Origin: Myxococcales bacterium
Lineage (GTDB): Bacteria; Myxococcota; Myxococcia; Myxococcales; UBA5297
Length of the DNA stretch: 64,000 nucleotides
Assembly (NCBI GenBank): GCA_031552145.1
Contig: JAVBMV010000007.1
Span: 34,486-98,485 of the forward strand
Direction: 5' to 3'
This document shows, piece after piece, positions 1 to 64,000 of the stretch (positions are counted from its first letter, which is position 1; each line of letters begins with the position of its first letter). The notes beneath the pieces are model-generated. The model made no database searches. It saw only the letters and a program-made list of their open reading frames with translations, and was not told where the DNA came from. Both the position numbers and the translations under genes were made by a program.

Positions 1-1289
1 CCCGATGCCTTCACCCCACCGAAGGGGAGCCGGGGGTCGGATTTGACGATGGCATTCACGAAGACGGCGCCAACCTCCAACTGCTCGCTGAGTGCACTGC
101 CCTTCGTGACGTCGCCGGTCCAGAGACTGGCGCCCAAGCCGAAGCGGCTCTGGTTCGCGAGGCGCACGGCGTCCTCCGTGTCTCGTGCCTTGACGATCGC
201 GGCCACGGGGCCGAAGGTCTCTTCGTCGAAGACCGCCATCCCTGGCGTAACGTCGGCCAGGACCGTCGGCGCGTAATAGAACCCCGGCCTTTCGAGCCGC
301 GCGCCGCCCAGGAGTAGCCGCGCGCCCGACTCCACGGAGCGCCGCACCAACGAATGAAGGTCATCGAGCAGATCTTCGCGCGCGAGCGGCCCAATCCGAG
401 TGGCGCGCTCCATCGGATGGCCCACCCGCAGGGCCGCCATGCGCGCGACCAGGGCCTGCTCGAACTTCGTCGCGATTCGCTGATCGACGATGAAGCGCTT
501 GGCAGCGATGCAGGACTGGCCACTGTTCTGGCAGCGCGCCTTGACCGCCGCGTCGCTCGCCGCGTCCAGGTCCGCGTCGGCCAGGACAATGAATGGATCC
601 GACCCACCCAGCTCCAGGACCGTCTTCTTGAGCGCCGCCCCTGCCGCGGAGGCCACCGCCCGCCCCGCGGCGTCGCTCCCCGTGAGCGTCACGGCCTGGA
701 TCGCCGGATGGCGGATCAAGGACTCCACCTCTCGGCCCGAGACGAGCAACGACGTGAAGACGCCAGCGGGTGCTCCCGCCGCGTGGAAGACCTCCTCGAT
801 CGCCAGCGCACAGCCGGGCACATTGGAGGCGTGTTTCAGGAGACCCACGTTTCCGGCCATCAAGGCGGGCGCGGCAAACCGGAAGACCTGCCACAGAGGG
901 AAGTTCCAAGGCATCACAGCGAGCACGGGCCCCAGGGGATCGAAGCGGACGAAGCTGGTCGAGGCTTCGGTGGAGATCTCCTGCGGCGCGAGATAATGCT
1001 CCGCGTGGTCCGCGTAGAAGTCGCAGACGGTCGCGCATTTCGCCACCTCGGCCTCGGACTCCACGATCGGCTTGCCCATCTCCTGCGTGACAAGGCTGGC
1101 AAGCTCGTCGAGGCGCTCGCGGAGAACTTCGGCTGCGCACCGTAGGACGAGCCCTCGTTGCTGGATCGGAGTTCGGTGCCAGCCCTCGAACGCCCGTTGC
1201 GCCTCGGAGAGGCGTACGGCGATCTCTTGGGACGACGGCTCGGGGTACTCGCGCAACACTCGGCCGGTTGCTGGGTCGACGGATATCAT
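1..1289 (-). CDS. NAD(P)+-dependent aldehyde dehydrogenase, succinate-semialdehyde dehydrogenase-like (C-terminus runs off the left edge)
   Basis: This gene is absent from the ORF track because it has no stop codon inside the window. My own minus-strand translation from the ATG at 1289 gives MISVDPATGRVLREYPEP... It contains the ALDH hallmarks ...KKTVLELGGSDPFIV... and ...CQNSGQSCIAAKRFIV... (catalytic Cys region, around 490-540). Confidence 0.85.
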   Translation of the reverse strand, partial: MISVDPATGRVLREYPEPSSQEIAVRLSEAQRAFEGWHRTPIQQRGLVLRCAAEVLRERLDELASLVTQEMGKPIVESEAEVAKCATVCDFYADHAEHYLAPQEISTEASTSFVRFDPLGPVLAVMPWNFPLWQVFRFAAPALMAGNVGLLKHASNVPGCALAIEEVFHAAGAPAGVFTSLLVSGREVESLIRHPAIQAVTLTGSDAAGRAVASAAGAALKKTVLELGGSDPFIVLADADLDAASDAAVKARCQNSGQSCIAAKRFIVDQRIATKFEQALVARMAALRVGHPMERATRIGPLAREDLLDDLHSLVRRSVESGARLLLGGARLERPGFYYAPTVLADVTPGMAVFDEETFGPVAAIVKARDTEDAVRLANQSRFGLGASLWTGDVTKGSALSEQLEVGAVFVNAIVKSDPRLPFGGVKAS

Positions 1290-1400
1290 CGAAGAAGTAT
1301 ATCAAGCCGGCCTGTTGAGCGTTTGCTGACCGTCAATCGATGGGAAGCACGGACGCATGGTCCAGATGTACGCTCCCGAAAACCGTAACGAGAACGTGAC

Positions 1401-4400
1401 ATGAACGTGCGATTCCCGAACAGCTTTGCGCTGACTGCTCTCCTCTGTGCCTTGCTCAATGTTGGGTGTGAATCGCCCACATCTCGCCCACTGCAGCGCC
1501 CCCTCATCCTCCTCACTTCGTCGCTTCCCGCCGGAATAATCGCGGCTCCATATCGAGCGACCCTCGCGGCTCGGGGAGGAACGTTCCCATACTCTTGGAC
1601 GGTGACGAATCTTCCGCCGGGGCTAACTGCGGACAGCGCGGGGAGCATCACCGGAGCACCGACCGCCGCGGGGACCTTCGCGGTGGTCGTCGCGGTCGCC
1701 GATGACTCGGCGCCGCCCCGGTCGGCCCAGGTGTCTTTGACGCTGGTGGTCTCACCATCGCCTCTCGCCATATGCACCTCGTCGCTTCCGTCCCGCGCGG
1801 TGGGCGCGGCATATATGGCGACTCTCGAAGCGATAGGGGGAACGCCGCCCTACGTCTGGGCCACGACGGGGCTTCCGCCGGGGCTCGCCGCGGACATCGA
1901 GGGGAGCATCACCGGAATACCGACCTCGGCGGGGACCTTCACGGTGGCCGCCGTGGTCGCCGACGCCTCCCTCCCGATTCAATCGGCCCACGCGTCGTTG
2001 ACGCTGGTGATCTCCCCACCGCCTCTCGTCATCACGACCTCGTCGCTTCCGCCCAAGGCGATCGACGCGACCTACTGGGTGCTGCTCGAAGCGACAGGAG
2101 GAACGCCGCCCTACGTCTGGAGCGCGACGGGGATTCCGCCGGGGCTCTTTGTGAGCAACGCGGGGCACCTCTCTGGAACGCCGACCGCCGCGGGAACCTA
2201 CACGGTAGTGGTCGGTGTCACCGACGCCTCGGTCCCGATCATGAACGCCCAGGCCTCGCTGACACTCGAGGTGCCGAAGTGCGACTTCCCCTCCTATCTG
2301 AGCGGTGCTGTCCTGCGCGCGGTCGCCAACGGCGATGCGACCGTCGTCGCTCAGTCGAACACACTCCTCGACGCCGCCCTCCTCGCGCTTGGGAGCGAGA
2401 CACGTCGGTACAAGCAGGACCTCGCCGCGCTCTTCGGCTGGAATCCAGATGGCACACCCAAACCATCGAGCCTCACCTCCATCGACTGGAATCCTTCCCG
2501 CGACGCCGCCGTGCTCCGCTCCACGCTCGGCGAGAACGCCGCCCTGCTCACGGCGAATACCAACGTGAACGGCTCGACGAACGGCCCCGCGCTCGCGCTC
2601 TTCGGACGCAAGGCGACCGTCCCCTATGCGATCTTCGCGTCCAACCCTTTCCGAACCGAGCGCAACGAACAGATGCAGCAGCTCCTGTTGAACCTCATGG
2701 GCCGGCTCACAGGGGGCAAGGCCGCCCTCCGAATCACCATCGCCGAGCTCGAGGAAAGCACCTACTTCCGCGACGAGAGCGCCACCCGCGCATGGCTCAC
2801 AGCGGCGCTCCCGGACGCGACGTTCAACGCCGCGGACCTGTGCGATGGCTCCGCGCTCGCTGAATGCCTCGCGCGAACCGATCTGCTCATTCTTTCGAAT
2901 AGCAAGCGCGCAGCGGACGACGCCGACCAAATCGTTGCCTCCATCAGAGGCGCAATGAAGAGGGGCGTTCCGGTCGTCTATTTCCACTTCGATGGCGGCG
3001 AGACAGAGCTCAGCCAGAAGCTCTTCGCCGCCTTGGACGTGACCTATGTGGGCGACAACTACTGGCAGAAATACAGGCTCGTGGGCCTCGATCTAGGAAC
3101 AGTGCTCGAGGGTATGTCTCCCGAACAGGCGAAGATCGCGGTCCTCCTCGAGCACCTGCAGAGCGGGCAGTACGACTTCGCGCTCGCCGAGGCACCCGGC
3201 CACCCGAAGTATGTCGAGCAATTCAAGGATGGCGCCGAGGCCGTCCGGAACATGATGCTCGCCTACGATCAGTCGGCGACCGACATCTTCGGGACCTGCG
3301 GCAACTATGTGCCCCGGCTGCTCGCGCTCGCGGGCGATAGGCTCCGGATGGACATTCGATACCCCCTGAAGGTCGAGGGCCCCGGGACAAACCTCCAGAC
3401 CTTCCTGCGCGCCTATTACGCCGATCATGCCGTCCTCAACGTCCGCCGCGTCGCGCCCGCGCAGCCAGATCGGGGATCCTTCGATCCCCGCGATCTCTCC
3501 CAGGTCGTGGCGACCACGCGCATCGTCGACCTGACCAGTCGCGCCGCGTTCCGGTCCACGGGCGCCTACGCACTTCCGGGGCGCCCGATGACCGTCACGC
3601 GGCTCGATAGCGGAGCAGGGCGGGTCTCGGTCTTCGTCAACACTCTGCGAGCGGGCTCCACCCACGAATGGGAGGACACCAATTACGGTGGGTACGCGCG
3701 CCCCAAGTTTCTCCAGAGCGCGCATGTGCCTCTCACTCCGGGGAAGCCCGTCGTCCTGACCAGCGTCTATGGCGGCCCCGTCCAGCTCGAGTTCGATCAG
3801 AACGACGTTCAGGTCCAGGTGAAGTTCCAGAACGTTGGCGAGCACCCCTATTGGACCCATCCGTCCGACGACGCAAAGTTCGAGGCGGCGATCGCCACCA
3901 ATATCTACAACTGGGTCGAGATCGCCACCGAGGGGTTCGAGGTCCACAGCGCGATGTTGCGATATGAAGCGACCGCAAAGGACCCGCGGTGGAATACGCC
4001 GGCGAAACTCACGGCGGCCATTCGGCGCTATACCTACGACGTCACGTTCCGTCTTGCGGGCTACCGGGGCGAGGGCATCACGGAGATCCCGGAGATCGTC
4101 GATTGGGCAAATGGACTGGGGCTGGCCCGGCCGACGCTCGACAAAATGATCCACGGCAATTTCGACCAGCCCCTGTGTGGCGCGGGTTGTTCGGGAAATC
4201 CTTACGACGCGGGCTGGGGGTTCTCGCCGGTCGGGCATGGCGACATCCATGAGTTGGGACATAGCCTCCAGAGCGCGCGGTTCCAGTTGACGCACCACAA
4301 CGGGACCCTCTCCCACGCCAACCATTCCGTCACCAATTGGTGGGCGTTCTACGTCGCCAACACGTGGAACGATGAGAACCCCGAGCTACCTGGCGCGTCC

Positions 4401-5000
4401 ACTTGGGCAGTCAACCACCAGAGCAGCTTCGACGCACTCCAGAGAGCGTTTGTCGAGGCGCCCGGCGAACGCGCCGGCTTCTCCACAGTCATGGACGACT
4501 TCGTCGCGGAGAAGCTCGCGGCGGACGCGGAGGGGGCGCTCGAGTACAACTACACCTTCTTCCAGCAAGCGATGATGGTCGCGAAGCGGCGGGGCGTGTT
4601 GGAGAATGGCTGGCACCTCGTGGCGCGTCTCCACCTTCTGCTGCGCGCGTTCGACGGCGCGCGGGCCAGCGCCGCGGCCTGGGATGCGGCTAAGGAGCGG
4701 CTGGGATTCGGAGATTACTCTCTCGACGAGGCCTCGAAGATTTCAAACAATGACTTCACCGCGATCGCACTCTCCTATGTGAACGGGCTGGATTTCCAAG
4801 ACTTCTTCGATATGTACGGACTCGCCGTCGGCGCCAAGGCGAAGGCGCAGATCCAGGGCTTCTCCTTCCCGGTCGTCGAGCGGGTCTTCTTCGCGCTCGC
4901 CCCTCTGTCGTACCAGCGGGGAGCCATGACGAGCAGGGCGGCGAGCTTTCAGGAGATCCCCATCGACGGGGCGACGCCATGGCCGGCGACGATCCCTTAG
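1401..5000 (+). CDS. Secreted, probably lipoprotein, M60-like/ImpA-family zinc metalloprotease with three N-terminal He_PIG-type Ig repeats
   Basis: 1199-aa ORF. The N-terminus is a hydrophobic leader ending ...LLNVGCES. It has three ~87-aa repeats of the form TSSLP..Y...L.A.GGTPPY.W...G.PPGL......G.I.G.PT.AGTF. The C-terminal region carries the HEXXH motif in ...GDIHELGHSLQ.... Confidence 0.8.
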   Translation: MNVRFPNSFALTALLCALLNVGCESPTSRPLQRPLILLTSSLPAGIIAAPYRATLAARGGTFPYSWTVTNLPPGLTADSAGSITGAPTAAGTFAVVVAVADDSAPPRSAQVSLTLVVSPSPLAICTSSLPSRAVGAAYMATLEAIGGTPPYVWATTGLPPGLAADIEGSITGIPTSAGTFTVAAVVADASLPIQSAHASLTLVISPPPLVITTSSLPPKAIDATYWVLLEATGGTPPYVWSATGIPPGLFVSNAGHLSGTPTAAGTYTVVVGVTDASVPIMNAQASLTLEVPKCDFPSYLSGAVLRAVANGDATVVAQSNTLLDAALLALGSETRRYKQDLAALFGWNPDGTPKPSSLTSIDWNPSRDAAVLRSTLGENAALLTANTNVNGSTNGPALALFGRKATVPYAIFASNPFRTERNEQMQQLLLNLMGRLTGGKAALRITIAELEESTYFRDESATRAWLTAALPDATFNAADLCDGSALAECLARTDLLILSNSKRAADDADQIVASIRGAMKRGVPVVYFHFDGGETELSQKLFAALDVTYVGDNYWQKYRLVGLDLGTVLEGMSPEQAKIAVLLEHLQSGQYDFALAEAPGHPKYVEQFKDGAEAVRNMMLAYDQSATDIFGTCGNYVPRLLALAGDRLRMDIRYPLKVEGPGTNLQTFLRAYYADHAVLNVRRVAPAQPDRGSFDPRDLSQVVATTRIVDLTSRAAFRSTGAYALPGRPMTVTRLDSGAGRVSVFVNTLRAGSTHEWEDTNYGGYARPKFLQSAHVPLTPGKPVVLTSVYGGPVQLEFDQNDVQVQVKFQNVGEHPYWTHPSDDAKFEAAIATNIYNWVEIATEGFEVHSAMLRYEATAKDPRWNTPAKLTAAIRRYTYDVTFRLAGYRGEGITEIPEIVDWANGLGLARPTLDKMIHGNFDQPLCGAGCSGNPYDAGWGFSPVGHGDIHELGHSLQSARFQLTHHNGTLSHANHSVTNWWAFYVANTWNDENPELPGASTWAVNHQSSFDALQRAFVEAPGERAGFSTVMDDFVAEKLAADAEGALEYNYTFFQQAMMVAKRRGVLENGWHLVARLHLLLRAFDGARASAAAWDAAKERLGFGDYSLDEASKISNNDFTAIALSYVNGLDFQDFFDMYGLAVGAKAKAQIQGFSFPVVERVFFALAPLSYQRGAMTSRAASFQEIPIDGATPWPATIP
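1515..2280 (+). repeat. Three in-frame tandem copies (period 261 bp) encoding the Ig-like repeats of the metalloprotease
   Basis: The repeat units start at 1515, 1776 and 2037, each at the codons for TSSLP. Nucleotide blocks such as acctcgtcgcttcc and ggaacgccgccctacgtctgg recur between units. Confidence 0.8.
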
Positions 5001-5254
5001 TTCGCAGCGCGGTCGAAGCCTTCATGGGTGGCAAGGCCACCGCACGACGAAGGCACGGGGCGGATATCGAAGGAGGTGGCCATGTTGGGAGTCTCCGGGA
5101 GCGTCATCTCGATCAGCGCCGCCGCAAGGGAGGGGGCCAGGTAGACCTCTCGGAAGTGCTTCCGGTCCTTGAGGGACAGGGCCTCTTGGAGCTGGGTCCG
5201 GGACATCTCTCCGCGCAGTACCCGGATGAGATCATTGAAGATAGGGTAGTTTGA
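4997..5254 (-). pseudogene. Orphan C-terminal winged-helix fragment of a Fic/AlbA_2-HATPase_c_4-type regulator (remnant)
   Basis: The tail of ORF 4997..5686(-) reads ...IFNDLIRVLRGEMSRTQLQEALSLKDRKHFREVYLAPSLAAALIEMTLPETPN.... This is the conserved C-terminal module seen at the end of those proteins. No upstream catalytic domain is present, and only a GTG start is available. Confidence 0.4.
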
Positions 5255-5368
5255 CACATGCGGGAGCCCTCCACCGAGGGAGCATTTGGGCCAGTTGATG
5301 AGCACCTTCAACCTCGCCGTGAACATGACGAACGAAGGACCGGGCGAGATGTGGAAGAAGGAGCGCAC

Positions 5369-8044
5369 ATGCAACGGCTTGCCGTCCTCTTCCTGTCGGT
5401 CGCCCTGTTCGCAACCTCTCGCTACGGGCCAGCCCATGCTGCGGCCCCCCTCCCCGGGCCCGACATGGAGGCTCTCTTGCACGACGGCTATATCCGCGCG
5501 ATCGCCCAGATGGCGTACGTCTGGGGCTGGCCGTTGGTGAATATGATCAACCGGCGCCACAAGATCACCCAGGCTCCGCATCCAGGCCTGCTGGGCGGCG
5601 TAATGCCGGGTGCCCCACGTGGCCAGATCGCCATGCTCCATGACTACATGGACGCGACCGAGACCTTCATCGCTTGCCCCAACCAAGACGTGGTCTACGG
5701 TCTCGGCTTCCTATCGCTCGATGAAGAGCCGGTGGTCGTTCAAGTTCCCGCCTTCAGAGACCGATTCTGGATCTACGCGCTGTACGACGCCCGCACCAAT
5801 CAGTTCGGCCAAATCGGCCGGCCCTATTCCAGCAAGCCTGGGTTCTATTTGCTGGTCGGCCCTCACTGGAAGGGCACAGTCCCCAAAGGCATCACCGAGG
5901 TCGTTCGCAGCCCAACCGAATTGGCGAGCCTCGTCCCGCGCGTATTCATGGACGACACCGACGCGGACCGCCAAGCGATCCAGCCAATCATCAATCAGAT
6001 CGCGGCCTACCCGCTGACCCAATTCGACGGCCGAATAAAGACGATCGATTGGGCCAAGGCGCCGACGATCCCGACCCCGGCCCCGAAGCACGGAGGCGAA
6101 ACCCAATGGGTCGTCCCCGAAACATTCTTTGACCAGGACCAATTCGGCAGGGCGCTCGATATCGTCCCCCCGCTGCCCGGCGAAGAAGCGCTGTATGCCC
6201 AGTTCCGCGCGTTGATGGCCGCCGCGGAGCGGGACCCGGCGATCAGACAGCACCTGATCGAGATCGCGCGGGAGACGGAGGAGACCGCCATCAAACCGTT
6301 CTTCCTATGGAAGCACAACGGCAAGCCGGCCGGCAACCAATGGAACCGGTCGGTGCACAACGCCGAGACCGGCCTGGACTACTTCAACCGCACCGCCACG
6401 GCCAAATCGAACATGTTCGAAAACCGCCCGAACGAGACCCAGTACTACTACACCGATGTCGACGTGGAGAGACGGCCATTAACGGGCGACTCGACCTACG
6501 AAATCACTTTTCCGGCCGGCCAAGAGCCACCGGTGAATGGCTTCTGGTCGCTGACACTCTACAACGACAAGCACCTGTTTCACCCCAACACGCTCAAGCG
6601 CTACTCGCTGGGCACCAAGAACAAGACCCTAAAGCGTAACGCGGATGGGTCACTCACCCTCTATGCCGGAGCGAAATCGCCAGGCGGCGATAAAGAACCC
6701 AACTGGCTACCGGCGCCGAACGGCCCCTTCTCGCTGTACCTCCGGGCCTATTGGGGCAAGGAGGCTATCGCCAACGGCAACTGGAAACCACCGTCCATCA
6801 CCTCGACAACCTCGGATCACGACATCACCGATGCCTATCACTATTTATTGGGGCGCCTGCTCGTCCTGCGCCAAATGCAACTCGACTTCCAAAAAGAAGG
6901 ATTCCAGTGGAACGAACTCGTCCACCGCGATATCGGCGGCGTGGCATGGGCCAACCCCAACCTCGACGTGGCCTACAGCGAAGCCTGGATCGCTGTCGAC
7001 CCAACCAGTTGCACCATTGTCCGCGTGCCCAAAATCCAGGGGCGTTACTACACCGTGCAGTTTCTCAATGGATGGGGAGAGACGACCGCCAACATCAATG
7101 AGCGCACCTATCCCGAGCGCCCATCCGGCGATTTCTGGGTGTGCCTGAAGGGTGCCCCCGTCCAGGTCCCCGCCGACGCGCAGCGCGTCGACTTGCCGGC
7201 CAGAACGGCGCGCGTGCTCGCGCGCGTGGAGCTGGGCTCTACCCCGAGGCAAGCGTCGGCTTTGCAGCACCAGATCACGTTCCGGCCAAGCGGTACGCCG
7301 ACGTCACCGAAGCTGCCCCATACGCCGAACTTCGGCAACAACGAGCTGCCAGGAGTCGAGGCGTTCGACGCGGACACGGTGAACGCCGCCCTCGCCGAAC
7401 AGGACATCAACCCGGGCATGGAGCCGCTGCAAGCCAAAGTGCGCGCGATCTCGCGGGCCGTCCAGGACCCCACCGAACGCCAACGCGTGGCCGGGGTCAT
7501 CCGGGAGCAGGCAGAGCCCGCGCTGAAGAAGGCGATCGCCGATCTCGGGACATCCCGCAACGGCTGGAATCGACCCGACACGATCGGCCGCTATGGTAGC
7601 GACTACCGGACGCGGACGATCGTCGATCTACTCGGGATTTGGGCCAACGACACCACGGAAGCGCTCTATTTCGTGACCGACACCGACGGCGCTGGCGCAC
7701 CGCTGGACGGCAGCCACACCTACGCCATGAAGTTCGAGAAAGGAAACCGCCCCGAGGAGAATGTTCGGTATTTCTGGTCGGTCGTCGCGGTCGACGGTGT
7801 GAAGTTCCAGGTCATCCCCAATCCCCAACAGCGCTTCCTGATCAATCAGGAATCCAACTTGGCCTATGGCGACGACGGATCGCTGACACTTTACTTTGCG
7901 CCAGTCAGACCCAAGGGCGCCCCCGATGGCAACTGGCTGCCGACGCCCAAAGGACAGACCTACCGGCTGACTTTCCGCGCTTACGGCCCGGGCGAGGCGC
8001 TGCGCTCCGGCCAGTGGTTTCCCGCGCCGCTGGTAAAACATTGA
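5369..8044 (+). CDS. Exported DUF1254/DUF1214 protein, two tandem DUF1254-DUF1214 modules fused
   Basis: The ATG at 5369 is preceded by gaaggag and gives the signal-like MQRLAVLFLSVALFATS... DUF1214-like ...NGFWSLTLYNDKH... and ...RYFWSVVAVDG... occur in the first and second halves. DUF1254-like ...GRYYTVQFLNGWGETT... is also present. Confidence 0.8.
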   Translation: MQRLAVLFLSVALFATSRYGPAHAAAPLPGPDMEALLHDGYIRAIAQMAYVWGWPLVNMINRRHKITQAPHPGLLGGVMPGAPRGQIAMLHDYMDATETFIACPNQDVVYGLGFLSLDEEPVVVQVPAFRDRFWIYALYDARTNQFGQIGRPYSSKPGFYLLVGPHWKGTVPKGITEVVRSPTELASLVPRVFMDDTDADRQAIQPIINQIAAYPLTQFDGRIKTIDWAKAPTIPTPAPKHGGETQWVVPETFFDQDQFGRALDIVPPLPGEEALYAQFRALMAAAERDPAIRQHLIEIARETEETAIKPFFLWKHNGKPAGNQWNRSVHNAETGLDYFNRTATAKSNMFENRPNETQYYYTDVDVERRPLTGDSTYEITFPAGQEPPVNGFWSLTLYNDKHLFHPNTLKRYSLGTKNKTLKRNADGSLTLYAGAKSPGGDKEPNWLPAPNGPFSLYLRAYWGKEAIANGNWKPPSITSTTSDHDITDAYHYLLGRLLVLRQMQLDFQKEGFQWNELVHRDIGGVAWANPNLDVAYSEAWIAVDPTSCTIVRVPKIQGRYYTVQFLNGWGETTANINERTYPERPSGDFWVCLKGAPVQVPADAQRVDLPARTARVLARVELGSTPRQASALQHQITFRPSGTPTSPKLPHTPNFGNNELPGVEAFDADTVNAALAEQDINPGMEPLQAKVRAISRAVQDPTERQRVAGVIREQAEPALKKAIADLGTSRNGWNRPDTIGRYGSDYRTRTIVDLLGIWANDTTEALYFVTDTDGAGAPLDGSHTYAMKFEKGNRPEENVRYFWSVVAVDGVKFQVIPNPQQRFLINQESNLAYGDDGSLTLYFAPVRPKGAPDGNWLPTPKGQTYRLTFRAYGPGEALRSGQWFPAPLVKH

Positions 8045-8081
8045 TGATCGGCGGCCGGGTCGGCTCTGCGAGGCCGCTCAC

Positions 8082-8300
8082 GGGCTCTACTACTCGCCGA
8101 TCTCTTCCAAGTTCGGGCCAGCGCCCGTGCCCGACGAGGTGCTGTTGGAGGCGCTCCTGGACGGGGAACCGTTCATTATCTCTGGGCCACAGATGTGGAA
8201 CGCCCTCGGTCTCGGCTCGACCGCGATGTTCGCCGCGACGCTCGTCTACAACACGCGGCGAACCGGGGAGTACACGCTGGACGGGCGGCGGTTCCTCTGA
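8082..8300 (+). pseudogene. Start-less fragment of an AbiEi/DUF6088-like antitoxin
   Basis: My own translation gives GLYYSPISSKFGPAPVPDEVLLEALLDGEPFIISGPQMWNALGLGSTAMFAATLVYNTRRTGEYTLDGRRFL*. It has no usable start codon and abuts the stop of the preceding gene. Confidence 0.45.
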
Positions 8301-8431
8301 ACTCATCCGACGCGCTCTGGTCTTCGCCCGTTGGAAGGTCGTCGGCTGACACTGCGTTGCTCGGAACGGCTGATTCAGACAACTTTGTTGGTCCGCCGGA
8401 GCCTCGGCAGTGACCGCAATCATACCGTGCG

Positions 8432-9115
8432 CTAACAGGCGCACCTCTTTCCCTTCCATGCGTTCCGTCCTTCCCGAAGGATGAGCGCCGCAATGACGAG
8501 CGCTGCGACCGGATCCGCCCACCACCAACCTAGGGTTCCGTTCAAGACTACGCCCAGGAGCGCGGTAACGGACAGCCACCAGCAGGCGGTGGTCTGGAAC
8601 GCATCTGCTTCCATGGCCCCGCTGTCGAGAGCGCGAGCGATCCTCCGTTTGGCCCGTGCGAGCCATAGCATCACTGCGATGGAGATTGCGAGGAGCGCGA
8701 CTCCGATCGTCGTGAAGGCCGGATGCTCTCCCGTCCAGAGCGTCGATATCGCGTCGAACGCGATATAGCCCGCGAGGCCGACCAGCGAGACAGCCACGAG
8801 CCGTCGTGCGCGGTGTTCCAGTGCGTCGAGGCGCTGTTCGGAATGGCGGTGGCGGCGTTCGGAGCGCAAGCGCCAGATCATCACCAGGGCAGAGGCGCAC
8901 TCGACGAAGCTGTCGATGCCGAAGCCGAGGACGGCTACGCTCCCCGCAGTCAGAGCGGCGGAAATGGCGACCACCCCCTCGATGACGTTCCAGGCAACCG
9001 TCAGGTACTCAAGTCGCAGCGCCTGGTCGACGAGGTCGCTGCGCAGCCTCCGTTCGGCACAGCCTCCACGACAATGGCATACGGCGTCGACCCGAGTGTC
9101 GAGTTCAGTGTTCAT
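8432..9115 (-). CDS. Cation-efflux (CDF-like transmembrane domain) protein with Cys-rich termini
   Basis: The internal ATG at 9115 gives MNTELDTRVDAVCHCRGGC.... This is followed by ...LEYLTVAWNVIEGVVAISAALTAGSVAVLGFGIDSFVECASALVMIWRL.... The protein has multiple TM segments and ends ...KGKRCAC. Confidence 0.7.
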   Translation of the reverse strand: MNTELDTRVDAVCHCRGGCAERRLRSDLVDQALRLEYLTVAWNVIEGVVAISAALTAGSVAVLGFGIDSFVECASALVMIWRLRSERRHRHSEQRLDALEHRARRLVAVSLVGLAGYIAFDAISTLWTGEHPAFTTIGVALLAISIAVMLWLARAKRRIARALDSGAMEADAFQTTACWWLSVTALLGVVLNGTLGWWWADPVAALVIAALILREGRNAWKGKRCAC

Positions 9116-9428
9116 GGCATTCCCGGCGGATGAAGGTGTCGGCGATGAAAGATTTCGCTCCCCCGACCCCTGAGATGTGGAGCCAGGGAGTGGCGTCTCC
9201 ACCATGCCACTCGAGCGAGAAGTCGAGGAAGGAGCAGCCGCGATGTTCGAGGCAGATGAATTCCGCCATCCGGACGAAGCGAACAGGGTCAGGCGCAAAC
9301 CGGAAGGAAAATCCAACAGCCGACTCTCGGACCTCGAGAATCGTGTTCAGGTGCTCGCTCAAGAGCATCTGTTCGCGTTCGCGCTCGTTCGGGGCGAGGG
9401 CGCCGAGGCAACAGCAGATCGATTTCAT
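9105..9428 (-). CDS. Small Cys-rich hypothetical protein, first gene of the MerR-controlled operon
   Basis: The ATG at 9428 gives MKSICCCLGALAPNE...FICLEHRGCSFLDF...RRECHEH (107 aa). Its 3' end overlaps the start of the efflux gene by 11 nt. Confidence 0.5.
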   Translation of the reverse strand: MKSICCCLGALAPNEREREQMLLSEHLNTILEVRESAVGFSFRFAPDPVRFVRMAEFICLEHRGCSFLDFSLEWHGGDATPWLHISGVGGAKSFIADTFIRRECHEH

Positions 9429-9504
9429 AGTCTCCTCGAGCCAAGGTGGGCCAAGGGCCGCGAGGACGGTTTTCAGGGCACTTCGAAGTCTCGTCTCGAG
9501 TGTA

Positions 9505-9530
9505 GAGTCTTGACCTGACTCAAGAGTCAA
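9505..9530 (-). promoter_or_regulatory. MerR-type operator/promoter in the divergent intergenic region
   Basis: The minus strand reads TTGACTCTTGAGTCAGGTCAAGACTCTACAC. It has a TTGACT -35 followed by the imperfect dyad GACTCTTGA-N6-TCAAGACTC inside a long (about 19-20 bp) spacer. This architecture resembles ZntR/MerR-class promoters. Confidence 0.5.
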
Positions 9531-9546
9531 TGCTAGCGAATCGAAG

Positions 9547-9945
9547 ATGCGAACGTTGAAGATTGGCGAGGTCGCTCGCTTGGCAGGCGTCGGAATCGAC
9601 ACAGTCCGCTACTACGAGCGTCGCGGCCTTCTTCCGATGCCCGAGCGTCGGCCTTCAGGGTACCGGCTCTATCGTGAATCGAGCGTCGAACGGCTGAAGG
9701 CAGTGAAGGACCTTCAGGCGCTGGGCCTGACGTTGGACGAGATCGCGGGGCTCGTCGATGCTGTCGTCGATCGTGGCGCGGGGTGCCTCGAGGTCCAGGA
9801 GGAGCTCCAATCCGCTCTCGGGAGGGTTGAGACCAGGATCACGGCCCTTCAGGCAATCCGGAAGCAACTGAAGGCGGCGCTCGGGCGCTGCACGTCCGGC
9901 ACCTGCGACTTGGCCGATCGGGTGAAACGGTCCGCGCGGAGGTAG
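9547..9945 (+). CDS. MerR-family heavy-metal-responsive transcriptional regulator
   Basis: MRTLKIGEVARLAGVGIDTVRYYERRGLLPMPERRPSGYRLY... with C-terminal Cys residues (GAGCLEV, GRCTSGTCDL). It is divergent from the efflux operon. Confidence 0.9.
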   Translation: MRTLKIGEVARLAGVGIDTVRYYERRGLLPMPERRPSGYRLYRESSVERLKAVKDLQALGLTLDEIAGLVDAVVDRGAGCLEVQEELQSALGRVETRITALQAIRKQLKAALGRCTSGTCDLADRVKRSARR

Positions 9946-10097
9946 CACGCCCGGAGGTGTTGCCCGGCCCCCCAAGGGACGGCACACCTGGGAGTGGGGA
10001 CAGGCAGGACAACCGGGGGACAGATGCTCTGTCCCGCATCTTCCAAAGCAATTTCAGCCACTTAGATATAGGTCTCTTATGCAGGACAGCTTTTTGA

Positions 10098-10769
10098 AAG
10101 CAGGTCTACGAGGCAGTCTCTCGAGGGGTATACCGCCTCGTGTCGCTCGAGCCGCTCGCACACCCGGACCTCGTCACGGTGGCGAAGCGCGTCCCGCAGG
10201 GTGTGCTCTGTCTCATCTCGACGCTCTCGTTCCATGAACTGACGACGCAGGTGCCGCACATGACCGACATCGCGCTCGAGAACCTCGAGCGCGTTATCCG
10301 CGAGGTGTGCGCCGCCGATGTAGAGGCCGACGGCATGGAGTTCGATCCGGCCACAGTGAAGACCGAGCGCATCAAGGAGGACGCAGACTACGAGGGCGTG
10401 CGTGTCCGATTCGTCGGCCTGCTCGGCAAGGCGCGCGTCGCGATGCAGATCGATGTCGGGTTCGGCGATGTCATCACGCCGGGCGCGCAGGACATCACCT
10501 ATCCGGTGCTGCTCGACTTCCTCGCGCCCGCGCTCTCGGGATACCCCCGCGAGACTGTTGTCGCCGAGAAGTTTCAGGCGATGGTCTACCTGAGCACGCT
10601 GAACAGCCGCATGAAGGACTTCTACGACGTGTGGCTGCTCGCGAGGCAGTTCGCTTTTGATGGCGCACTGCTCGCAAAGGCCATCGCCGCCACCTTCGCA
10701 AACCGCGAGACCGCGATCGACGTCGCGCCGATCGCGTTCACCCCGAAGTTCACCGAGCAGCGTCTATAG
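10098..10769 (+). pseudogene. AbiEi antitoxin fragment fused in frame to the C-terminal part of an AbiEii/AbiGii nucleotidyltransferase toxin (deletion remnant)
   Basis: The reading frame gives ...RGVYRLVSLEPLAHPDLVTVAKRVPQGVLCLISTLSFHELTTQVPH (AbiEi-like). It runs directly into ...DGMEFDPATVKTERIKEDADYEGVRVRFVGLLGKARVAMQIDVGFGDVITPG...YPRETVVAEKFQAMVYLSTLNSRMKDFYDVWLL (AbiEii-like). The AbiEi N-terminal wHTH and the AbiEii N-terminal NTase motif are missing. Confidence 0.6.
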
Positions 10770-10823
10770 GTACGACGCGATGGGGGACTTGACGGCCTAG
10801 TACGAATGTCCTAGTCTGGCTTC

Positions 10824-11444
10824 ATGAGCTCTGTGACGAAGGACGAAATTCTCCAAGCAGCCCAGGCGCTCTTCCTGCAGAAGGGGCTCGAGAGCGTCGG
10901 GATGCGCGATATTTCTCAGGTGTTGGGGATCAGTGTTGGCAACCTGACCTACCATTTCAATAAGAAGGAAACGCTAATCGAAGAAGTCGTGACGCGCATG
11001 TTCGCCAGATATCAGCGCTTTCCCGCAGCATGCACCCTACAGACGCTGGACGAGTGGCTTGGGTTGCTCGAGAACCTGGTGGTGGAGAACGCGCTCTACT
11101 TTCGAGATTTTGCGCTTTTTGCCAGGCTGAGCGAGAAGGTGAGAGAGATCCAACTGTACGTCTGTAAGGACAACGACCGGTTTTGGGCGGAAACGTTTTC
11201 GCTGCTAATCGATGCCAAACTGGTGCAGCCAGAAGGTTTTCGGGGTCACCACCAACGCGTATGGCGAACACTGCACTTCATGAAGAATCACTGGGGCCAA
11301 CGCCAGGCTGCGGAGAAGAACCTTGGAGAGCCCCCTTCCAGTTATCGCATTGAGGCGTGGGCGTTGCTGTTCCCCCTTCTGACCGAGGAGGGGCAGGCCG
11401 TATACCTGAATAAAATCCGACGGCGAAAGAGAGGGCGGACATGA
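10824..11444 (+). CDS. TetR/AcrR-family transcriptional regulator
   Basis: ...KDEILQAAQALFLQKGLESVGMRDISQVLGISVGNLTYHFNKKETL... Confidence 0.9.
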   Translation: MSSVTKDEILQAAQALFLQKGLESVGMRDISQVLGISVGNLTYHFNKKETLIEEVVTRMFARYQRFPAACTLQTLDEWLGLLENLVVENALYFRDFALFARLSEKVREIQLYVCKDNDRFWAETFSLLIDAKLVQPEGFRGHHQRVWRTLHFMKNHWGQRQAAEKNLGEPPSSYRIEAWALLFPLLTEEGQAVYLNKIRRRKRGRT

Positions 11445-11917
11445 GCACCCCCATGAAGGAGGCCAGACGATTCTTTCCAGTTCCATTCGTGTTTGTTTTG
11501 ATCAGTCTGCTCGCGAGCTGCGTTGCTCATGAACAGCCCCATGCGCGGATCGAGAGGATGAATTATGAAAAGCTGGGTCCGCCGCTAGGGACGATCTCTC
11601 AAGCGGTCAGACATGGGAACGTCCTGTATGTCTCCGGAATGACAGCGCACGGTACCCCAGCACAGGGCAAAGGCATGGCTGAGCAGGCCTCAGAGGTATG
11701 GAAGAAAATTAGGATGATCGCGGAAGCTGAAGGCGCCGATCTGCGGTCTCTGGTCAAGGTGACGATGTTCGTTACAGACATGTCCCAAGCCTCGGTCCTA
11801 AGAGAAGAACTGCTTCGCCAATATGCTGGTCGGCCTCCTGCCAGTGCCTTGGTGGAGGTGAGCCGTCTGTTTTCGCCTGACGCTGTCGTGGAGATTGAGG
11901 CCATTTTTGGCCTATGA
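11441..11917 (+). CDS. RidA/YjgF/UK114-family protein with a lipoprotein signal
   Basis: It has an ATGA overlap with the tetR stop. The leader is ...FVFVLISLLASCVAHE. The body reads ...AVRHGNVLYVSGMTA...VKVTMFVTDM...ASALVEVSRL...VEIEAIF. Confidence 0.8.
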   Translation: MSTPMKEARRFFPVPFVFVLISLLASCVAHEQPHARIERMNYEKLGPPLGTISQAVRHGNVLYVSGMTAHGTPAQGKGMAEQASEVWKKIRMIAEAEGADLRSLVKVTMFVTDMSQASVLREELLRQYAGRPPASALVEVSRLFSPDAVVEIEAIFGL

Positions 11918-11938
11918 GCGCAGCAATAGGAGGAAGAC

Positions 11939-12721
11939 ATGATTCGATGGATTCTGTGTATCGCGCTGCTCGCCGCAGGGGTGTTGATCGGCGTACGGGC
12001 GTTTTGGACCTCCAGCAGCCTGGCCGTGGGGGCGCCGATTGTCGCGATGGAGCTCATCGAGATGCCCGCGCAGGACATTGACGGCTTTGTCGCGGACTGG
12101 AACAAGCACGCGGCGGTCATAAGGCAAGCTCCCGGCCATATTACCACGACGCTCTATCGGTCGTTGTTGGCGGGGGTTCGGTACCAGCTGATCCAGATCG
12201 CTCAATGGCAATCACTCGATGCATGGGCGAACTCGCAGGGAGAAAAGAGCGCGTCGACCGCGATCTATCGGCCCGCCGCATGGTCGACCAATACGTATGC
12301 GGATTTGGCTGCCCACGAGGCCCACGAGCGGCGCAAGCCATTGGAACGGGTTCAGAAGGATCCCGAGATTACGTTTCCCGAGTGGCCGTTTATGTTTATC
12401 AACCTGATGGAGATAAACCCATCAGAGGTCGATTCGTTCGTCTCGGACTGGCGGATACGCTCGAAGGTCATGGGCCAGATGCCGGCCGCCATGGGCTCTA
12501 CGCTGTATCGTTCGGTACATCCCGACCAGAGGTTCCAGATCGTGAACGTGAGTCAATGGCAGTCCTACGACGGGTTCATCGATGCAAATAACAACCCGGA
12601 CTACGCTGAGAAATTGGAATCCGACCTGGGGCATGTGCCCAGCATCAAGCTCCTGCGAGGATTCTATCGCCCCGTTGCCACTCAGACGCATACCTATGGA
12701 GACGCCCGTGAAGACAAATAG
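11939..12721 (+). CDS. Membrane-anchored protein with two ABM (dimeric alpha-beta barrel monooxygenase-like) domains
   Basis: It has the N-terminal hydrophobic MIRWILCIALLAAGVLIGV. Two similar modules follow: ...ELIEMPAQDIDGFVADWNKH...LIQIAQWQSLDAW and ...INLMEINPSEVDSFVSDWRIR...IVNVSQWQSYDGF. Confidence 0.65.
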   Translation: MIRWILCIALLAAGVLIGVRAFWTSSSLAVGAPIVAMELIEMPAQDIDGFVADWNKHAAVIRQAPGHITTTLYRSLLAGVRYQLIQIAQWQSLDAWANSQGEKSASTAIYRPAAWSTNTYADLAAHEAHERRKPLERVQKDPEITFPEWPFMFINLMEINPSEVDSFVSDWRIRSKVMGQMPAAMGSTLYRSVHPDQRFQIVNVSQWQSYDGFIDANNNPDYAEKLESDLGHVPSIKLLRGFYRPVATQTHTYGDAREDK

Positions 12722-13817
12722 TTCAGCCACGAGAGCCTTCGCCATCGCGCTGGTCGCCTTGGCCGGCGTCCCGCTGGCATGCCGACCCACTGAGTCGGGC
12801 AGGAGCCCCGAAAAGATGAAAATCATCACAGTCGAAGAGCATTTTCTCAATGCGACCATCACAGACGCGACTCGTGATGAGGTCGATAAGATCGCGCCCA
12901 GCCATGCCCGTGCATTCGTCGCGAACTTCGGCACCCGCCAGACGATGCAGCCGGGTCAGTTGACCGATATCGGAGCGGGAAGAATTGCGAGCATGGATGC
13001 AAATGGCATCGACGTGCAGATGCTATCGTACAACGCTCCAGCCACGGAGTTGCTGCCGTCGCCGCTCGCCGTGGAAATGGCCCGGCAGGCCAACGATCAG
13101 CTCGCTGCGGCGACCGTGGCCTACGCGGGCCGGTTCCTGGGATTCGCCAGTCTACCTCTGTCCGATCCCGAGGCAGCGGCGGCGGAATTGAAGAGATGTG
13201 TTCGGGAGTTGGGGTTCAAGGGTGGCATGATCAATGGGACGGCGCATGGGCGCTTTCTGGATGCCCCGGAGTTCGAGGTGCTCTTCGCTGCGGCTGCCGA
13301 GCTGGACGTCCCGCTCTATTTCCATCCATCGATCATCAACTCGCAGGTGCGGGAGGCCTATTACAATAACGCCGACCCCGCGTTCGCCGCGCGATTCGCT
13401 TCGGCGGGAATCGGCTGGCATCTCGAGGTGGGGATCCATGTGATGAGGCTGGTCTTCGCGGGCGTATTTGATCGCCACCCTGACCTGCAAATCATCCTGG
13501 GTCACTGGGGAGAGATGCTTCCGTATTACATGGATCGCATCAATACGTTCTTCCCAGCATCGGCGTCGCCCATGAAGAAGGACTTCAAGCATTACATGCT
13601 CAACAATATCTACATTACGCCTAGTGGCATGTTCAATTTGCCTCAGCTCCAGTTCGCCCTTCAGACCGTGGGGGCGGACCGGATTATGTATTCTGCCGAC
13701 TATCCTTACTATCCCAACGAAGGCGCGCGAGCGTTCTTGGAAAATGCGCCCATTAGTCAAGCTGACAAAGAAAAAATTGCCCATGGCAATGCGGAGAGAC
13801 TGTTCAAGCTGAAATAG
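12696..13817 (+). CDS. Amidohydrolase_2 (ACMSD/LigW-type decarboxylase/hydratase family) with a lipoprotein-like signal
   Basis: The internal ATG at 12696 gives METPVKTNSSATRAFAIALVALAGVPLACRP.... This is followed by KIITVEEHF..., ...LYFHPS..., ...ILGHWGEMLPY... and ...IMYSADYPY.... Confidence 0.8.
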   Translation: METPVKTNSSATRAFAIALVALAGVPLACRPTESGRSPEKMKIITVEEHFLNATITDATRDEVDKIAPSHARAFVANFGTRQTMQPGQLTDIGAGRIASMDANGIDVQMLSYNAPATELLPSPLAVEMARQANDQLAAATVAYAGRFLGFASLPLSDPEAAAAELKRCVRELGFKGGMINGTAHGRFLDAPEFEVLFAAAAELDVPLYFHPSIINSQVREAYYNNADPAFAARFASAGIGWHLEVGIHVMRLVFAGVFDRHPDLQIILGHWGEMLPYYMDRINTFFPASASPMKKDFKHYMLNNIYITPSGMFNLPQLQFALQTVGADRIMYSADYPYYPNEGARAFLENAPISQADKEKIAHGNAERLFKLK

Positions 13818-14049
13818 CAGCGCAGCGATTCAACAGGCAGCGAATCTCAAGGAGATGGCTATGAGACGGATGACACGAACGGTGGAGCGGGCGATGGGGT
13901 TCGGGTTGTTGAGCGTGGCACCTTCCCGCAAGCAGCGCACGCCCCAGCAGTCCAGGGGGTGGGCAAGAGCCCGAAGAAATAGAGTGATTGAGGTGCTCGT
14001 CCGTGCCGTCCGTGCTCGTCCTTGTAGTTGCTTCTACGGAGATTCCAAA

Positions 14050-14754
14050 ATGAAAGCTCAGACTTTTCTTGCCCTGATTCTTCTGTCGATCCTCTCCGCA
14101 TCGTGCGCCGGCAATTCGAACATAGTCGCCGACAACTCGATCTTGAAACGGCCCGTGGCCAACACCTCTCAGACCATCATCGAGAAAGCCAACGTCCGAG
14201 AGCTTATCGAGTTCGAGCGCTTCAGCCGTGACAGCGGACTCTGGGACGAGATGAAAGGCTGTTACGCCGACAACTCCCGCGTGAATATCTCCTGGTTTCA
14301 GGGGACCGGGCACGGGTTTGTCGATGCGACCGCGGCCTTGCAAGGCATGCCCTCTGCCCACAAAATCTACAGCACCGAGATTTGGCTCAATGGAGGGAAG
14401 GCGGTAGCTATCATGCAGGCCAACGTCCAGATGCGCTATGTGATCGACCGGATTCCGGTTGAGCTCAAGTCCGACGTCAAGTTGATCTTCCGCACGCAGA
14501 AGATCGATGGTCGATGGTACATCGTCCACTTCGAGTCCATCTACGAGAAGGACATGGTCGCGCCCATCTTCCCGACCAACGATCTCAACATCCCGGTGGA
14601 CGAGATCGCAAAGCTCCGTTCAAGCTACGGGAGCATGATCTATCTGGCCACGAAACACGGTATCAAGGTCGACGAGAACCTCGCCGGGACCGACAGGCCC
14701 GACTTGGTCGAGAAATTGTATCGGGCGACCAACGAGTGGTTCACGCAGGAGTAG
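14050..14754 (+). CDS. SnoaL/NTF2-like fold lipoprotein
   Basis: The ATG at 14050 follows ggag and gives MKAQTFLALILLSILSASCAGN... The body ...RELIEFERFSRDSGLWDEMKGCYADNSRVNISWFQG...GRWYIVHFESIYEKD... resembles SnoaL_4-type proteins. Confidence 0.6.
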   Translation: MKAQTFLALILLSILSASCAGNSNIVADNSILKRPVANTSQTIIEKANVRELIEFERFSRDSGLWDEMKGCYADNSRVNISWFQGTGHGFVDATAALQGMPSAHKIYSTEIWLNGGKAVAIMQANVQMRYVIDRIPVELKSDVKLIFRTQKIDGRWYIVHFESIYEKDMVAPIFPTNDLNIPVDEIAKLRSSYGSMIYLATKHGIKVDENLAGTDRPDLVEKLYRATNEWFTQE

Positions 14755-14763
14755 GGGGGCGAT

Positions 14764-15030
14764 ATGAGCTTGTCCGTGAGAGAGATGCTGCAGACGTCTG
14801 ACGAGCTGAAGAGGAATCTAGAGATCTCCGGCCTGTCAGATGCCGAGGTGCGAGCGGCCTTGGGGTTCACTCAGCAGAGGTACGAGAGATCGCTTACTCT
14901 TTCCAGCGTCCATGACCCGACCGACGTGTGGCGCCTGAGGGATTATCTGGAGAAACGGATTCTCGAGCAGGGTAGGAGGCCCCACCCCTACAGCAAGCTG
15001 ATCTCCAATATCTGGTACCGATACGACTGA
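14764..15030 (+). CDS. DUF2316-family small protein
   Basis: MSLSVREMLQTSDELKRNLEISGLSDAEV...DVWRLRDYLEKRILEQGRRPHPYSKL...W matches my recollection of the DUF2316 pattern. Confidence 0.55.
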   Translation: MSLSVREMLQTSDELKRNLEISGLSDAEVRAALGFTQQRYERSLTLSSVHDPTDVWRLRDYLEKRILEQGRRPHPYSKLISNIWYRYD

Positions 15031-15048
15031 GGACCCGGGAGCTTCCGT

Positions 15049-16083
15049 ATGTGCATGACTAAGAGGCTGCTGCTCGTGGCGCTGGCATTCATGATGCCAA
15101 CTGTCGGGCGCGCGCAGACTATTCTGAAATACACAGATCATGAGCCGTTGGGTGGAATGCGGACGCGCTTCATTCAAGACGTCCTTTTCCCAGCCATCGA
15201 AAAGGAGTCCAAGGGACGCCTGAAAGTCGACGCGCATTGGGATGGCGAGATCGGGACCGGATACCAGGCGCTCGGGAAGATTGGCAAGGAGCGCGCAGCC
15301 GACATGGGCATTGTTGTCCCAGAATATGCTCCCAAGGAACTCCCGCTGCAGCAGCTCTTCAAGAGCTTCCCGGTCGGCCCTGTCGAGAGCAAACAACTTT
15401 CGTTTTTCCGACGCGCCTATGCGGAGGTGGCCGCCTTTCCAGCCGAACTGGAGAAAGAAAACGTCGTACCGTTGTTTTTCGCCACGGGCTTCCCTGTGGC
15501 CTTCTTTAGCGCGCTGCCCCTCGACACCCTAAAAGACATCAAGGGCGAGACCTGGCGTTCGGCGAGCTTCTGGCATCAGGGCTTCTTGAAAAACGCCGGG
15601 GCCACGCCCGTGTCCATGCCCTGGGGAACGGAGACCTTCAATGCCCTGCGGGCCAAGACCTTGGACGGGCTCATGGTCAACGTAGACAGCGGGTATGCGC
15701 TCAAGGCCCATGAGCTCGCTCCGAATGTGCTTCTATCCAAGAGCCTGTGGCTGGGGCATGTGTACATTTTGGTGATGAATCGGGACACATGGGGTGGTCT
15801 GGCGAAGGAAGACCAGCAGGCCATCCAGCGCGCCGCGAAGAAAGCATACAAGGTTCTCGGTACCCTGATGGAGAGCAGCTGGAATACCCAGATCGAGGCG
15901 CTGAAGAATGGGGGCGCGAGGGTTCGGGTCTTGTCCCAGGGCGAGGTCACTCGGTGGGAGCGTGCCACGAAGTATCGAGAGCTACAGACGGCTTGGGTGA
16001 AAGAGCAGGAAGAGAAGGGGCTGAAGGGTGCCGCCGTGGCCCTGAAAAAGGTCAGGGAGCTTTTGAACAGCGCAATGAGGTAG
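15049..16083 (+). CDS. TRAP-transporter (DctP-like) periplasmic solute-binding protein, orphan (no DctQ/M nearby)
   Basis: It has the signal MCMTKRLLLVALAFMMPTVGRAQT. The body reads ...LKYTDHEPLGGMRTRFIQDVLFPAIEKESKGRLKVDAHWDGEIG.... Confidence 0.6.
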   Translation: MCMTKRLLLVALAFMMPTVGRAQTILKYTDHEPLGGMRTRFIQDVLFPAIEKESKGRLKVDAHWDGEIGTGYQALGKIGKERAADMGIVVPEYAPKELPLQQLFKSFPVGPVESKQLSFFRRAYAEVAAFPAELEKENVVPLFFATGFPVAFFSALPLDTLKDIKGETWRSASFWHQGFLKNAGATPVSMPWGTETFNALRAKTLDGLMVNVDSGYALKAHELAPNVLLSKSLWLGHVYILVMNRDTWGGLAKEDQQAIQRAAKKAYKVLGTLMESSWNTQIEALKNGGARVRVLSQGEVTRWERATKYRELQTAWVKEQEEKGLKGAAVALKKVRELLNSAMR

Positions 16084-16411
16084 TGTTCATGTTTGGAAAG
16101 GAGCCGTATACATGGATAAGAGAATCATGCTGATCACGGGGGAGACAGGGGGCTAGGATCCTTGTGGGGTCGGTGTCGAGCTGGGTTGCGGCCTTCTCAA
16201 AAGGCTCTCGCCCATGACCGATCCGAAGACGCGATGGAATTGGTGGTACTCCGTGACCCGATGAGTCGCGAACTGTTGCACCTCTGGAGAGAAACGCGCT
16301 GCTCTCGCGAGCCTCTTCACCTCGAACTCCTGGCCAATGACGAGCACAAATCCGTCGAGCACGGGCGAGACGACGGCGAGATGGCGTACAAAGCCTCGGG
16401 TGGGCTGTCGG

Positions 16412-16726
16412 TCAACGACAAAGCAGCGCCTCGCAGTGCCGGACAACCGCTTGCAAGACATCATCAGGGCAGCAGGGGTCGGCCACAAAGAACCAGTAGT
16501 CGCCAAATTGGTTATTGATGGTGAACTGGTGGCCCCGGAAGGTGAAGTCGATCCATGTTTCGGTCACATCATCCGAGAGAAATCCTGTGATGGCCACTCC
16601 GCCGAGACCCGCGATGTGGTCACGCATCCGGTCGAACGAAGCGGATTCAGGAAGCTCCACGAACTGTCGAGAGCCGCCGTGCGTCAGGTGATTGAGCATT
16701 GTCTGTGGCTTGGAGCGGGTAGCCAT
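16412..16726 (-). CDS. Hypothetical small cytoplasmic protein (immunity-protein-like context)
   Basis: The internal ATG at 16726 gives MATRSKPQTMLNHLTHGGSRQFVELPESASFDRMRDHIAGLGG...FTINNQFGDYWFFVADPCCPDD... Only 2 nt separate this start from the stop codon of the upstream gene (16729-16731). Confidence 0.5.
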   Translation of the reverse strand: MATRSKPQTMLNHLTHGGSRQFVELPESASFDRMRDHIAGLGGVAITGFLSDDVTETWIDFTFRGHQFTINNQFGDYWFFVADPCCPDDVLQAVVRHCEALLCR

Positions 16727-16728
16727 GC

Positions 16729-17055
16729 CTACTGATCCACGGTGAAGACCACTGCCCTCCCAACCTCGGCAGCACGTTGGACAAACGAGCCGATGTAGTC
16801 GTCGCCCTTGCAAAGGTGTTGCCCGCCAAGGATGGCGCGGTGGAGGGGCGCTTCGCCACCGTCCCCGCCGAGGATGGCGTCAGACAAGGCTCCGTGGATC
16901 GCCTCCCACGCCTGGTCCGTCTCGGAGACGAAAGGCTGTTCCCACGCCTCCTCGACCTCTTCGAGGATCTCCGTCGGATCGCCGTCGTATGGCACGGCGA
17001 GCAGGGCCGCAACGGTCTCGTCAGTAGTTGCGAAGAGGACGCCTCGGCAGCTCAT
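16729..17055 (-). CDS. DUF1877 (YfbM-like) family protein
   Basis: The ATG at 17055 gives MSCRGVLFATTDETVAALLAVP...ETDQAWEAIHGALSDAILGGDGGEAPLHRAILGGQHL.... This matches the D-K/Q-AW-x-x-H-x-x-L/GG pattern of DUF1877. Confidence 0.55.
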   Translation of the reverse strand: MSCRGVLFATTDETVAALLAVPYDGDPTEILEEVEEAWEQPFVSETDQAWEAIHGALSDAILGGDGGEAPLHRAILGGQHLCKGDDYIGSFVQRAAEVGRAVVFTVDQ

Positions 17056-17385
17056 GGGGCCAGTATGGCGGTGGCGCGGGGTTGCTGTCCATGGCGGCAC
17101 CCTCCATCCACTGCCGATGCCCGATGAGGCTCTGGGGTGGTCTTACGGCGGGGGTGTCGAGCGGGGCAGCGGGAAGTGCGCCGGGCTTGAAGAGGAGAGA
17201 CGTGGCCGGTATGAGGTTGGGGATGGACCGCACGCTCAAGGTCAATACCGTGAAGTGCAGAACTTACTCCTTCTTTCGCCAGGGCCGCGCGTACTTGCGT
17301 GGCGCCATCGGAAAGCTCCGGAACGGCGATGCTGCTCTGTGGAACACCTTCAGACAACTCTTTTCCTCTCACCCAGAGTGCCGCA

Positions 17386-17694
17386 ATGACTACGCCATTC
17401 TTTGAGGGGATAACTCAGCCCGGCGACGCCGACGCCGCCCACGTTCAGCAGAAGCCGCGACTCTCCGAGCTGGATGCCGCCGCACAGAAGGCGCTGATCG
17501 TCGCCCTATTCAACTTCTTCATCCTCTTGCTGCCCGCGCTCTGGTCCACTCTCTTGCTGATGCGAGTCTGGAAGCAGCCAGGGCGATTGAGTCGCCGAGG
17601 ACAGCGGTTCGCCTTCCTCGCGCTCACAATCGACCTCTTCGCCTTGGCCATCGCCGCGCTTTTTGTCTACGCGATGAGTGGTGGCGCCCATTAA
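17386..17694 (+). CDS. Small two-TM membrane protein, hypothetical
   Basis: The ATG at 17386 gives MTTPFFEGITQPGD...ALIVALFNFFILLLPALWSTLLLMRVW...FAFLALTIDLFALAIAALFVYAM. Confidence 0.45.
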   Translation: MTTPFFEGITQPGDADAAHVQQKPRLSELDAAAQKALIVALFNFFILLLPALWSTLLLMRVWKQPGRLSRRGQRFAFLALTIDLFALAIAALFVYAMSGGAH

Positions 17695-17895
17695 TTGATC
17701 GGCGTGCTCCGCAATCAGGGACTCGTGCGAACTGCGGCCAAGCTACGTTTTCTGATGGGGTAGTGGTCCCACCCATAGCCCCCACACCATCTGGCTCCAG
17801 AGCGGCCTGCGCGAAGAGCGCCCATCCGAATTTCTCCTGACGCCTGGAAAGGCGAACATACGGCGTCTCCGGAAGAGCTGCTCTTCGTCCTCGCG

Positions 17896-18111
17896 GAGGG
17901 CGCCTCCGCGCGTCTTCACGACCTCGATCCCGAGACCTACCTGCGAGATATCTTCCGCGTCTTGGCTCATTGGCCGAAGGACCGTTGCCTCGAACTCGCC
18001 CCCAAGTACTGGGCCGCTACCCGCGCTTGTCTCGACCACGACCAGCTCGCCAACGAGTACGGGCCGCTCTCGATCCCGGCGCCGCTCCTCGGTGCGCAAA
18101 CCGCCTCGTAA
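17896..18111 (+). pseudogene. IS66-family transposase, C-terminal remnant only
   Basis: My own translation gives ...GASARLHDLDPETYLRDIFRVLAHWPKDRCLELAPKYWAATRACL...PLLGAQTAS*. This matches the conserved IS66 C-terminal motif (L.g.dP..YLrdv...i..hp..r..eL.P..W). No upstream DDE domain is present. Confidence 0.6.
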
Positions 18112-18172
18112 CGCGCGGCGCAGCAGCGCCTGCCGTGCGGCTCGGAAGTGGACCTCTGTGCAGGGTGCGGGG
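18079..18172. repeat. Left copy of a 94-bp inverted repeat (IS66 3'-end sequence); partner at 22857-22950
   Basis: By my manual alignment, the reverse complement of 18079-18172 matches 22857-22950 at 88/94 positions. Confidence 0.85.
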
Positions 18173-18537
18173 TTCGCCATGTCGCCCACTTTCGGTGATC
18201 AGCTCTGCACTGGGTAGACGTGGCTCGTGCAGCGGATACATTACGCCAGAAGCCTGCCACCGCTCGCATCTGGTCTTTCGAGGCTCCACGGGGAGTCGCT
18301 GGAATTCCTATGAAGGATCAAGGGCTTGCGCCCTGAACTGGTCTTGCACCATCCGAACGGAGAGTCGCCAGATGCAGCATGGGCGAGGACGACACACGGA
18401 TCGCGGAGCCATCGCTCCACTCAATCCGCGGCCGCGCCTCTTGGCAGCTTTCTTGACGCGACGGGCGCCTCACGCACCCCGGCGTCACGCCCCTGGACAA
18501 CTTCTCGAGAGCAGTCTCCCATCTGCGGGCAAAAAAG

Positions 18538-18585
18538 AGGCCGCAATCTCGGGCTCTAACCTCTCGAAATTGCGGCCTTTTCTCT
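18538..18585 (-). terminator. Rho-independent terminator immediately 3' of the displaced tRNA-Pro fragment
   Basis: The minus strand reads AGGCCGCAAT-(21 nt loop)-ATTGCGGCCT followed by CTTTTTT. The stem is a perfect 10 bp. Confidence 0.6.
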
Positions 18586-18630
18586 AGTCAGGGAGACAGG
18601 ATTTGAACCAGCGACCCCTTGGACCCGAAC
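18586..18630 (-). repeat. Displaced 3' fragment of tRNA-Pro; island-distal att direct repeat
   Basis: agtcagggagacaggatttgaaccagcgaccccttggacccgaac matches 24197-24241 at 43/45 positions. That span covers the 3' 43 nt of the intact tRNA-Pro. Confidence 0.85.
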
Positions 18631-18821
18631 GCGCCCGAGAGGCTTGGGAAGGAGTGGCAGGGGATGGCACGGTTTCGCAAGCAGCGGATATTGCTGGGGA
18701 TGCGAAGCAGGAGAAGGCAACAGGAAGAGGCCGTGCCACGCGGTCCGAGGCAGGATTTGGTCCAACTGTGGTCCAAGGGTCGCGGGCGATCCGAGGGCTG
18801 AAGACGCTGCCGGAGCTGCTC

Positions 18822-18992
18822 TTGTCGGTGGGCGAGGTGGCCGAGTCGTTGGGACTGTGTCGGGCGACGGTGTACCGGCTTTGCGAGGACGGGGAGCTGA
18901 GGCACTCGCGAGTTGGAAATTCGATCCGGATCGCAGCGGCGGACGTGAGGACTCTCCTTGAGGAGAGCGGAAAGGGAGGTGGGCGAAAGTGA
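18822..18992 (+). CDS. Excisionase-family/HTH_17 DNA-binding protein (start uncertain; a TTG at 18822 is proposed)
   Basis: ...SVGEVAESLGLCRATVYRLCEDGELRHSRVGNSIRIAAADVRTLL... It lies at the island end next to the att repeat. Confidence 0.6.
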   Translation: MSVGEVAESLGLCRATVYRLCEDGELRHSRVGNSIRIAAADVRTLLEESGKGGGRK

Positions 18993-19202
18993 TGGGCTTG
19001 GGGTTGCGGGGATGGTAGAATCCGTCCCTGACGACGTTCTCGGAGGCATCTTGCTTTCGTTGGTACCACTACTCATGTCAACCCTGACCACTTGGCGCGC
19101 AGTGGCCAGTGAGCCGTCGACCACGCACTCGGCAGAGAGAGGCCGACTCGACCTCCTAGGCAACTCCCGGATTCTCCTGGGGTGCGGAGCCGGAGCCCTA
19201 AC

Positions 19203-19223
19203 GTCGAGGGGCTCGACTTTTTT
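19203..19223 (+). terminator. Short hairpin plus T6, about 85 nt upstream of the deaminase start codon
   Basis: GTCGAG-GGG-CTCGAC followed by TTTTTT. Confidence 0.4.
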
Positions 19224-19306
19224 CTCAAGTAATCTCACTGCTGGAGAAATTTTTGGCGACCGACATTTCGCCAAGGCATTGACTACACCGGAAAGGTATT
19301 CCCCCT

Positions 19307-20878
19307 ATGTCTGCTCTGCCTGCTAGTACTATCCAGTCTTCCCGGGATTCGAGAACGACAGTAAACGAATTTCGTTCAAATCTGTTAGTGATTGGGATGG
19401 TGGGTCCAATTGGAGCAGGCGTGACAACGACCGCGCAGGCCCTAAAGACGAGGCTGAGCAATCCGGAAATTGCCCCCGACTTTAAATTTGATGTTCAAGT
19501 CATCAAGGCGAGCGATTGTATAAGGGAGTGGGCGGGCGATATTGGCGATGACAATATGGGATCGGTGGAGCGTCGGATGCGGTTTCAGGCGCTCGGGAAT
19601 AAGATGCGTTCTAAGGACCCTGCTGCCTTGGCCGCTCGTTTGTTTCTGAGAATTCATGAGCCAATAGAGACGGCGCCAAGACGAGCGTACATTCTGGATT
19701 CTCTGAAGAACCCAATAGAGATAAATTTCCTTAGAACAATATTTGGCAGTTCCTTTTTTGTTGTCGGCGTCATGTGTGCCTCCGAGCGCATTGTAGAGCG
19801 ATTGAGCGCAAAGTTTGGCGAAGAGGAAAGAAAGCGAAAGGGCGGAAAGATCGTAAGTCGAGCGTCGATAGAAGAGCTGTGTGAGCGGGACGTAAAACCA
19901 CAAGATCCTAAGGCCAAGCATTCGCAGAGGATGGCAGATGCGTTGGAGTTATCCGACTATTTTATTGACAACTCCGTTGAGCATCAACCGAGAAACAGTC
20001 TGGGGCTCATAGCAGGTGCCGAGCTTGATCGGTTCTGCTCAATAATCAGAAACGAAGACATTAGACGCCCAACGGAATCAGAAAGCGCGATGCATGCAGC
20101 ATATTCCGCGAAACACCGTAGCTCCTGTCTGTCAAGACAGGTTGGAGCCGCGCTCATAAACTCAGATGGCGATATTGTTGCCACAGGGACGAACGAGGCC
20201 CCCTGTTCGACGGGCGGCGTGTATCGAGAGGGGCGAAATTGTTGCGTCAAAAACAAGTTTGGGAGGTGCTTCGAGCGAGGTGAGGGGCAATGTCAAAGCG
20301 AAAAAATGCGAGGTGAGATTATAAATGAAGCAATAGCAGGGCTCGAGCTACCAGAAGGCAGCTCGGTGGACGCCATTAAAACGGTGTTGAATGACAGTGG
20401 AATCAAAGCTCTTACGGAGTTTGGCAGGGCTGTTCATGCCGAAATGGATGCGGTGCTTTGCGCTGCTAGGCTAGGGGTTAAGACCGGCGGAACTCGCATG
20501 TATGTCACCACATTCCCATGCCATACCTGTGCTCGCCATATCGTTGCAGCTGGTGTTTGGGAGGTTCAGTACATTGAGCCGTATTCGAAAAGCAAAGCAT
20601 TGGAGCTTCACAGTGATGCAATTGTGTGTGGGTTAGATCGCCCAGCAGATCGAAAACAGGTGCTGTTTAGGCCATTTTCCGGTGTTGCTCCTAGGTTTTA
20701 CGAGCGCGCTTTCGCGTTGCAGGCTGGCATTAAAGACGAGTCCGGATATTACAAAATCCAAGAACCCGAATGGGGAGAGAAGTGGAACTCTTTGCTCAAT
20801 GTTGACCTTCCAACATTGCGCGATGAAATCGGAAGGTCTCTAAGGGGTTGCCAGGAAGAAGAGTCGAGGGAGTCATGA
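19307..20878 (+). CDS. P-loop-kinase-like / deoxycytidylate (CDA-fold) deaminase fusion, anti-phage dCTP deaminase (DcdV/DCD) type
   Basis: The N-terminus has the Gly-rich loop LLVIGMVGPIGAGVTTTA. The C-terminus has ...SSCLSRQVGAALINSDGDIVATGTNE..., the zinc ligand motifs ...RAVHAEMDAV... (HAE) and ...TTFPCHTCARHIV... (PCxxC). GC is low, about 45-50% by eye. Confidence 0.85.
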   Translation: MSALPASTIQSSRDSRTTVNEFRSNLLVIGMVGPIGAGVTTTAQALKTRLSNPEIAPDFKFDVQVIKASDCIREWAGDIGDDNMGSVERRMRFQALGNKMRSKDPAALAARLFLRIHEPIETAPRRAYILDSLKNPIEINFLRTIFGSSFFVVGVMCASERIVERLSAKFGEEERKRKGGKIVSRASIEELCERDVKPQDPKAKHSQRMADALELSDYFIDNSVEHQPRNSLGLIAGAELDRFCSIIRNEDIRRPTESESAMHAAYSAKHRSSCLSRQVGAALINSDGDIVATGTNEAPCSTGGVYREGRNCCVKNKFGRCFERGEGQCQSEKMRGEIINEAIAGLELPEGSSVDAIKTVLNDSGIKALTEFGRAVHAEMDAVLCAARLGVKTGGTRMYVTTFPCHTCARHIVAAGVWEVQYIEPYSKSKALELHSDAIVCGLDRPADRKQVLFRPFSGVAPRFYERAFALQAGIKDESGYYKIQEPEWGEKWNSLLNVDLPTLRDEIGRSLRGCQEEESRES

Positions 20879-21795
20879 GCCGGTCTCGAACAATATTTGA
20901 ACTGATTAATGGAGAAGGCGGGGTGAATCGTGAAGGCAAGAATACGATTCATTGCAAGCCTAGCCTTTTGGAGGAACGCGACGGCCTGGAAGTATCAGGG
21001 TCTTGTGTAGATGACTCGTCCTTCACGCTCCCCACTCCTGAGTCTGAGTCGCTGAGGAACAGTTCCCGTTCGCCATTTCCGAGGACCTCCGAAGTCACAT
21101 TGTCAGAGAAGGCCGCATGGTGCTCAGGGGGGGGGCTAAAAGCGCCGGAAGAATGCCCCTGGTCCAATGACCTCGTGACAATAGCCTCGGTGTCCGTGGA
21201 CGGCAATAGCCTACCTCCGCGATTTGGCAAAGACCTAAGTTTGGATCGCGCTTTGCCGCCAGGTGTTACAATGCTTCCTGTGCCTGCTCTAGCTCAACCA
21301 AAAGTTGCTCCTGAATTGAGGCAGGGGCATTTATTTCCTGAGTATTTTATAAACCGGGCGTGGGTTGTGTTTGCTCCCAGTATGCGTGGGCATGACATTT
21401 TTAGCCTGTTCGAGCGTGACGAGACTGCTCATGTGTTTGACGTTAGGGTGCTTCGACGATTTGATTTTGCTCCTTGGCGGAGGGAAAACTGGGAGAAGAT
21501 TTCCGAGGATTTCAAAATTAAATACTACGGCGTTGTGGGCAGAGAAAAGGCCCGCGATTGGAACGACCGATGGCTCCTGTCTCAAGAAGCAAGGGGGCTC
21601 TTGTCGAAATTGTTGAGCGATGTGAAGACAGCGCGATCTGTTGTGTTTTTGGTGGACGACCGCTATGACTTCAGGATTGCGAGGCTTCTTCTTCCCGGCG
21701 CGCTGCCTCCGCCCCCTCCTTTGTGCAGATGGGAGGTCCTGTCAGTTGAATCGCCCGAGGATTTGGAGCGCACCATGTCCTTGTATTTGCGATGA
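20875..21795 (+). CDS. Uncharacterised protein translationally coupled to the deaminase (S/P/E-rich N-terminal half plus a ~170-aa C-terminal domain)
   Basis: The ATG at 20875 overlaps the deaminase TGA (gtcATGAgc). An alternative TTG at 20848 would give a 31-nt overlap. The C-terminal domain reads ...FINRAWVVFAPSMRGHDIFSLFERDETAHVFDVRVLRRFDFAPWRRENWEKISEDFKIKYYGVVGREKARDW... I do not recognise a family. Confidence 0.6.
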   Translation: MSRSRTIFELINGEGGVNREGKNTIHCKPSLLEERDGLEVSGSCVDDSSFTLPTPESESLRNSSRSPFPRTSEVTLSEKAAWCSGGGLKAPEECPWSNDLVTIASVSVDGNSLPPRFGKDLSLDRALPPGVTMLPVPALAQPKVAPELRQGHLFPEYFINRAWVVFAPSMRGHDIFSLFERDETAHVFDVRVLRRFDFAPWRRENWEKISEDFKIKYYGVVGREKARDWNDRWLLSQEARGLLSKLLSDVKTARSVVFLVDDRYDFRIARLLLPGALPPPPPLCRWEVLSVESPEDLERTMSLYLR

Positions 21796-22024
21796 AAGCA
21801 CGATGCTTCTCCGCGTTGCTTTGCTATGTTGAATGGTTGAATCAAGTGGCGAGGTTTCGACGGAGAGCGCTGGCCGTTCTGGCCCGGTTGTCCTCGTCGC
21901 GGGAGTGGCGATCTCGGGGGATCACTAACCCGGGCCAAAGGACCTTGATGAGGTCCGATGGATGCGACGTTGACCGTAAATAACCACGGCCGATGGATCG
22001 AGACTCCTGTCAAAATGGTATTAG

Positions 22025-22684
22025 TCACGCAAATGTGTCGCATGTGGGGCAGTAGAAGTTCCCTCGATGTTTTGTCTTTAGCGGTGTTTTGCTCATTGGG
22101 CCACAGCAGTTGCTGCATCGGGGAGGCGGCAAATATCTGGACGTAAGGTTTCCGTCGTACGGCTTTGTATTTTCGCCTGCTTGTTTTGATGGGGCGGGCC
22201 CCTTCAGTAACGACGGAAGGATTTCGAGAAATTCATCACGTCGTTCGCTCCAACGCGCAGTGGGAAGCGGCTTCGGAACCGGCAGGCGCTCAGTGATAGC
22301 GTAGTGGAGGTCATCAAGACCACTGTTCGTCTCGATCTTTAATGCTTGCATGCCTGCGAGCACCGCTTTCATATTCGAATAACTTACTGGAGGAACGATT
22401 ACGGGGATGAAATCTTTCGATGCAAACCAGGCGCCCCCAAGCTCGCACATGCAGAATGGGCTTTGGTAAAAGTCGTCAGACACGAGTGCGAGGACGAGCG
22501 TGGAGTCCCCCAGAGTCTCCTTGATGTACGACTTGAAGTCCTTGCCCGGCGGGATCCCCTGTCCTTTCGTAGACGAGCAAAATATTTCGCTCGGGGGGAC
22601 GCCAATTCCGCCTTCCAGCAACTTGGTGAATTCGGTCACGAGACGTTTGTCTTCCGACGCGTGACTGATGAAGAGCTTCGCCAT
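22025..22684 (-). CDS. TIR-domain protein with a C-terminal CxxC...CxxC zinc ribbon
   Basis: The ATG at 22684 is preceded by AGGAGG and gives MAKLFISHASEDKRLV... ...DDFYQSPFCMCELGGAW... contains the conserved TIR Glu. The C-terminus reads ...RCSNCCGPMSK...FYCPTCDTFA. An extended -10 (TGATATGAT) lies at 22717-22725 on the minus strand. Confidence 0.8.
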   Translation of the reverse strand: MAKLFISHASEDKRLVTEFTKLLEGGIGVPPSEIFCSSTKGQGIPPGKDFKSYIKETLGDSTLVLALVSDDFYQSPFCMCELGGAWFASKDFIPVIVPPVSYSNMKAVLAGMQALKIETNSGLDDLHYAITERLPVPKPLPTARWSERRDEFLEILPSLLKGPAPSKQAGENTKPYDGNLTSRYLPPPRCSNCCGPMSKTPLKTKHRGNFYCPTCDTFA

Positions 22685-22856
22685 GTGGTCCTCCTGCAAT
22701 GAACGTTGGTCGCTCGATCATATCAGAACTAGGCAGCGCTTCGGGTCGGAATCGCACAGGGTACGCTCCTTGACCTGCCCCCAGGAAGAAGGTCCGTTGA
22801 AAATGTGAGAGACTGGGCTCCTAGAGGAGCCTGAGATGAAGAAGAGTCTGACCTGC

Positions 22857-22950
22857 CCCCGCACCCTGCACAGAGGTCCACCTTCGAGCCGCACGGCAGG
22901 CGCTGCTGCGCCGCGCGCTACGAGGCAATTTGCGCGCCGAGGAGCGGCGC
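22857..22950. repeat. Right copy of the 94-bp inverted repeat (IS66 3' end: last ~10 codons ...APLLGAQIAS* on the minus strand plus downstream sequence)
   Basis: Matches the reverse complement of 18079-18172 at 88/94 positions. Confidence 0.85.
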
Positions 22951-23041
22951 AGCGCCGCCCTGGTGTGACGTAGCCGTGCCCGAGAAGAATGGTGCTCGAT
23001 GACCGTCTCGACTGCGGCCTCTGAGTGCCGGGGCTAGCTCG

Positions 23042-24082
23042 TTACGGCTCCTCCTCCCTCTTCTTGGGGCGCTTCGACTCGATGCGCTTCACCTCAGCCT
23101 CGAAGTCGCTCTCGAACTCACGGTCCTGGCGCACGCGAAACTTGTCGTACTGCTCCTCGGCGAGGCGCTTGGCCACCTCCGCGGAGACCTTGCCGGCGTT
23201 CACGAGCACCTCGTACTCGTTGAACTGCAGGAACGCGTCCAGCTTCGCGACCCAGTTCGCCATCTTCATCGGGATCTGCCGCGCGGCCTGGTTCTCGGCG
23301 TAGTCGAGGTACATCGACACGATGCGCTCGAGCCCCTTGATCTCGCGCTCGATCAGGTAGTTCTTGGCGACGCTGACGTCGCTCTTGAGGATCTTCCCCT
23401 TGGGTGCGTTCTTCCACGTTGTGAGCCCCATCGAGGGCTTCTCGGCGTCAGCGCGCTCGGCGATCAGCTCCGCGGCGGTCTTGCCCGTGACCGCCCAGTG
23501 CAGCTTGTTCTGCACCGTCTTGAAGAACGTCTGCGTCGTCTCGGCCTGCTTGTCGTAGTCGACGCTGCACTGCTCGTAGATGTCGGTGATCTTCAGGTAG
23601 AACCGCCGCTCGCTGGCGCGGATCTCCCGGATCCGCTCGAGCAACTCGTCAAAGTAGTCCCTGCCGAAGCGCTTGTTCAGCTTGAGCCGCTCGTCGTCGA
23701 GGACGTAGCCCTTGACGATGAACTCGCGCAGTGTCTGGGTCGCCCATATGCGGAACTGGGTGGCCTGCGTGCTGTTGACGCGGTAGCCAACCGAGATGAT
23801 CGCGTCGAGATTGTAGAACTCGATCTCGCGCCTAACATCGCGATTTCCCTCGCGTTGAACCCTCCAAATTCTTTGGAGAGTTGCCTCCGGGTTCAGCTCC
23901 CCCGAGGCGTAGACCTCCTTCAGATGGTAGCTGACGGTGCGGATGTCGACGCCGAACAGCTCGGCCATGCGCCGCTGGTCGAGCCAGAAGGTCTCGGACT
24001 CGTAGAGCACCTCGACGCGCACGGCGTCATCGGCGGTGCGGTAGAGGATCAGCTCGCCTTCCTGCGAGGTCTGGTCGGTCAT
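23042..24082 (-). CDS. RhuM-family (virulence/Fic-related) protein
   Basis: The internal ATG at 24082 gives MTDQTSQEGELILYRTADDAVRVEVLYESETFWLDQRRMAELFGVDIRTVSYHLKEVY...NLDAIISVGYRVNSTQATQFRIWATQTLREFIVKGYVLDDERLK.... The longer track ORF reads through the tRNA and is not real. Confidence 0.85.
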   Translation of the reverse strand: MTDQTSQEGELILYRTADDAVRVEVLYESETFWLDQRRMAELFGVDIRTVSYHLKEVYASGELNPEATLQRIWRVQREGNRDVRREIEFYNLDAIISVGYRVNSTQATQFRIWATQTLREFIVKGYVLDDERLKLNKRFGRDYFDELLERIREIRASERRFYLKITDIYEQCSVDYDKQAETTQTFFKTVQNKLHWAVTGKTAAELIAERADAEKPSMGLTTWKNAPKGKILKSDVSVAKNYLIEREIKGLERIVSMYLDYAENQAARQIPMKMANWVAKLDAFLQFNEYEVLVNAGKVSAEVAKRLAEEQYDKFRVRQDREFESDFEAEVKRIESKRPKKREEEP

Positions 24083-24145
24083 ATCGTGCTCCGTGCGAGG
24101 CGCTGGTCCAGCCACCAGACGGCCACGGGATCGAAGGCGGTGGAC

Positions 24146-24192
24146 CGGACATAAAGAAAGCCCCCGAAATCCTGAATGATTTCGAGGGCTTC
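24146..24192 (-). terminator. Rho-independent terminator 3' of the intact tRNA-Pro
   Basis: The minus strand reads GAAGCCCTCGAAATC-ATTCAG-GATTTCGGGGGCTTTC followed by TTTAT. Confidence 0.6.
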
Positions 24193-24196
24193 CCTC

Positions 24197-24241
24197 AGTC
24201 GGGGAGACAGGATTTGAACCTGCGACCCCTTGGACCCGAAC
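24197..24241 (-). repeat. tRNA-proximal att direct repeat (within tRNA-Pro)
   Basis: Identical to 18586-18630 at 43/45 positions. Confidence 0.85.
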
Positions 24242-24272
24242 CAAGTGCTCTACCAGGCTGAGCCACTCCCCG
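24199..24272 (-). tRNA. tRNA-Pro (anticodon CGG), CCA not encoded
   Basis: The reverse complement folds as a cloverleaf: CGGGGAG-TG-GCTC-AGCCTGGTA-GAGC-A-CTTGG-TTCGGGT-CCAAG-GGGTC-GCAGG-TTCAAAT-CCTGT-CTCCCCG-A. Anticodon-loop positions 34-36 are CGG. Confidence 0.9.
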
Positions 24273-24444
24273 ATTGCTGCTTTTCCACTCGCTGGCTAGG
24301 CACTCCAACGGCAAGTCCCTTCACGAGCGAGGGCGATGGTCTACAGCGCAGGCCCAAGGGTGTCAACTCGGGTCGCTCGCTCGCCCCGCGACCCTCCCTT
24401 TTCTTGCGGTGGCCGCCGCGCCGCCGTTAGGGTCGCCTCTGCCC

Positions 24445-26775
24445 ATGAGACCGCTGATACTCGCTCTGCCTCTTCTCTTTGCTGCTCCCTCTTCGCATGG
24501 GGCGCCGCCTCGTCTCGCTCCGATCGTCCCGGTGACGCAGAGCGCTGTCGCTCCGGAGCGTCGCGCGGCGGAGCGGACTGAGCTGAAGGCCGCGATCGAT
24601 GAGGTCTTCAAGACGGCGGCCTACAATGGTGCACGCGTCGGCGCGAAGGTGGTGAGCCTGGATGATGGCTCGACGCTCTATGAGCGCAACGCCGATGATC
24701 TGCTCAACCCCGCCTCCAACGTGAAGCTCTTCTCTTCGGCGGCGGCGCTGGCACGCCTTGGCTCCGACTATCGTTTCACTACCGACTTTCTGGTGGATAA
24801 GGGCGCCAGGGAGCGTGGTGGCAATGTGCTGGGCGCGGCGGGCGAGGTGCGCGGCAATCTCTATGTGGTCGGGCGCGGCGACCCCACCATCACCACCGAG
24901 GTGCTCTATGGCCTGGCGCTGCAGCTGCGCTACCATGGCCTGCGCTCGGTCTCGGGCGACCTGGTGCTCGACGACAGCTACTTCGATGGGCAGCGCATTG
25001 GCCCGGGTTACGATCAGGAGAAGACCGACAGGGCCTACCTGGCGCCCACCGGCGCGCTCTCGCTCAACTGGAACAGCGCGGGGATCGTCATCGCCCCGGG
25101 CGAGCGCGAGGGGCGCCCGGCGCAGGTGGAGCTGAGCCCAGCCTCCCCCTACTTCGTGGTCGAGAACCGCGTGGTCACCGTGGCCAGCAAGAAGCTGCGC
25201 CGCCTCTCGGTGAGCTCTACCCCCGCGCCGGGGGGCAAACAGCGCATTGTCGTGACGGGACGCATCGCCCTGGGCGATGAGCCGATGCAGCTCTGGAAGA
25301 AGATCGACAACCCTCCCCTCTATTTCGGCGAGTCGCTCAAGGCGATGCTCGCGGCCAACGGCGTGAGGGTGAAGGGCAAGGTCCGCGTGGGGCTGGCGCC
25401 CAAGGATGGGGCCGTCTTCTATGTGCGCCGCAGCGACTCGCTCGACCTGGTGCTCAAGCGCGTAAACAAGAACTCCTCTAACTTCACTGCCGAACAGCTG
25501 GTGAAGACGCTGGGCGCGCAGGTGAGTGGCGCCCAGGGCTCGTGGTCCAATGGCCTGGCAGCTGTGGAGGGCTTCCTCGCCGAGGCCGGGATCCCGCGCG
25601 GCACGTACATCATGAAGAATGGGTCGGGCCTCAACGACGCCAACCGCTTCTCGGCCTCGCAGCTCTGCACTCTGCTGCGCGCGATGTGGGAGCGCTCCAC
25701 TTCTTCGCCCGAGTTTCTCTCTTCGCTGGGCATCGCCGGGCGCGACGGCACCCTCGCCTTTCGCATGAGCAGCACCGAGGCCGCCGGCCGGCTGCGCGCC
25801 AAGACGGGCACGCTGGAGAATGTCTCCGCGCTCTCGGGCGTGGTCGAGACCGTGGGCGGCGAGCACTTCGCCTTCGCGCTGATGGTGAATGACTTCGCGC
25901 AGCGCACCGTGGGCATCAACCGCGGCCTCGACGCCATCGGCGCCGCGCTGGCCGAGCTGGGCACTCCGGGTGGCCCCGCCGCGGGGTTGGCCAAGGCGCG
26001 CGGGGACGCGCCCCTCGCCGCGCCCATCGACGAACTGCGGGCGCGCCTCACCACCTACGAGTCGCTCGCCCTGGCGAAGGATCCGCGCAACGCGCAGCTG
26101 CTCCGGACCGCTCTGGCTACCACCCGCGATCCCGCTCTGAAGGTGGCCATCGCCGATGCGCTCTACCGCAGCGATCCCGAGGGGTCGGGAGCGCGCGAGC
26201 TGCTCGAGTCCTTCAGCGCCACTCCCGAGGTGCTGGGGAGGCTGTTCCAGGGCGCGCCGCGGGGAGAGGCCGTGGAGGGGGCGGTGGAGCCGCTTGCTCC
26301 CCAGACTCTAGGCACCAAAGAGGCCGCCAGCGCTGCCGCTATCTCCCACCTGCCGCTCGCGCTCCAGTCGCTGCTGGCGCTCTCGGCCGAAGGGGATCGC
26401 GACGCACTGAACCATCTGGTGGGCATCATCGCCGCAGCGGGGCTCGACGACGCGCTGCGCCGCGAACTCACCTTTCCGCTGGCCGAGGTGCTGGCGATCG
26501 CTCCCGATGAGCTGCTGCTCGCGCTCAATGGCGCCGCAGAGGCGGTGCAGCGCCCCGCGCTGATGGTGCTGGCGCAGCTGATCGACTCGCTGCCCGAGGC
26601 GGAGCGGGCGCCGCTCGCGACCGCGCTCGAGCGAGCAAAGGGCGGCGTCGATCCTTTCCTCTCGGCATTGGCGAAGCGCATCGACGAACAGGTGGCCGCC
26701 GCCGCCTCGGCGCGCCAGCAGGGAACGCTGGCGGGCGGCGCGGAGAGCCCGGCACCCTCCCCTGCCGGCCCGTAG
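24445..26775 (+). CDS. dacB: D-alanyl-D-alanine carboxypeptidase/endopeptidase (PBP4, peptidase S13) with a long Ala/Leu-rich C-terminal extension
   Basis: The ATG at 24445 gives the signal MRPLILALPLLFAAPSSHG. ...LLNPASNVKLFSSAAALARLGSDYRFTT... contains the SxxK motif. ...MKNGSGLND... and ...AKTGTLENVSALSG... are PBP4-like. Confidence 0.85.
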   Translation: MRPLILALPLLFAAPSSHGAPPRLAPIVPVTQSAVAPERRAAERTELKAAIDEVFKTAAYNGARVGAKVVSLDDGSTLYERNADDLLNPASNVKLFSSAAALARLGSDYRFTTDFLVDKGARERGGNVLGAAGEVRGNLYVVGRGDPTITTEVLYGLALQLRYHGLRSVSGDLVLDDSYFDGQRIGPGYDQEKTDRAYLAPTGALSLNWNSAGIVIAPGEREGRPAQVELSPASPYFVVENRVVTVASKKLRRLSVSSTPAPGGKQRIVVTGRIALGDEPMQLWKKIDNPPLYFGESLKAMLAANGVRVKGKVRVGLAPKDGAVFYVRRSDSLDLVLKRVNKNSSNFTAEQLVKTLGAQVSGAQGSWSNGLAAVEGFLAEAGIPRGTYIMKNGSGLNDANRFSASQLCTLLRAMWERSTSSPEFLSSLGIAGRDGTLAFRMSSTEAAGRLRAKTGTLENVSALSGVVETVGGEHFAFALMVNDFAQRTVGINRGLDAIGAALAELGTPGGPAAGLAKARGDAPLAAPIDELRARLTTYESLALAKDPRNAQLLRTALATTRDPALKVAIADALYRSDPEGSGARELLESFSATPEVLGRLFQGAPRGEAVEGAVEPLAPQTLGTKEAASAAAISHLPLALQSLLALSAEGDRDALNHLVGIIAAAGLDDALRRELTFPLAEVLAIAPDELLLALNGAAEAVQRPALMVLAQLIDSLPEAERAPLATALERAKGGVDPFLSALAKRIDEQVAAAASARQQGTLAGGAESPAPSPAGP

Positions 26776-26846
26776 GGCACGGGGCGCAGCGGGCGGCGCC
26801 CCTGTTCCAACGCCCCATGGGCCCGCCCTAGTGCTATTTGTTGGCC

Positions 26847-27605
26847 ATGTCCAATAGCGCCATCGCCATTATCCCCGCCCGCTTCGCCTCCACCCGCTTT
26901 CCCGGAAAGCCGCTCGCGCTGCTCGCCGGGCGCCCCATGATCCAGCACGTGGTGGAGCGCGTGCGCCGGGCGCGTGGCCTCTCCCGCGTTCTGGTCGCCA
27001 CCGACGACGAACGCATCGCCAGCGCGGTGCGCGCCTTTGGCGGCGAAGTGGCCATGACCGGCGACTGCCGCACCGGCACCGATCGCGTCTGGCAGGCGGC
27101 GCGCTCCATTACGCCTGCCCCCGAGGTAGTGCTCAACGTCCAAGGTGATGAGCCGCTGATCGATCCCACCTGCCTGGAGGCGCTGCTCTCCGCCTTCGCC
27201 GACCCGGCCGTACAGATGGCGACGCTGCGCCGGCCGATTGCACGCGAGAAGAGGCGCGAGGCGGCGCAGAACCCCAATGTGGTGAAGGTGGTCTGCGCGC
27301 AAAATGGCGACGCCCTCTACTTCTCGCGCGCAGCCATCCCCTTCGATCGAGACGGGCGGGGAGACGAGGGCAAGGGCGAAAGCGACGGCCTCTTTGCTCA
27401 TGTGGGCGTCTACGCCTATCGCACACCCTTCCTCGCCCGCGTCGCGGCGATGGAGAGCACGCCGCTGGAGCGGCTGGAGAGCCTGGAGCAGCTGCGCGTG
27501 CTGGAGAACGGGCACCGCATCCGCACCGTTGAGACGCTGGCCGAGAGCCATGGGGTGGATACTCCCGAGGATCTGGCGCGCGTAGCCGCCCTGCTCGACG
27601 GGTAG
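26847..27605 (+). CDS. kdsB: 3-deoxy-manno-octulosonate cytidylyltransferase (CMP-KDO synthetase)
   Basis: MSNSAIAIIPARFASTRFPGKPLALLAGRPMIQHVVERV...VLVATDDERI...NVQGDEPLI... Confidence 0.9.
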   Translation: MSNSAIAIIPARFASTRFPGKPLALLAGRPMIQHVVERVRRARGLSRVLVATDDERIASAVRAFGGEVAMTGDCRTGTDRVWQAARSITPAPEVVLNVQGDEPLIDPTCLEALLSAFADPAVQMATLRRPIAREKRREAAQNPNVVKVVCAQNGDALYFSRAAIPFDRDGRGDEGKGESDGLFAHVGVYAYRTPFLARVAAMESTPLERLESLEQLRVLENGHRIRTVETLAESHGVDTPEDLARVAALLDG

Positions 27606-27730
27606 CGGCCCATTTCAGATCTGCCTCGTTTTTCACGATTGCATTCCAGAGATGAAATGAGGGACCCTTCCGCGCGGGCACCCTGCGCGTCAGAGCCCCT
27701 GTTTTCAGTGGGTTACACGATCGTCATCTT

Positions 27731-27746
27731 TGGCACACCCCCTGCA
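27731..27746 (+). promoter_or_regulatory. Sigma-54 (-24/-12) type promoter candidate
   Basis: TGGCAC-ACCCC-CTGCA compared with the consensus TGGCAC-N5-TTGCW. The GG and GC elements are spaced exactly 12 nt apart. Confidence 0.45.
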
Positions 27747-27758
27747 ATAGGTTCCTGT

Positions 27759-27829
27759 GCGAAGCGCTGTGCGCGAAGTTGAAGTTGGCCCCCCCCCACT
27801 TCTTCATCCCCTGCGCTTCGCTTTTTTTT
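27759..27829 (+). terminator. Long hairpin plus T8: intrinsic-terminator-like element (possible sRNA 3' end or leader attenuator)
   Basis: GCGAAGCGC (27759-67) pairs with GCGCTTCGC (27813-21). GAAGT/ACTTC inner pairing flanks a C9 loop. TTTTTTTT follows immediately (27822-29). Confidence 0.45.
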
Positions 27830-27849
27830 CGCCAACGCCGCAGCCAAAT

Positions 27850-28281
27850 ATGTGCCCTTCGAAACGCACAGTTCTGCTCGCAGATCCCGATCGCTGCTTC
27901 CGCAGCTCGATGGCAATCGCCTTGCGTCTCGAGGGGTACAACGTGCTCGAGGCCGCCACGGCCGGTGACGCGTTGGAGCACATCTGGCGCGAGCCCATTT
28001 CGGTGGCGCTGGTCGACCTGCTGATGGCGGAGGATCGGGGCGACTCGCTACTCGCGGCGGTAGCGAAGGTGAACCCCGAGGCACGGCTCTTCTCGCTGAG
28101 CACCATCAGCGGCGTCAGCTCCAGCACCGCCGCCAGCGGCCGCGCCATAGCCCTGGAGAAGCCAGTGAGCAGCACGAAGCTGGTCGATCTGCTCGCGCGC
28201 CCCACGCCCTTCGCGCTGGGGCGCCGTATCGCGACGCCCGTACCGGCGCCCACCGAGAACCTCCTCGGCGGACGCCTCTGA
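27850..28281 (+). CDS. Single-domain (CheY-like) response regulator receiver protein
   Basis: The ATG at 27850 gives MCPSKRTVLLADPDRCFRSSMAIALRLEGYNVLEAATAGDALEHIWREPISVALVDLLMAED... Confidence 0.75.
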   Translation: MCPSKRTVLLADPDRCFRSSMAIALRLEGYNVLEAATAGDALEHIWREPISVALVDLLMAEDRGDSLLAAVAKVNPEARLFSLSTISGVSSSTAASGRAIALEKPVSSTKLVDLLARPTPFALGRRIATPVPAPTENLLGGRL

Positions 28282-28327
28282 TGTAGGGGCGCCGCTTGCC
28301 GCGCCCTATGCGCATTTCCGATACATC

Positions 28328-29848
28328 CTAGAACAACGACGCGGCCCCGCGCTGGGCGAGGGCGATGAGCGGCTGCGGCATGAGCCCCATCGCAAGCACG
28401 AGCAGCAGCGCCAGCCCCGCGACCCAGCGGAAGCCGCCGGGCGCGCCCATATCTTCTCCTGGCGCTCCCAGCTCGGCCGCGCTCTCGGAGGGCTCTCGGA
28501 AATAGAGATAGACCACCACCCGCAGGTAGTACCAGGCGCCGATGGCCGAGGTGGCGATGCCGATGATGGCGAGCCAGAGCTGCCCCGCGTCGAGCGCGGA
28601 ACGGAAGATGAGCAGCTTGGCGATGAAACCTCCCGTGGGCGGGATCCCCGCGAGCGAAAGCATGAAGAACGCCATCGCGAAGGCGAGGCCGGGGCTGCGC
28701 TTGCCTAGGCCGGCGAAGCGCTCCAGATCCCAGGCGTTGGCGGCATCGAGCTCCTTCCCCTCGACGTAGGCGGCGAGCCCGAAGGCCCCAAGCGCCGTCA
28801 CCGCGTAGGAGGCGAGGTAAAAGAGCAGCCCCTGCCCGCCCGAGACGAAGCCGCGCCCGCCGCTCGCCGCCGAGAGACCGATGAGCAGATAGCCGGCGTG
28901 CGCGATGGAGGAGTAGGCCAGCATCCGCTTCACGTTGCGCTGCGGCAAAGCGAGCAGGTTGCCCCCCAACATGGTGACGATGGCGAGCAGCGTGATGAGC
29001 ATCCCCCAATGCTCGCCCGCGGGGCCAAAGCCCACCGCCAGCACGCGGAAGAAGGCGGCGAAGGCGGCTGCCTTCACGCCGATGGCCATAAAGGCAGTGA
29101 CCGGCGTGGGCGCTCCCTCGTAGACGTCGGGCGCCCACATATGAAAAGGGACAGCCGCGACTTTGAAGGCGAAGCCGGCGACGAGCAGGGCGACGGCGGC
29201 CATCGGCAAGAGCGGCAGGGCCCCGCCCGGCGCGCCCCGTACCAGCTTCGCCAGCTCGACCGCGATGACATCGAGGCGCGTGGAGCCCGTGGCGCCATAA
29301 GCGAGCGCCGCGCCATAGAGGAAGAGGCCGCTCGAGAGCGCGCCGAGGATGAAGTACTTGAAGGCGGCCTCGGTGGAGCGCTTGGTGCGCCGCAGCCACG
29401 CCGCGAGCGCATAAGTGGAGAGGGACATCACCTCGAGCGAGACGAAGAGCATGATCAGGTCGCTCGCCATCGCGAGCAGCATCATGCCGCTGCCGGCGAA
29501 GAGGAGCAGCGCGTAGTACTCCCCCCGCTCCGCCTCGAGACGGCGCAGAAACGAGGCGGAGAGCGGTACGGCGATGAGAAGCCCCGCCGCGATGATGGCC
29601 CCGACGAAGGCGCCGAAGAGGTCGGCGCGCGCCATGCCGCCATAGATGAGGGACGCCTGCGCGCCCAGCGCCCGGGAGATGGGGATGAGCAGGAGCGCCA
29701 GCGCCGCGCTCGCGGCGGCGAGGGGGGCCTGATGCGCTCGGTTGCCACCCGAAGTGAAGGCTTCGGAGAGCAGCAGCGCGCAGCCGCCCAGGGCGAGCGC
29801 GATTGCGGGGAAGAGTGGGATGAGATCGAGTGCGCCTGGCATGGTCAC
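28328..29848 (-). CDS. nuoN: NADH-quinone oxidoreductase subunit N
   Basis: Polytopic antiporter-like protein containing ...LEVMSLSTYALAA..., ...EAAFKYFILGALSSGLFLYG... and ...RMLAYSSIAHAGY.... Confidence 0.9.
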   Translation of the reverse strand: MTMPGALDLIPLFPAIALALGGCALLLSEAFTSGGNRAHQAPLAAASAALALLLIPISRALGAQASLIYGGMARADLFGAFVGAIIAAGLLIAVPLSASFLRRLEAERGEYYALLLFAGSGMMLLAMASDLIMLFVSLEVMSLSTYALAAWLRRTKRSTEAAFKYFILGALSSGLFLYGAALAYGATGSTRLDVIAVELAKLVRGAPGGALPLLPMAAVALLVAGFAFKVAAVPFHMWAPDVYEGAPTPVTAFMAIGVKAAAFAAFFRVLAVGFGPAGEHWGMLITLLAIVTMLGGNLLALPQRNVKRMLAYSSIAHAGYLLIGLSAASGGRGFVSGGQGLLFYLASYAVTALGAFGLAAYVEGKELDAANAWDLERFAGLGKRSPGLAFAMAFFMLSLAGIPPTGGFIAKLLIFRSALDAGQLWLAIIGIATSAIGAWYYLRVVVYLYFREPSESAAELGAPGEDMGAPGGFRWVAGLALLLVLAMGLMPQPLIALAQRGAASLF

Positions 29849-29849
29849 G

Positions 29850-31445
29850 TCACTTCGCCCGTTGAGCGGTGGGGGCGGGTTGAGCGGGGAGGATCGAGGG
29901 CACGGCCACCGGGCCGACCGTCACGCGCTGCACGAAGCGCTGCGCCGAGGGCTCGAGCCGGGTGAGGAAGGGCTGCGGGAAGAGCCCCATACCCACGGCG
30001 AGGAGCATGAGCGGCAGCACCGTCGCCCACTCGCGCACGGTCAGGTCGCGCAGGTGGCGGTTCCCTTCGTGGCGCACGGGGCCGAGCATGACGCGCTGGT
30101 ACATCCGCAACATGTAGACGGCACCGAGCAGCACGCCCAGCGAGGCGAGGCCCGCGACGAGCGGCGTGTTGATGGGCGCGCCGCTGCCGACGCCGACGGG
30201 CGCGGTGAAGGTGCCCGAGAGGATGAGGAACTCGCCGACGAAGCCGTTGGTGAGCGGCAGACCGATGGAGCTGAGCGTGATGACGAGGAGCGCGACGGCG
30301 ATGCCCGGCGTCAGCTTCGCCAGCCCGCCATAGTCGGCCATCACACGCGTGTGGGTGCGCTCGTAGAGGATGCCGATGAGGAGGAAGAGCGCGCCCGTCG
30401 AGATGCCGTGGTTGATCATCTGCAGGATGGAGCCCGCCGCCGCCGTCACCGTCAGCGCGAAGACGCCCAGCATCACGAAGCCCAGGTGGGCCACCGAGGA
30501 GTAGGCGACGAGCCGCTTCATGTCGCGCTGCGCGAAGGACATGAGCGACCCATAGAGAATGCCGATGACGGCGAGCGCCACGAAGAGCGGGCGGTAGAAG
30601 GCGGCCGCCTCGGGGAAGAGGGGCATCGCGAAGCGCAGGAAACCGTAGACGCCCATCTTGAGCAGCACGCCAGCCAGCACGATGGAGCCCGCCGCCGGCG
30701 CCTCGGTGTGGGCATCGGGCAGCCAGGTGTGAAGTGGAAAGAGCGGCACCTTCACGGCGAAGGCCAGCGCGAAGGCGAGGAAGAGCCACCGCTTCGTCTC
30801 GAGCGAGAGGGCCGCCGCCGAGGCGGGATCGTTCAGTGTGTTGAGCAGCGCCACATAGTCGAAGGTGCGCGCCCCCTCGCTGCCCGAGGCGAGGTGCAGC
30901 CAGAGGATGGCGACGAGCATCATCAGCGAGCCGACGAAGGTGAAGACGAAGAACTTCACCGCCGCGTAGATGCGGTTCTCGCTGCCCCAGAGCCCCACCA
31001 AGAGGTACATCGGGACGAGCAGCGCCTCCCAGAAGACGAAGAAGAGGGCCAGGTCGAGCGCCGCGAAGGTGCCGAGCATGGCGCTCTGCAGCACCATGAG
31101 CGCCACCGAGAGCTCGCGCGTGCGCGCCTGGATGGCGCTCATCGTCGAGAGGAGCACGATGGGCGAGAGCGCCGCGGTGAGCAGCATGAGCGAGACGGAG
31201 AGGCCGTCGACGCCGACGTGGTAGCCGATGCCCAGGCTCTCGATCCAGGGCACATATTGCTCGAACTGGAACTCGCGCGCGCCGGGCGCGGCGTCGAAGG
31301 CCAGGTAGAGCCAGAGCGTCAGCCCGAGCGAGGCGAAGGAGCCGACGAGGGCGGCGATGCGCGACTGCGCGCCAGGCAGCAGCGCGGCCAGGAGCGCGAA
31401 GCCGAGCGGGGCGAAGATGACGAGGGTGAGCAAGTGGTCGGACAT
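29850..31445 (-). CDS. nuoM: NADH-quinone oxidoreductase subunit M
   Basis: ...FAFAVKVPLFPLHTWLPDAHTEAPAAGSIVLAGVLLKMG... and ...KRLVAYSSVAHLGFVMLG... Confidence 0.9.
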   Translation of the reverse strand: MSDHLLTLVIFAPLGFALLAALLPGAQSRIAALVGSFASLGLTLWLYLAFDAAPGAREFQFEQYVPWIESLGIGYHVGVDGLSVSLMLLTAALSPIVLLSTMSAIQARTRELSVALMVLQSAMLGTFAALDLALFFVFWEALLVPMYLLVGLWGSENRIYAAVKFFVFTFVGSLMMLVAILWLHLASGSEGARTFDYVALLNTLNDPASAAALSLETKRWLFLAFALAFAVKVPLFPLHTWLPDAHTEAPAAGSIVLAGVLLKMGVYGFLRFAMPLFPEAAAFYRPLFVALAVIGILYGSLMSFAQRDMKRLVAYSSVAHLGFVMLGVFALTVTAAAGSILQMINHGISTGALFLLIGILYERTHTRVMADYGGLAKLTPGIAVALLVITLSSIGLPLTNGFVGEFLILSGTFTAPVGVGSGAPINTPLVAGLASLGVLLGAVYMLRMYQRVMLGPVRHEGNRHLRDLTVREWATVLPLMLLAVGMGLFPQPFLTRLEPSAQRFVQRVTVGPVAVPSILPAQPAPTAQRAK

Positions 31446-31488
31446 TTTGTCTACCTAGTATCTAGCTTCTTGGCCGCGCCGCCGCGCG

Positions 31489-33558
31489 TCAGGTGAGCAC
31501 CCACAGGAGGAGGACCGCGCCCAGCACCATCGCCGCCGCGTAGCGCTGCACATCGCCGTTCTGAAGGTAGCGCAGCGCGGCGCCCGCCCAGCCGGTGAGG
31601 CGCGCCGAACCCTGGATGAGGAGGCGATCGATCACGAAGGTGTCGACGATGCGCCAGAGCATGAAGGCGAGCGCCTTGAAGGGGCGCACGATGAGGAAGG
31701 CGTAGAGCTCGTCGACGTAGAAGCGATTCTCGGCGAGCGCGCGCAGCTGCTTCATGGGCGCCCTCTCGAAGAGCGGCGCGAGCTTCGCGATGAGCCCCTT
31801 CCAATAGAGGAGCGCCGCCGCCGCGCCGCCGACCCAGGCGAGGAGCAGCGCCACCCCCATGGCCGCGAGGAGGCCGCCGTGCGCCTCGCCATGCTGCCCC
31901 ACGTCGAGCGTGCGGCGCGCCAGCGCGAAGGCGCCGCGCGTGAAGTTCTGGAAGAGCGCCTCGAGCTCGCCCGTGGGCGCGGTGAGCGCGAAGGGGCGCC
32001 AGGGCAGTCCCCAGAAGAGCGCCACTACCGAGAGGATGGCGAGCGTCCAGAGCGGGAAGGTGACGGCGGGCCCGCACTCGTGCGCGTGGGCCGCGTGGTC
32101 GGAGCGCGCCTTCCCGGCGAAGACCAGGAAGAAGAGGCGGAACATGTAGAAGGCGGTGCCCAGCGCCGCGAGCGAGCCGAGCCAATAGGCCGTGGGGCCC
32201 ACCCACTCGAACCCTTGGAGGTGCGCGCCGTGGGCATAGTGGAGGATGGCGTCCTTCGAGAAGAAACCCGAGAGCGGCGCGAGGCCGGTGATGGCCATAC
32301 AGCCAATGAGGAACGTGATGGCCGTCGAGGGCATGCGGCGCCAGAGGCCACCCATCTTGCGGATGTCCTGCTCGTGGTGACACCCCATGATGACCGCGCC
32401 GGCGCCGAGGAAGAGGCAGGCCTTGAAGAAGGCGTGGGTGAGCAGATGGAAGGTGCCCTGCCAGTAGGCGCCGATGCCCACGCCGATCATCATGAAGCCG
32501 AGCTGCGAGATGGTGGACCAGGCGAGCACCTTCTTGATGTCGTTCTGGGCGAAGCCGACGAGCGCCGCGAAGAGCGCGGTGGCGGCGCCGACGAGCGTGA
32601 CGACCGCCATGGTGGCGGGCGCCAGCGCGAAGAGGAAGGAGAGGCGCGCGATGAGATAGACGCCGGCCGTCACCATGGTGGCGGCGTGGATGAGCGCCGA
32701 GACGGGCGTGGGGCCCGCCATCGCGTCGGGGAGCCAGACGAAGAGCGGCAGCTGCGCGCTCTTGCCGGTGGCCCCGACGAAGAGAGCCAGCGTCGCGACG
32801 GTGAGCGCCTGACCATAGGTGAGCCCCAGCGAGGCGAGCGGACCACCCGGCACCAGCGCGTCGAGCGAGTAGCCCGCGGTGGCGAGCGTCTGAAGCGCGG
32901 CGCCGTCGCCCACGCTCAGCATGTCGAGCGAACCGAAGAGGGCGAAGAGCGTGAAGAGACCGATGAGCATGCCGACGTCGCCGATGCGATTGACGATGAA
33001 GGCCTTGCGCCCCGCCGAGGCCTTCGCGTCATCCTCGAACCAGAAGCCGATGAGCAGATAGCTGCAGAGCCCCACGCCCTCCCAGCCCACGAAGAGGAGC
33101 ACCAGGTTGTTGGCGAGGACCAGCGTCAGCATGAAGCCGACGAAGAGGTTGAGGTAGGCGAAGAAGCGGGCGAAGCTCCTGTCTTCGCGCATGTACTCTG
33201 TCGAATAGATGTGGATGAGGAGGCTGACGCCCGTGATCATGGCGACCAGGACGGCCGAGAGCCGATCCATCACGAGCGAAGCCTTGATCGTGAGCGCGCC
33301 CGAGGCGAACCAGGTGCCCAGCTCCTGCGAGAGCAGGCGCGGTGGCCTCCCCTCGGAGAGCACCGGCAAGGCCATCGGCAGGAGGGCGAGCAGCGCGACG
33401 GCGAAGGCGCCGAAGATGGCGCCGCAGGCTATGAGCGCCACGCTCTGACGGCTCATGAAGCGCCCGAGCAGCCCCAGGATCGCCGCGCCCACGAAGGGGA
33501 GCAGCGGGATGAGGAAGAGCCAGGGCTCCACGTCTCGTGCATCTAGGAAGTGCGTCAT
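31489..33558 (-). CDS. nuoL: NADH-quinone oxidoreductase subunit L
   Basis: ...VGWEGVGLCSYLLIGFWF..., ...GKSAQLPLFVWLPDAMAGPTPVSALIHAATMVTAGVYL... and ...KKVLAWSTISQLGFM... Confidence 0.92.
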   Translation of the reverse strand: MTHFLDARDVEPWLFLIPLLPFVGAAILGLLGRFMSRQSVALIACGAIFGAFAVALLALLPMALPVLSEGRPPRLLSQELGTWFASGALTIKASLVMDRLSAVLVAMITGVSLLIHIYSTEYMREDRSFARFFAYLNLFVGFMLTLVLANNLVLLFVGWEGVGLCSYLLIGFWFEDDAKASAGRKAFIVNRIGDVGMLIGLFTLFALFGSLDMLSVGDGAALQTLATAGYSLDALVPGGPLASLGLTYGQALTVATLALFVGATGKSAQLPLFVWLPDAMAGPTPVSALIHAATMVTAGVYLIARLSFLFALAPATMAVVTLVGAATALFAALVGFAQNDIKKVLAWSTISQLGFMMIGVGIGAYWQGTFHLLTHAFFKACLFLGAGAVIMGCHHEQDIRKMGGLWRRMPSTAITFLIGCMAITGLAPLSGFFSKDAILHYAHGAHLQGFEWVGPTAYWLGSLAALGTAFYMFRLFFLVFAGKARSDHAAHAHECGPAVTFPLWTLAILSVVALFWGLPWRPFALTAPTGELEALFQNFTRGAFALARRTLDVGQHGEAHGGLLAAMGVALLLAWVGGAAAALLYWKGLIAKLAPLFERAPMKQLRALAENRFYVDELYAFLIVRPFKALAFMLWRIVDTFVIDRLLIQGSARLTGWAGAALRYLQNGDVQRYAAAMVLGAVLLLWVLT

Positions 33559-33582
33559 CGAAAGTTTCCTTGCGCGGCCGCT

Positions 33583-33909
33583 CTAGAGCTTGAGGGCGCG
33601 AACTTCATCGGCGTTGACGGTCCCGCGCGCCCTGAAGAGCGCGATGACGATGGCGAGCCCGATGGCCGCCTCGGCCGCCGCCACGGCCATGACGATGAGC
33701 GCGATGGCGTGACCCGAGAGGTCGGCTCGATGGCGGGCGAAGGCCATGAAGGAGAGGTTGGCGGCGTTGAGGATGAGCTCGACGCTCATGAAGACGGTGA
33801 GCGCGTTCCTGCGCACCACCACGCCGCAGAGCCCCAACGCGAAGAGCGCCGCGGCGAGCATGAGGTAGTGCTCGAGCGGGACCGAGCCAATCATTTGTGC
33901 TGCGACCAT
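33583..33909 (-). CDS. nuoK: NADH-quinone oxidoreductase subunit K
   Basis: 108 aa containing ...RRNALTVFMSVELILNAANLSFMAF... and ...VAAAEAAIGLAIV... Confidence 0.92.
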   Translation of the reverse strand: MVAAQMIGSVPLEHYLMLAAALFALGLCGVVVRRNALTVFMSVELILNAANLSFMAFARHRADLSGHAIALIVMAVAAAEAAIGLAIVIALFRARGTVNADEVRALKL

Positions 33910-33931
33910 TTGAACCCTCTCTGCGTAAACC

Positions 33932-34465
33932 TCAGATGCGGCGCTTGGCCACTACGACCGCGCCGGCGATGGCGACCAGGAGCAGGAGCGAGACCACCTC
34001 GAACGGGAGCAGGTAGTCGACGAAGAGGAGCCTGCCGACGGCCGCGGCCGTGCCGAAGTCGTCGGGGAGCGGCCTCGCGGCGGCGGCGAGCGTGGGGGCG
34101 CCGAAGAGTCCGAAGACCCGCCCCAGCGAGAAGAGGAGCAGCAGCGTGGAGAGCGCCGCGAAGAGCTTGAAGAGCGCGGTCCGCCGCCGCCCGAGCTCCA
34201 TTTCATTGAGCGCGAGCAGCATGATGACGAAGAGGAAGAGCACCATGATGGCGCCCGCGTAGACCAGGATCTGCAGGATGCCGATCAGGTGGCCGGCGAG
34301 CAGCACGAAGATACCGGCCAGGAAGAAGAAGCTGCAGACCAAGGAGAGCGCGCTGTAGAGCGGGCTCCGGGCGATGATCACCGCCGCCGCGCTGCCGAGG
34401 CAGAGCGCGGCCATGGGGTAGAAGAAGAGCTGTTCGGCACCGAGGCCGCCCAATAGTTCAGACAC
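33932..34465 (-). CDS. nuoJ: NADH-quinone oxidoreductase subunit J
   Basis: The GTG at 34465 is preceded by AGGAG and gives VSELLGGLGAEQLFFYPMAALCLGSAAAVIIARSPLYSALSLVCSFFFLAGIFVLLAGHLIGILQILVYAGAIMVLFLFVIMLL... Confidence 0.85.
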   Translation of the reverse strand: MSELLGGLGAEQLFFYPMAALCLGSAAAVIIARSPLYSALSLVCSFFFLAGIFVLLAGHLIGILQILVYAGAIMVLFLFVIMLLALNEMELGRRRTALFKLFAALSTLLLLFSLGRVFGLFGAPTLAAAARPLPDDFGTAAAVGRLLFVDYLLPFEVVSLLLLVAIAGAVVVAKRRI

Positions 34466-34493
34466 CGTTGCTACTCCTCGCGCCCGTGCGCGC

Positions 34494-35816
34494 TCATGCT
34501 GCGGCCTCGTCGGCCAGCGCGCCCCAGGGGGTTGGGAAGGGGCAGGCGTGGCCGTTGATGTGCGCCTCGAACTCGGCGCGGAACTTCGAAAGGAAGGAGT
34601 GGACCGGCATGGCGCCGGCGTCGCCCAGGGCGCAGATGGTGTTGCCAAGCCCCATCGGCGGGAAGGGGCAGATGGCGCTCGCCACGCTCTGGAGCATCGA
34701 GAGGTCGGCGGGGGTCGCGCGCCCCTCCTCGATGAGGCGCAAAAGGCGCGTCATCCAGGGCATCCCCTCGCGGCAGGGCGTGCACTGCCCGCAGCTCTCC
34801 TCCGCATAGAAGCGCGTGATGCGCCATAGGGCGCGCACCAGGCAGGTCGAGTCGTCGAAGACGATGACGCCGCCCGAGCCGGCCATGGAGCCCACCTTCT
34901 TGATCGCCTCGAACTCCGCCGCCACGTCCAGCTCGTCAGCGGTGAGGACGGGGCAGGAGGAGCCACCCGGGATGAGCGCCTTCACCTTGCGCCCGCCTGG
35001 CACACCTCCGGCGATGACCTCGACGATCTCCCGGAAGGTGGTGTCGAGGGTGATCTCGTAGACGCCAGGGCGATTGACCGCGCCCGAGACGCTGATGAGG
35101 CGCGTGCCGCCGGAGCGCTCGGTGCCGAGCTTTGCGTACCACTCGCCCCCTTTCATCACGATGGGTGGGAGCGAGGCGACCGTCTCGACGTTGTTGATGA
35201 TGGTGGGGCAGCCGAAGAGACCGACCACCGCCGGGAAGGGAGGCTTCAGCCTGGGCCACCCCTTGCCTCCCTCGAGCGCGTTGAGCAGCCCCGTCTCCTC
35301 GCCGCAGATGTAGGCGCCGGCGCCGCGGTGCACATGGAGCTCCAGCGTGAAGGTGCTCCCCATCACCGATGGGCCGATGATTCCCGCCGCGCGCGCCTCT
35401 TCGAGGGCCCGCTCCAGCAGCTTCGCCTGCTCGGCGAACTCGCCGCGGATGAAGATATAGGCCGTGTGAGCGCCGATGGCGTGTGCGGCGATGGCCGTCC
35501 CTTCGATGAGCTGATGGGGCGCCCGCTCGATGATGTGGCGATCCTTGAAGGTGCCCGGCTCCGACTCGTCGGCGTTGATGCAGAGATAGCGCGGCTTGCT
35601 CTGGTCCTTGGGCAGAAAACTCCACTTCATGCCCGTGGGGAAGCCGGCGCCGCCGCGCCCGCGCAGGTTGGAGCGCTTCACCTCGTCGACGAGCGCCGCG
35701 GGCTCCATCGAGAGCGCCTTCCTGAGCGCCTCGTACCCTCCCAGCTTTTGGTAGCCGGCGAGCCCCCGGTAGGCGGGGTCGTTCCAGTGTTCTGTCAGGA
35801 CGGTTGCTAGTGGCAT
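34494..35816 (-). CDS. nuoF: NADH-quinone oxidoreductase subunit F (NADH/FMN-binding)
   Basis: ...SNLRGRGGAGFPTGMKWSF..., ...CGEETGLLNALEG... and ...ESCGQCTPCREG... Confidence 0.95.
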   Translation of the reverse strand: MPLATVLTEHWNDPAYRGLAGYQKLGGYEALRKALSMEPAALVDEVKRSNLRGRGGAGFPTGMKWSFLPKDQSKPRYLCINADESEPGTFKDRHIIERAPHQLIEGTAIAAHAIGAHTAYIFIRGEFAEQAKLLERALEEARAAGIIGPSVMGSTFTLELHVHRGAGAYICGEETGLLNALEGGKGWPRLKPPFPAVVGLFGCPTIINNVETVASLPPIVMKGGEWYAKLGTERSGGTRLISVSGAVNRPGVYEITLDTTFREIVEVIAGGVPGGRKVKALIPGGSSCPVLTADELDVAAEFEAIKKVGSMAGSGGVIVFDDSTCLVRALWRITRFYAEESCGQCTPCREGMPWMTRLLRLIEEGRATPADLSMLQSVASAICPFPPMGLGNTICALGDAGAMPVHSFLSKFRAEFEAHINGHACPFPTPWGALADEAAA

Positions 35817-35837
35817 GGTCTCTCTTCCTCGCGCCCT

Positions 35838-36353
35838 CTAGGCCCGCTGGCCCGGCTTGCCCAGCAGCTGCTCGACCAGCGCGTCGAGCTTCGCCGGCGT
35901 GGCGTCTTCCAGATAGCGCCCCTCGTCCACCTGCACGCAGGGCGCCGTGCCGCACGAGGCGAGGCACTCCACCTCGCGGAGCGTGATGGCCTTGTCGCTC
36001 GTCGTCTGGCCGGCGCGGATACCGAGCCGCTTCTCCAGATGCGCGAGGAGCCGCTCCGCTCCGCGCAGCGAGCAAGAGACGTTGGTGCAGAGATCGATGA
36101 AGTGGCGGCCGCACTCCTCGGGATGGAGCATCGTGTAGAAGGTGGCCACCTCGGCGGCCGCGGCGGGCTCGACGCCCAAGCGGTCCGCCACGAAGGCCAT
36201 CGCCTCGGGCGTGAGTCGCCCCAGCCGCTCTTGGCAGAGCCGAAGCGCCGGGATCATCGCCGCGCGCCGATGCTCGGCGGGGTATTTGGGAAGCAGCGCC
36301 TCCAGCTCGCGATCGAGCTCGGCCTGCCAGCTGGCGGAGGATGGGCCTGCCAT
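35838..36353 (-). CDS. nuoE: NADH-quinone oxidoreductase subunit E ([2Fe-2S] thioredoxin-like)
   Basis: The ATG at 36353 gives MAGPSSASWQAELDRELEALLPKYPAEHRRAAMIPALRLCQE.... Also ...CTNVSCSLRGAE... and ...ECLASCGTAPCVQVD.... Confidence 0.9.
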   Translation of the reverse strand: MAGPSSASWQAELDRELEALLPKYPAEHRRAAMIPALRLCQERLGRLTPEAMAFVADRLGVEPAAAAEVATFYTMLHPEECGRHFIDLCTNVSCSLRGAERLLAHLEKRLGIRAGQTTSDKAITLREVECLASCGTAPCVQVDEGRYLEDATPAKLDALVEQLLGKPGQRA

Positions 36354-36531
36354 CGAGGGTCCTTTCGCGCGCGTCTGCGCGCAGAGCCCGGCGGGGCGCC
36401 TGGCCGCGCATCGGGCAACGCCTTGAGACAATTCGAGAAACCTTATGGTGGCGCCACGCTAGGGGTGGCCAGAGGGGGATGTCAAGGAGCGGAAGGGCCA
36501 GAACTACATCTTGTGACTTGAGCCAACGGTT

Positions 36532-38328
36532 ATGGCGATTCCCATTACGGCCGCCTCGCGTCCTTGCTTCTTGGTGAGGCAGGTGCAGAATCGGCTGTCG
36601 ATACAATCCGCTCCACAGAAAGAGGAAGAGGCCGTGACTCTCGCTTCCCTAATCTCGGATGGGGAGACACTCACCGTCGAGTTCAAGAGCGACGTCAATG
36701 ATACGGAGCTGGTCGAGACCGTCGTCTGCCTTGCCAACGGCGGTGGCGGCACGTTGCTCGTGGGTGTGCATGACGATGGGCGCGTCGTAGGGGTGCGACC
36801 TCGCCACGGCAAAACAACCGATCCGCGGCGAGTCGAAGCGCTCGTGTCCAACTCCACACGTCCCTCCCTCGCGGTCCGGGCCGAGATCGAACAGCACGAG
36901 GAGCACCTGATACTCGTGGTGCGTGTACCAAGGTCCTGCATCCCAGCTGCCACATCCACCGGCCGCTATCTGCGCCGTACATTGGGCGGAGATGGCAAGC
37001 CTGCTTGTGTCCCGTTCTTCATCTACGAGACGGGGCACGTCCTCGCCCAGGACCCTTCTGCGGCGGTCGTTCCGGGCGCGACATGGAAGGATCTCGATCC
37101 CATTGAGATCGAGCGCTTTCGGCGCCTCGCCCGCGAAGGCGGTGGTCGTGGAGATGCTTCGCTGCTCCACCTCTCGGACGAGGAGCTATGCCGTGCGCTC
37201 GGAGGCGTCGAGCCACGACCCGATGGAGCGCCCGGCATTCGTCGTGTGGCGCTCCTCCTGTTCGGTCGCGAAGAGTCACTCAGGACACTTCTGCCCACCC
37301 ATGAAGTCGCGTGGCAGGTCTTGGAGAGACACGCCGTCCTCGAAAACGAGATCTACCGCCTGCCGCTCCTGCGCTGCTTCGAGTTGCTCATCGAGAAATT
37401 TCGTGCCCACAATCGCTCGTCGGAGCTCGTCGATCTCTTCCGCACTGAAGTGCCCGACTTCTCCGAGGAGTCGTTCCGTGAGGCGCTCGCCAACGCGCTC
37501 ACCCATCGCGACTACACCGCTCTCGGCGCAGTGCATACTCAGTGGAGCGACGAGGGTATCGTTCTCTCGAGCCCCGGTGCTCTCCCCGAGGGTGTCCGCG
37601 TCGACAACCTGCTCTCGACTCCACCAAGGCCGCGCAACCCGACGCTGGCCGATGCCTTCAAGCGCGCGGGCATCGTCGAGCGTACTGGCCGCGGTGTCGA
37701 CACCATCTACTACGGTCAACTCCGCTACGGTCGTCCGCTGCCCCGCTATGATGTTACGAGCGCTTCGGTCTCGGTCACCTTACCCGGAAGCTCGGCCAAC
37801 CTCGCGTTCGTACGTTGGCTCGTCAGCGAAGGCCGTGCGGGACGGAACTGGCCGCTGCCCGATCTCCTCTCCTTGCGTGCGATCGCGGAGGCACGCAGCC
37901 TGAACGCCGAGGCCACCGCCGTCGTACTCCAAACCGATACCGATCGCGCTCGCAGTGTCCTTGCGCGGCTGGTCGATGCCGGCATCGTCGAAGCGCGCGG
38001 CGCGGGACGCGGTCGCGCATACCACCTGTCGGCGGCCATGTATCGGGTGCTCGATGATCGCGCGGGCTATGTCCGCGTTCGCGGCTTCGAGCCTGCGCAG
38101 CAGGAGCAGATGGTCCTCCAATACGCCCAAGAGCACGGTCAGATAACGCGACGGGAGGCAACCGAGCTGTGCAAGCTCTCGGCCGATCAGGCGAGTCGAC
38201 TGCTTCGACGCCTCGCGAGCGAGCACTCCGAATTACACCTCGAAGGTGAACGACGTGGTGCACGCTATGTCTGGCATGGCCCTCGACGAACTCCACGGAG
38301 AGCTACTCCGGGGAGGGGGAAGAAATAG
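36532..38328 (+). CDS. AlbA_2 (Schlafen-like) / HATPase_c_4 / C-terminal wHTH protein ('RecG-like' putative regulator); an alternative GTG start at 36634 has a better RBS
   Basis: ...LISDGETLTVEFKSDVNDTELVETVVCLANGGGGTLLVGVHDDGRVVGV... (AlbA_2), ...REALANALTHRDY... and ...RTGRGVDTIY... (HATPase_c_4-like). Confidence 0.75.
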   Translation: MAIPITAASRPCFLVRQVQNRLSIQSAPQKEEEAVTLASLISDGETLTVEFKSDVNDTELVETVVCLANGGGGTLLVGVHDDGRVVGVRPRHGKTTDPRRVEALVSNSTRPSLAVRAEIEQHEEHLILVVRVPRSCIPAATSTGRYLRRTLGGDGKPACVPFFIYETGHVLAQDPSAAVVPGATWKDLDPIEIERFRRLAREGGGRGDASLLHLSDEELCRALGGVEPRPDGAPGIRRVALLLFGREESLRTLLPTHEVAWQVLERHAVLENEIYRLPLLRCFELLIEKFRAHNRSSELVDLFRTEVPDFSEESFREALANALTHRDYTALGAVHTQWSDEGIVLSSPGALPEGVRVDNLLSTPPRPRNPTLADAFKRAGIVERTGRGVDTIYYGQLRYGRPLPRYDVTSASVSVTLPGSSANLAFVRWLVSEGRAGRNWPLPDLLSLRAIAEARSLNAEATAVVLQTDTDRARSVLARLVDAGIVEARGAGRGRAYHLSAAMYRVLDDRAGYVRVRGFEPAQQEQMVLQYAQEHGQITRREATELCKLSADQASRLLRRLASEHSELHLEGERRGARYVWHGPRRTPRRATPGRGKK

Positions 38329-38332
38329 GCGC

Positions 38333-38388
38333 AAATGCGCGGGTTATGCGCGCGCGCATATCGAAATGCGCGACTTATGCGCGCGCAT
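38333..38388. repeat. Tandem ~31-bp unit, each copy containing AAATGCGCG plus a perfect ATG(CG)nCAT palindrome
   Basis: AAATGCGCG-GGTT-ATGCGCGCGCGCAT-ATCG-AAATGCGCG-ACTT-ATGCGCGCGCAT. The palindromes lie at 38346-38359 (14 bp) and 38377-38388 (12 bp). Confidence 0.8.
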
Positions 38389-38586
38389 CTCCTCTCCTCG
38401 CACTCGGCATGAGCCATCTGGTCGGTCGGAAAGAGAGGGCGCTCCTCCCGGCGTACGTGGAGGGACATCCCCTCCAGTCCAGGCGCTGAACTGGAGGCGC
38501 CCGCGGCGCTGGGCTATCCTCGCGGCAATTATTTTCGCTGCTTTCACGCCCGCCACCCATGGCCGGGCATTTACGGAGGGTCGTCC

Positions 38587-39171
38587 ATGACCACCTTGAT
38601 CGTCATCGGAGCGCTGCTTGTCGTCCTCATTCTCTGGGCCGTCGCCGTCTACAACGGGCTGGTCCGCTCGAGGAATGGCTACAAGAACGCCTTCGCGCAG
38701 ATCGACGTGCAGCTGACGCGCCGCCACGACCTCATCCCCAACTTGGTCGAGGTGGCGAAGCGCTACCTGGCGCACGAGCGAGACACGCTGGAGGCCGTCA
38801 TCGCGGCCCGCGCGGCGGCGGTGAGCGGCCTGAACGCGGCGCGCGCCAACCCGGGCGGCGTCTCGGCCATGGCGCAGATGGGACAGGCCGAGACGGGTCT
38901 CAATGGCGCCCTCGCCCGCTTGATGGCGGTGAGCGAGGCCTACCCCGAGCTGAAGGGAAATCAGAACATGACGCAGCTCTCGGAGGAGCTCACCTCCACC
39001 GAGAACCGCGTCGCCTTCGCGCGCCAGGCCTTCAACGACGCCGTCTACACCTACAACAACCGGCGCGAGGTCTTCCCCACCAACATCATCGCGGGGATCT
39101 TCGCCTTCCTGCCGGCGGCCCTCTTCGAGGCGCCGCAGGCGGAGCGCGCGGCGGTAAAGGTCGCGTTCTAA
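38587..39171 (+). CDS. lemA: LemA-family membrane protein
   Basis: MTTLIVIGALLVVLILWAVAVYNGLVRSRNGYKNAFAQIDVQLTRRHDLIPNLVEVAKRY...ENRVAFARQAFNDAVYTYN... Confidence 0.9.
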   Translation: MTTLIVIGALLVVLILWAVAVYNGLVRSRNGYKNAFAQIDVQLTRRHDLIPNLVEVAKRYLAHERDTLEAVIAARAAAVSGLNAARANPGGVSAMAQMGQAETGLNGALARLMAVSEAYPELKGNQNMTQLSEELTSTENRVAFARQAFNDAVYTYNNRREVFPTNIIAGIFAFLPAALFEAPQAERAAVKVAF

Positions 39172-39190
39172 GCGAAGCGAGGGGAAGGGT

Positions 39191-41023
39191 ATGAGCGTCT
39201 TCGAACGCCAAGAGCGGGTCCAACGGCGCAGCGCGCTCTTCATCGCGCTCTTCGCCTGCGGCGTCGCCGGGGTCGTGGCGGCGCTCAACTTCCTCACCTT
39301 TCTCGCGCTCAAGGTCTTCGCGCCCGAGCTGCTCCAGACGAGGGGCTGGCTCGTCATCAGCTCCCTCGCCGCGCTGGCGATCATCTGCGGCGCGGCGCTC
39401 TGGCGCTTCTATTCGCTCCGAGGGGGGGGCTCCGCCATCGCGAAGCTGGCGGGGGGCACCCACATCAAGGATTGCCGCCCGTCAGCGGAGCTGACGCGCT
39501 ACCGAAACGTGGTGGAGGAGACGGCCATCGCCGCCGGCCTCCCAAGGCCGGCCATCTTCGTGCTCGAGAACGAAGGGGGTATCAACGCCTTCGCCGCCGG
39601 CTTCTCGCCGAGGAACGCCGCCATCGCCGTTACCCAGGGAGCGCTCGACACCTTCACCCGCGACGAGCTGCAGGCGGTGGTGGCGCACGAGTTCAGCCAC
39701 ATCCGCAACGGCGACATGGCGCTCAACGCGCGGCTCATCGGCTTCCTCTTCGGCATCTCGATCTTTCAGAAGGCGGGCGGCGCCCTCGTCTATGCGGCGG
39801 TGACCAAGCAGACGCTCTTCGGGGATCGCCAGCAGCGCCGGATTACGGTACCGAATATCCACATCTTCATCGGCGCGGCCCTGCTCTATCTGGTCGGCTC
39901 GCTGGGCGCCTTCTTCGCCAGTCTGATCCAGGCGGCCCACTGCAGGCAGCGCGAGCTTCTCGCCGACGCCTCGGCGGTGCAGTTCACGCGTAACCCCGAG
40001 GCGATGGTGAGCGCGCTGGCCGTCATCTCGACCCGGGCCTCGGGCTCGGCGCTCGCCCCGATGGCGGGCGCACAGATCAGCCACCTGCTCTTCGCGCAGG
40101 GCGCGCTCTTCTCCCTCTTCGATACCCACCCGCCCATCCTCGAGCGGATCCTGTCGCTCGATCCCAAGATGACCGAGGAGCGGCTCGAGGCGCTGACCCA
40201 TAACTTCCGCCCCAAGGCCCAGGTCCAGAGGGAGCAGCCCGCCGGGGCGGCCGCGCCCTCCGCGGCCGCGCAGAAGGGCGCGCTCAAGGCGATCCCACCC
40301 GCGCTGATGGCCGCGGCCGCGAAGCCGGAGCAGGCACTGCCCATCTGCCTCTCCCTCTTCTTCTCTGGGCAGGATGAGGTCGCCATCCAACAGCGCGAGC
40401 TGGTGGCGCAGCAGCTAGGCGGTGACGTGGCGCAGCACGCCGCGCTGCTGGCGCAGGAGATGCGGCTCCTTCCGGCCCACCTGCGGCTGCCCGTGGCGGC
40501 GCGCACCAAGAAAGGGCTGCGCACCCTTCCGCCCAAGGAGGCGCACCTCTTCGTCGGATTGCTCCAGCAGTTAGTATGGGCCGACGGCACGGTGGAACCG
40601 CACGAGTTCTATATGGCCACGCTGATGCACCGACAGGTCTGCCTGGCGCTGCAGCCCGAGCTGTCGCAGCGGCGGCGCGAGCAGAGCGCCTCTGACCTGG
40701 CGCCGCACCTCGCTACCCTCTTCTCGCAGCTCGCCTCGATGGGCGAGTCGGCGCGCGTGACGCCGGAGCAGGCCTGGCGGCGGGGGATGGCGCTCGCGGC
40801 GCCGGGCGTCGAGGGCTCCTACCAGCCCCCTCGAGATGGCCTCTTCGCGCTGGGTGAGGTCTTTAAGGCGCTCGACTCGCTCGCCGTCGGCTATCAGCGC
40901 GCGCTCATTGAAGGGATGGCGGCGACGGCGCTCGTCGAGGCGCGCGCGACCCAGGAGCAGATCGACCTCGTCCGGACGGTCTGCATGTTGCTCGAGCAGC
41001 GGCCGCCGCTCGTATTCTCATGA
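39191..41023 (+). CDS. M48-family (HtpX-like) zinc metalloprotease with a ~280-aa C-terminal extension
   Basis: It has N-terminal TM segments and the HEXXH motif in ...LQAVVAHEFSHIRNGDM.... It is adjacent to lemA, which is a common pairing. Confidence 0.85.
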   Translation: MSVFERQERVQRRSALFIALFACGVAGVVAALNFLTFLALKVFAPELLQTRGWLVISSLAALAIICGAALWRFYSLRGGGSAIAKLAGGTHIKDCRPSAELTRYRNVVEETAIAAGLPRPAIFVLENEGGINAFAAGFSPRNAAIAVTQGALDTFTRDELQAVVAHEFSHIRNGDMALNARLIGFLFGISIFQKAGGALVYAAVTKQTLFGDRQQRRITVPNIHIFIGAALLYLVGSLGAFFASLIQAAHCRQRELLADASAVQFTRNPEAMVSALAVISTRASGSALAPMAGAQISHLLFAQGALFSLFDTHPPILERILSLDPKMTEERLEALTHNFRPKAQVQREQPAGAAAPSAAAQKGALKAIPPALMAAAAKPEQALPICLSLFFSGQDEVAIQQRELVAQQLGGDVAQHAALLAQEMRLLPAHLRLPVAARTKKGLRTLPPKEAHLFVGLLQQLVWADGTVEPHEFYMATLMHRQVCLALQPELSQRRREQSASDLAPHLATLFSQLASMGESARVTPEQAWRRGMALAAPGVEGSYQPPRDGLFALGEVFKALDSLAVGYQRALIEGMAATALVEARATQEQIDLVRTVCMLLEQRPPLVFS

Positions 41024-41074
41024 AACATGCCCGGGGCTGGCGCACCCCGGGCCTCGACCCGGAGGGTCCTTGAC

Positions 41075-43198
41075 ATGAGCGACACTCTCTTTCGATGGAC
41101 TGGCGAGTTCGCCTCTCCCGAACGAGAGCGCGCCTTCCTGGACTTCGACTGGCCCAAGACGGCGATGATGCTGCGCCGAATGGCGGCCATCGCCACGGGC
41201 GTCGTCACCTTCATCTGGATCTCCGTCTCGCTCTACAACGGCGTGCGGTGGGGCTCGGCTCCCTTCTGGCTGGGGACCCTGGCCATCTTGCTCGTCGTCA
41301 ACGCGCTCTCGCGGCGCGCGGCGAGCCCCGCGCTCCTGCCCTGGGTCATCATGGCCCTGGAGCTGTGCACCATCGCCATGCTGACGGTCGATTTCTATCT
41401 GGCCTCGGAGCTGCCCGACTATCGAAGCCCTCCCGTTCAGCTCGGCCTCTATTGGGTGCTCTTCCTCACCTTCTTGCCGGGACGGCTCACGCTCTCGATC
41501 GGCGCCTGTCTGGCCACCTTTGCGTTCGACATCGCGTGGGAGCTCTCGAGGCCGGCGCCGAACCATCATTGGCTCCTCGATTTCTCCTTCGTCGGCGTGC
41601 TGGTGGTCGCCTTCAGCATCAGCTACCTGCGCGTGGTCAACCGCAACAAGCGGCGCGACTATCTCAACCAGGTCGCGCTGGAGCGGGCGCGCGTCGAGGC
41701 CGAGGCGGCCAACAGCGCCAAGAGCCGCTTCCTCGCGACGATGAGCCACGAGATGCGGACGCCGCTCGCTGGCGCCATGAGCGGCATGGAGCTGATGCGC
41801 GTCGAGCGCAGCCCGATTCGCCGAGAGCACCTGCAGAGCCAGGTCCAGGCCTGCCACGCGCGGCTGAAGCGCTCGATCGAGGATGTCCTGGACATCGCCA
41901 GCGTCGAGGCCGGCAAGCTCCACCTTCTCCCCGTGGCGGTCGACCTGCGCGCGCTCCTCGAGCATGTACGCTGGTTGCTGGCCGACAGCGCCCGGGCGCG
42001 CAGCCTCGCCTTCGAGCTGACGCTCGGCGACGGGCTTCCTGACTGGGTCCAGGTCGATCCCGATCGCCTCCAGCAAGTCCTCTTGAACCTGGGTGGCAAC
42101 GCGGTGAAGTACACCGACCGGGGAAGCGTCACGCTCGCGGTGGAGGCGGCGCCCGCGGGCGAAGGGCGCGTCGCCTGCGGCTTCCGCTTCCGTGACACGG
42201 GGATCGGCATCGCGCCCGAGGTGAGCGCGCGGATCTTCGAGCCCTTCTTCCAGGTCGACGACACGCTCCGAGGGCGGCGGGGAGGGATCGGCATCGGCCT
42301 CTCCCTCTGCAAGGAGATCGCCCGCGTCATGGGAGGAACGCTGACGCTCGAGAGCGCGGCCGGCGAGGGGACGCAGGTGACGCTCGAGCTCACGCTCCCC
42401 ATCGCGCAGGAGCCGGTCGCCGAGAGCGATCTCGAGAGCCACAAGCCGCTCCCCTCCCCCATCCTCCTCGTCGACGACAACGAGGTGACGCTCGCGACGA
42501 CGCGCGCCATCCTCGAGCGCCACAGCGTCGGGGTGATCGCCGCGGCCTCGGGCGAGGCGGCCCTTCGGTCGCTCACGGGGGGGATGCGCCCCGTGCTGGC
42601 ACTGATGGATCTGCACCTCCCCGACACCGACGGCGTCGTGTTGACGCGCCAGCTCCACGCGCTTCAAGGCTACGAGACGCTCCCCGTGCTGGCCTTCACG
42701 GCCGACGCCACCTCCGAGCAGGTGGCGCAGTGCCGCGAGGCGGGGATGCGCGGCTTCCTGGTGAAGCCCGTGGGGACGGCGAGCCTCCTGCGCGCGCTCC
42801 GCCAGGTGGGGAAGGGCGTCCCGTGGATCGAGCAGCTGCGCGAGAGCCCAACGGCGCTCACCTACTCGGCGATCGATCCCGAGCGGCTCTGCGAGATCGC
42901 CGCGACGATGAGCGCGAACGAGATGGCGCGCCTCTTCCAGATGCTGCGCACCTCGGTGGAGAAGCTCCTCTTAGACCTCGAGGGGTACGCGGCGCGCGGG
43001 GACGAGGCGGCGCTCTCGAAGGCGGCGCACACCCTCAAGGGCGTGGCGGCGACCGGCGGCATGACGCGGATGAACCTCCTGGCCGCCGAGCTGGAGCGTC
43101 CCGCCGAGGAGCATCGCCTCGCGCTGCTCGCCGAGGCGCGCGAGGTAGCGACCGCCTCCTTTGCGGAGCTCGAGAAGCATCAGGGGCAGGTGGCGTAG
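41075..43198 (+). CDS. Hybrid sensor histidine kinase / response regulator with a C-terminal HPt domain
   Basis: The ATG at 41075 follows GGAGGG. It has a membrane N-terminus. The H-box is ...SRFLATMSHEMRTPLAG.... The G-boxes are ...FRDTGIGI... and ...GGIGIGLSLCKE.... The receiver is ...ILLVDDNEV...LALMDLHLPDTDG.... The HPt domain is ...AHTLKGVAATGGM.... Confidence 0.9.
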   Translation: MSDTLFRWTGEFASPERERAFLDFDWPKTAMMLRRMAAIATGVVTFIWISVSLYNGVRWGSAPFWLGTLAILLVVNALSRRAASPALLPWVIMALELCTIAMLTVDFYLASELPDYRSPPVQLGLYWVLFLTFLPGRLTLSIGACLATFAFDIAWELSRPAPNHHWLLDFSFVGVLVVAFSISYLRVVNRNKRRDYLNQVALERARVEAEAANSAKSRFLATMSHEMRTPLAGAMSGMELMRVERSPIRREHLQSQVQACHARLKRSIEDVLDIASVEAGKLHLLPVAVDLRALLEHVRWLLADSARARSLAFELTLGDGLPDWVQVDPDRLQQVLLNLGGNAVKYTDRGSVTLAVEAAPAGEGRVACGFRFRDTGIGIAPEVSARIFEPFFQVDDTLRGRRGGIGIGLSLCKEIARVMGGTLTLESAAGEGTQVTLELTLPIAQEPVAESDLESHKPLPSPILLVDDNEVTLATTRAILERHSVGVIAAASGEAALRSLTGGMRPVLALMDLHLPDTDGVVLTRQLHALQGYETLPVLAFTADATSEQVAQCREAGMRGFLVKPVGTASLLRALRQVGKGVPWIEQLRESPTALTYSAIDPERLCEIAATMSANEMARLFQMLRTSVEKLLLDLEGYAARGDEAALSKAAHTLKGVAATGGMTRMNLLAAELERPAEEHRLALLAEAREVATASFAELEKHQGQVA

Positions 43199-43277
43199 GG
43201 CGTGGGAGAGGTGCGGGGACTTAGGGACTCGCGCTGAAGGCGTGCGGCGTCAGACCCATCTGCTCTACTCTCCCTCC

Positions 43278-44636
43278 ATGAAGACCAAGACCCTCTTTTC
43301 GTGTGAGTCCTGCGGCCGCAAAGAGCCGAAGTGGCTGGGGCGCTGCCCCGACTGCGGCGAGTGGAACTGCTTCGTCGAGGAGCTGGCGCCCAGGGCGGGC
43401 GAGAAGAACCCGGCCTGGGCGAGCGGCGCCAGCGGCGGGAAGCCGGTGCCGCTCTCCGAGGTGAGCTTCGAAGCGGAGGAGCGGCTCCACACGGGCATCG
43501 CTGAGCTCGACCGCGTGCTGGGCGGCGGCGTCGTGCCGGGGGCGCTGATGCTTTTGGGCGGCGACCCGGGCATCGGAAAGAGCACGCTGCTCATCGCGGC
43601 GCTCGACCGGCTGGCGAAGGGGCGCCCCGCGCTCTACGTGACGGGCGAGGAGTCACTGCGTCAGACGCGGATGCGCGCGGAGCGGCTCGGCATCACCAAC
43701 CCCGCGCTTCATCTGCTCTCCGAGACCGACGCCGCGCGCGTGCTGGCCGAGGCGGAGGCGATGCGCCCGAGCGCGCTGGCGATCGACTCGATTCAGACGC
43801 TCTTTCTTCCAGAGCTGGGCAGCGCGCCGGGTACCTTGAGCCAGGTGCGCGAGGTCTCGGGGCGCCTGATGGCCTTCGCCAAGCGCAACGAGATACCGAC
43901 ATTTATTGTCGGACACGTCACCAAGGATGGCGCCATCGCGGGCCCCCGGGTCCTCGAGCACATGGTCGATACGGTGCTCTATTTCGAGGGCGACCGCGGC
44001 CATCCCTTCCGCGTGCTGCGTGCCCACAAGAACCGCTTCGGCTCCACCAACGAGGTGGGCGTCTTCGAAATGAAGGCGGGAGGGCTGGCCGAGGTAGCCG
44101 ATCCCTCTTCGCTCTTCCTCGCCGAGCGACCCAAGGGGGCCTCGGGCTCGGCGGTGACCGCGACGCTCTCGGGCACGCGCCCGCTGCTGGTCGAGGTACA
44201 GGCGCTGGTGGCGCCGACGGGCTACGGCACCGCGCGCCGCACCACTATGGGCGTCGACCACGCGCGCGTGGCGCTGCTCGCCGCGGTGCTGGAGAAGAAA
44301 CAGGGCGTCGACCTCGTCGGCTGCGATCTCTTCGTGAATGTCGCGGGCGGGATCGAGCTGGGAGAGCCCGCCGCCGACCTCGCCATCCTGGCGGCGCTCG
44401 TCTCGAGCGTGCGCGATCTACCGCTCGAACCCACCACTCTCGTCATGGGTGAAGTGGGCCTTGCGGGGGAGGTGCGCGCCATCGGCCAGGTCGAGCAACG
44501 CCTCGTCGAGGCGGCCAAAATGGGCTTCAAGCGCGCCGTGCTCCCCGCCGCGAGCGCGCGCCGCCTGGAGCGCGCGCCCCTGGAGCTCTTCCCGGTGGAG
44601 AGCGTCTCGGCGGCGCTGGCGGGACTCTTTGACTAG
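43278..44636 (+). CDS. radA: DNA repair protein RadA/Sms
   Basis: MKTKTLFSCESCGRKEPKWLGRCPDCGEWN... (zinc finger), ...LLGGDPGIGKSTLL... (Walker A) and ...KNRFGSTNEVGVFEM.... Confidence 0.95.
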   Translation: MKTKTLFSCESCGRKEPKWLGRCPDCGEWNCFVEELAPRAGEKNPAWASGASGGKPVPLSEVSFEAEERLHTGIAELDRVLGGGVVPGALMLLGGDPGIGKSTLLIAALDRLAKGRPALYVTGEESLRQTRMRAERLGITNPALHLLSETDAARVLAEAEAMRPSALAIDSIQTLFLPELGSAPGTLSQVREVSGRLMAFAKRNEIPTFIVGHVTKDGAIAGPRVLEHMVDTVLYFEGDRGHPFRVLRAHKNRFGSTNEVGVFEMKAGGLAEVADPSSLFLAERPKGASGSAVTATLSGTRPLLVEVQALVAPTGYGTARRTTMGVDHARVALLAAVLEKKQGVDLVGCDLFVNVAGGIELGEPAADLAILAALVSSVRDLPLEPTTLVMGEVGLAGEVRAIGQVEQRLVEAAKMGFKRAVLPAASARRLERAPLELFPVESVSAALAGLFD

Positions 44637-46510
44637 GGACATGTGACCCCCACGGCATCGGGCTCGACGGCGACGCTCTCGCCCGCCCCCGCCAGGTTCT
44701 CGATCGCGACGCGCCAGGGGCGGCCGCCGGCGCAGAGCTCTATCGCCATCCCCGTGGGGGTCGGCGTGGCCTGGGCGCGCGCCGGGAGCGCCGCGAAGGG
44801 CCCGGTAGCGAAGAGCGTGGCGAAGTCGGCGCTGGGCGCGTCCTTGGTGTAGCGGAGCACCTGATTCGGTACCTTCACTTGGTATTCTTCGGAGTACCAA
44901 CCATCGATCGGGGCCGTGGCGCCGCGCACGCTCTCCACTGTCTGCCCCTCGGGTAGCGCCTGCCGCAGCGCCAAGACGGGACCCGTGGCATCGGTGCCGT
45001 CCCCCTCGGCGCTCACTGTCACGTCGGGCGGGAAGTGCCACATCTGGGTATAGCGGTGTGGTGCGGCGCTCGTGAGGCGGTCGAGCACCAGCACCAGATC
45101 GCGCTGCAGCATCAGCACCGCGCGCGCGTGGCGCACGCCCGCGTAGAGCTCGTGGTAGCCGGATTGGTAGAGCCAGCCCTCGCCCTGCTGCGCCAACGCC
45201 GGGATCGCCGCGCCCTCGCCCTGATTCACGCCGTCGACCAGCACGGTGTTATGGGCGCTGGTGCCGATGAAGTATTCGCGCTCGGGCCCTTCGACGTAGC
45301 TGTAGAGCCCCGAGTCCGCGAGCAGCGTGCGCCCCGCGGAGTAGAGGTTGATGCTGAGGGCATCGTGCTGGCTCTGGATGGTGCGGTAGGGGCTCAAATC
45401 AAAGACGAGGTGGGTCTGCGCCTCGAACTCCTCTCCCGCGCCGAAGCCGCTGCGCAGAATGGCGAAGCTGGACGAGGGGAAGAAGAGGTAGCGCTCCGTC
45501 GGCTCGTGCCCTCGCTCACCGGCCGTCATCACATAGTCGAACTCGGGGCTGCGGCCGCGGATCTCGTCGTAGACCTCCCGCTCGTAGGACCGCATGTTGC
45601 GGACCAGGCTCGCAGCGATCATCGGGATGTAGCCGTTGGGTTGCACAATATAGGTGCCGAAGCGGATCATCGAATCGACCGTCGGCTCCAGGCGCGCCGT
45701 CACCTCGATGTCGTTGATCTTCCCCCATGCCAAGACCTGCCAGAGCGCCGTGAGGATATAGAAGTGGTAGTAGGGCGAGAGCTCGTTCGCCACGCCGTCG
45801 GTACCCACGGCGTCGTTCATCAGCGAGTCGAGGCGCGCGCGCCCCAGCAGCCCCCACTCCGCGGCCCCTTCCATCTTGGGGAAGTTGGCCGCGATGAGCA
45901 CCAGCGCCGCCGCCTCGGTGATACCGTGGTTGTAGTCGCGGTCGAAGTGATCGGGGTCGGCGAGAAAGAGGCCGGTGTTGGAGATGAGCGTGCGCAGCAT
46001 CGCCTCCTCTCCTTTACGGAAGGCGTCGGCGCGCGCCAGCTTCGCGTAGATGTTGGTGAGCACCATCGCTCGGTAGGCGGTGGAGTGCTTATCCCGGCTG
46101 AAGCTGCTCTCCTGGCCGCGCTCGTAGAAGCTGGTCACCACCTCCATGAGCTTGTCGCGGTAGACGCGCTTTCCCGTCTCGCGCCACGCCGCGAGCAAGG
46201 GGGCCGTGGCGCGCATGCTGTAGAACATGAAGCGCCAATATTTCTCCTCAAAGGGATTCTCCGTCCAGGTGAGCTGCTCCGGCAGCACCACTGGCTCGTA
46301 GCGGGGCACCGGCCAGAGGTTCTTCAAGATGGCGTCGGCGTCGGCGAGCTCCCCCCTGTCGAGGAAGAGGTACATGAGCTCCAGCTTGGGCGGCCCTTCG
46401 CGCGAGCACCCCGGCGAGCCGCAGAGCTTCTCGTACTCCGGCGTCTCACATCCTGTGGGCAGCGCGAGCGCGCAGAGCGCGGCGATCCCCCATCGTGCAG
46501 CTCGGCGCAT
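44633..46510 (-). CDS. Heparinase II/III-like (polysaccharide lyase-like) lipoprotein
   Basis: It has the leader MRRAARWGIAALCALALPTGCE. The body contains ...SPYYHFYIL... and ...GTSAHNTVLVDGVNQ.... Confidence 0.7.
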   Translation of the reverse strand: MRRAARWGIAALCALALPTGCETPEYEKLCGSPGCSREGPPKLELMYLFLDRGELADADAILKNLWPVPRYEPVVLPEQLTWTENPFEEKYWRFMFYSMRATAPLLAAWRETGKRVYRDKLMEVVTSFYERGQESSFSRDKHSTAYRAMVLTNIYAKLARADAFRKGEEAMLRTLISNTGLFLADPDHFDRDYNHGITEAAALVLIAANFPKMEGAAEWGLLGRARLDSLMNDAVGTDGVANELSPYYHFYILTALWQVLAWGKINDIEVTARLEPTVDSMIRFGTYIVQPNGYIPMIAASLVRNMRSYEREVYDEIRGRSPEFDYVMTAGERGHEPTERYLFFPSSSFAILRSGFGAGEEFEAQTHLVFDLSPYRTIQSQHDALSINLYSAGRTLLADSGLYSYVEGPEREYFIGTSAHNTVLVDGVNQGEGAAIPALAQQGEGWLYQSGYHELYAGVRHARAVLMLQRDLVLVLDRLTSAAPHRYTQMWHFPPDVTVSAEGDGTDATGPVLALRQALPEGQTVESVRGATAPIDGWYSEEYQVKVPNQVLRYTKDAPSADFATLFATGPFAALPARAQATPTPTGMAIELCAGGRPWRVAIENLAGAGESVAVEPDAVGVTCP

Positions 46511-46730
46511 TGGGTCTTCTCCTCCCTAAGTGCTTCGAGCGGTGCCCTTACTGAGAAAGAAGGTTGCGGCGCCGGGAAAAGTGGTGACAGCCGCTCGAAG
46601 GGTGCCGCTCCCCCGAGGCGCACCCGCCCGCCCGCGCGGGGCGCCCCTGTTGACATCGGCCCTCCTATGGGGGGAAGGATGAAAGCGGTCGTCACTCGGG
46701 CGGCCGCTGTCCACTCATACGAGGATGTCC

Positions 46731-48206
46731 ATGCGAATCGCTCATCTCTCCGCGGAGGCCTCTCCGCTCGCGAAGACAGGTGGACTGGGTGACGTCGTCG
46801 GCGCGCTGCCGGAGGCGCAGCGCGCGCTGGGACACGAGGCGACCGTCTGGATCCCGCTCTATCGACAGGCGCGCGAAGAGCTGCGCCGCCGCTCGATCGA
46901 TCCCGAGTGGGTCACCGAGCCCTTCGCGCTCGACCTGGGCTTCGCGCGCTATCAGATCGGCCTGCTCAAGGCGACGCTCCCCGACACCCGCGTGAGCGTC
47001 TATATGATCGGCTGCGACGAGCTCTTCGATCGCCCGGGGCTCTACAGCCGCGACGCGGCGGGGCGCGATGACAGCCACCGCCGCTACTCCGTCTTCGTGC
47101 GCGCGGCGCTCGAGGCGATGCGACGCATCGGTTGGATCCCCAACGTCCTCCACGCCCACGATTGGCACGCCGCGCTGGCTCCCATGGCGCTCGCCTGGGA
47201 CAGCCCCGTTGACTGGCACTTCGCGCAGACCTCCACGGTGCTCACGCTCCACAACTTGGCCTATCAGGGCGTCTATCCCGTCAGCGAGTTCGTCCACATG
47301 GGCCTACCGACCGCGGCGCGGGGCAGCGTCACCGCGCTCGGCTCGCTCAACTTCCTGAAGGGCGGCCTCTTGGCGGCGGATGCCATCACCGCCGTCTCTC
47401 CCAACTATGCCTGGGAGATCACGACGCCCGAAGGCGGCTTCGGGCTCGACGCCGTCATGCGAAGCCGCACCGCCGACCTGCACGGCATCCTCAATGGCAT
47501 CGATCTGAGCATCTGGGATCCGGCCATCGACCGCAAGCTCCCCTACCGGTACACCCCCTGTGATCTGCGTGGGAAAGAAGAGAACCGGCGCACCCTCCTC
47601 ACCATGGCGGGAATGGACGAAGCCGACCCGGGGATGGTGGTGGGGATCATCGGCCGACTCGTCGAGCAGAAGGGGTACGACCTACTCTTCCCTGTGCTGG
47701 ACGAGCTCTTCGCCGACGGCATCCGCTTTATCTTCCTCGGCTCGGGGGAGCCCCACTACGAGGCGGCCGTGCGTGCCTTTAGCCAGCGCGCGCGCGGTCG
47801 CTTCTGGGGACATGTGGGCTTCGACGATCTGCTCGCGCACCTGATCGAGGCGGGCTGCGACACCTTCCTGATGCCATCGCGCTTCGAGCCCTGCGGGCTC
47901 AATCAGCTCTACTCGCTCAAGTATGGCACCTTGCCCATCGTGCGGCGCGTGGGCGGGCTGGCCGACACGGTGATCGCCTACGAGGGCACCAACGCCGAGA
48001 GCGCCACCGGCTTCGGCTTCGACGCGCCCGAGCCGAGCGCACTGCGCGAGACGGTGCGCTGGGCCAACAAGTGTTTCAAGGCGCCCGCGCTCTGGCGGCA
48101 GCTGATGCTCAACGCCATGGCGCAGGACTACAGCTGGGAGCGTTCGGCGAAGCGCTATGTGGCGCTCTATGAGGAGCTGGTGGCGCGCAGGAAGGGCGCA
48201 CGCTGA
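46731..48206 (+). CDS. glgA: Glycogen synthase (ADP-glucose type)
   Basis: MRIAHLSAEASPLAKTGGLGDVVGALPEA..., ...HAHDWHAA... and ...MPSRFEPCGLNQLYSLKYGTLPIVRRVGGLADTV.... Confidence 0.9.
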   Translation: MRIAHLSAEASPLAKTGGLGDVVGALPEAQRALGHEATVWIPLYRQAREELRRRSIDPEWVTEPFALDLGFARYQIGLLKATLPDTRVSVYMIGCDELFDRPGLYSRDAAGRDDSHRRYSVFVRAALEAMRRIGWIPNVLHAHDWHAALAPMALAWDSPVDWHFAQTSTVLTLHNLAYQGVYPVSEFVHMGLPTAARGSVTALGSLNFLKGGLLAADAITAVSPNYAWEITTPEGGFGLDAVMRSRTADLHGILNGIDLSIWDPAIDRKLPYRYTPCDLRGKEENRRTLLTMAGMDEADPGMVVGIIGRLVEQKGYDLLFPVLDELFADGIRFIFLGSGEPHYEAAVRAFSQRARGRFWGHVGFDDLLAHLIEAGCDTFLMPSRFEPCGLNQLYSLKYGTLPIVRRVGGLADTVIAYEGTNAESATGFGFDAPEPSALRETVRWANKCFKAPALWRQLMLNAMAQDYSWERSAKRYVALYEELVARRKGAR

Positions 48207-48263
48207 AGGGGCCCGCCTCTGCCCCATTGCCAAGGCGGGCGCGAGGGTGTCTCCTCCAGGCCC

Positions 48264-51200
48264 ATGGAAAGCTCACCTCGACAGGCGCCCGCGGCGCCGC
48301 CGCCGAAGAACGCCTTCGTGGCGAAGATGCTCGACAGGCTCTATGCCTCGATGGCGACGGGCCCGAGCATCAACTGCAGGCCCGGCAATAGCCGCCAGCG
48401 GCTCGATCTGACGCTGCTGCGGGAGCTGGAGGGGCCGACGCCAGAGGAGCTGATCGCCACGCTGCTCGGCGATGGGCGCAAGGTGACCTACAAGGCACCG
48501 CTGGCGAGAGCCCCGGGAGCCGCGCAGGAGGAAGAGGGCGAAGAGCGCTCCCCCGAGGCGCGCGCGCTGAGGGCGCGGGCGCGCGCCCAGGCCTCGGTCC
48601 TGCGCAAGCTCTCCGTCATCGCCGACGACGCGCTCACCTTCGAGAACGAGACGGGCGCGCAGGTGCTCTTCATTGGATTACCGCTGCTCTCCATCCCCCC
48701 GGGCGGCGCGGGCGCCAACGCGCTTCTCTCTCGGCGCGTCTTGGCACCGATCGCCTTCATCCCCGTCAAGCTCACCGTCAAGGCGGGGCGCGTCCCGGTG
48801 ATCGAGCTGGAGTCCTGTGGCGCGGGACTCGATCGCATCTTTTCGAATAGCGCGCTGATGACCTGGCTGGAACAGCAGACAGGGCACGCGCTGCGGGAAC
48901 TCTATTCGGCCGACGAGGAAGTAGAACCTTGGGAGGAGCTGAACGGGCTCCTCTCGGCGCTGGCCGCTGCGCTCGAGCTGCCGGCACCGGCGGCGCTGAC
49001 GCCTGTAACGCTGCGCCTTCTCCCCGCCACCAGCGCAGGGGAAGAGGAGGGAGAGTCGGCGGCGGAGCTGCCCATACCCACGATCGCGCAGAGCGCCGTG
49101 CTGGGGCTCTTCCCTCTGCCGAACCAGAACCTGATCAAGGACATGGAGGCGCTCGCCGAAGGAGAGGCGCACCAGGGTCCCATCGAGAGTTTCCTCAAAG
49201 CCAATTCCTCCTTCGACGCGGAGGCGCAGAGCGCGGGCGCGGCGCGGCGGCTCCATGACGACCGGCTCGTCACCGTTGCCGACCCCTGCCAGGCGCGGGC
49301 CGTACGGCTGGCGCGCACGTCGCGGAGCCTCGTGATTCACGGACCTCCGGGCAGCGGCAAGTCACAGACCATCGCCAACATGATCGGCGATCACCTCTGC
49401 CGGGGTGAGCGGGTGCTCTTCGTCTGTGACAAGCGCACCGCCCTCGACGTGGTGAAGAACCGGCTCGACGCGCTGGGGCTCGGCGGTCTTTGCGCGGTGG
49501 TGCATGACGCCCGACGCGATCAGCGCGAGCTCTACCTGGCCATCCGCGAGCAGCTCGACGCGCTGCCGGAGCGCAGCGCCCAGGGCGCCCAAGGCAGCGG
49601 CGCGGCCGAGCGGCTCGCGCGCCTCGACCATGAGCTGACGGCGCTCCACGGCGAGCTGGCCGCGCACGACCGCGCGCTGGCGGAGCGCCCCACGCCAGCG
49701 GAGCATTCCTTCCGCGAACTGGCGGGGCTCTGGCTCTCCACGAAGGTGGAAGAGGGATTGGCCGCCGCGACTGCGCCGCTCTCGCAGGCGCGCCTCCCCT
49801 TCTCCGCGCTCGGCGGCTGGGAGCTGCGGTGCCGAGAACTCTTGGCGCGCGCTCAGGCCGCCGCCTGGCCCAAGAGCCCGCTGCGCGAGCGCTTCGCCTT
49901 CGAACCGAAGCTGGCGCGCCTGCTGCATACTTCGCGGGGACAGAGCGAGCCCGCGCGGCTCAGGAGCACTCTGGAGGCCTACAGTTCCGCGTCGCGCACC
50001 TGGCACGCGGTCTTCCATTTCATAAAGCGGCGCCGTGCCATCTTCGCGCTGCTGCGGTTCGGCCTGGAGCTCACGGACGAGAACCTGGCCCGCGCGCTGC
50101 GCTACTTGAAGGGGTTGGAGGAGCGAGAACAACAGCCGCTCGCCGGCGGAGAGACAGTGAAGCGGCTCGAGGAGGGACTCGCGGCGCTACCCGAACCCCT
50201 GGGCGACGCGCTCTGTGCGCTCTTCGAAATAGGCGTAGGCGAAGAGGAGGGATGGCAGGCGCTGCGGCGCGCGGTCGCCACGGGCGAGCTGGCGCGCAGG
50301 CTCGAGGAGAACCCCGCGCTCGTCTCGCTCGACTCCCAGCGGCTGCAGGCGCTCCACAACCGTTACCGCGACCTGGAAAATGCTCGCGCGGCGCTCGTGC
50401 GCGAGGCGGTGGCGGACCGCTGGTTCGTTAGACAGCGCGCGCGGCTCCTCGCCGCCACCGGCAGCAGACTCAACGCCACGGCGACCGAGGTGAAGCGGCG
50501 GCTGATGCTCCGAGGCGAGCGCGCCATGAAGGTGCGGCAGGTGATCGCGGCGGGCGCGGGCATCGAAGGAGGCGATCCGCTCTTCGATCTGCGCCCCGTC
50601 TGGATGGCGAGTCCGGGGACCGTCGCACAGCTCTTCCCGCGCGCACCGCTCTTCGACGTGGTGATCTTCGACGAGTCATCCCAGTGCCGGTTGGAGGAGG
50701 CCATCCCGGTGCTGACGCGCGCGCGCCGCACGGTGATCGCCGGCGATCCGAAGCAGCTCCCTCCCACGCGCTTCTTCGAGTCAGCCATCGCGCAGAGCGA
50801 GGCGGCGCAGAACGTGGCGGAAGATGAGCAGTCGCTCTTCGAGGAGCAGCAGGGTGACGTGGAGGATCTTCTGGGCGCCGCGCTCAACCTGGAGACGGAG
50901 CAGGCCTTTCTCGATGTCCACTACCGCTCCGAAAATGGAGACCTGATCGCCTTCTCCAATCAGCACTTCTACGAGTCGCGCCTGCAGCCGCTGCCAGCGC
51001 GCCCCGGCGCGCGGCCACCCGAGCCCCCGGTGCGCCTGATCCACGCGGGTGGCACCTATGAAAAGCGCGCCAATCCCCGCGAGGCGGAGGTGGTGGTCAA
51101 TATCGTGCGCGCGCTGCTCGAGCGCCCCACTCCACCCTCCATCGGCATCGCCTGCTTCAACCTGACGCAGCGCGACGCCATCGCCGAGGCGCTCGACGAG

Positions 51201-51971
51201 GCCGCGTTGGCCGAGCCCGCCTTCGGCGCCCGCCTGGCGGAGGCGCGGGCGCGCAGGAGCGCCTCCTCGTTCGAGGGGCTCTTCGTGAAAAATCTCGAGA
51301 ACGTCCAGGGCGACGAGCGCGACCACCTCATCATCAGCACCACCTATGGACCCGACGCAAAGGGGAAGTTCAGGCGGCAGTTCGGGCCGCTGGGGCAGGC
51401 GGGCGGCGGGCGGCGACTCAACGTGCTCATCACGCGCGCGCGCAAGGAGGTGCACCTGGTCACCTCCATCCCGCGGGAGCTCTACCGCGCGCTGCCGCCG
51501 CTCGAGCCGGGGCAGACCCCCGGCGGCGGCTACCTGCTGCTCGCCTATCTGAAGTGGGCGGAGGAGCTGGCGTGTTCGTATGGGCACATACCTTCGGTCA
51601 CGCCCACGGGCGTCCACCTCGCGTCGCTCACCGCCGCGCCGGCGGTCGAGACGAGCGACTTCCCCTCGGCGCTCGCCAGCGAGCTGGCGCGGGTGGAGGC
51701 CTATCTGCCCGCGCTGAACGTCGGGAATGAAGGGTTTCGCATCGACATCGCGCTGCGCGACCCCGCGCGCGCCGAGCTGGCGCCGCTGGGTCTCCTCTGC
51801 GACCGCACGCGCTACGCCAAGGCGCCCGATCGGATCGAGTGGGATCTCTTCCGCGCCGCGACCCTGGAGCGGCAAGGGTGGCGCGTGATGCGCCTCTGGA
51901 CGCCCGAGTTCTTCCGCGACCCCCCCAACCAGCTCAAGCAGATCCGCCAGGCGCTCTCGGGCGGGCGATGA
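48264..51971 (+). CDS. Large SF1 Upf1-like helicase (DUF4011/AAA_11/AAA_12) with a C-terminal DUF559/restriction-endonuclease-like domain
   Basis: Motif I is VIHGPPGSGKSQTI. Motif II is FDVVIFDESSQC. Motif III is VIAGDPKQLPPT. YRS is present. Motif V is ...VQGDERDHLIIS.... Motif VI is ...RRLNVLITRARKEV.... The tail reads ...RIEWDLFRAATLERQGWRVMRLWTPEFF.... Confidence 0.85.
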   Translation: MESSPRQAPAAPPPKNAFVAKMLDRLYASMATGPSINCRPGNSRQRLDLTLLRELEGPTPEELIATLLGDGRKVTYKAPLARAPGAAQEEEGEERSPEARALRARARAQASVLRKLSVIADDALTFENETGAQVLFIGLPLLSIPPGGAGANALLSRRVLAPIAFIPVKLTVKAGRVPVIELESCGAGLDRIFSNSALMTWLEQQTGHALRELYSADEEVEPWEELNGLLSALAAALELPAPAALTPVTLRLLPATSAGEEEGESAAELPIPTIAQSAVLGLFPLPNQNLIKDMEALAEGEAHQGPIESFLKANSSFDAEAQSAGAARRLHDDRLVTVADPCQARAVRLARTSRSLVIHGPPGSGKSQTIANMIGDHLCRGERVLFVCDKRTALDVVKNRLDALGLGGLCAVVHDARRDQRELYLAIREQLDALPERSAQGAQGSGAAERLARLDHELTALHGELAAHDRALAERPTPAEHSFRELAGLWLSTKVEEGLAAATAPLSQARLPFSALGGWELRCRELLARAQAAAWPKSPLRERFAFEPKLARLLHTSRGQSEPARLRSTLEAYSSASRTWHAVFHFIKRRRAIFALLRFGLELTDENLARALRYLKGLEEREQQPLAGGETVKRLEEGLAALPEPLGDALCALFEIGVGEEEGWQALRRAVATGELARRLEENPALVSLDSQRLQALHNRYRDLENARAALVREAVADRWFVRQRARLLAATGSRLNATATEVKRRLMLRGERAMKVRQVIAAGAGIEGGDPLFDLRPVWMASPGTVAQLFPRAPLFDVVIFDESSQCRLEEAIPVLTRARRTVIAGDPKQLPPTRFFESAIAQSEAAQNVAEDEQSLFEEQQGDVEDLLGAALNLETEQAFLDVHYRSENGDLIAFSNQHFYESRLQPLPARPGARPPEPPVRLIHAGGTYEKRANPREAEVVVNIVRALLERPTPPSIGIACFNLTQRDAIAEALDEAALAEPAFGARLAEARARRSASSFEGLFVKNLENVQGDERDHLIISTTYGPDAKGKFRRQFGPLGQAGGGRRLNVLITRARKEVHLVTSIPRELYRALPPLEPGQTPGGGYLLLAYLKWAEELACSYGHIPSVTPTGVHLASLTAAPAVETSDFPSALASELARVEAYLPALNVGNEGFRIDIALRDPARAELAPLGLLCDRTRYAKAPDRIEWDLFRAATLERQGWRVMRLWTPEFFRDPPNQLKQIRQALSGGR

Positions 51972-52693
51972 GCGCGAAGAGACCTACCCTGCCGATTCTC
52001 TTTCGCGACGAGCGGCTCGTCGCGGTCGACAAGCCCTCGGGCCTCCTCGTCCACAGGGGTGGCTGGGGCAACGACCGCGTCGTCGCCATGACGCTGGTGC
52101 GCGACCAGCTCGGGCGCCACGTCTTCCCGCTGCATCGCCTCGACCGCGCGACGAGCGGGGTGCTGCTCTTCGCCCTCTCGTCGGAAGAGGCGGCGCTGCT
52201 CTGCCCGCTCTTCGAGCAGGGCCTGATCGAGAAGCGCTATGTGGCGCTGGTGCGCGGAGTACCCCCCGCCGAGGGCCTCATCGACAGCCCCGTGCCCGGC
52301 TCGCCCTCGGGGCAGCGCCTGCCCGCCGTCACGCGCTTTCGACTCCTTAGCGCCCTCGAGAACCTGTCGGGGCGCTTCTCGCTGGTGGAGGCGATACCGC
52401 TCACCGGCCGGCTCCACCAGATCCGGCGCCACCTGAAGCACCTGGGCCACCCGCTCATCGGCGACGTCAACTACGGTAAGGGCGACCTCAACCGGCTCTT
52501 CCGTGAGCGCTACGGGCTCCGCCGCTTGGCGCTGCACGCGTGCTCGGCGGCCTTCGCCCATCCCGCGACGGGCGAGCGCATCTTTGCAAAGGCGCCGCTG
52601 CCAGAGGACCTGGCGGGGCCCCTCCTCGCTCTAGGAGTGCCCGCAGCGGTGTTGGAGCCGCTGGGCCACGGAGCAGCGGGCGGACCGCGGTGA
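51968..52693 (+). CDS. RluA-family pseudouridine synthase (TruC/RluA-like)
   Basis: It has an ATGA overlap with the helicase stop. The protein reads MSAKRPTLPILFRDERLVAVDKPSGLLVH...HRLDRATSGVLLFA...GRLHQIRRHLKHLGHPLIGD... Confidence 0.85.
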   Translation: MSAKRPTLPILFRDERLVAVDKPSGLLVHRGGWGNDRVVAMTLVRDQLGRHVFPLHRLDRATSGVLLFALSSEEAALLCPLFEQGLIEKRYVALVRGVPPAEGLIDSPVPGSPSGQRLPAVTRFRLLSALENLSGRFSLVEAIPLTGRLHQIRRHLKHLGHPLIGDVNYGKGDLNRLFRERYGLRRLALHACSAAFAHPATGERIFAKAPLPEDLAGPLLALGVPAAVLEPLGHGAAGGPR

Positions 52694-52768
52694 CACGGAG
52701 CGTCACGGACCCTCGTTCACATGGCCAGCCCCAAGGACCGATGATAACCTCGGCGAGAGGAGTGACCT

Positions 52769-53953
52769 TTGGACCTGTCTCTGAACATTGAAAGACTCTT
52801 GACCGGCCTCGAGTCCGATCGGGTCGAGCGAACGATCGGTACAGACAAGACGAGCAAGTTCGCGAAGGCAATCTGTGCTTTCGCCAATGACTATCCCAAC
52901 CATCGACAACCGGGATACCTCGTCATTGGCGCCAACGACGACGGCTCCATCGCGGGACTAGAAGTAACAGAGCAATTACTCCAATCGTTGGCGGCGATAC
53001 GCTCGGATGGGCATGTCCTCCCTCCCCCCGCGATGTCGATCCACAGGGTTTCGCTCCCAGGGGGCGACCTGGCGGTCGTCGAGGTTCAACCGTCGTTAGC
53101 ACCTCCAGTCCGCTATCGCGGAAGAGTCTGGATACGGATCGGAGCGCGGCGCGCCGTCGCCAATGAGCAAGAAGAGCACATTCTCTCGGAGCGGCGCTCC
53201 TTCAACTCCGCTTCCTTCGATGCGACACCCGTCCAGGGGGCGGTCCTCAGCAATCTGAGCATGCGCCATTTCGAAGACTATCGAGCCCTCACCGTCGACC
53301 CGGAAATTATCGCGGCCAACCATCGAACCGTCGAGGAGTGTCTCGCATCTCTCAGGTGCTACGACCTGGTGAACCACCTTCCGACGGTCGCTGGTATCCT
53401 ATTATTTGGCAACAATCCCAGGCACTTCCTTCCCTGTGCGTATGTCCAGTTCCTGAAGTTCCCAGGGACAGCAGCGAGCGATACGCCCGAAGACCAGCTC
53501 GAGATCGACGGTGATCTTCGGTTCGTCGTCGAGACTCTGCGCGGCAAAATACTGGCATACAACAAGATCCCGCTGATACAGGGTGAACAGCTGCGAGAGC
53601 GCTCGATTCCCGATTATCCCGAGTGGGCGGTGCGAGAGCTACTCCACAATGCGCTGATGCATCGAGATTACCGGGCACAAGCACCCGTACGTTTCTATTG
53701 GTACGCCGACCGAATCGAGATCCAGAGCCCCGGTGGGCTCTATGGAAATGTGACACCAACGACCATGACGCGGCGCAGCGCCTACCGAAACCCCACCATC
53801 GCCGAGGCAATGAAGGCGATGGATTACGTCAACCGATATGGCTACGGAATTCAGCGCGCCTTGGCCCTGCTCGAGGCGAACGGCAACCCCAAGCCCGAAT
53901 ATGAGATCGACGAGGCAGAGGTCCGGGTGACGCTCCGGCCGCGTCCCCGATGA
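52769..53953 (+). CDS. AlbA_2 / HATPase_c_4 ATP-binding protein (second paralogue)
   Basis: A TTG start follows GAGAGGAG. The protein contains ...ESDRVERT...KAICAFANDYPNHRQPGYLVIGANDDGSIAGL..., ...RELLHNALMHRDY... and ...RYGYGIQRA.... Confidence 0.75.
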   Translation: MDLSLNIERLLTGLESDRVERTIGTDKTSKFAKAICAFANDYPNHRQPGYLVIGANDDGSIAGLEVTEQLLQSLAAIRSDGHVLPPPAMSIHRVSLPGGDLAVVEVQPSLAPPVRYRGRVWIRIGARRAVANEQEEHILSERRSFNSASFDATPVQGAVLSNLSMRHFEDYRALTVDPEIIAANHRTVEECLASLRCYDLVNHLPTVAGILLFGNNPRHFLPCAYVQFLKFPGTAASDTPEDQLEIDGDLRFVVETLRGKILAYNKIPLIQGEQLRERSIPDYPEWAVRELLHNALMHRDYRAQAPVRFYWYADRIEIQSPGGLYGNVTPTTMTRRSAYRNPTIAEAMKAMDYVNRYGYGIQRALALLEANGNPKPEYEIDEAEVRVTLRPRPR

Positions 53954-54038
53954 CGGCCATGCCTCCTTCGCTCGACAGCGACAGCTACCCCCCATAGGTC
54001 ATGGGCAGCCGCTCGCCGAGGCGATTAGCGATCTCGCC

Positions 54039-54713
54039 ATGCTCCGGGCGCCCAACCTCCTGCTTCTCCTCCTCTGCGCAGGGGCGCTCCATCCTCGCGC
54101 CGCCCTCGGCGCAACCCCCGAAGAGCCCCCGCCCGCGCGACCCACGCCACAGGAGGAGCCCTCTGCCGAGCCATCCGCTCCGAAGCCATCCCACGATTTC
54201 GATCTCTTCGGCGACACCTCGGAGCGGGCCGATGCGCTCTCGAGCCCCGACCTCTCCAAGGCCATCGCGAGGCGCCACCATGCGCTGAAGGCGCATCAGA
54301 TCCTCGGCCTCTCGACCTTGGCCCTTACGGCCGCCACCGTCCTCGTCGGTCAGTTCAACTACGACCGCCTCTATACCTCCGGCGCCAGCGGCAACGACTC
54401 GCTCCAGCTCACCCACCGCATCCTCGCCTACTCCACGGTGGGCGCCTTCGCGACGACCGCCGGCTTCGCGCTCTTCGCACCCAAGCCCGTCGAACGCAGC
54501 GACCCTGGTTTCTCGACCATCGACTTCCACAAGCTCGCGGTGGCGGGCGCATCGGCTGGGATGCTGACGCAGCTCGCGCTCGGCTTCGTCGCGGCGCAGG
54601 CGGCGCAGGCGGGAAATGGGCACCTCTCCTCCAACATGGCCGGCGCGCATCAGCTCGTGGGCTGGACCACCCTGGGACTGCTCTCGGCGGCCGGCATATC
54701 GTTGCTCTTCTAA
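54039..54713 (+). CDS. Hypothetical exported/membrane protein
   Basis: It has the signal-like MLRAPNLLLLLLCAGALHPRAALG, a Pro/Glu-rich linker and then about 4 hydrophobic segments. Confidence 0.45.
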   Translation: MLRAPNLLLLLLCAGALHPRAALGATPEEPPPARPTPQEEPSAEPSAPKPSHDFDLFGDTSERADALSSPDLSKAIARRHHALKAHQILGLSTLALTAATVLVGQFNYDRLYTSGASGNDSLQLTHRILAYSTVGAFATTAGFALFAPKPVERSDPGFSTIDFHKLAVAGASAGMLTQLALGFVAAQAAQAGNGHLSSNMAGAHQLVGWTTLGLLSAAGISLLF

Positions 54714-54731
54714 CCAATAGGAGCGAATCTC

Positions 54732-55283
54732 TTGGGCACGCCACTCTGCCTCTTTTTCGCCGCGAGTCTCCTCGCCGCCGCCCCATCCACCCAATGGTCC
54801 GGAGGCGGCCGCGTCGAATATGTATTGATCCACAAGTTTCACGAGGTGGTCGGGGTCTGCAAAGAGGTGGAGGCCCGAGCGAAAGTGGAGGGCGAGGGCC
54901 CGGCGACGATTCAGGTGATGGCGCGCGCGCCGATACGCTGCTTCGACTCGGGCAACACCAACCGCGACACCAACGCGATGGCCGCGGTCGACGCGGCGCA
55001 CCATCCGCTGGTGGTCGTGAAAGGCACGGCGAGCGGCGCGCTGCCGCCGCCTGGCCAGAGCGCCACCTTCACACTCGACGCGGCGGTCGAGCTGAAGGGA
55101 GAGACAGTCTTTCATCCGATCGAGCTGACGGTCGAACGGAGCACTGACGGCGAGCTGCGCGCCACCTTCTCCTTCGAAGAGCTGCTGACCGCGCACAAAA
55201 TCGAGCGGCCCAGCCTGCTCATGGTTCCCGTCGAAGATGCGCTGAAGCTGCGCGGATTGCTCACGCTGAGGAGGGCACCGTGA
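54732..55283 (+). CDS. YceI-like domain protein (TTG start)
   Basis: ...RVEYVLIHKFHEVVGV... and ...IRCFDSGNTNRDTNAM... resemble the YceI signature. Confidence 0.55.
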   Translation: MGTPLCLFFAASLLAAAPSTQWSGGGRVEYVLIHKFHEVVGVCKEVEARAKVEGEGPATIQVMARAPIRCFDSGNTNRDTNAMAAVDAAHHPLVVVKGTASGALPPPGQSATFTLDAAVELKGETVFHPIELTVERSTDGELRATFSFEELLTAHKIERPSLLMVPVEDALKLRGLLTLRRAP

Positions 55284-55651
55284 GAGGACCTCTTCGGTGT
55301 GCCGCGCTCGCCTCGCTCCTCGCCTCCGCGGCGGGCTGCAGCTTCGGGGTGGAGGACATCACCTCGGTGCCGGAGCACCCGACCTGGGAGAATGACGTGG
55401 CGCCGCTCCTCGCCAACCACTGCACGCTCTGCCATGGGGAGCGCGCGTCTCGTGGAGCTCCAAGCTATTTCCGGCTCGATCGTTTCGATGATGCCGGAGG
55501 GCGGCTCGGGGCCGGCTCGATGGCCGCCGCCGCCCTGCGCCAGGTCGAGGCCGACCGAATGCCCCCCGCCGCTGCGTGGGGCGACGGAATGGGGAGCAAG
55601 GGCAAGGAGCTCCTCAGGCGCTGGGTGGAGCAGGGCGCGCCGGCGCGGTGA
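55280..55651 (+). CDS. Small lipoprotein with a single CxxCH haem-binding motif (cytochrome c-like)
   Basis: The GTG start overlaps the preceding stop (GTGA). It has the leader ...LLASAAGCS. The motif occurs in ...LLANHCTLCHGER... and a distal ...DRMPP.... Confidence 0.5.
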   Translation: MRGPLRCAALASLLASAAGCSFGVEDITSVPEHPTWENDVAPLLANHCTLCHGERASRGAPSYFRLDRFDDAGGRLGAGSMAAAALRQVEADRMPPAAAWGDGMGSKGKELLRRWVEQGAPAR

Positions 55652-55713
55652 GCCCGCTCGCCAAGGAGCGGGCTCGCGATTGAACAAGGACGCCTCGCCG
55701 CTCTGGACGCCCT

Positions 55714-57192
55714 CTAGTAGGCGCGGCCGAAGAGCGCCATATGCGTCGCGGGGCGCCCCGAGGCGAAGCAGGTGGCCCCCTTCGCCTCTTCCTGTCCTTC
55801 GAGCGGGAAGCAACGGATGGTGGCGCGCGTCTCTTCTTTGATCTTCGCCTCCCACTGGGCGTCGTCGTGCCAGGGCACCAGGAAGAGGCCGCCCTGCTCC
55901 AGCTTCGCCTTGAGCTCATCGTAGGAGGCGACGCGCACGATGCTCTGGTCGAGCCGCTCCTTCGCGCGCGCGAGCAGCGTGGCCTGCAGCTCGGCCAGCT
56001 TCGCGACCACGCTCTCCTCGATGCCGGCGAAGGCGATGGGGAACTTCTTCCCCCCCGTCCTTGGCGCCGCGAAGACCTGCCCCGACTGGACGTCGCGGGG
56101 ACCTATCTCGAGGCGCAGCGGGACGCCCTTGCGCTCCCACTCGAAGTATTTGGCGCCCGGCTTCAGCGTGTCGCGATCGTCGAGCTTCACGCGCACCTTC
56201 GGCGAGAGCGCCGCCAGCACCTGCTGCGCGAAGGCCATCACGGTGCCGCGCTCCTCGTCCGTCTTCCAGATGGGGGTGATCACCACCTGCGTGGGCGCCA
56301 AGGTCGGCGGCAGCACCAGGCCGTTGTCGTCGCTGTGGGTCATGATGACCGCGCCGACCAGGCGCGTCGAGACGCCCCAGCTGGTAGCCCACACGAACTC
56401 ACGTTCGCCCGCCTGGGTCTGGAAGGTGACGTCGAAGGCCTTGGCGAAGTTCTGGCCCAGAAAGTGGCTGGTGCCCGCCTGGAGCGCCCAGCCGTTCTGC
56501 ATCAGCGCCTCGATGGTGAAGGTCTCGACCGCGCCGGCGAAGCGCTCGGAGGCGCTCTTCACGCCGGGGATGACCGGGATGGCGAGCATATCGCGCGCGA
56601 AGTCGCAGTAGACGCCGAGCATCTTCTTGGCCTCGACGAGCGCCTCCTCCGCGGTGGCGTGCGCCGTATGCCCCTCTTGCCAGAGAAACTCGGCCGTCCT
56701 GAGGAAGGGGCGGGTCTTCATCTCCCAGCGCACGACGTTGGCCCACTGGTTGATCAGGAGCGGCAGGTCGCGCCATGACTGGATCCAGCGCCGGTACATG
56801 TCCCAGATGATCGTCTCGGAGGTGGGCCGGACGATGAGCGGCTCCTCGAGCTTGCTGGCGGGATCGGGCTCCACGCCTCCACCCTCGGCGGCACGCAGAC
56901 GATGGTGCGTCACCACCGCGCACTCCTTGGCGAACCCCTCGACGTGCTGCGCCTCCTTCGAGAGGAAGGACATGGGGATGAAGAGCGGGAAGTAGGCGTT
57001 GACGTGGCCCGTCGCCTTGAAGCGGCGATCGAGGTCGTCGCGGATCGACTCCCAAATGGAGTAGCCGCTGGGGCGCAGCACCATCGAGCCCTTCACGGGC
57101 GAGTAGTCCGCGAGCTCAGCGGAGCTGATGACGTCGAGGTACCACTGCGAATAGTCCTGCGCTCTTGGAGTGATCTTGGCTTCGCTGGCCAC
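55714..57192 (-). CDS. proS: Proline--tRNA ligase (archaeal/eukaryote-like class II type)
   Basis: MASEAKITPRAQDYSQWYLDVISSAELADYSPVKGSMVLRPSGYSIWE..., ...RPTSETIIW... and ...WQEGHTAH... Confidence 0.95.
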   Translation of the reverse strand: MASEAKITPRAQDYSQWYLDVISSAELADYSPVKGSMVLRPSGYSIWESIRDDLDRRFKATGHVNAYFPLFIPMSFLSKEAQHVEGFAKECAVVTHHRLRAAEGGGVEPDPASKLEEPLIVRPTSETIIWDMYRRWIQSWRDLPLLINQWANVVRWEMKTRPFLRTAEFLWQEGHTAHATAEEALVEAKKMLGVYCDFARDMLAIPVIPGVKSASERFAGAVETFTIEALMQNGWALQAGTSHFLGQNFAKAFDVTFQTQAGEREFVWATSWGVSTRLVGAVIMTHSDDNGLVLPPTLAPTQVVITPIWKTDEERGTVMAFAQQVLAALSPKVRVKLDDRDTLKPGAKYFEWERKGVPLRLEIGPRDVQSGQVFAAPRTGGKKFPIAFAGIEESVVAKLAELQATLLARAKERLDQSIVRVASYDELKAKLEQGGLFLVPWHDDAQWEAKIKEETRATIRCFPLEGQEEAKGATCFASGRPATHMALFGRAY

Positions 57193-57279
57193 GGCATCTT
57201 CCTCGGTGGAAATGGGGACGGGCTGGGCGTAGCACAGGAGATGGGCGGTGAGGAAGAGCAGATGCAGGGCCCGCGTGGG

Positions 57280-57888
57280 CTAGACGATTCTGCAGGCCTC
57301 TTCGAAGGAGAGGCGGGGGTTACGCGGGAAGAGCTTGGCGCTGTCGCCGTGCCCCAGGTTCACCAGCAGAATGGCGCGCCACTTCGTCCCTTGGTGAAAG
57401 GCCGCGTCCACCTTTTCGTGATCGAAGCCCCCCATCGGGCCGCAATCGAGGCCGAGCGCGCGCGCCGCGATGAGCAGATAGGCCGCCTGCAACGAGCCGT
57501 TCTGAAGGAGCGCCCAGTCGCGATCCTCCTTGGAGAGGGAAGCAAAGATCTTCGGGGCTTGCGGAAAGAGCTTGGGCAGCTTCTCGTCGAAGGCCTCGTC
57601 ATAGGCGACGATGGCGGTCACGGGCGCGGCCATCGTCTTCTCGACGTTGCCCGGCGAGAGCGCCGGGCGCAGCCGCTCCTTTGCCTCGGCGCCCCGCACG
57701 AAGGTGATTCGCGCCGGCTGGCAATTGGCCGAGGTGGGCGCCATCCGCAGCAGCTCGTAGAGCTTCACGAGCGTCGCATCCTCGACCGGCTGGTCGAGCC
57801 AACCCTGGTGGGTCCTCGCCTCTAGGAAAAGGCTCTCCAGCGTAATCTTTGGCTCTGCCGCGCTCCGCCCATCGATTTTGTTTTCCAT
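57280..57888 (-). CDS. Nitroreductase-family protein (RutE/malonic semialdehyde reductase-like)
   Basis: ...ESLFLEARTHQGWLDQPVEDATLVKLYELLRMAPTSANCQPARITFV... Confidence 0.8.
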   Translation of the reverse strand: MENKIDGRSAAEPKITLESLFLEARTHQGWLDQPVEDATLVKLYELLRMAPTSANCQPARITFVRGAEAKERLRPALSPGNVEKTMAAPVTAIVAYDEAFDEKLPKLFPQAPKIFASLSKEDRDWALLQNGSLQAAYLLIAARALGLDCGPMGGFDHEKVDAAFHQGTKWRAILLVNLGHGDSAKLFPRNPRLSFEEACRIV

Positions 57889-58055
57889 CTTCTTCTCCGT
57901 TCCCCTTTTGGATGCACCGAGCCGACGAGCGATGCTCCAAATGGTAGATCGAACGCACTTTCGGAGCGGCCCGCTCCTGCGAATCGCCCCACGGACCCTG
58001 CCGAGCCAGTAGGACGGGGGCGCACATCGGCAACCCTGCGACTAATATCTTCCTC

Positions 58056-58844
58056 ATGCGAAAATCAGCTCGAACAGCGCTGGTCACGGGGGCCAACCGA
58101 GGGCTCGGACTGGAGACCTGCAGACAGCTCCTCAATCGGGATTACCGAGTCTACCTCACGAGCAGGAGCAGCGAGGGAGCGCGTGCCGCCCGCGCGTTGA
58201 ATCTGGCGGGTGGCGATGTCTCGTTCCATCGCCTCGATGTCTCCGATCCCGGCAGCGTCAACGCGCTGGCGGGGAGGCTCGAGGTCGATGGCATCTTGCT
58301 CGATGCGCTGGTCAACAACGCCGGAATCTACATCGATAGCCCCGACGCGGAGAGCGCCGCCCAGACCATCGACACCAATTTCTTCGGCGCGCTGCGCGTC
58401 ACCGAGGCGCTGCAAGGGCGCATGCGCGATGGTGGAAATGTCGTCATGGTCTCGAGCGGGCTCGGCGAACTCACCGGCTTCTCCGCGATGTTGCGCGACC
58501 GTCTCTTGGATCCCTCGCTCTCGAAGACAACTCTCGTCGCGATGATGCGTGCCTACGTCGACGCCGTCGGGAAAGGCACCTCCGAGGCCGAGGGGTGGCC
58601 CTCGTCGGCCTACAAAGTCTCGAAAGCGGGACTGAACGCGCTGACGCGAGTTCTCTCGCACGAGTGGGCGGGGCGCGGGGTCCGGGTAAACTCCGTCTCC
58701 CCAGGCTGGGTCCAAACCGACATGGGCGGCGCGAACGCGCCCCGCAAAATCGAAGAGGGCGCGTCCTCCATCGTCTGGGCGGCGGTGCTCCAGGAACATA
58801 AGAGCGGCGGTTTCTACGAGGATGGCGTGTCGATTGGTTGGTGA
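58056..58844 (+). CDS. Short-chain dehydrogenase/reductase (carbonyl-reductase-like)
   Basis: ...ALVTGANRGLGLET..., ...LVNNAGI... and ...SAYKVSKAGLNAL... Confidence 0.9.
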   Translation: MRKSARTALVTGANRGLGLETCRQLLNRDYRVYLTSRSSEGARAARALNLAGGDVSFHRLDVSDPGSVNALAGRLEVDGILLDALVNNAGIYIDSPDAESAAQTIDTNFFGALRVTEALQGRMRDGGNVVMVSSGLGELTGFSAMLRDRLLDPSLSKTTLVAMMRAYVDAVGKGTSEAEGWPSSAYKVSKAGLNALTRVLSHEWAGRGVRVNSVSPGWVQTDMGGANAPRKIEEGASSIVWAAVLQEHKSGGFYEDGVSIGW

Positions 58845-58854
58845 ACTAGCGTCT

Positions 58855-59361
58855 TCATGGCTCGCTCCTCGCGCTCGGCGTTCGGACGAGGCGCTTGATG
58901 TAGAGAGCACCGATAACGATCACTGCAGCCAGCGCGAGTAGAAAGAGGGCGATGGCTCCAAAGAAAATGGCACCTAGACGCGGCAAGCCGATACCAAAAG
59001 TCATGAAGGCGGCCAGGCCGAACATCAGGAGCACCTTTAGGGAGAGGAGCATCGTTCGAGTGGCGCTATCGGCGGCGCCTCTCTTCTCCTCGGGAATGGG
59101 CTTCGATCCGTAGTTGCAAAGTTCTGGCAGGAATCCCACAACGGTCATGAGGAAATAGACGATCCCCATGACGCAGGGAATCGCGATAACCTCTTTCTTG
59201 GAGCCCCAGCGGTCGGGCTCGCCCAAGGTCCCATAGTGGACGGGGATCAGATCCGGCAGCTTCGAGAAGCGCCAGAGCATTCCCGCGATGCTCGCGAGGA
59301 GGGCAAGGAATGCGAGGAGCTCGAGGCTCTTATGGAGGCGCGTGAAGATGACTCTCTTCAT
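58855..59361 (-). CDS. DUF1648-domain membrane protein
   Basis: ...LPDLIPVHYGTLGEPDRWGSKKEV... with four hydrophobic segments. Confidence 0.6.
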   Translation of the reverse strand: MKRVIFTRLHKSLELLAFLALLASIAGMLWRFSKLPDLIPVHYGTLGEPDRWGSKKEVIAIPCVMGIVYFLMTVVGFLPELCNYGSKPIPEEKRGAADSATRTMLLSLKVLLMFGLAAFMTFGIGLPRLGAIFFGAIALFLLALAAVIVIGALYIKRLVRTPSARSEP

Positions 59362-59383
59362 TGGCGGGCTCCTCCTGGGGCAA

Positions 59384-59815
59384 TCAGTCGTCGAGCCGCA
59401 CGAAGTGCCCGTTGGCGTCGAACTCGAGCTCTGGACCCGCGCGCAATTCGATCTCGTATCCCTTTCCCCGGCGCGCGGCCTCCTTAATCATCGCCGTGGG
59501 GTAGTGTTGCGTAAGGTATTCGGAGATTTTTTCTGGCAGCATGGTGCTCGGCAATCCTGTGCCCGCTCCCGCCTCGAGTTCGCGCCATTCTCCCTTGGCA
59601 TTGAACTCGAGCTCGCTGCCGTCGTCGAGCGTGACTTCGAACGACTTGGTACCCCAACCTTTGTCGATCGTCACCGCCGCGATTTTTTTCGCGGCGAAGT
59701 GCTTCTCGATGAAAGCGTGGGCGGCTTTCGGGAGGTCCTTCGCCGTTGCTGGCTTATCGGCATGGGCGGCGGACGCGACTGCAAGCGACGCGATGATGGC
59801 GAGCGATGCTCTCAT
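59384..59815 (-). CDS. PepSY-like (DUF2874) periplasmic protein
   Basis: It has the signal MRASLAIIASLAVASAAHA. Two similar modules are ...FEVTLDDGSELEFNAKGEW... and ...YEIELRAGPELEFDANGHF.... Confidence 0.65.
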   Translation of the reverse strand: MRASLAIIASLAVASAAHADKPATAKDLPKAAHAFIEKHFAAKKIAAVTIDKGWGTKSFEVTLDDGSELEFNAKGEWRELEAGAGTGLPSTMLPEKISEYLTQHYPTAMIKEAARRGKGYEIELRAGPELEFDANGHFVRLDD

Positions 59816-59949
59816 GAGATCCTCCTTGGATGGGGATCATCATAGCCTCAATATCTCGCGATTGAGAGGCAGCCCCGCGGCGCACCTGCTCTCGAAGGGC
59901 TCTGTACCCAAGAGCGAGAGCAGGGTCGAGGAAGACTGGAAATGGCTCT

Positions 59950-61059
59950 CTACGCGCGCATCGGCATGATCACGGCCGTGTAGCTGTCGTTCGAGGCAGG
60001 ACGCACGACACCGGGGCTCTGATCGTCGACCATCTCGAGCCTGATCTCCTCCTCGTCGAGCGCGGTCAGTACATCCATCAGATAGCGCGCGTTGAAGCCG
60101 ACATCGACGGCGGGGCCGTTGTAGGAAACGGGCAGGCTCTCCCGCGCCTCTCCAAGGATGGCGTTCTGGCTTGCGATCTTCAGCTCGTCTTCGGCGAGCT
60201 CGAACCTGACGGAGTGGCTCTTCTCGTCGGCGAGCAGCGCCACGCGTTTGATCACCGCGGCAAACTCGGCGCGCCGCAGCTTCACCTGGCTGTCGCGCTC
60301 CTTGGGGATCACATCCTCGTACGAGGGGAAGCGTCCGTCGATGAGACGCATCAGCATCGAGAGGCCGGGCTTCTTGAAGATGGCCGAGGTCTCGCCGAAG
60401 CCCAGATAGCACTCGGCCTCTGGCGCCTCATCGATCAACCGCTTCAGCTCGAGCATGCCCTTTCTCGGGAGGATGACCCCCTGGGCCAGCTTGAACTCTC
60501 CCCCCTCCATCGTCTGCTCCACCATCGAGAGGCGATGTCCGTCGGTGGCGACCGCCCGGATCTTTCCGTTATTGGCCGACTCGAAATAGAGGCCGGAGAG
60601 CGTGTAGCGCGTGTCGTCGGTCGAGATGGCGAAGGCCGTCTGGGCGATCATCTTCGAGAGCGTCGCCCCCTCGATCTTCACCATGTTCGCCTGCTCCTCC
60701 TTCGGCAGCGAAGGGTACTCGTCGGCGGGGATGCCGTAGAGCTTGAAGGCCGCCTTGCCGGAGGAGATCTCGACCGCGTTGTTGGCGAGGCGCTTCAGCT
60801 GGACGTTGGCCTCGGGGAGCGAACGGACGATGTCGAAGAGATGCTTCGCCGAGAGCGTGATCTCGCCGTCCGTCAGGACGTCGGCCGGGTGCTGGGTGAC
60901 CAGTCCGATGTCGAGGTCGTAAGAGGAGATGGAGACCTGGCCATCTCTCGCCTGGATGAGGACGTTGGCCAGCGCCGGGATGGTCGGCTTCTTCTGGACG
61001 ATTCCTTGGGCCCTGGCGAGGGCGCGGGAGAGTTCATCGACAGCGATTCGAAATTCCAT
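59950..61059 (-). CDS. dnaN: DNA polymerase III beta sliding clamp
   Basis: MEFRIAVDELSRALARAQGIVQKKPTIPALANVLIQA..., ...DDTRYTLSGLYFE... and ...ATDGHRLS... Confidence 0.95.
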   Translation of the reverse strand: MEFRIAVDELSRALARAQGIVQKKPTIPALANVLIQARDGQVSISSYDLDIGLVTQHPADVLTDGEITLSAKHLFDIVRSLPEANVQLKRLANNAVEISSGKAAFKLYGIPADEYPSLPKEEQANMVKIEGATLSKMIAQTAFAISTDDTRYTLSGLYFESANNGKIRAVATDGHRLSMVEQTMEGGEFKLAQGVILPRKGMLELKRLIDEAPEAECYLGFGETSAIFKKPGLSMLMRLIDGRFPSYEDVIPKERDSQVKLRRAEFAAVIKRVALLADEKSHSVRFELAEDELKIASQNAILGEARESLPVSYNGPAVDVGFNARYLMDVLTALDEEEIRLEMVDDQSPGVVRPASNDSYTAVIMPMRA

Positions 61060-61303
61060 TGGCCGCCTCCACGATCACTTCGTTTCGAGTGATCTCATGC
61101 TTGGTTAATCAGTCGTCTAAGTAGGGGGTGTTGGATTGGGGAAAACAGGTCTAAGTGATTGAAATGGCTGAGTAAATGAGTTCACACGGCGATGTTTGGG
61201 GCGCTCCTCGGAGCTGTTCTCTGATCCGTTGTGTGCTTCTGGCGAACTGCTCTCCAGAGGATTCCACAGAGTTCGTCGGTCGGATCCGGTGGGTTTCCCA
61301 CAT

Positions 61304-62221
61304 CTAGCGAACAGTCGTGGGCATCAGATGTTCGAGGATCCGGTCGAGCTCGGCATAGGAGTAGTAGTCGAGTTCGATTCTGCCCTTTCCATTTTTATCA
61401 AGAATTCTGACTTTGGTTCCCACGGCTCTTTGAAGTTGCTCGGTCAGGTTCTTTACTTCGGGGCTCTCGGGCTTCTTCACAGCGCCGATGGGGGCTCCTT
61501 CCTTGAGCCTCCTCACCAATTGTTCTGTCGCCCTGACGCTCATCTTCGCCGTGCTTATCTGAGCAAAAGCGCGGCGCATGGCATCATGATCGCCAAGACC
61601 TAGAAGTGCGCGCGCGTGGCCCATATCGACCTGTCGCTCCGAGAGTGCCTGCTTAATCTCGGGGGGGAGATTGAGGAGGCGAAGCGCGTTCGCGACAGAG
61701 GAACGGTCTTTTCCGACCACATTGGCGATGGCCTCTTGCGTAAGGTCGTGGTCGTCGATGAGTCGGCGATAACCCTCTGCCTCTTCGATTGGGTTCAGAT
61801 CTTCGCGCTGGAGGTTCTCGATGAGCGCCAGCTGATAGGCGTCTCGCTCCGAGAGTTGCTTGACGATGGCTGGAACTTCCTTCAGTCCAGCCAGCTGTGC
61901 AGCGCGCCAGCGACGTTCACCCGCGACAATTCTGTAGTTGGCGCCATCGGGTCTGACGGTGATCGGTTGAATGATCCCGCAGGACTTGATCGACTGGGCC
62001 AGCTCTGTGAGCTTCTCCGTCTCGAAATGTTGCCTCGGCTGAGCTTCGTCGCGCACGATTCGTTCGATCGGGAGCTGCAGAATGGCGTTCTTCTCCTCTG
62101 CACCATTGGATGATTGCTCAGGAGGAGCGACTGGAGTGGGGATTAGCGCCGAGAGCCCTCTGCCTAGGGTGTTTCGCTTCTGGCTCTTCTCTTTGGCTTT
62201 CTGTTGGACCATTTCGTACAT
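61304..62221 (-). CDS. parB: Chromosome partitioning protein ParB
   Basis: ...LGRGLSALIP..., ...QPRQHFETEKLTELAQSIKSCGIIQPITVR... and ...IVAGERRWRAAQLAGL... Confidence 0.95.
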   Translation of the reverse strand: MYEMVQQKAKEKSQKRNTLGRGLSALIPTPVAPPEQSSNGAEEKNAILQLPIERIVRDEAQPRQHFETEKLTELAQSIKSCGIIQPITVRPDGANYRIVAGERRWRAAQLAGLKEVPAIVKQLSERDAYQLALIENLQREDLNPIEEAEGYRRLIDDHDLTQEAIANVVGKDRSSVANALRLLNLPPEIKQALSERQVDMGHARALLGLGDHDAMRRAFAQISTAKMSVRATEQLVRRLKEGAPIGAVKKPESPEVKNLTEQLQRAVGTKVRILDKNGKGRIELDYYSYAELDRILEHLMPTTVR

Positions 62222-62257
62222 AGCCTCTCGAGCTGCAGATTGACGTGAGGATGGGCG

Positions 62258-63073
62258 CTACTTTGATTGCGCGGCTGGCTTCACTTCACCATTTGTTCTG
62301 TTCTGCGCGGCTCTCGTCCGGAGATGAATCTCTCTCGCCAGAGCGAAATAGGCTTCACTCCCCTTCGATCTCGGGTCATAGAGCGCGATGGGTTTTCCAA
62401 AACTGGGGCATTCGGAGAGGCGGACGTTTCGCGGGATCACCGTCTCGAAGACGCGATCGGCGAAGTGATTCCTGATCTCTCCCGCCACCTGCTGACAGAT
62501 GGTGACACGGCTGTCGAACATGGTGAGGAGAATACCCGTAATGGCCAGTTTGGGGTTCCAAGCGGCTCTCACCTTTTCGACGGTGGAGACGATCTTGGTG
62601 ATTCCTTCGAGCGCGAAGTACTCACATTGCATCGGTGTGATGACGCCATCGGCCGCAACCAGCGCATTGAGCGTCAAGAGGCCAAGTGATGGGGGGCAGT
62701 CGATGATGATGTAGTCATAGCGCTCTTGAAGCGGGGCGATCGCGCGCAGTAGGCGTTGTTCCCGTTCCTCGATCGCGACCAACTCCACTTCTGCCCCCGC
62801 AAGGTCATCGTTGGCGGGGAGAAGATGGAGCGAATCGACGGCAGTCGGCTGAATGAGATCGGCGGCGGGGGTACCATCCATGAGCAGGTCATAGACGCTC
62901 TGTTCGAGAGAGCCGGGGGCTACTCCCAAGCCGCTGCTGCTGTTCGACTGTGGGTCGATATCGACCAGGAGTGTCTCGTTACCAGAAAGCGCCAAGGAGG
63001 CGGCAAGATTGATCGCCGTGGTCGTCTTTCCGACACCACCCTTTTGAATTGCGACAGCATACGTTGAGCCCAT
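62258..63073 (-). CDS. parA: Chromosome partitioning ATPase ParA/Soj
   Basis: ...AIQKGGVGKTTTAINLAASLA... and ...YIIIDCPPSLGLLTLNAL... Confidence 0.95.
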   Translation of the reverse strand: MGSTYAVAIQKGGVGKTTTAINLAASLALSGNETLLVDIDPQSNSSSGLGVAPGSLEQSVYDLLMDGTPAADLIQPTAVDSLHLLPANDDLAGAEVELVAIEEREQRLLRAIAPLQERYDYIIIDCPPSLGLLTLNALVAADGVITPMQCEYFALEGITKIVSTVEKVRAAWNPKLAITGILLTMFDSRVTICQQVAGEIRNHFADRVFETVIPRNVRLSECPSFGKPIALYDPRSKGSEAYFALAREIHLRTRAAQNRTNGEVKPAAQSK

Positions 63074-63158
63074 TTGCGCTTCCCTCTGGTGTCGACTCTC
63101 TCGAGTGAACGAGGCGTCTTCGTAGCACGGAGGGCTGACAGCGGCAAGGAGAGGGGCC

Positions 63159-63174
63159 TATTTCACGTGGAACA
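63159..63174. promoter_or_regulatory. parS site (ParB-binding centromere-like palindrome)
   Basis: TATTTCACGTGGAACA compared with the consensus TGTTTCACGTGAAACA gives 14/16. Confidence 0.7.
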
Positions 63175-63282
63175 CGTATCTTCAGAAGCCCGCGGCCGCC
63201 TCGTTGCCGAGCGCGGACCATTGAGGCTCCTATGGCATGTAAGTATTTGATTTCACTGTGTTTATTGCCAAATCATGCTCGC

Positions 63283-63298
63283 TGTTTCACGTGGAACT
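63283..63298. promoter_or_regulatory. parS site, overlapping the rsmG stop codon
   Basis: TGTTTCACGTGGAACT compared with the consensus TGTTTCACGTGAAACA gives 14/16. Confidence 0.7.
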
Positions 63299-63994
63299 GC
63301 CCCCTGAAAGGCGCTCCCAGAGAAGGATTCGTCGGGCGGCTCTGGAGCGGGGAAGAAGGTAACGCTGCTCGTCCAACCGGCGCAGAGTGGACGGGAGCGA
63401 GGCGGGCTCCATGGTCTCCGCTCCTAGCATCGCCACGGCGAGCCCACCGGACCTTAGGTAATGCTGCGCCAGATGTGCCCATTCGGTCGGCGCCAAGAAG
63501 GCCCTGCTGACCACACAATCGGCTCCCTCGAGCTGCTCCTCGCTTGCCCTTCCTGTTGCCCTCGTTTGAAGCGCACGCAAGTTCTTCAACCCAAGGTGGG
63601 CCGCTGCGCTCTTCAAGAAGCCGATCTTTTTCCCAATGGAGTCGACTAGGGTGAAGTTCTTCTCCGGGAGAGCGATGGCGAGTACGACCCCAGGAAAGCC
63701 TCCGCCGGCCCCGATGTCGAGGATCTTCTCTCTGTTACGCCCCACGAGAGTGGCAACAAGGGAGAGAGAATCGACGAGATGCTCGTCAATGAGGCGCATT
63801 GGCTCGGTGATGGCGGTGAGATTGACCTTCCCATTCCACTCGAGGAGGAGCGAGAGGAAGGAGAGCATCTGCGCCGCCTGCTCTTGGGTGAGCGCAACAC
63901 CGAGCGTGGAGGCCCCATCGAGCAACTCCAGGAGCAGCGCGGGCCTATCGTCCAGCGCGGGCCCATGGCCGAAGTTCCTACCCATCATGTTCAC
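63287..63994 (-). CDS. rsmG: 16S rRNA (guanine527-N7)-methyltransferase RsmG (GidB)
   Basis: ...LLEWNGKVNLTAI... and ...ILDIGAGGGFPGVVLAIA.... The start is near the window edge and is uncertain. Confidence 0.9.
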   Translation of the reverse strand: MNMMGRNFGHGPALDDRPALLLELLDGASTLGVALTQEQAAQMLSFLSLLLEWNGKVNLTAITEPMRLIDEHLVDSLSLVATLVGRNREKILDIGAGGGFPGVVLAIALPEKNFTLVDSIGKKIGFLKSAAAHLGLKNLRALQTRATGRASEEQLEGADCVVSRAFLAPTEWAHLAQHYLRSGGLAVAMLGAETMEPASLPSTLRRLDEQRYLLPRSRAARRILLWERLSGGSST

Positions 63995-64000
63995 TCCTAT

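What the first reader, a model, noticed from the sequence alone, without database searches (positions are those of the whole stretch)
22025..22725. Stand-alone TIR-domain protein fused to a C-terminal zinc ribbon, convergent with the deaminase pair
This 219-aa protein has an N-terminal TIR domain (KLFISHASEDK). The conserved Glu context (SPFCMCELGGAW) suggests NADase competence. A short linker leads to a CxxC-N17-CxxC zinc ribbon (RCSNCCGP...FYCPTCDTFA).

Known bacterial TIR defence systems (Thoeris, TIR-STING, TIR-SAVED, TIR-pAgo and others) pair TIR with a recognisable sensor or effector partner. Here the only extra module is the tiny zinc ribbon, and no ThsA-like gene is nearby. The gene has its own extended -10 promoter (TGATATGAT) and a strong RBS. 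It sits 230 bp tail-to-tail with the deaminase operon in the same low-GC island. It may be an independent minimal TIR defence gene or a third component of the island system.
Basis: partly seen in the sequence, partly recalled or inferred. Interest (0 to 1): 0.65.

Follow-up and report, generated by a model that had tools for sequence, protein, structure and literature searches.

The report
SpbK-like TIR NADase with zinc-ribbon tail
A real 219-residue gene encodes an NAD-cleaving TIR immune domain of the same clade as the Bacillus anti-phage protein SpbK. In place of the usual sensor domain it carries a small, orphan four-cysteine tail, so it is an unusual variant of a known kind of one-gene phage defence, not a new kind of system.

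Summary
Window 22025-22684 (-) encodes a 219-aa protein with an N-terminal TIR domain (Pfam 4.9e-11; PADLOC spbK model 2.8e-30). Its nearest solved structure is B. subtilis SpbK. E81 aligns with SpbK's catalytic E192, and E81/G83/W86 are invariant in 150 family representatives.

The tail CSNC-N18-CPTC is present. Chance gives about 1e-3 per 55 aa. AlphaFold2 folds it at pLDDT 71-79 once mis-aligned homologues are removed.

The tail is an orphan: no search found a relative. Normal relatives are about 345 aa, with the TIR domain followed by a coiled coil and an unrelated C-terminal domain. Four-cysteine C-terminal tails do recur in five sequence-distinct groups of this TIR clade.

Homologues have no conserved partner gene and never sit beside a deaminase, so the "third component" idea is not supported. 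The premise that TIR defences always need a partner is outdated: SpbK and E. coli TIR-V/VI/IX are single proteins.

The gene lies in a 5.6-kb integrase-less islet at tRNA-Pro, with an anti-phage dCTP deaminase and a RhuM gene.

Best reading: a stand-alone abortive-infection NADase whose zinc ribbon recruits it to a multivalent phage ligand. It could also be a truncated derivative. Verdict: new variant of a known kind, modest interest.

The parts
22025..22684 (-). CDS of the 219-aa TIR-zinc-ribbon protein (ATG at 22684, TGA stop at 22025-22027)
   Evidence: ORF list and sequence. The identical protein with the same neighbours occurs on two Logan contigs that are 100% identical to the window.
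22190..22684 (-). SpbK-clade TIR domain, aa 1-165, including an extra C-terminal helix (aa 142-160) like SpbK alphaF. The catalytic-position Glu E81 is encoded at 22442-22444.
   Evidence: Pfam TIR_2 4.9e-11. PADLOC spbK 2.8e-30, model positions 149-304 of 308. phmmer against PDB: SpbK 9phb 2.9e-14. AF2 pLDDT about 80-95. Foldseek top hit 9phb_A, TM 0.77 normalised to the target. E81, G83 and W86 are invariant in 150 representatives.
22124..22189 (-). Pro/Ser/Lys-rich linker, aa 166-187, predicted disordered. This is where similarity to all homologues ends.
   Evidence: pLDDT <50 for 166-182. tblastn and phmmer alignments of homologues stop at aa 153-191.
22028..22123 (-). C-terminal 4-Cys zinc-ribbon-like module, aa 188-219 (C190, C193, C194 ... 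C212, C215), with a basic loop KTPLKTKHR
   Evidence: Sequence. Chance about 1e-3. AF2 pLDDT 71-79 with short beta strands when the tail is modelled without mis-aligned rows. No relatives found.
22690..22695 (-). Shine-Dalgarno AGGAGG, 5 nt upstream of the ATG
   Evidence: Read from the sequence
22717..22725 (-). Extended -10-like element TGATATGAT, with no -35 hexamer. A consensus match only.
   Evidence: Read from the sequence. The two-hexamer scan found no promoter.
18586..18630 (.). Distal copy of the 45-nt direct repeat (3' part of tRNA-Pro): far boundary of the 5.6-kb islet
   Evidence: the repeat finder family D1, 96% identity between the copies
24198..24272 (-). tRNA-Pro(CGG), the insertion site. 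Its 3' part (24197-24241) is the proximal repeat copy.
   Evidence: ARAGORN, Rfam tRNA 64 bits, repeat
19307..20878 (+). Neighbour, not part of the TIR unit: anti-phage dCTP deaminase, convergent with the TIR gene
   Evidence: PADLOC dCTPase 1.5e-139. NCBIfam antiphage_deaminase 3.1e-112, 375.6 bits, just under the 400-bit cut-off.
20875..21795 (+). Neighbour: 306-aa ORF that overlaps the deaminase stop by 4 nt. No family match.
   Evidence: Gene calls on L001/L002. No Pfam, PADLOC or NCBIfam hit.
23042..24082 (-). Neighbour: RhuM-family gene (PADLOC candidate system PDC-S05), same strand as and upstream of the TIR gene. GC3 is 0.93, against 0.65 for the TIR domain part of the CDS (aa 1-165).
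   Evidence: Pfam Virulence_RhuM 6.7e-114, PDC-S05 2e-156, GC3

Best explanation
The gene is a self-contained, single-gene anti-phage NADase of the SpbK type.

Shown:
- Residues 1-165 are a TIR domain of the SpbK clade.
- The catalytic-position Glu (E81) is present, and the alphaC 'E-x-G-x-x-W' face that forms the inter-strand interface in SpbK filaments is conserved.
- A disordered linker of about 22 residues follows, then a 32-residue four-cysteine module.
- The gene has its own ribosome-binding site and sits in a tRNA-Pro islet of defence genes.

Inferred:
- As in SpbK, the enzyme is inactive until several TIR domains are brought together head-to-tail, which builds the composite active site.
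- The zinc ribbon replaces the larger sensor region of its relatives. It tethers the protein to a multivalent infection-specific ligand, either a repetitive phage assembly or nucleic acid (the inter-knuckle loop is basic).
- Clustering then switches on NAD+ cleavage to ADP-ribose, possibly with cyclic ADPR, and NAD+ depletion aborts the infection.
- It acts independently of the neighbouring dCTP deaminase pair.
For: TIR identity and SpbK affinity.

Residue mapping on the alignment, using SpbK residue roles from PMC12847820: E81=E192 (catalytic), G83=G194 and W86=W197 (CC interface), I44=I155, S10=S122. E81, G83 and W86 are invariant in 150 representatives.

Confident TIR fold plus an extra alphaF-like helix.

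Modular family: the same TIR occurs with many different N- or C-terminal regions, as expected for a fixed effector with swappable sensors.

The zinc ribbon is not random. Chance is about 1e-3. AF2 gives pLDDT 71-79. Four-Cys C-terminal tails occur in 8 of 258 clade proteins falling into 5 unrelated-looking groups; in the first set of 150 representatives, 3 were observed against 0.095 expected from shuffles.

Independence: there is no recurrent neighbour in 18 homologue loci, none of the window's neighbours appears in 25 loci, and the gene is convergent with the deaminase operon with its own SD.

Defence context: dCTP deaminase and RhuM/PDC-S05 lie in the same 5.6-kb tRNA-Pro islet. Scattered defence genes lie near homologues. 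Single-protein TIR defences are experimentally established (PMC12847820, PMC11350192).
Against: Nothing here is experimental: no NADase, zinc or phage data exist for this protein or for any member of its immediate (about 345-aa) family.

The tail is a singleton with no relatives in any collection searched, so selection on it cannot be shown.

Its codon-position GC pattern (GC1 0.41, GC2 0.57, GC3 0.54) differs from the TIR part (0.56, 0.43, 0.65), though only 54 codons are involved.

With the untrimmed alignment, AF2 left the tail at pLDDT <50. No Pfam zinc-ribbon model matches.

SpbK D158, a key BE-interface residue, aligns with G47 here, so the assembly details may differ.

The ligand is unknown, and defence-island association of the homologues is only moderate; many neighbours are housekeeping genes.
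Confidence: 0.45

Rival explanations
1. It is a truncated or rearranged derivative of the normal ~345-aa family member. A deletion or recombination after helix alphaF removed the coiled coil and C-terminal domain, and the reading frame now runs into unrelated DNA. The product is either inactive or a bare TIR domain, and the Cys pattern has no function.
For: All close relatives (40-61% identity) are 340-360 aa, and similarity stops abruptly at aa ~165. The tail has no relative anywhere. The tail's codon-position GC is atypical. The islet is mosaic, lacks an integrase and is bracketed by a 94-nt inverted repeat, which suggests rearrangement. ZnR-less truncated siblings exist in another TIR-ZnR group: P0163-P0166 against P0141.
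Against: No remnant of the family's C-terminal domain is left in any frame of the window. A CxxC-N18-CxxC at the extreme C-terminus arises by chance in only about 1 in 1000 such tails. AF2 folds it with pLDDT 71-79. Similar tails recur in the clade well above expectation. The gene keeps an intact start, a strong SD and all invariant TIR residues.
Confidence: 0.22
2. It is a signal-generating TIR, Thoeris ThsB-like. On infection it makes a cADPR-type or related nucleotide that activates an effector encoded elsewhere in the genome, rather than killing by NAD+ depletion.
For: TIR enzymes can act either way, and SpbK itself makes N1-cADPR of unknown role (PMC12847820). There are weak ThsB-model hits at E 0.004-0.011.
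Against: No ThsA-like gene (SIR2-SLOG, Macro-TM or caspase-like) is in the islet. No recurrent partner lies next to homologues; known Thoeris pairs are operonic. ThsB hits are far weaker than the spbK hit.
Confidence: 0.1
3. It is one component of a multi-gene island system, working with the dCTP deaminase pair (19307-21795) and/or RhuM (23042-24082).
For: The genes are physically adjacent within one 5.6-kb islet. The TIR gene, the deaminase pair and the HTH gene are all bracketed by the same 94-nt inverted repeat. The same arrangement is seen on two metagenome contigs, but these are 100% identical to the window and so are not independent.
Against: No relative of the deaminase, the 306-aa ORF, RhuM or the HTH gene is found in 25 loci carrying TIR homologues. 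The TIR gene is convergent with the deaminase operon and 357 bp from RhuM, with its own SD. GC3 values differ between the genes (0.51, 0.55, 0.65, 0.93), pointing to separate origins. The anti-phage dCTP deaminase has its own PADLOC and NCBIfam models; that it works as a single-gene system is from my own knowledge and was not tested here.
Confidence: 0.08
4. It is not anti-phage. It is an NADase toxin or effector used in interbacterial competition, or it has another NAD-related role.
For: One homologue lies just downstream of a VgrG (Phage_GPD/Gp5) gene cluster. Bacterial TIR NADases also act as virulence effectors; TcpB/BtpA appear among the Foldseek hits.
Against: There is no secretion or PAAR/MIX-type delivery domain, and the TIR starts at residue 3. 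No conserved adjacent immunity gene is seen. The VgrG association occurs at one homologue locus only, seen on two overlapping contigs. The nearest characterised relative is a defence protein.
Confidence: 0.06

Closest known systems
SpbK (YddK) of Bacillus subtilis ICEBs1, a single-gene TIR NADase abortive-infection system triggered by the SPbeta portal protein YonE (PMC12847820, PMC8880864)
   Same: It is the best match by profile (PADLOC spbK 2.8e-30), by sequence against PDB (2.9e-14) and by fold (9phb_A, target-normalised TM 0.77, 28% identity). The catalytic Glu and the G/W residues of the alphaC interface are conserved, and there is an extra helix after the TIR core. Both are single genes carried on an integrated element, with no partner gene.
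   Different: The domain order is reversed: here the TIR is N-terminal, while SpbK has an N-terminal helical portal-binding domain and a C-terminal TIR. The match covers only the TIR half of the spbK model (positions 149-304 of 308). SpbK's N-terminal domain is absent, and a 32-aa four-Cys module on a flexible linker stands in its place. BE-interface residue D158 aligns with Gly. The trigger is unknown.
The uncharacterised ~345-aa 'N-terminal SpbK-like TIR + coiled coil + FWDxHL C-terminal domain' family, annotated only as 'TIR domain-containing protein' (e.g. Paraburkholderia xenovorans P0005, Anaeromyxobacter sp. PSR-1 L006)
   Same: 40-61% identity over aa 1-165. The TIR is N-terminal in both. 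They are stand-alone genes in variable regions, spread across many phyla.
   Different: The window protein lacks the whole ~190-aa coiled-coil and C-terminal region. It has an unrelated 54-aa tail instead, and no remnant of the missing domain is found in the window.
[quoted passage not shown] 2024, PMC11350192)
   Same: Short single-protein TIR systems with no recognisable second domain, shown experimentally to protect against phages in a manner dependent on the TIR active site.
   Different: No zinc-ribbon module is described for them.
SPARTA TIR-APAZ (short pAgo systems) and Thoeris ThsB
   Same: SPARTA TIR domains are the next-best structural matches (Foldseek ranks 2-13). There are weak ThsB profile hits.
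   Different: There is no APAZ domain, no pAgo gene and no ThsA effector in the islet. These are similarities at the level of the TIR fold only.

Membership tests
TIR-domain NADases (Pfam TIR_2 / enzymatic TIR superfamily) | Significant match to a TIR profile and a TIR fold | tested here: met
   Pfam TIR_2 43.6 bits against a cut-off of 28. AF2 pLDDT 80-95 over aa 1-165. 38 PDB TIR structures at Foldseek E<=1e-3.
TIR-domain NADases (Pfam TIR_2 / enzymatic TIR superfamily) | Catalytic glutamate in helix alphaC | tested here: met
   E81 aligns with SpbK E192 (residue role from PMC12847820). It is invariant in 150/150 representatives.
TIR-domain NADases (Pfam TIR_2 / enzymatic TIR superfamily) | NAD+ cleavage activity | not testable with these tools
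   Needs a biochemical assay.
SpbK system (PADLOC spbK) | TIR domain of the SpbK clade | tested here: met
   spbK is by far the best PADLOC model (2.8e-30; the next is 1e-3). SpbK is the best PDB hit by sequence and by fold.
SpbK system (PADLOC spbK) | N-terminal helical domain that binds the phage portal clip, followed by a C-terminal TIR (full-length match) | tested here: not met
   Only model positions 149-304 of 308 are matched. The TIR begins at residue 3, and no N-terminal domain exists.
SpbK system (PADLOC spbK) | Single-gene system on a mobile or integrated element | tested here: met
   The islet is flanked by 45-nt tRNA-Pro repeats. Homologues have no conserved partner gene.
SpbK system (PADLOC spbK) | Activation by phage portal protein, and abortive infection | not testable with these tools
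   Needs phage genetics.
Thoeris (ThsB + ThsA) | TIR gene in an operon with a ThsA-type effector (SIR2-SLOG, Macro-TM, caspase-like) | tested here: not met
   The islet genes are an HTH_17 gene, a 115-aa ORF, the dCTP deaminase, a 306-aa ORF with no match, and RhuM. Homologue loci show no recurrent effector. ThsB hits are only E 0.004-0.011.
SPARTA / short pAgo TIR-APAZ | APAZ domain fused to the TIR, and an adjacent short pAgo gene | tested here: not met
   The protein ends 54 aa after the TIR. No pAgo-like gene is in the islet.
Anti-phage dCTP deaminase system, with the TIR as a third component | Co-occurrence of TIR homologues with the deaminase and/or its 306-aa partner | tested here: not met
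   tblastn of the deaminase, ORF306, RhuM, HTH17 and ORF115 against 25 homologue loci gave no hit at E<=1e-3.
Zinc ribbon (rubredoxin-like two-knuckle fold) | Two CxxC knuckles 10-25 residues apart on beta hairpins | tested here: met
   C190-x2-C193 ... C212-P-T-C215. AF2 gives short strands at 189, 196-199, 210-212 and 217-218 with pLDDT 71-79.
Zinc ribbon (rubredoxin-like two-knuckle fold) | Significant match to a curated zinc-ribbon family, or conservation of the Cys ligands in orthologues | tested here: not met
   The best Pfam hit is Auto_anti-p27 at E=0.6. No orthologue of the tail exists in the collections searched.
Zinc ribbon (rubredoxin-like two-knuckle fold) | Zinc binding | not testable with these tools
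   Needs metal analysis.

The most novel reading that the evidence does not exclude
The 32-residue zinc ribbon is a complete, minimal infection sensor. If so, this 219-aa protein would be among the smallest self-contained sensor-effector TIR immune proteins known. Zinc-ribbon tails, acquired independently at least five times in the SpbK-like TIR clade, would then be a recurrent way of coupling TIR clustering to a multivalent phage ligand, possibly nucleic acid. Nucleic-acid-templated TIR assembly has been shown for some plant TIRs but, according to PMC12847820, not yet for any bacterial TIR system.
Probability: 0.25. Interest if true: 0.55.

Novelty: new variant of a known kind. Interest (0 to 1): 0.3.

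Why it matters
If the tail is functional, this protein would be a very compact model for how TIR NADases are switched on by clustering: a 165-aa enzyme, a flexible tether and a 32-aa metal-bound hook. It could be dissected by mutagenesis, and its ligand could be fished out.

The work also shows that the SpbK-type TIR is a widely distributed effector. It has 137 representatives at E<=1e-30 and about 2,200 at E<=1e-10, across many bacterial phyla and in one Asgard-archaeon (Promethearchaeota) MAG. It is attached to many different, mostly uncharacterised sensor regions, which offers a ready catalogue for finding new phage triggers.

Otherwise it is one more TIR defence gene in a small defence islet.

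Tried and rejected
- **Frameshifted or decayed 345-aa gene.** tblastn of 14 homologues against the whole window found only the TIR part and no trace of the C-terminal domain in any frame.
- **Relatives of the tail.** The word-index search with the 68-aa tail found nothing. Six back-translated tail peptides scanned over 241 M JGI metagenome records gave 600 pattern matches, none confirmed. In the exhaustive phmmer search, no alignment passes query residue 191.
- **Viral origin.** A viral-contig scan with the family patterns found nothing. Only four weak TIR-only hits (29-36% identity) appear in GenBank phages.
- **Pfam on the tail alone.** Only non-significant zinc-ribbon-like hits.
- **First AF2 run with full-length homologues.** The tail stayed at pLDDT <50. 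I attribute this to homologues' unrelated C-termini being force-aligned to the tail, and the trimmed alignment changed the result. Because it depends on the alignment, the support is moderate only.
- **Profile of the family's usual C-terminal domain against PDB.** Only coiled-coil noise, and Pfam and PADLOC find nothing in it, so what the zinc ribbon replaces remains uncharacterised.
- **Two-hexamer sigma-70 promoter and minus-strand terminator scans.** Nothing for this gene.
- **Rfam on 17.5-24.5 kb.** Only the tRNA.
- **Host identification through cluster look-up.** Uninformative.
- **Integrase.** No integrase-family match among the ORFs scanned, either inside the islet or in the adjacent 8.4-18.6 kb.
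Full report
**1. Observation**

The minus strand of window 22025-22684 carries an intact 219-codon ORF. It starts at an ATG preceded by AGGAGG (22690-22695) with a 5-nt spacer. TGATATGAT lies at 22717-22725. It ends with TGA at 22025-22027.

The Cys pattern is C190-S-N-C193-C194 ... C212-P-T-C215. That makes 18 residues between the two CxxC knuckles, or 17 if counted from C194.

The stop codon is 229 bp from the stop of the convergent 306/315-aa ORF at 21795. The 19-23 kb region is 51-56% GC against 62-73% around it. A two-hexamer sigma-70 scan found nothing. The proposed promoter is therefore only an extended -10 consensus match without a -35.

**2. The TIR domain**

- Pfam TIR_2 matches aa 5-118 (E=4.9e-11, 43.6 bits, cut-off 28).
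- In PADLOC the best model by 27 orders of magnitude is spbK (E=2.8e-30). Only model positions 149-304 of 308 are matched, which is SpbK's C-terminal TIR half.
- No NCBIfam family reaches its cut-off.
- Against all PDB sequences the only significant hit is SpbK, 9phb (E=2.9e-14).
- AlphaFold2 gives a confident TIR fold for aa 1-165 plus an extra helix at 142-160.
- Foldseek ranks the SpbK filament subunit first (9phb_A, E=5e-8, target-normalised TM 0.77, 28% identity), followed by SPARTA TIR-APAZ chains. The SpbK paper likewise reports that SPARTA is SpbK's nearest structural neighbour, and that SpbK has an additional alphaF helix (PMC12847820).

I mapped the alignment onto the residue roles given in that paper:

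| Window residue | SpbK residue | Role in SpbK |
|---|---|---|
| E81 | E192 | catalytic Glu |
| G83 | G194 | alphaC 'CC' inter-strand interface, required for NADase activity and defence |
| W86 | W197 | alphaC 'CC' inter-strand interface, required for NADase activity and defence |
| I44 | I155 | predicted NAD+ pocket |
| S10 | S122 | predicted NAD+ pocket |
| G47 | D158 | BE interface (not conserved here) |

E81, G83 and W86 are the only invariant columns across 150 family representatives.

**3. The family**

An exhaustive phmmer search of 1.84 billion representatives gave 5,124 hits at E<=1e-3, 2,200 at E<=1e-10 and 137 at E<=1e-30.

The closest relatives share 40-61% identity over aa 1-165. 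They are almost all 340-360 aa: an N-terminal TIR, a coiled coil, and a conserved C-terminal domain ending in FWDxHL. That C-terminal region has no Pfam, PADLOC or PDB relative.

These proteins occur in Myxococcota (Anaeromyxobacter sp. PSR-1, 60%), Paraburkholderia, Acidobacteriota, Planctomycetia, Bacteroidota (Hymenobacter), Melainabacteria, Babeliaceae, Actinomycetota and one Promethearchaeota MAG. They also occur on Agrobacterium, Mesorhizobium and Priestia plasmids. Everywhere they are annotated only as 'TIR domain-containing protein'.

Other clade members carry the same TIR behind an N-terminal extension, as SpbK does, or in front of quite different C-terminal regions of 250-350 aa. Some consist of the TIR alone, at 158-190 aa. 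This is the pattern of a constant effector joined to interchangeable sensors.

**4. The tail**

Similarity to every homologue stops at aa ~153-191. The 54-aa tail of the window protein has no relative by any of three searches:

- the word-index search;
- a scan of JGI metagenomes with six back-translated tail peptides;
- the exhaustive search.

The protein is a singleton cluster. It was otherwise seen only on two Logan contigs that are 100% identical to the window. No remnant of the usual C-terminal domain survives in any frame of the window, so this is a replacement or deletion and not a simple frameshift.

Is the Cys motif meaningful?

For:
- CxxC-N(10-25)-CxxC occurs in 0.08% of random stop-free 55-mers of island composition, and at 0.12% per 55 aa in the window's own six-frame stretches.
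- When the alignment is trimmed so that nothing is force-aligned to the tail, AF2 predicts a small beta-rich module for aa ~188-219 with pLDDT 71-79. It leaves aa 166-182 disordered.
- Four-Cys motifs at or near the C-terminus recur in this clade. There are 3 among the 150 best representatives (window, P0033, P0141), against 0.095 expected from within-protein shuffles; none of 2,000 shuffles reached 3.
- A further 5 occur among 108 additional members (P0161, P0162, P0210, P0241, P0261). Together these make five sequence-distinct groups. The cysteines are conserved between P0141, P0161 and P0162 at about 80% identity.

Against:
- The first AF2 run, with the untrimmed alignment, left the tail at pLDDT <50.
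- No curated zinc-ribbon model matches.
- The tail's codon-position GC (0.41, 0.57, 0.54) is unlike that of the TIR part (0.56, 0.43, 0.65), though on only 54 codons.
- In the P0141 group, siblings P0163-P0166 end before the zinc ribbon, so such tails are gained or lost easily.

My reading is that the zinc ribbon is probably real, but this is not proven.

**5. Surroundings**

A tRNA-Pro(CGG) gene lies at 24198-24272 (-). The 45 nt at its 3' end are repeated at 18586-18630 with 96% identity. These repeats delimit a 5.6-kb islet containing:

- an HTH_17 (excisionase/AlpA-like) gene and a 115-aa ORF;
- an anti-phage dCTP deaminase (PADLOC dCTPase 1.5e-139; NCBIfam 375.6 bits against a cut-off of 400);
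- a translationally overlapping 306-aa ORF with no family;
- the TIR gene;
- a RhuM-family gene (PADLOC candidate PDC-S05, 2e-156).

No integrase-family match appeared among the ORFs scanned, either in the islet or in the adjacent 8.4-18.6 kb. That adjacent region holds an AbiEii toxin gene and metabolic genes.

GC3 differs sharply between the islet genes, so the islet is a mosaic:

| Gene | GC3 |
|---|---|
| dCTP deaminase | 0.51 |
| 315-aa ORF | 0.55 |
| TIR domain part of the CDS (aa 1-165) | 0.65 |
| RhuM | 0.93 |

**6. Independent gene or third component?**

Relatives of the window's deaminase, ORF306, RhuM, HTH17 and ORF115 were searched by tblastn in 25 loci that carry TIR homologues. 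None was found.

I scanned 124 neighbouring ORFs from 18 loci. No PADLOC family occurred more than once, and no Pfam family more than twice. Scattered defence or conflict genes were present:

- PDC-S28, NsnA, PD-T4-2, a second TIR protein, a DinG-type helicase, GmrSD;
- PIN-TPR-GreABC (twice), SLATT and a resolvase.

Ordinary housekeeping genes were also present.

The family therefore behaves as a single-gene unit with a moderate association with variable or defence regions. It has no link to deaminases.

**7. Mechanism**

For SpbK, the following is established (PMC12847820):

- The TIR is inactive as a dimer.
- The active site forms only between head-to-tail TIR neighbours.
- The non-TIR domain binds the dodecameric portal, which concentrates the TIRs.
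- NAD+ is then cleaved to ADPR and N1-cADPR, and the infected cell stops growing.

By homology of the catalytic domain and conservation of the Glu and the alphaC interface, I infer the same logic here. The zinc ribbon on its flexible linker would be the recruiting module. Its ligand would be multivalent, either a phage assembly or nucleic acid (the inter-knuckle loop KTPLKTKHR is basic).

What is shown is the domain identity, the conserved residues and the architecture. Enzymatic activity, the clustering requirement, the role of the tail and the outcome for the cell are all inferred.

I put the whole statement at about 0.45. NADase-competent TIR stands at about 0.75, independent defence gene at about 0.6, and tail-as-sensor at about 0.35.

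The main rival (0.22) is that the gene is a truncated derivative whose tail is accidental. Lesser rivals are a Thoeris-like signal producer with an unlinked effector (0.10), a component of the island system (0.08) and a non-defence NADase toxin (0.06).

**8. Comparison and novelty**

The protein works like SpbK but is not an SpbK orthologue. It fails the full-length, N-terminal-sensor criterion, and its domain order is reversed. It fails the defining partner-gene criteria for Thoeris and SPARTA.

Single-protein TIR defences are already experimentally established. [quoted passage not shown] Being 'stand-alone' is therefore not in itself novel.

What is new is small. It is an orphan zinc-ribbon tail on an SpbK-clade TIR, within an uncharacterised but sizeable family, plus the observation that such tails recur in the clade. 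I rate it a new variant of a known kind, with interest 0.3.

Noticed in passing
window 18079-18172 and 22857-22950: A 94-nt inverted repeat, 94% complementary, with only these two copies in the window. It brackets the distal tRNA-Pro repeat copy, the HTH_17 gene, the dCTP deaminase pair and the TIR gene, but excludes RhuM and the intact tRNA. The two Logan contigs identical to the window break at or next to the arms (18115 and 22819). It may be an invertible or once-inverted cassette, or a duplicated junction. ORFs over the arms have no Pfam hit.
   Followed up: partly
window 18586-18630 / 24197-24241, tRNA-Pro 24198-24272: A 45-nt direct repeat of the tRNA-Pro 3' end delimits a 5.6-kb defence islet. 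It has an excisionase-like HTH_17 gene but no integrase-family match, and GC3 ranges from 0.51 to 0.93 between its genes, so it is a mosaic and probably immobile remnant.
   Followed up: partly
window 19307-20878 and 20875-21795: The anti-phage dCTP deaminase is followed by a 306-aa ORF that overlaps its stop by 4 nt and has no Pfam, PADLOC or NCBIfam match. This may be an uncharacterised partner of a system that, from my own knowledge (not tested here), normally works as a single gene. The deaminase scores 375.6 bits against the NCBIfam equivalog cut-off of 400.
   Followed up: no
window 10140-10769: An AbiEii nucleotidyltransferase toxin gene (Pfam 2.3e-31; PADLOC AbiEii 8e-63) lies in the 56-60% GC stretch next to the islet. 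The cognate AbiEi was not looked for.
   Followed up: no
window 36532-38328 and 52769-53953: Two paralogous ORFs, 30% identical over 183 aa, with lower GC3 than their surroundings. They are probably the two window proteins that hit Schlafen/AlbA_2, HATPase_c_4 and the PADLOC model Aga_SIR2-PNTD1-PNTD2 (1.7e-19). The assignment of those hits to these ORFs is inferred from the paralogy only.
   Followed up: partly
window, location not determined: Strong PADLOC hits to PDC-S37 (9.4e-153) and Hhe (3e-86) come from ORFs somewhere in the window outside the islet. The window also holds ParB, GidB and DnaN, so it lies near the chromosomal origin.
   Followed up: no
L025 (GCA_024449685.1 contig), 1953-2780 and 4022-4759: The other short TIR-zinc-ribbon protein, P0033 (245 aa), sits 1.2 kb downstream of a second, different TIR-domain gene (275 aa) and near a resolvase gene.
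   Followed up: no
L015 (Promethearchaeota MAG, JAFGOA010000093.1) 2344-3390: A full-length 348-aa member of the bacterial N-terminal SpbK-like TIR family (42% identity) lies on a contig binned to an Asgard archaeon. This is either horizontal transfer or a binning artefact.
   Followed up: no
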